From the NCBI RefSeq assembly GCF_003334815.1, contig NZ_QOWO01000031.1: DNA of 45,531 nt. The stretch is one strand, 5' to 3'. The notes under the pieces were generated by a model. It worked only from the letters and a program-made list of their open reading frames with translations. It searched no databases and was not told the DNA's origin. A program made the position numbers and the translations under genes. This document shows, piece by piece, positions 1 to 45,531 of the stretch (its first letter is position 1; each line of letters begins with the position of its first letter). The stretch is from Escherichia coli. Its GTDB lineage: Bacteria; Pseudomonadota; Gammaproteobacteria; Enterobacterales; Enterobacteriaceae.

Positions 1-26009: not shown

Positions 26010-27152
26010 TTAGCGGTATTGCTTCAGCACCGCACGACCCAGCGTCAGGATCTGCATTTCGTCAGATCCTCCGGAAACGCGGTCTACACGCAGGTCACGC
26101 CAGAAGCGGCTGATGCGGTGGTTGCCCGCAATCCCGACACCGCCCAGCACCTGCATTGCGCTATCCACCACTTCAAATGCCGCATTGGCGCAGAAGTATT
26201 TGCACATCGCTGCATCGCCAGAGGTGATGGTGCCGTTGTCTGCTTTCCACGCTGCTTCATACAGCATGTTTTTCATGGAGTTTAATTTGATCGCCATGTG
26301 GGCGAATTTTTCCTGAATCAACTGGAAACGACCAATAGCCTCGCCAAACTGCACGCGCTGGTTGGCGTAGCGCGCCGCATCTTCAAAGGCGCACATCGCC
26401 GTACCGTAGTTGGTCAGGGCTACCAGGAAACGTTCATGGTCGAACTCTTCTTTGACGCGGTTAAAGCCGTTACCTTCCCGACCGAACATGTCTTTCTCGT
26501 CCAGTTCCACATCGTCAAAGGTGATTTCACAGCAGCTATCCATACGCAGACCGAGCTTCTCAAGTTTGGTCACTTTGATGCCCGGTTTGCTCATATCAAC
26601 AAACCATTCGGTGTAGACAGGTTTGTCCGGAGAAGCCCCGTCGCGCGCCATCACCACGATGTACGGGGTGTAGGCGCTACTGGTAATAAAACACTTACTA
26701 CCATTAAGATAAATCTTACCATTTCTACGGGTATAAGTCGTTTTCAGGCTACCCACGTCGGAGCCCGCGCCCGGTTCGGTAATCGCTGAGTTCCACATCT
26801 GCTTACCGGTGCCGCGGAAAGCCATAATCTTGTCGATCTGCTCTTGTGTGCCTTCGCGCAGGAAGGTATTGAACCCGCCCGGCAACTGGTACAGTACATA
26901 GGTTGGTGCCCCCAGACGTCCCAGCTCCATCCACACGGCGGCGAGAGTAACAAACCCCGCGTCCAGACCACCGTGCTCTTCAGGGATCAGCAGACTGTCG
27001 ATACCCATATCCGCCAGTGCTTTGACAAAACGTTCCGGGTAGACGCTGTCACGGTCGCACTCGGCAAAATAGGCCTCCCAGTTTTCGCTGGCCATCAGTT
27101 CGCGGATACCGGCGACAAACAGTTCCTGCTCATCATTTAAATTAAAATCCAT
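26010..27152 (-). CDS. caiA: Crotonobetainyl-CoA reductase (acyl-CoA dehydrogenase family)
   Basis: 380-aa ORF with an acyl-CoA dehydrogenase fold and FAD-binding regions. Confidence 0.95.
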
Positions 27153-27182
27153 CTTTCAACCTCTTGATATTTTGGGGGTTAA

Positions 27183-28700
<1,518 letters not shown>

Positions 28701-28836
28701 TTAATTCCACTGTGAAAACGAATATTTATTTTGCGTTCCCGTTTGTTTTATTTTTGTTAACATTTAATATAATTATTATTAACCTCGTGGACGCGTTAAT
28801 GGCTAACTCATAATGGGTATTCAATAAGCTGTATTC

Positions 28837-28852
28837 TGTGATTGGTATCACA
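28837..28852. promoter_or_regulatory. CRP binding site (perfect consensus palindrome) in the cai/fix divergent control region
   Basis: TGTGA-ttggta-TCACA: both half-sites match the CRP consensus exactly with 6-bp spacing, about 140 bp upstream of the caiT start. Confidence 0.75.
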
Positions 28853-28947
28853 TTTTTGTTTCGGGTGAATAGAGGGCGTTTTTTCGTTAATTTTGATTAA
28901 TAATCAGTTTGTTATGCTCTATTGTGAGTAAAAAAATAACATCTGAC

Positions 28948-28982
28948 TTTCAATATTGGTGATCCATAAAACAATATTGAAA
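28948..28982. promoter_or_regulatory. CaiF-type operator: 11-bp inverted-repeat half-sites separated by 13 bp
   Basis: TTTCAATATTG-(13 bp)-CAATATTGAAA, a perfect inverted repeat; this geometry matches what has been described for CaiF sites. Confidence 0.65.
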
Positions 28983-29004
28983 ATTTCTTTTTGCTACGCC
29001 GTGT

Positions 29005-29039
29005 TTTCAATATTGGTGAGGAACTTAACAATATTGAAA
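29005..29039. promoter_or_regulatory. Second CaiF-type operator (same 11-13-11 inverted repeat)
   Basis: TTTCAATATTG-(13 bp)-CAATATTGAAA, identical half-sites to the first operator, 57 bp downstream of it. Confidence 0.65.
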
Positions 29040-29063
29040 GTTGGATTTATCTGCGTGTGACAT

Positions 29064-29078
29064 TTTCAATATTGGTGA
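29064..29078. promoter_or_regulatory. Third copy of the TTTCAATATTGGTGA 15-mer (half-site only, no inverted partner)
   Basis: Exact third occurrence of the 15-mer shared by the two operators above, about 90 bp upstream of the fixA start; no matching CAATATTGAAA partner downstream. Confidence 0.4.
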
Positions 29079-29169
29079 TTAAAGTTTTATTTCCAAATTA
29101 AAGGGCGTGATATCTGTAATTAACACCACCGATATGAACGACGTTTCCTTCATGATTTCTGGAGATGCA

Positions 29170-29940
29170 ATGAAGATTATTACTTGCTATAAGTGCGTGC
29201 CTGATGAACAGGATATTGCGGTCAATAATGCTGATGGTTCATTAGACTTCAGCAAAGCCGATGCCAAAATAAGCCAATACGATCTCAACGCTATTGAAGC
29301 GGCTTGCCAGCTAAAGCAACAGGCAGCAGAGGCGCAGGTGACAGCCTTAAGTGTGGGCGGTAAAGCCCTGACCAACGCCAAAGGGCGTAAAGATGTGTTA
29401 TCGCGCGGCCCGGATGAACTGATTGTGGTAATTGATGACCAGTTCGAGCAGGCACTGCCGCAACAAACGGCGAGCGCACTGGCTGCAGCCGCCCAGAAAG
29501 CAGGCTTTGATTTGATCCTCTGTGGCGATGGTTCTTCCGACCTTTATGCCCAGCAGGTTGGTTTGCTGGTAGGCGAAATCCTCAATATTCCGGCAGTTAA
29601 CGGCGTCAGCAAAATTATCTCCCTGACTGCAGATACCCTCACCGTTGAGCGCGAACTGGAAGATGAAACCGAAACCTTAAGCATTCCGCTGCCTGCGGTT
29701 GTTGCTGTTTCCACTGATATCAATTCCCCACAAATTCCTTCGATGAAAGCCATTCTCGGCGCGGCGAAAAAGCCCGTCCAGGTATGGTCGGCGGCGGATA
29801 TTGGTTTTAACGCAGAGGCAGCCTGGTCAGAACAACAGGTTGCCGCGCCGAAACAGCGCGAACGTCAGCGCATCGTGATTGAAGGCGACGGCGAAGAACA
29901 GATCGCCGCATTTGCTGAAAATCTTCGCAAAGTCATTTAA
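29170..29940 (+). CDS. fixA: Electron-transfer flavoprotein beta-subunit homologue
   Basis: 256-aa [22 protein letters not shown]… (ETF beta family). ATG at 29170 is preceded by GGAGA; the tabulated 29107 start is an upstream extension. Confidence 0.93.
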
Positions 29941-29954
29941 TTACAGGGGATGCT

Positions 29955-30896
29955 ATGAACACGTTTTCTCAAGTCTGGGTATTCAGCGATACCCCTTCTC
30001 GTCTGCCGGAACTGATGAACGGTGCGCAGGCTTTAGCTAATCAAATCAACACCTTTGTCCTCAATGATGCCGACGGCGCACAGGCAATCCAGCTCGGCGC
30101 TAATCATGTCTGGAAATTAAACGGCAAACCGGACGATCGGATGATCGAAGATTACGCCGGTGTCATGGCTGACACTATTCGCCAGCACGGCGCAGACGGC
30201 CTGGTGCTGCTGCCAAACACCCGTCGCGGCAAATTACTGGCGGCAAAACTGGGTTATCGCCTTAAAGCGGCGGTGTCTAACGATGCCAGCACCGTCAGCG
30301 TACAGGACGGTAAAGCGACAGTGAAACACATGGTTTACGGTGGTCTGGCGATTGGCGAAGAACGCATTGCCACGCCGTATGCGGTACTGACCATCAGCAG
30401 CGGCACGTTCGATGCGGCTCAGCCAGACGCGTCACGCACTGGCGAAACGCACACCGTGGAGTGGCAGGCTCCGGCTGTGGCGATTACCCGCACGGCAACC
30501 CAGGCGCGCCAGAGCAACAGCGTCGATCTCGACAAAGCCCGTCTGGTGGTCAGCGTCGGTCGCGGTATTGGCAGCAAAGAGAACATTGCGCTGGCAGAAC
30601 AGCTTTGCAAGGCGATAGGTGCGGAGTTGGCCTGTTCTCGTCCGGTGGCGGAAAACGAAAAATGGATGGAGCACGAACGCTATGTCGGTATCTCCAACCT
30701 GATGCTGAAACCTGAACTGTACTTGGCGGTGGGGATCTCCGGGCAGATCCAGCACATGGTTGGCGCTAACGCGTCGCAAACCATTTTCGCCATCAATAAA
30801 GATAAAAATGCGCCGATCTTCCAGTACGCGGATTACGGCATTGTTGGCGACGCCGTGAAGATCCTTCCGGCGCTGACCGCAGCTTTAGCGCGTTGA
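29955..30896 (+). CDS. fixB: Electron-transfer flavoprotein alpha-subunit homologue
   Basis: 313-aa ORF of the ETF alpha family with a C-terminal FAD-binding domain. Confidence 0.93.
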
Positions 30897-30946
30897 TCCA
30901 CTCTGGCAGGGCTGCATTTTGGCCCTGCCGCTGACAGGGAGCTCTT

Positions 30947-32233
30947 ATGTCCGAAGATATCTTTGACGCCATCATCGTCGGTGCAGGGCTTGCCGGTTCG
31001 GTTGCCGCACTGGTGCTCGCCCGCGAAGGTGCGCAAGTGTTAGTTATCGAGCGTGGCAATTCCGCAGGTGCCAAGAACGTCACCGGCGGGCGTCTCTATG
31101 CCCACAGTCTGGAACACATTATTCCTGGTTTCGCCGACTCCGCCCCCGTAGAACGCCTGATCACCCATGAAAAACTCGCGTTTATGACGGAAAAGTCAGC
31201 GATGACTATGGACTACTGCAATGGTGACGAAACCTCGCCATCCCAGCGTTCTTACTCCGTTTTGCGCAGTAAATTTGATGCCTGGCTGATGGAGCAGGCC
31301 GAAGAAGCGGGCGCGCAGTTAATTACCGGGATCCGCGTCGATAACCTCGTACAGCGCGATGGCAAAGTCGTCGGTGTAGAAGCCGATGGCGATGTGATTG
31401 AAGCGAAAACGGTGATCCTTGCTGATGGGGTGAACTCCATCCTTGCCGAAAAATTGGGGATGGCAAAACGCGTCAAACCGACGGATGTGGCGGTTGGCGT
31501 GAAGGAACTGATCGAGTTACCGAAGTCGGTTATTGAAGACCGTTTTCAGTTGCAGGGTAATCAGGGGGCGGCTTGCCTGTTTGCGGGATCACCCACCGAT
31601 GGCCTGATGGGCGGCGGCTTCCTTTATACCAATGAAAACACCCTGTCGCTGGGGCTGGTTTGTGGTTTGCATCATCTGCATGACGCGAAAAAATCGGTGC
31701 CGCAAATGCTGGAAGATTTCAAACAGCATCCGGCCGTTGCACCGCTGATCGCGGGCGGCAAGCTGGTGGAATATTCCGCTCACGTAGTGCCGGAAGCAGG
31801 CATCAACATGCTGCCGGAGTTGGTTGGTGACGGCGTATTGATTGCCGGTGATGCCGCCGGAATGTGTATGAACCTCGGTTTTACCATTCGCGGTATGGAT
31901 CTGGCGATTGCCGCCGGGGAAGCCGCAGCAAAAACCGTGCTTTCAGCGATGAAAAGCGACGATTTCAGTAAGCAAAAACTGGCGGAATATCGTCAGCATC
32001 TTGAGAGTGGTCCGCTGCGCGATATGCGTATGTACCAGAAACTACCGGCGTTCCTTGATAACCCACGCATGTTTAGCGGCTACCCGGAGCTGGCGGTGGG
32101 TGTGGCGCGTGACCTGTTCACCATTGATGGCAGCGCGCCGGAACTGATGCGCAAGAAAATCCTCCGCCACGGCAAGAAAGTGGGCTTCATCAATCTAATC
32201 AAGGATGGCATGAAAGGAGTGACCGTTTTATGA
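30947..32233 (+). CDS. fixC: FAD-dependent oxidoreductase (ETF-quinone oxidoreductase-like)
   Basis: 428-aa ORF with N-terminal FAD-binding motif (IIVGAGLAGSVAAL). Stop overlaps the fixX start (ATGA). Confidence 0.93.
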   Translation: MSEDIFDAIIVGAGLAGSVAALVLAREGAQVLVIERGNSAGAKNVTGGRLYAHSLEHIIPGFADSAPVERLITHEKLAFMTEKSAMTMDYCNGDETSPSQRSYSVLRSKFDAWLMEQAEEAGAQLITGIRVDNLVQRDGKVVGVEADGDVIEAKTVILADGVNSILAEKLGMAKRVKPTDVAVGVKELIELPKSVIEDRFQLQGNQGAACLFAGSPTDGLMGGGFLYTNENTLSLGLVCGLHHLHDAKKSVPQMLEDFKQHPAVAPLIAGGKLVEYSAHVVPEAGINMLPELVGDGVLIAGDAAGMCMNLGFTIRGMDLAIAAGEAAAKTVLSAMKSDDFSKQKLAEYRQHLESGPLRDMRMYQKLPAFLDNPRMFSGYPELAVGVARDLFTIDGSAPELMRKKILRHGKKVGFINLIKDGMKGVTVL

Positions 32234-32517
32234 CTTCTCCCGTCAATGTGGACGTCAAACTGGGCGTCAATAAATTCAATGTCGATGAAGAGCATCCGCA
32301 CATTGTTGTGAAGGCCGATGCTGATAAACAGGCGCTGGAGCTGCTGGTGAAAGCGTGCCCCGCAGGTCTGTACAAGAAGCAGGATGACGGCAGTGTGCGC
32401 TTCGATTACGCCGGATGTCTGGAGTGCGGCACCTGTCGCATTCTGGGGCTGGGGTCGGCGCTGGAACAGTGGGAATACCCGCGCGGCACCTTTGGTGTGG
32501 AGTTCCGTTACGGCTGA
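32230..32517 (+). CDS. fixX: Ferredoxin-like protein
   Basis: 95-aa ORF with Cys motifs (CPAGLY…CLECGTC) typical of ferredoxin-like proteins accompanying ETF-QO homologues. Confidence 0.9.
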   Translation: MTSPVNVDVKLGVNKFNVDEEHPHIVVKADADKQALELLVKACPAGLYKKQDDGSVRFDYAGCLECGTCRILGLGSALEQWEYPRGTFGVEFRYG

Positions 32518-32573
32518 TGTTGGTTTGATACGTAACGCCGCACTGACTCTCATTGCAAAAAACAGGAATAACC

Positions 32574-33905
32574 ATGCAACCGTCCAGAAACTTTGACGAT
32601 CTCAAATTCTCCTCTATTCACCGCCGCATTTTGCTGTGGGGAAGCGGTGGTCCGTTTCTGGATGGTTATGTACTGGTAATGATTGGCGTGGCGCTGGAGC
32701 AACTGACGCCGGCGCTGAAACTGGACGCTGACTGGATTGGCTTGCTGGGCGCGGGAACGCTCGCCGGGCTGTTCGTTGGCACATCGCTGTTTGGTTATAT
32801 TTCCGATAAAGTCGGACGGCGCAAAATGTTCCTCATTGATATCATCGCCATCGGCGTGATATCGGTGGCGACGATGTTTGTTTCATCCCCCGTCGAACTG
32901 TTGGTGATGCGGGTACTTATCGGCATTGTCATCGGTGCAGATTATCCCATCGCCACCTCAATGATCACCGAGTTCTCCAGTACCCGTCAGCGGGCGTTTT
33001 CCATCAGCTTTATTGCCGCGATGTGGTATGTCGGCGCGACCTGTGCCGATCTGGTCGGCTACTGGCTTTATGATGTGGAAGGCGGCTGGCGCTGGATGCT
33101 GGGTAGCGCGGCGATCCCCTGTTTGTTGATTTTGATTGGTCGATTCGAACTGCCTGAATCTCCCCGCTGGTTATTACGCAAAGGGCGAGTAAAAGAGTGC
33201 GAAGAGATGATGATCAAACTGTTTGGCGAACCGGTGGCTTTCGATGAAGAGCAGCCGCAGCAAACCCGTTTTCGCGATCTGTTTAATCGCCGCCATTTTC
33301 CTTTTGTTCTGTTTGTTGCCGCCATCTGGACCTGCCAGGTGATCCCAATGTTCGCCATTTACACCTTTGGCCCGCAAATCGTTGGTTTGTTGGGATTGGG
33401 GGTTGGCAAAAACGCGGCACTAGGGAATGTGGTGATTAGCCTGTTCTTTATGCTCGGCTGTATTCCGCCGATGCTGTGGTTAAACACTGCCGGACGGCGT
33501 CCATTGTTGATTGGCAGCTTTGCCATGATGACGCTGGCGCTGGCGGTTTTGGGGCTAATCCCGGATATGGGGATCTGGCTGGTAGTGATGGCCTTTGCGG
33601 TGTATGCCTTTTTCTCTGGCGGGCCGGGTAATTTGCAGTGGCTCTATCCTAATGAACTCTTCCCGACAGATATCCGCGCCTCTGCCGTGGGCGTGATTAT
33701 GTCCTTAAGTCGTATTGGCACCATTGTTTCGACCTGGGCACTACCGATCTTTATCAATAATTACGGTATCAGTAACACGATGCTAATGGGGGCGGGTATC
33801 TCGCTGTTTGGCTTGTTGATTTCCGTAGCGTTTGCCCCGGAGACTCGAGGGATGTCACTGGCGCAGACCAGCAATATGACGATCCGCGGGCAGAGAATGG
33901 GGTAA
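32574..33905 (+). CDS. yaaU: Putative MFS-family transporter
   Basis: 443-aa 12-TM-type ORF with MFS signature (…GYISDKVGRRKMF…). ATG at 32574 is preceded by AGGA; the tabulated 32553 start is a TTG extension. Confidence 0.88.
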   Translation: MQPSRNFDDLKFSSIHRRILLWGSGGPFLDGYVLVMIGVALEQLTPALKLDADWIGLLGAGTLAGLFVGTSLFGYISDKVGRRKMFLIDIIAIGVISVATMFVSSPVELLVMRVLIGIVIGADYPIATSMITEFSSTRQRAFSISFIAAMWYVGATCADLVGYWLYDVEGGWRWMLGSAAIPCLLILIGRFELPESPRWLLRKGRVKECEEMMIKLFGEPVAFDEEQPQQTRFRDLFNRRHFPFVLFVAAIWTCQVIPMFAIYTFGPQIVGLLGLGVGKNAALGNVVISLFFMLGCIPPMLWLNTAGRRPLLIGSFAMMTLALAVLGLIPDMGIWLVVMAFAVYAFFSGGPGNLQWLYPNELFPTDIRASAVGVIMSLSRIGTIVSTWALPIFINNYGISNTMLMGAGISLFGLLISVAFAPETRGMSLAQTSNMTIRGQRMG

Positions 33906-34012
33906 ATTGTTCAGATTTCTCTCTTTTCTGAATCAATATTATTGACTATAAGCCGCGTGAATATATGACTACACTTTGTGGGAAAACAAAGGCGTAATCA
34001 CGCGGGCTACCT

Positions 34013-34535
34013 ATGATTCTTATAATTTATGCGCATCCGTATCCGCATCATTCCCATGCGAATAAACGGATGCTTGAACAGGCAAGGACGCTGGAAGGCG
34101 TCGAAATTCGCTCTCTTTATCAACTCTATCCTGACTTCAATATCGATATTGCCGCCGAGCAGGAGGCGCTGTCTCGCGCCGATCTGATCGTCTGGCAGCA
34201 TCCGATGCAGTGGTACAGCATTCCTCCGCTCCTCAAACTTTGGATCGATAAAGTTTTCTCCCACGGCTGGGCTTACGGTCATGGCGGCACGGCGCTGCAT
34301 GGCAAACATTTGCTGTGGGCGGTGACGACCGGCGGCGGGGAAAGCCATTTTGAAATTGGTGCGCATCCGGGCTTTGATGTGCTGTCGCAGCCGCTACAGG
34401 CGACGGCAATCTACTGCGGGCTGAACTGGCTGCCACCGTTTGCCATGCACTGCACCTTTATTTGTGACGACGAAACCCTCGAAGGGCAGGCGCGTCACTA
34501 TAAGCAACGTCTGCTGGAATGGCAGGAGGCCCATC

Positions 34536-34543
<8 letters not shown>
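34013..34543 (+). CDS. kefF: Glutathione-regulated K+ efflux system ancillary protein (flavodoxin-like quinone oxidoreductase)
   Basis: 176-aa [26 protein letters not shown]… of the flavodoxin-like NAD(P)H oxidoreductase family; overlaps the kefC start by 8 nt. Confidence 0.93.
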
Positions 34544-37069
<2,526 letters not shown>

Positions 37070-37093
37070 TTTTGTATAGAATTTACGGCTAGC

Positions 37094-37127
37094 GCCGGAT
37101 GCGACGCCGGTCGCGTCTTATCCGGCC
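37094..37127. repeat. REP element after folA
   Basis: GCCGGATGCGACGCCGGTCGCGTCTTATCCGGCC, a typical REP palindromic unit between convergent folA and apaH. Confidence 0.8.
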
Positions 37128-37146
37128 TTCCTATATCAGGCTGTGT

Positions 37147-37989
37147 TTAAGACGCCGCCGCTTCGCCCAAATCCTTATGCCGGTTCGACGGCTGGACAAA
37201 ATACTGTTTATCTTCCCAGCGCAGGCAGGTTAATGTACCACCCCAGCAGCAGCCGGTATCCAGCGCGTATATACCTTCCGGCGTACCTTTGCCCTCCAGC
37301 GATGCCCAGTGACCAAAGGCGATGCTGTATTCTTCAGCGACAGGGCCAGGAATCGCAAACCACGGTTTCAGTGGGGCAGGGGCCTCTTCCGGCGATTCTT
37401 TGCTGTACATATCCAGTTGACCGTTCGGGAAGCAAAAACGCATACGGGTAAAAGCGTTGGTGATAAAACGCAGTCTTCCCAGCCCCCGCAATTCCGGTGA
37501 CCAGTTATTTGGCATATCGCCGTACATGGCATCAAGAAAGAAGGGATAGGAGTCACTCGATAGCACCGCTTCTACATCGCGTGCGCACTCTTTGGCGGTC
37601 TGCAGATCCCACTGCGGCGTGATCCCTGCGTGGGCCATCACCAGCTTTTTCTCTTCGTCGATTTGCAGCAGAGGCTGGCGCCGCAGCCAGTTAAGCAGCT
37701 CGTCGGCATCCGGCGCTTCCAGCAGCGGTGTCAGGCGATCTTTCGGTTTATTGCGGCTGATCCCGGCAAATACCGCCAGCAGATGCAGATCGTGATTGCC
37801 CAGCACCAGACGTACGCTGTCGCCTAAGGATTTCACATAGCGCAGAACATCCAGCGAACCCGGCCCGCGCGCGACCAGATCGCCCGTCAGCCAGAGGGTA
37901 TCTTTCCCAGGGGTAAATTCTACTTTATGCAGCAATGCGATCAGTTCATCGTAACAACCATGAACGTCGCCAATAAGGTATGTCGCCAT
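37147..37989 (-). CDS. apaH: Bis(5'-nucleosyl)-tetraphosphatase, symmetrical (Ap4A hydrolase)
   Basis: 280-aa ORF with metallophosphatase motifs ([16 protein letters not shown]…GNHD). Confidence 0.95.
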
Positions 37990-37995
37990 ATTCTT

Positions 37996-38373
37996 TTAAT
38001 GAATGAGTGTGGGAACGGCGAGTCGGAATACGGGAATGTCGATGCTGAAAGGGACGCCATTTTCATCGATCATTTCGTAGTGACCCTGCATGGTGCCCAG
38101 CGGGGTTTCAATGATTGCACCGCTGGTGTACTGGTACTCTTCGCCAGGCGCGATAAGTGGCTGGACGCCAACCACTCCTTCGCCCTGGACTTCGGTTTCA
38201 CGGCCATTGCCATTGGTGATCAGCCAGTAACGCCCCAACAACTGCACTGGCGCTCGCCCCAGATTGCGTATGGTTACGGTATAAGCAAAAACGTAACGTT
38301 CATTATCAGGTGAAGATTGAGCCTCAATGTAGACGCTTTGAACCTGAATACACACTCGGGGCGAATTGATCAT
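37996..38373 (-). CDS. apaG: ApaG domain protein
   Basis: 125-aa [32 protein letters not shown]… conserved between rsmA and apaH. The tabulated 143-aa ORF is an upstream extension overlapping rsmA. Confidence 0.9.
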
Positions 38374-38375
38374 CG

Positions 38376-41469
<3,094 letters not shown>

Positions 41470-41521
41470 ACTTTTTCCATTTCAATTAACCGCACTGCGG
41501 ATTACGTGGTAAATCAACAAA

Positions 41522-43876
41522 TCACAAAGTGTTTTGATACGGCAGAATGTTCGAACGCAGCATCTCTTGCGTACCCAGACCGTAGTTGGAGCTCAGGCCG
41601 CGAAGTTCGATGTTAAAGCCGATTGCGTTGTCATATACCGCATGTTGTTTATCGTTATCCCAACCGTTCAGCTTCCGCTCGTAACCGACGCGAATTGCAT
41701 AGCAGCAGGAGCTGTATTGCACACCTAACATAGAGTCGGCTTGCTTGTTAGCATTGGTGTCGTAGTAGTAGGCCCCAACAATGGACCAACGATCGGCAAT
41801 TGGCCAGCTGGCGACAGCACCTACCTGCGAAATACCATTCTTATATTGCTCAGCAGTGGAATAGTACTTAGGCAGCGTAGCCTGAATATATTCCGGGCTG
41901 GCGTAACGGTAATTCAGCTGTACCAGACGGTCTTCATCCCGACGGTATTCAATGCTGGAGTTACTGGTCGCTACGTTATCCAGACGTGTATCGTACTGAA
42001 TCCCGCCACGCAATCCCCAACGCTCGGAGATACGCCAGTAAGTATCGCCTGCCCACACCAGTGAACCCGTTTTGTCGTCATTCTCCCATGTTATGTTGTC
42101 ATCGCCAGTGCGAGACTCCGTGAAATAGTAGATTTGACCAACGGAAATATTAAAACGTTCAACGGCAGCATCATCATATATGCGAGATGTGACACCGGTC
42201 GTCACCTGGTTAGCGGAGGCAATACGGTCAAGACCGCCGTAAGTCCGGTCCCGGAACAGGCCAGAGTAGTCAGATTGCAGCAGAGACGAGTCGTAGTTAT
42301 AGATGTCGCTCTGATCGCGATACGGCACGTACAAATACTGCGCGCGCGGTTCCAGCGTTTGGGTATAACCCGGAGCCAGCATTTCCATATCGCGTTCAAA
42401 GACCATTTTGCCGTCAACTTTGAATTGCGGCATTACGCGGTTAACGGATTCGTCCAGCTTGGTCGTGTTTCTGGAGTTATACCAGTCAAGATTGGTTTGC
42501 TGATAATGGGTTGCCAGCAACTTCGCTTCGGTATTGATGCTGCCCCAGTTATTAGAGAGCGGCAAATTGATGGTCGGTTCCAGGTGAACACGGGTTGCTT
42601 CAGGCATGTCGTCTCTGGTGTTAACAAAGTGCACTGCCTGGCCGTAAATACGCGTATCAAACGGACCAACATCATTCTGGTAGTAATTAACGTCTAACTG
42701 CGGCTCTGCCGAGTAGCTACTGGTGTTCTGTTCGCTGAAAACCTGGAACTGCTTGGTTGAAACGGTGGCATTGAAGTTTTGCACCGCATAGCCAACGCTG
42801 AATTTTTGCGTTGCGTAGCCGTCAGTACTGGAACCGTACTTGTTATCGAAATCATTGAAGTAGCTAGGATCGCTGACCTTGGTGTAGTCGACGTTGAAAC
42901 GCCACACCTGATCCATGACCCCGGAGTGGTTCCAGTAGAATAACCAACGACGTGAACTGTCATCGTTCGGGTGTTCATCTTCATAGACTTTATCTGAAGG
43001 CAGATAGTCCAGTTCCATCAAGCCAGCGCCCGCCTGGGAGAGGTAGCGGAATTCGTTCTCCCACATGATGTTGCCACGACGATGCATATAATGCGGCGTG
43101 ATGGTGGCATCCATATTTGGCGCGATGTTCCAGTAATATGGCAGGTAGAACTCAAAGTAGTTGGTGGTGGTGTACTTGGCGTTCGGGATCAAGAAACCAG
43201 AGCGACGTTTGTCACCCACCGGCAACTGCAAATAGGGGCTATAAAAGATCGGTACCGGACCCACCTTAAAGCGGGCGTTCCAGATCTCCGCAACTTGTTC
43301 TTCGCGGTCATGAATAATTTCGCTACCTACCACGCTCCAGGTGTCAGAACCCGGCAGACAGGAGGTAAAGCTACCGTTATCCAGAATGGTATAGCGGTTT
43401 TCGCCACGTTGTTTCATCAGGTCCGCTTTACCGCGACCCTGGCGACCCACCATCTGGTAATCACCTTCCCAGACGTTGGTATCTTTGGTGTTCAGATTCG
43501 CCCAGCCTTTCGGCCCTTTGAGGATCACCTGGTTATCGTCGTAATGGACATTACCGAGCGCATCAACGGTACGTACCGGCTCCGGTTGTCCTGGTGCCTC
43601 TTTTTGATGGAGCTGCACTTCGTCGGCCTGCAGACGGCTGTTACCCTGCATGATATCCACGCTGCCAGTAAACACGGCGTCATCCGGGTAGTCCCCTTTC
43701 GCGTGGTCAGCATTGATAGTCACGGGTAAGTCATTGGTATCGCCCTGTACCAGAGGACGGTCATAGCTTGGCACGCCCAACATGCACTGTGAGGCGAGGT
43801 CGGCTGCCAGTCCCTGTTGACTATAAAGGGCGGTGGCAATCATGGTGGCCAGGAGAGTGGGGATACGTTTTTTCAT
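41522..43876 (-). CDS. lptD: LPS-assembly outer-membrane protein LptD
   Basis: 784-aa ORF with signal peptide ([24 protein letters not shown]) and a large aromatic-rich beta-barrel; conserved position upstream of surA. Confidence 0.95.
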
Positions 43877-44130
43877 ACGTTGATTTTATTGTTCCATCAT
43901 CGGTAACGTTGCGCGTGACAAACGGTCAGAGACTAACGTACTCGTCATCTCTACGCTAGTGTTAATCCTGTCCGAATAGCGTCAGTGGTGTTAGGCACGG
44001 CATTGAATGACAGGTATGATAATGCAAATTATAGGCGATGTCCCACAATTGACCGCAGCCGGAAAACGGTAAAAGCACCTTTATATTGTGGGAGATAGCC
44101 CTGATATCCGTGTGTCGATTTGGGGAATAT

Positions 44131-44946
44131 ATGCAGTATTGGGGAAAAATCATTGGCGTGGCCGTGGCCTTACTGATGGGCGGCGGCTTTTGGGGCGTAG
44201 TGTTAGGCCTGTTAATTGGCCATATGTTTGATAAAGCCCGTAGCCGTAAAATGGCGTGGTTCGCCAACCAGCGTGAGCGTCAGGCGCTGTTTTTTGCCAC
44301 CACTTTTGAAGTGATGGGGCATTTAACCAAATCCAAAGGTCGCGTCACGGAGGCTGATATTCATATCGCCAGCCAGTTGATGGACCGAATGAATCTTCAT
44401 GGCGCTTCCCGTACTGCGGCGCAAAATGCGTTCCGGGTGGGAAAATCAGACAATTACCCGCTGCGCGAAAAGATGCGCCAGTTTCGCAGTGTCTGCTTTG
44501 GTCGTTTTGACTTAATTCGTATGTTTCTGGAGATCCAGATTCAGGCGGCGTTTGCTGATGGTTCACTGCACCCGAATGAACGGGCGGTGCTGTATGTCAT
44601 TGCAGAAGAATTAGGGATCTCCCGCGCTCAGTTTGACCAGTTTTTGCGCATGATGCAGGGCGGTGCACAGTTTGGCGGCGGTTATCAGCAGCAAACTGGC
44701 GGTGGTAACTGGCAGCAAGCGCAGCGTGGCCCAACGCTGGAAGATGCCTGTAATGTGCTGGGCGTGAAGCCGACGGATGATGCGACCACCATCAAACGTG
44801 CCTACCGTAAGCTGATGAGTGAACACCATCCCGATAAGCTGGTGGCGAAAGGTTTGCCGCCTGAGATGATGGAGATGGCGAAGCAGAAAGCGCAGGAAAT
44901 TCAGCAGGCATATGAGCTGATAAAGCAGCAGAAAGGGTTTAAATGA
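44131..44946 (+). CDS. djlA: DnaJ-like membrane co-chaperone DjlA
   Basis: 271-aa [36 protein letters not shown]… with an N-terminal TM segment, a Gly/Gln-rich linker and a C-terminal J-domain containing HPD (…MSEHHPDKL…). The tabulated 44086 start is an extension. Confidence 0.93.

Positions 44947-45531: not shown

Follow-up and report, generated by a model that had tools for sequence, protein, structure and literature searches.

Two binding sites of the regulator CaiF, F1 and F2, are described between caiT and fixA, and their sequence is given as 5'-TTTCAATATTG-N13-CAATATTGAAA-3' in PMC12083890 and PMC3680233, both of which cite Buchet et al. 1999. Binding of CaiF at F1 and F2 is reported in secondary sources such as PMC12083890, which is also the only open-access text that carries the half-site sequence in the context of CaiF. 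RegulonDB and EcoCyc re-curated the CaiF sites in 2010 using shorter motifs, and accessible papers model the DNA target of the protein only as the F1/F2 inverted repeats. CaiF serves as the sensor in current L-carnitine biosensors and in production strains relying on the fix promoter (PMC12083890, PMC3680233). Its homology to GrlA has been noted (PMC9979310), and the reported target of GrlA is the 18-bp spacer that separates the -35 and -10 elements of LEE1 P1 (PMC10877973, citing Islam et al. 2011; promoter sequence in PMC3130263). CaiF belongs to the Pfam family CaiF_GrlA (PF07180), and it matches GrlA (PDB 4KT5, chain C) with E = 0.001 in the N-terminal HTH region.

Repeat layout of the caiT-fixA control region

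Segment 28690-29180 of the window (the whole stretch of DNA analysed, 45,531 nucleotides) is the caiT-fixA intergenic region. It was matched in 5392 of 5426 complete E. coli genomes and is 99.4% identical to the segment in K-12 MG1655, which bears out the placement of the repeats in the cai/fix control region by the preliminary description of this DNA. The genes and repeats are as follows.

20943..21338, plus strand: caiF, regulator gene, 131 aa, Pfam CaiF_GrlA (PF07180)
28697, minus strand: start of caiT
28698-29169: caiT-fixA intergenic region of the E. coli chromosome
28948..28982: CaiF operator F1, TTTCAATATTG-N13-CAATATTGAAA, known, identical to the published F1/F2 consensus
29005..29039: CaiF operator F2, TTTCAATATTG-N13-CAATATTGAAA, known, identical to the published F1/F2 consensus
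29064..29078, plus strand: third, unpaired copy TTTCAATATTGGTGA, with the 14-mer 29065-29078 as its conserved core; equivalent to K-12 positions 42297-42311; proposed promoter-embedded CaiF site
29170: start of fixA

The 15-mer TTTCAATATTGGTGA occurs exactly at 28948-28962, 29005-29019 and 29064-29078, always on the plus strand and with start-to-start spacings of 57 bp and then 59 bp. When up to two mismatches are allowed, the 45.5-kb window holds four matches against 0.17 expected, a number reached by 0 of 100 shuffles. The perfect inverted partner CAATATTGAAA follows copies 1 and 2 after exactly 13 bp (28972-28982 and 29029-29039). Each 11-mer contains the 8-bp palindrome CAATATTG, and the centres of the two cores in an operator lie 21 bp, or two helical turns, from each other. 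At the position expected for a partner of the third copy, 29088-29098, the sequence reads TATTTCCAAAT and does not match, and CAATATTGAAA is likewise absent from that position in all 56 related loci described below. The three exact copies, the perfect 11-13-11 pairs formed by the first two and the unpaired state of the third, all listed in the preliminary description, were thus recovered directly from the sequence, the last also in the related loci. Because the sequence of copies 1 and 2 with their partners is the same as that reported for F1 and F2 (PMC12083890, PMC3680233, citing Buchet et al. 1999), their earlier reading as CaiF operators stands; they are the published operators and hence old knowledge, and the added value of the present analysis lies only in the third copy.

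Two further repeat-like features of the caiF neighbourhood were seen. Within the caiF coding sequence, TTCGATATTGAA at 21042-21053 differs from the CaiF 10-mer at a single position on either strand; this is probably a chance match, since the window holds 11 one-mismatch matches against 4.2 expected. Between caiF and caiE, at 21286-21640, overlapping open reading frames with near-identical repeated peptides are typical of tandem extragenic repeats of the REP/BIME type.

The genes caiT and fixA are under CRP control through separate CRP molecules (PMC3105977). A scan with the core TGTGA-N6-TCACA, in which matches at 7 or more of the 10 core positions were listed, gave the following sites in the cai promoter and the operator spacers.

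28837..28852: perfect CRP core TGTGA-N6-TCACA of the cai promoter, 10/10, conserved in Salmonella and Citrobacter
28958..28973: CRP-like core GGTGA-N6-AAACA in the F1 spacer, 7/10, centre 28965.5
29015..29030: CRP-like core GGTGA-N6-TAACA in the F2 spacer, 8/10, centre 29022.5

Buchet and co-workers reportedly placed CRP sites, in 1999, at -41.5 for cai and at -69.5 and -126.5 for fix, with the two start sites 289 bp apart. We take cai +1 to be 28803 and fix +1 to be 29092, and these four numbers then fit the three CRP cores. The centre of the core in the F2 spacer would thereby lie at -69.5 from fix +1 and that of the core in the F1 spacer at -126.5, presumably CRP site 3. We are fairly confident of these positions since they are mutually consistent with the three cores found.

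The four extra bases, GTGA, that turn the 11-mer into a 15-mer fit a CRP-like half-site in the F1 and F2 spacers. GTGA is kept in 43 of 46 F2 left halves compared with only 23 of 38 F1 left halves, where TTGA is common, a pattern that fits a CRP constraint strongest at the promoter-proximal operator. Neither this overlap of the extension with CRP sites nor the core-promoter position of the third copy was part of the preliminary description. As a CRP site the third copy itself was rejected, since its GGTGA-N6-TTTTA scores only 6/10, below the 7/10 threshold, and would centre on the -10 region. A separate match, TGTGA-N6-CAATA at 29056-29071, scores 7/10 and overlaps the -35-like hexamer of the fixA promoter and the start of the third copy; its TGTGA varies except in the Escherichia/Salmonella/Citrobacter clade.

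Position of the third copy relative to the predicted fixA promoter

The only promoter-like match upstream of fixA on its strand is the predicted promoter GTGACA-17-TAAAGT, and the third copy fills its 17-bp spacer. The elements surrounding the copy are listed here.

29057..29062, plus strand: -35-like hexamer GTGACA of the fixA promoter, invariant in the Escherichia/Salmonella/Citrobacter clade
29080..29085, plus strand: -10 candidate A, TAAAGT, predicting +1 near 29092
29085..29090, plus strand: -10 candidate B, TTTTAT, with TATTAT or TTTAAT in other genera, predicting +1 near 29097
29107..29122, plus strand: conserved leader block GTGATATCTGTAATTA, with an rTG at fixed +43/+44 from the start of the 15-mer that opens a short hydrophobic ORF

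With +1 at about 29092 the third copy occupies -28 to -14, and with TTTTAT as the -10 element it occupies -33 to -19 and overlaps the -35 position; it is thus predicted to lie inside the core promoter in either register. The choice between the two -10 candidates depends on the evidence considered. Conservation favours TTTTAT: across 22 genera the hexamer of this type carries 1.77 bits per position at a fixed distance of 6 nt after the 15-mer, and the TAAAGT register reads TAnnGT in the Enterobacteriaceae close to E. coli and CTAGGT or CCAGGT elsewhere. The published geometry of the fix start site, as we assume it, fits candidate A and favours TAAAGT. The Cappable-seq supplements, searched for an independent fixA start site, contain no entry near the locus. 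The -35-like hexamer is weakly conserved overall (0.58 bits per position), with GTAACA- or GTGACA-like hexamers at equal register in Edwardsiella and Limnobaculum. At equal register the spacer measures 17 bp in E. coli, Providencia and Aeromonas, and not the suboptimal 18-20 bp.

Other readings of the sequence around the repeats were also considered. A sigma-54 promoter reading of the TGGTGA sequence was rejected by eye because GC is absent at the -12 position. A comparable half-site in the spacer of the cai promoter, TTATTGAATA at about 28817-28826, was rejected because it is not conserved in Salmonella and Citrobacter, and Rfam gave no match at E <= 1 in 28650-29300. Conservation continues past the 15-mer into 29085-29122 of the window, as a module of the form [15-mer]-N6-[TTTTAT/TATTAT/TTTAAT]-N16-[rTG]. 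The ORFs opened by the rTG encode peptides such as MVFLL.., MLILYY.., MIIIY* and VISVIN.. and extend for 4-16 codons or run into the fixA frame. They have no clear Shine-Dalgarno sequence upstream, and their conservation looks nucleotide-level (rTGrTAyyTsTAwT). Some annotations begin FixA at the GTG at 29107, giving a protein of 277 aa.

Conservation of the third copy and variation in operator number

Related loci were gathered via homologues of FixA and CaiF and by a CaiT-based scan of species-representative genomes, and were oriented, with fixA located by tblastn. The half-site scan covered the caiT-fixA regions of 57 Enterobacterales and Aeromonas loci, with operators called at no more than two mismatches. 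An unpaired nTTCAATATTGGTGA adjoins fixA in 56 of these 57 loci, covering 22 genera. The 10-mer of the third site is exact in 51 of the 56 loci and is followed by GTGA in 55 of them; the corresponding counts of exact 10-mers are 39/46 for the left and 29/46 for the right half of F2, and 34/38 for the left and 36/38 for the right half of F1. When one sequence from each of the 22 genera was aligned without gaps on the site, the 15-mer had 1.82 bits per position, and its positions 2-15 had 1.92. The surrounding sequence is close to saturation, with 0.36 bits per position upstream, 0.58 in the -35-like hexamer and 0.89 over the first six bases downstream. Of about 5390 E. coli genomes carrying the region, 5314 match 29057-29086 at 29 or more of its 30 bases. 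Across these 22 genera, and judged by sequence comparison, the third copy is the most constrained and conserved cis-element of the intergenic region.

The site lies 103-109 bp before the fixA ATG in 16 genera (Escherichia, Salmonella, Citrobacter, Pseudocitrobacter, Phytobacter, Intestinirhabdus, Yokenella, Pluralibacter, Atlantibacter, Trabulsiella, Cedecea, Proteus, Providencia, Aeromonas and two more Enterobacteriaceae), with two species outliers at -92 and -139. In Edwardsiella, Hafnia, Serratia sp. H1w, Leminorella, Limnobaculum and Budvicia it is found farther upstream, 264-349 bp from the ATG.

Genera differ in how many full upstream operators they have, from 0 to 3. Proteus has three 11-13-11 operators at a strict 59-bp period in addition to the unpaired site, and Escherichia, Salmonella, Citrobacter and close relatives have two. 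Two upstream positions are also present in Providencia, where the right half of the promoter-proximal one, the site at the F2 position, is degenerate. A single operator is found in Yokenella, Pluralibacter, Atlantibacter, Trabulsiella, Cedecea and two more Enterobacteriaceae, and at up to two mismatches no full operator was detected in Edwardsiella, Hafnia, Serratia sp. H1w, Leminorella, Limnobaculum or Budvicia. In Budvicia the single site and the downstream hexamer are present as a 27-bp tandem duplicate. Counted over the 56 related loci, F1 is found in 38 and an upstream site at the F2 position in 46, where its distance to the third copy is 58-61 bp and mostly 59 bp. The sequences of the copies vary independently: in Atlantibacter the third site reads CTTCAGTATTG and F2 reads TTTCAATATTG, and the opposite arrangement is seen in Providencia. 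Because the copies in these two genera do not co-vary, the comparison indicates that each copy is held by purifying selection for one motif and not by gene conversion.

The distant genera have a common block, TTATAATGAAATTTG...AATAATCCGTGATCTTAATCAAA, adjoining caiT about 400-440 bp before fixA. Within it, GTGAT-N4-ATCAA resembles an FNR/CRP site and is followed by the cai -10 element, which suggests, from sequence likeness, an FNR-type site in place of the perfect CRP site of E. coli. For Edwardsiella the presence of caiF is reported (PMC2764856), and a tblastn search for caiF beside the distant loci gave nothing significant within the short flanks.

Exceptions to this conservation are rare, and some unusual alleles were also observed. 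In Entomohabitans the promoter site is interrupted (TTCAgcgacgtcgGGTGAgTTTTTAT). E. coli P276M (NZ_CP044293.1) has a rearrangement with a net deletion of about 16 bp, equivalent to window positions ~29026-29070, which removes the right half of F2, the GTGACA hexamer and most of the third half-site; this allele is possibly a natural loss of regulation. Between the cai CRP site and F1, at ~28826-28939, two deeply diverged haplotypes occur within E. coli, and the flanks of this block, including all CaiF sites, are nearly identical within the species; recombination or balancing selection could account for this pattern. Close CaiT homologues beyond the Enterobacterales show 67-74% identity. Shewanella and Ferrimonas have no CaiF-type motif between caiT and fixA, which are 0.6-1.9 kb apart, and regulation there must therefore differ. 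In Campylobacter, Desulfovibrio and Malaciobacter no adjacent fixA was found within the fetched flank, and their loci lie outside the motif scan.

Proposed role of the third copy, alternatives and comparison with known systems

Rather than a product of decay, the third copy is probably a functioning regulator site. We propose, with a probability of about 0.55, that it is a functional CaiF site embedded in the fix promoter, the primary cis-element of that promoter by conservation, and that it acts on RNA polymerase; it may also be the ancestral cis-element of the promoter. The observed basis of the proposal consists of the position of the copy, its identity with the left halves of F1 and F2, its deep and independent conservation, its rigid spacing to the -10-like hexamer and the kinship of CaiF with GrlA. 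That CaiF is the protein bound there, and that binding activates, are both points that we infer. In the proposed mechanism one CaiF unit at the third copy would act directly on the RNA polymerase-promoter complex, much as the homologue GrlA is reported to do at LEE1 P1 from a position between -35 and -10. The upstream 11-13-11 operators with their CRP-like spacer sites would be accessory, raising local CaiF occupancy and bringing in CRP. On the best-supported reading, given the reported activation of LEE1 P1 by GrlA from the spacer, CaiF would likewise work inside the core promoter. The 15 bases shared exactly with the left halves of both published operators count in favour of a CaiF site. Against such a site counts that CaiF binding is described in the accessible literature only at F1 and F2, with no description of the third copy, and that CaiF alone may not occupy a lone half-site. 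The near-invariant GGTGA tail also falls outside the 11-bp half-site model, with right halves lacking the tail and distal left halves tolerating TTGA. In the register of the assumed start site the 17-bp spacer is optimal, and a spacer correction of the GrlA or MerR type is not obviously needed; moreover, comparison by eye of the LEE1 and fix spacers gave no convincing sequence similarity in either register. A protein bound in the spacer could equally repress.

A broader version of the proposed CaiF site can be put forward only tentatively. It would make the single promoter-embedded 14-mer TTCAATATTGGTGA the essential and possibly ancestral CaiF target, have the CaiF/GrlA class of regulators activate inside the core promoter, and treat F1 and F2 as lineage-specific accessory amplifiers, in 0-3 copies, around CRP sites. 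If this is true, both divergent operons of the Hafniaceae and Budviciaceae are served by a single site of this kind and an FNR/CRP site some 140 bp from it.

Four alternatives were ranked, here taken in descending order of likelihood. The copy might be conserved for a reason other than CaiF, either as an intrinsic RNA polymerase/sigma-70 element (a spacer element or a substitute for the -35) or as a site for another factor, with its likeness to the F1 and F2 left halves arising by duplication. This explanation, which we regard as unlikely but deserving of some weight, would account for the lack of a reported CaiF footprint at the third copy in accessible sources and for the presence of the GGTGA tail and the rigidly spaced TTTTAT outside the published CaiF half-site, and sigma-70 is known to sense spacer sequence (PMC3130263). 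However, promoter spacers normally vary freely, whereas here 14 consecutive positions are near-invariant in 22 genera, and the same 10-mer is independently kept at up to six other positions per locus; the 6/10 CRP match and the failed sigma-54 reading also count against it. The copy could also be a weak auxiliary half-site, active only via CaiF bound at F2, with which it forms an everted pair (29029-39/29064-74, 24 bp apart), through oligomerisation or DNA bending. The narrow spacing to F2 in 46 loci and the continuation of the 57-59-bp period of the operator array are consistent with such cooperation, and a lone half-site is expected to bind a dimeric protein only weakly. Yet the third site is better conserved than F2, and the core-to-core distances to F2 of 38 and 59 bp correspond to 3.6 and 5.6 turns and place the cores on opposite helical faces. 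Because the site stands alone in six genera, which keep it without any F2, cooperation cannot be its sole role, and on this evidence dependence on F2 is a doubtful explanation.

Repression through the third copy is improbable. As a negative or dual (MerR-like) operator, the site would let CaiF hold fixA off when inducer is absent or cap expression at high CaiF, and a protein sitting between -35 and -10 often blocks RNA polymerase; repression of flhDC has been reported for GrlA as well (PMC9979310). CaiF, however, is described only as an activator of cai and fix, and the promoters of the distant genera have poor -35 hexamers and look activator-dependent. The preliminary description had also offered a decayed operator, which was not borne out. 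Three copies in a periodic array of about 58 bp could suggest a remnant of a third operator or neutral debris of tandem duplication, and CCAAATTAAAG at 29093-29103 bears a faint likeness to a right half-site carrying two deletions. As a decayed right half-site this sequence was rejected, since the likeness does not extend beyond the Escherichia/Salmonella/Citrobacter clade. No element of the region is more conserved than the third copy, which lacks a partner in all 56 loci and is present even where no full operator is detectable; because it is kept while the operator number varies from 0 to 3, we exclude decay and regard a relic as hardly credible.

Compared with F1 and F2, the third copy has an identical half-site with the same four following bases, in left-half orientation and in the same intergenic region. 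It carries the half-site TTTCAATATTG between the divergent caiT and fixA genes, and CaiF is encoded in the same genome. Unlike F1 and F2, it has no inverted partner in any genus and lies inside the core promoter instead of upstream of it, and on the failure of the inverted-partner test it is placed outside the F1/F2 operator class. We therefore describe it, on the present sequence comparisons, as a probable deeply conserved, promoter-embedded variant of the CaiF site, for which the preliminary description, right about F1 and F2, was too cautious and partly wrong. If the embedded site is what links CaiF to RNA polymerase, it should become the target of promoter engineering and of the design of minimal promoters, and the cai-fix region becomes a clear case of an operator array expanding and contracting (0-3 units) around a fixed core site.

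The CRP class I/II sites of cai and fix resemble the repeats in that the CRP-like cores have GGTGA from copies 1 and 2 as their left half, whereas the third copy, with its low match and a centre on the -10 region, cannot credibly be read as a CRP site. MerR-family activators, which have their operator in a 19-20-bp promoter spacer, likewise place an activator site in the spacer of an activator-dependent promoter, but they belong to an unrelated fold and family and use full dyads in over-long spacers, in contrast to the single site with CAATATTG in the 17-bp spacer of fixA. The GrlA target at LEE1 P1 of EHEC/EPEC is located between -35 and -10, as the third copy is in the predicted promoter GTGACA-17-TAAAGT, and is used by a regulator of the same Pfam family (PF07180). 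It differs in its suboptimal 18-bp spacer, compared with 17 bp at fixA in the register of the assumed start site, and the two spacers do not resemble each other. Unlike the CaiF system, GrlA has no upstream 11-13-11 operators or CRP partner, and it is under the control of GrlR; the signal for CaiF is a carnitine-derived CoA ester (PMC12083890). By analogy, and with the spacer of fixA lacking the suboptimal length, the third copy would work most like the GrlA spacer target, with which its position provisionally agrees. If this is true, the poorly understood mechanism of the CaiF/GrlA family could be unified, with both regulators acting inside the core promoter.
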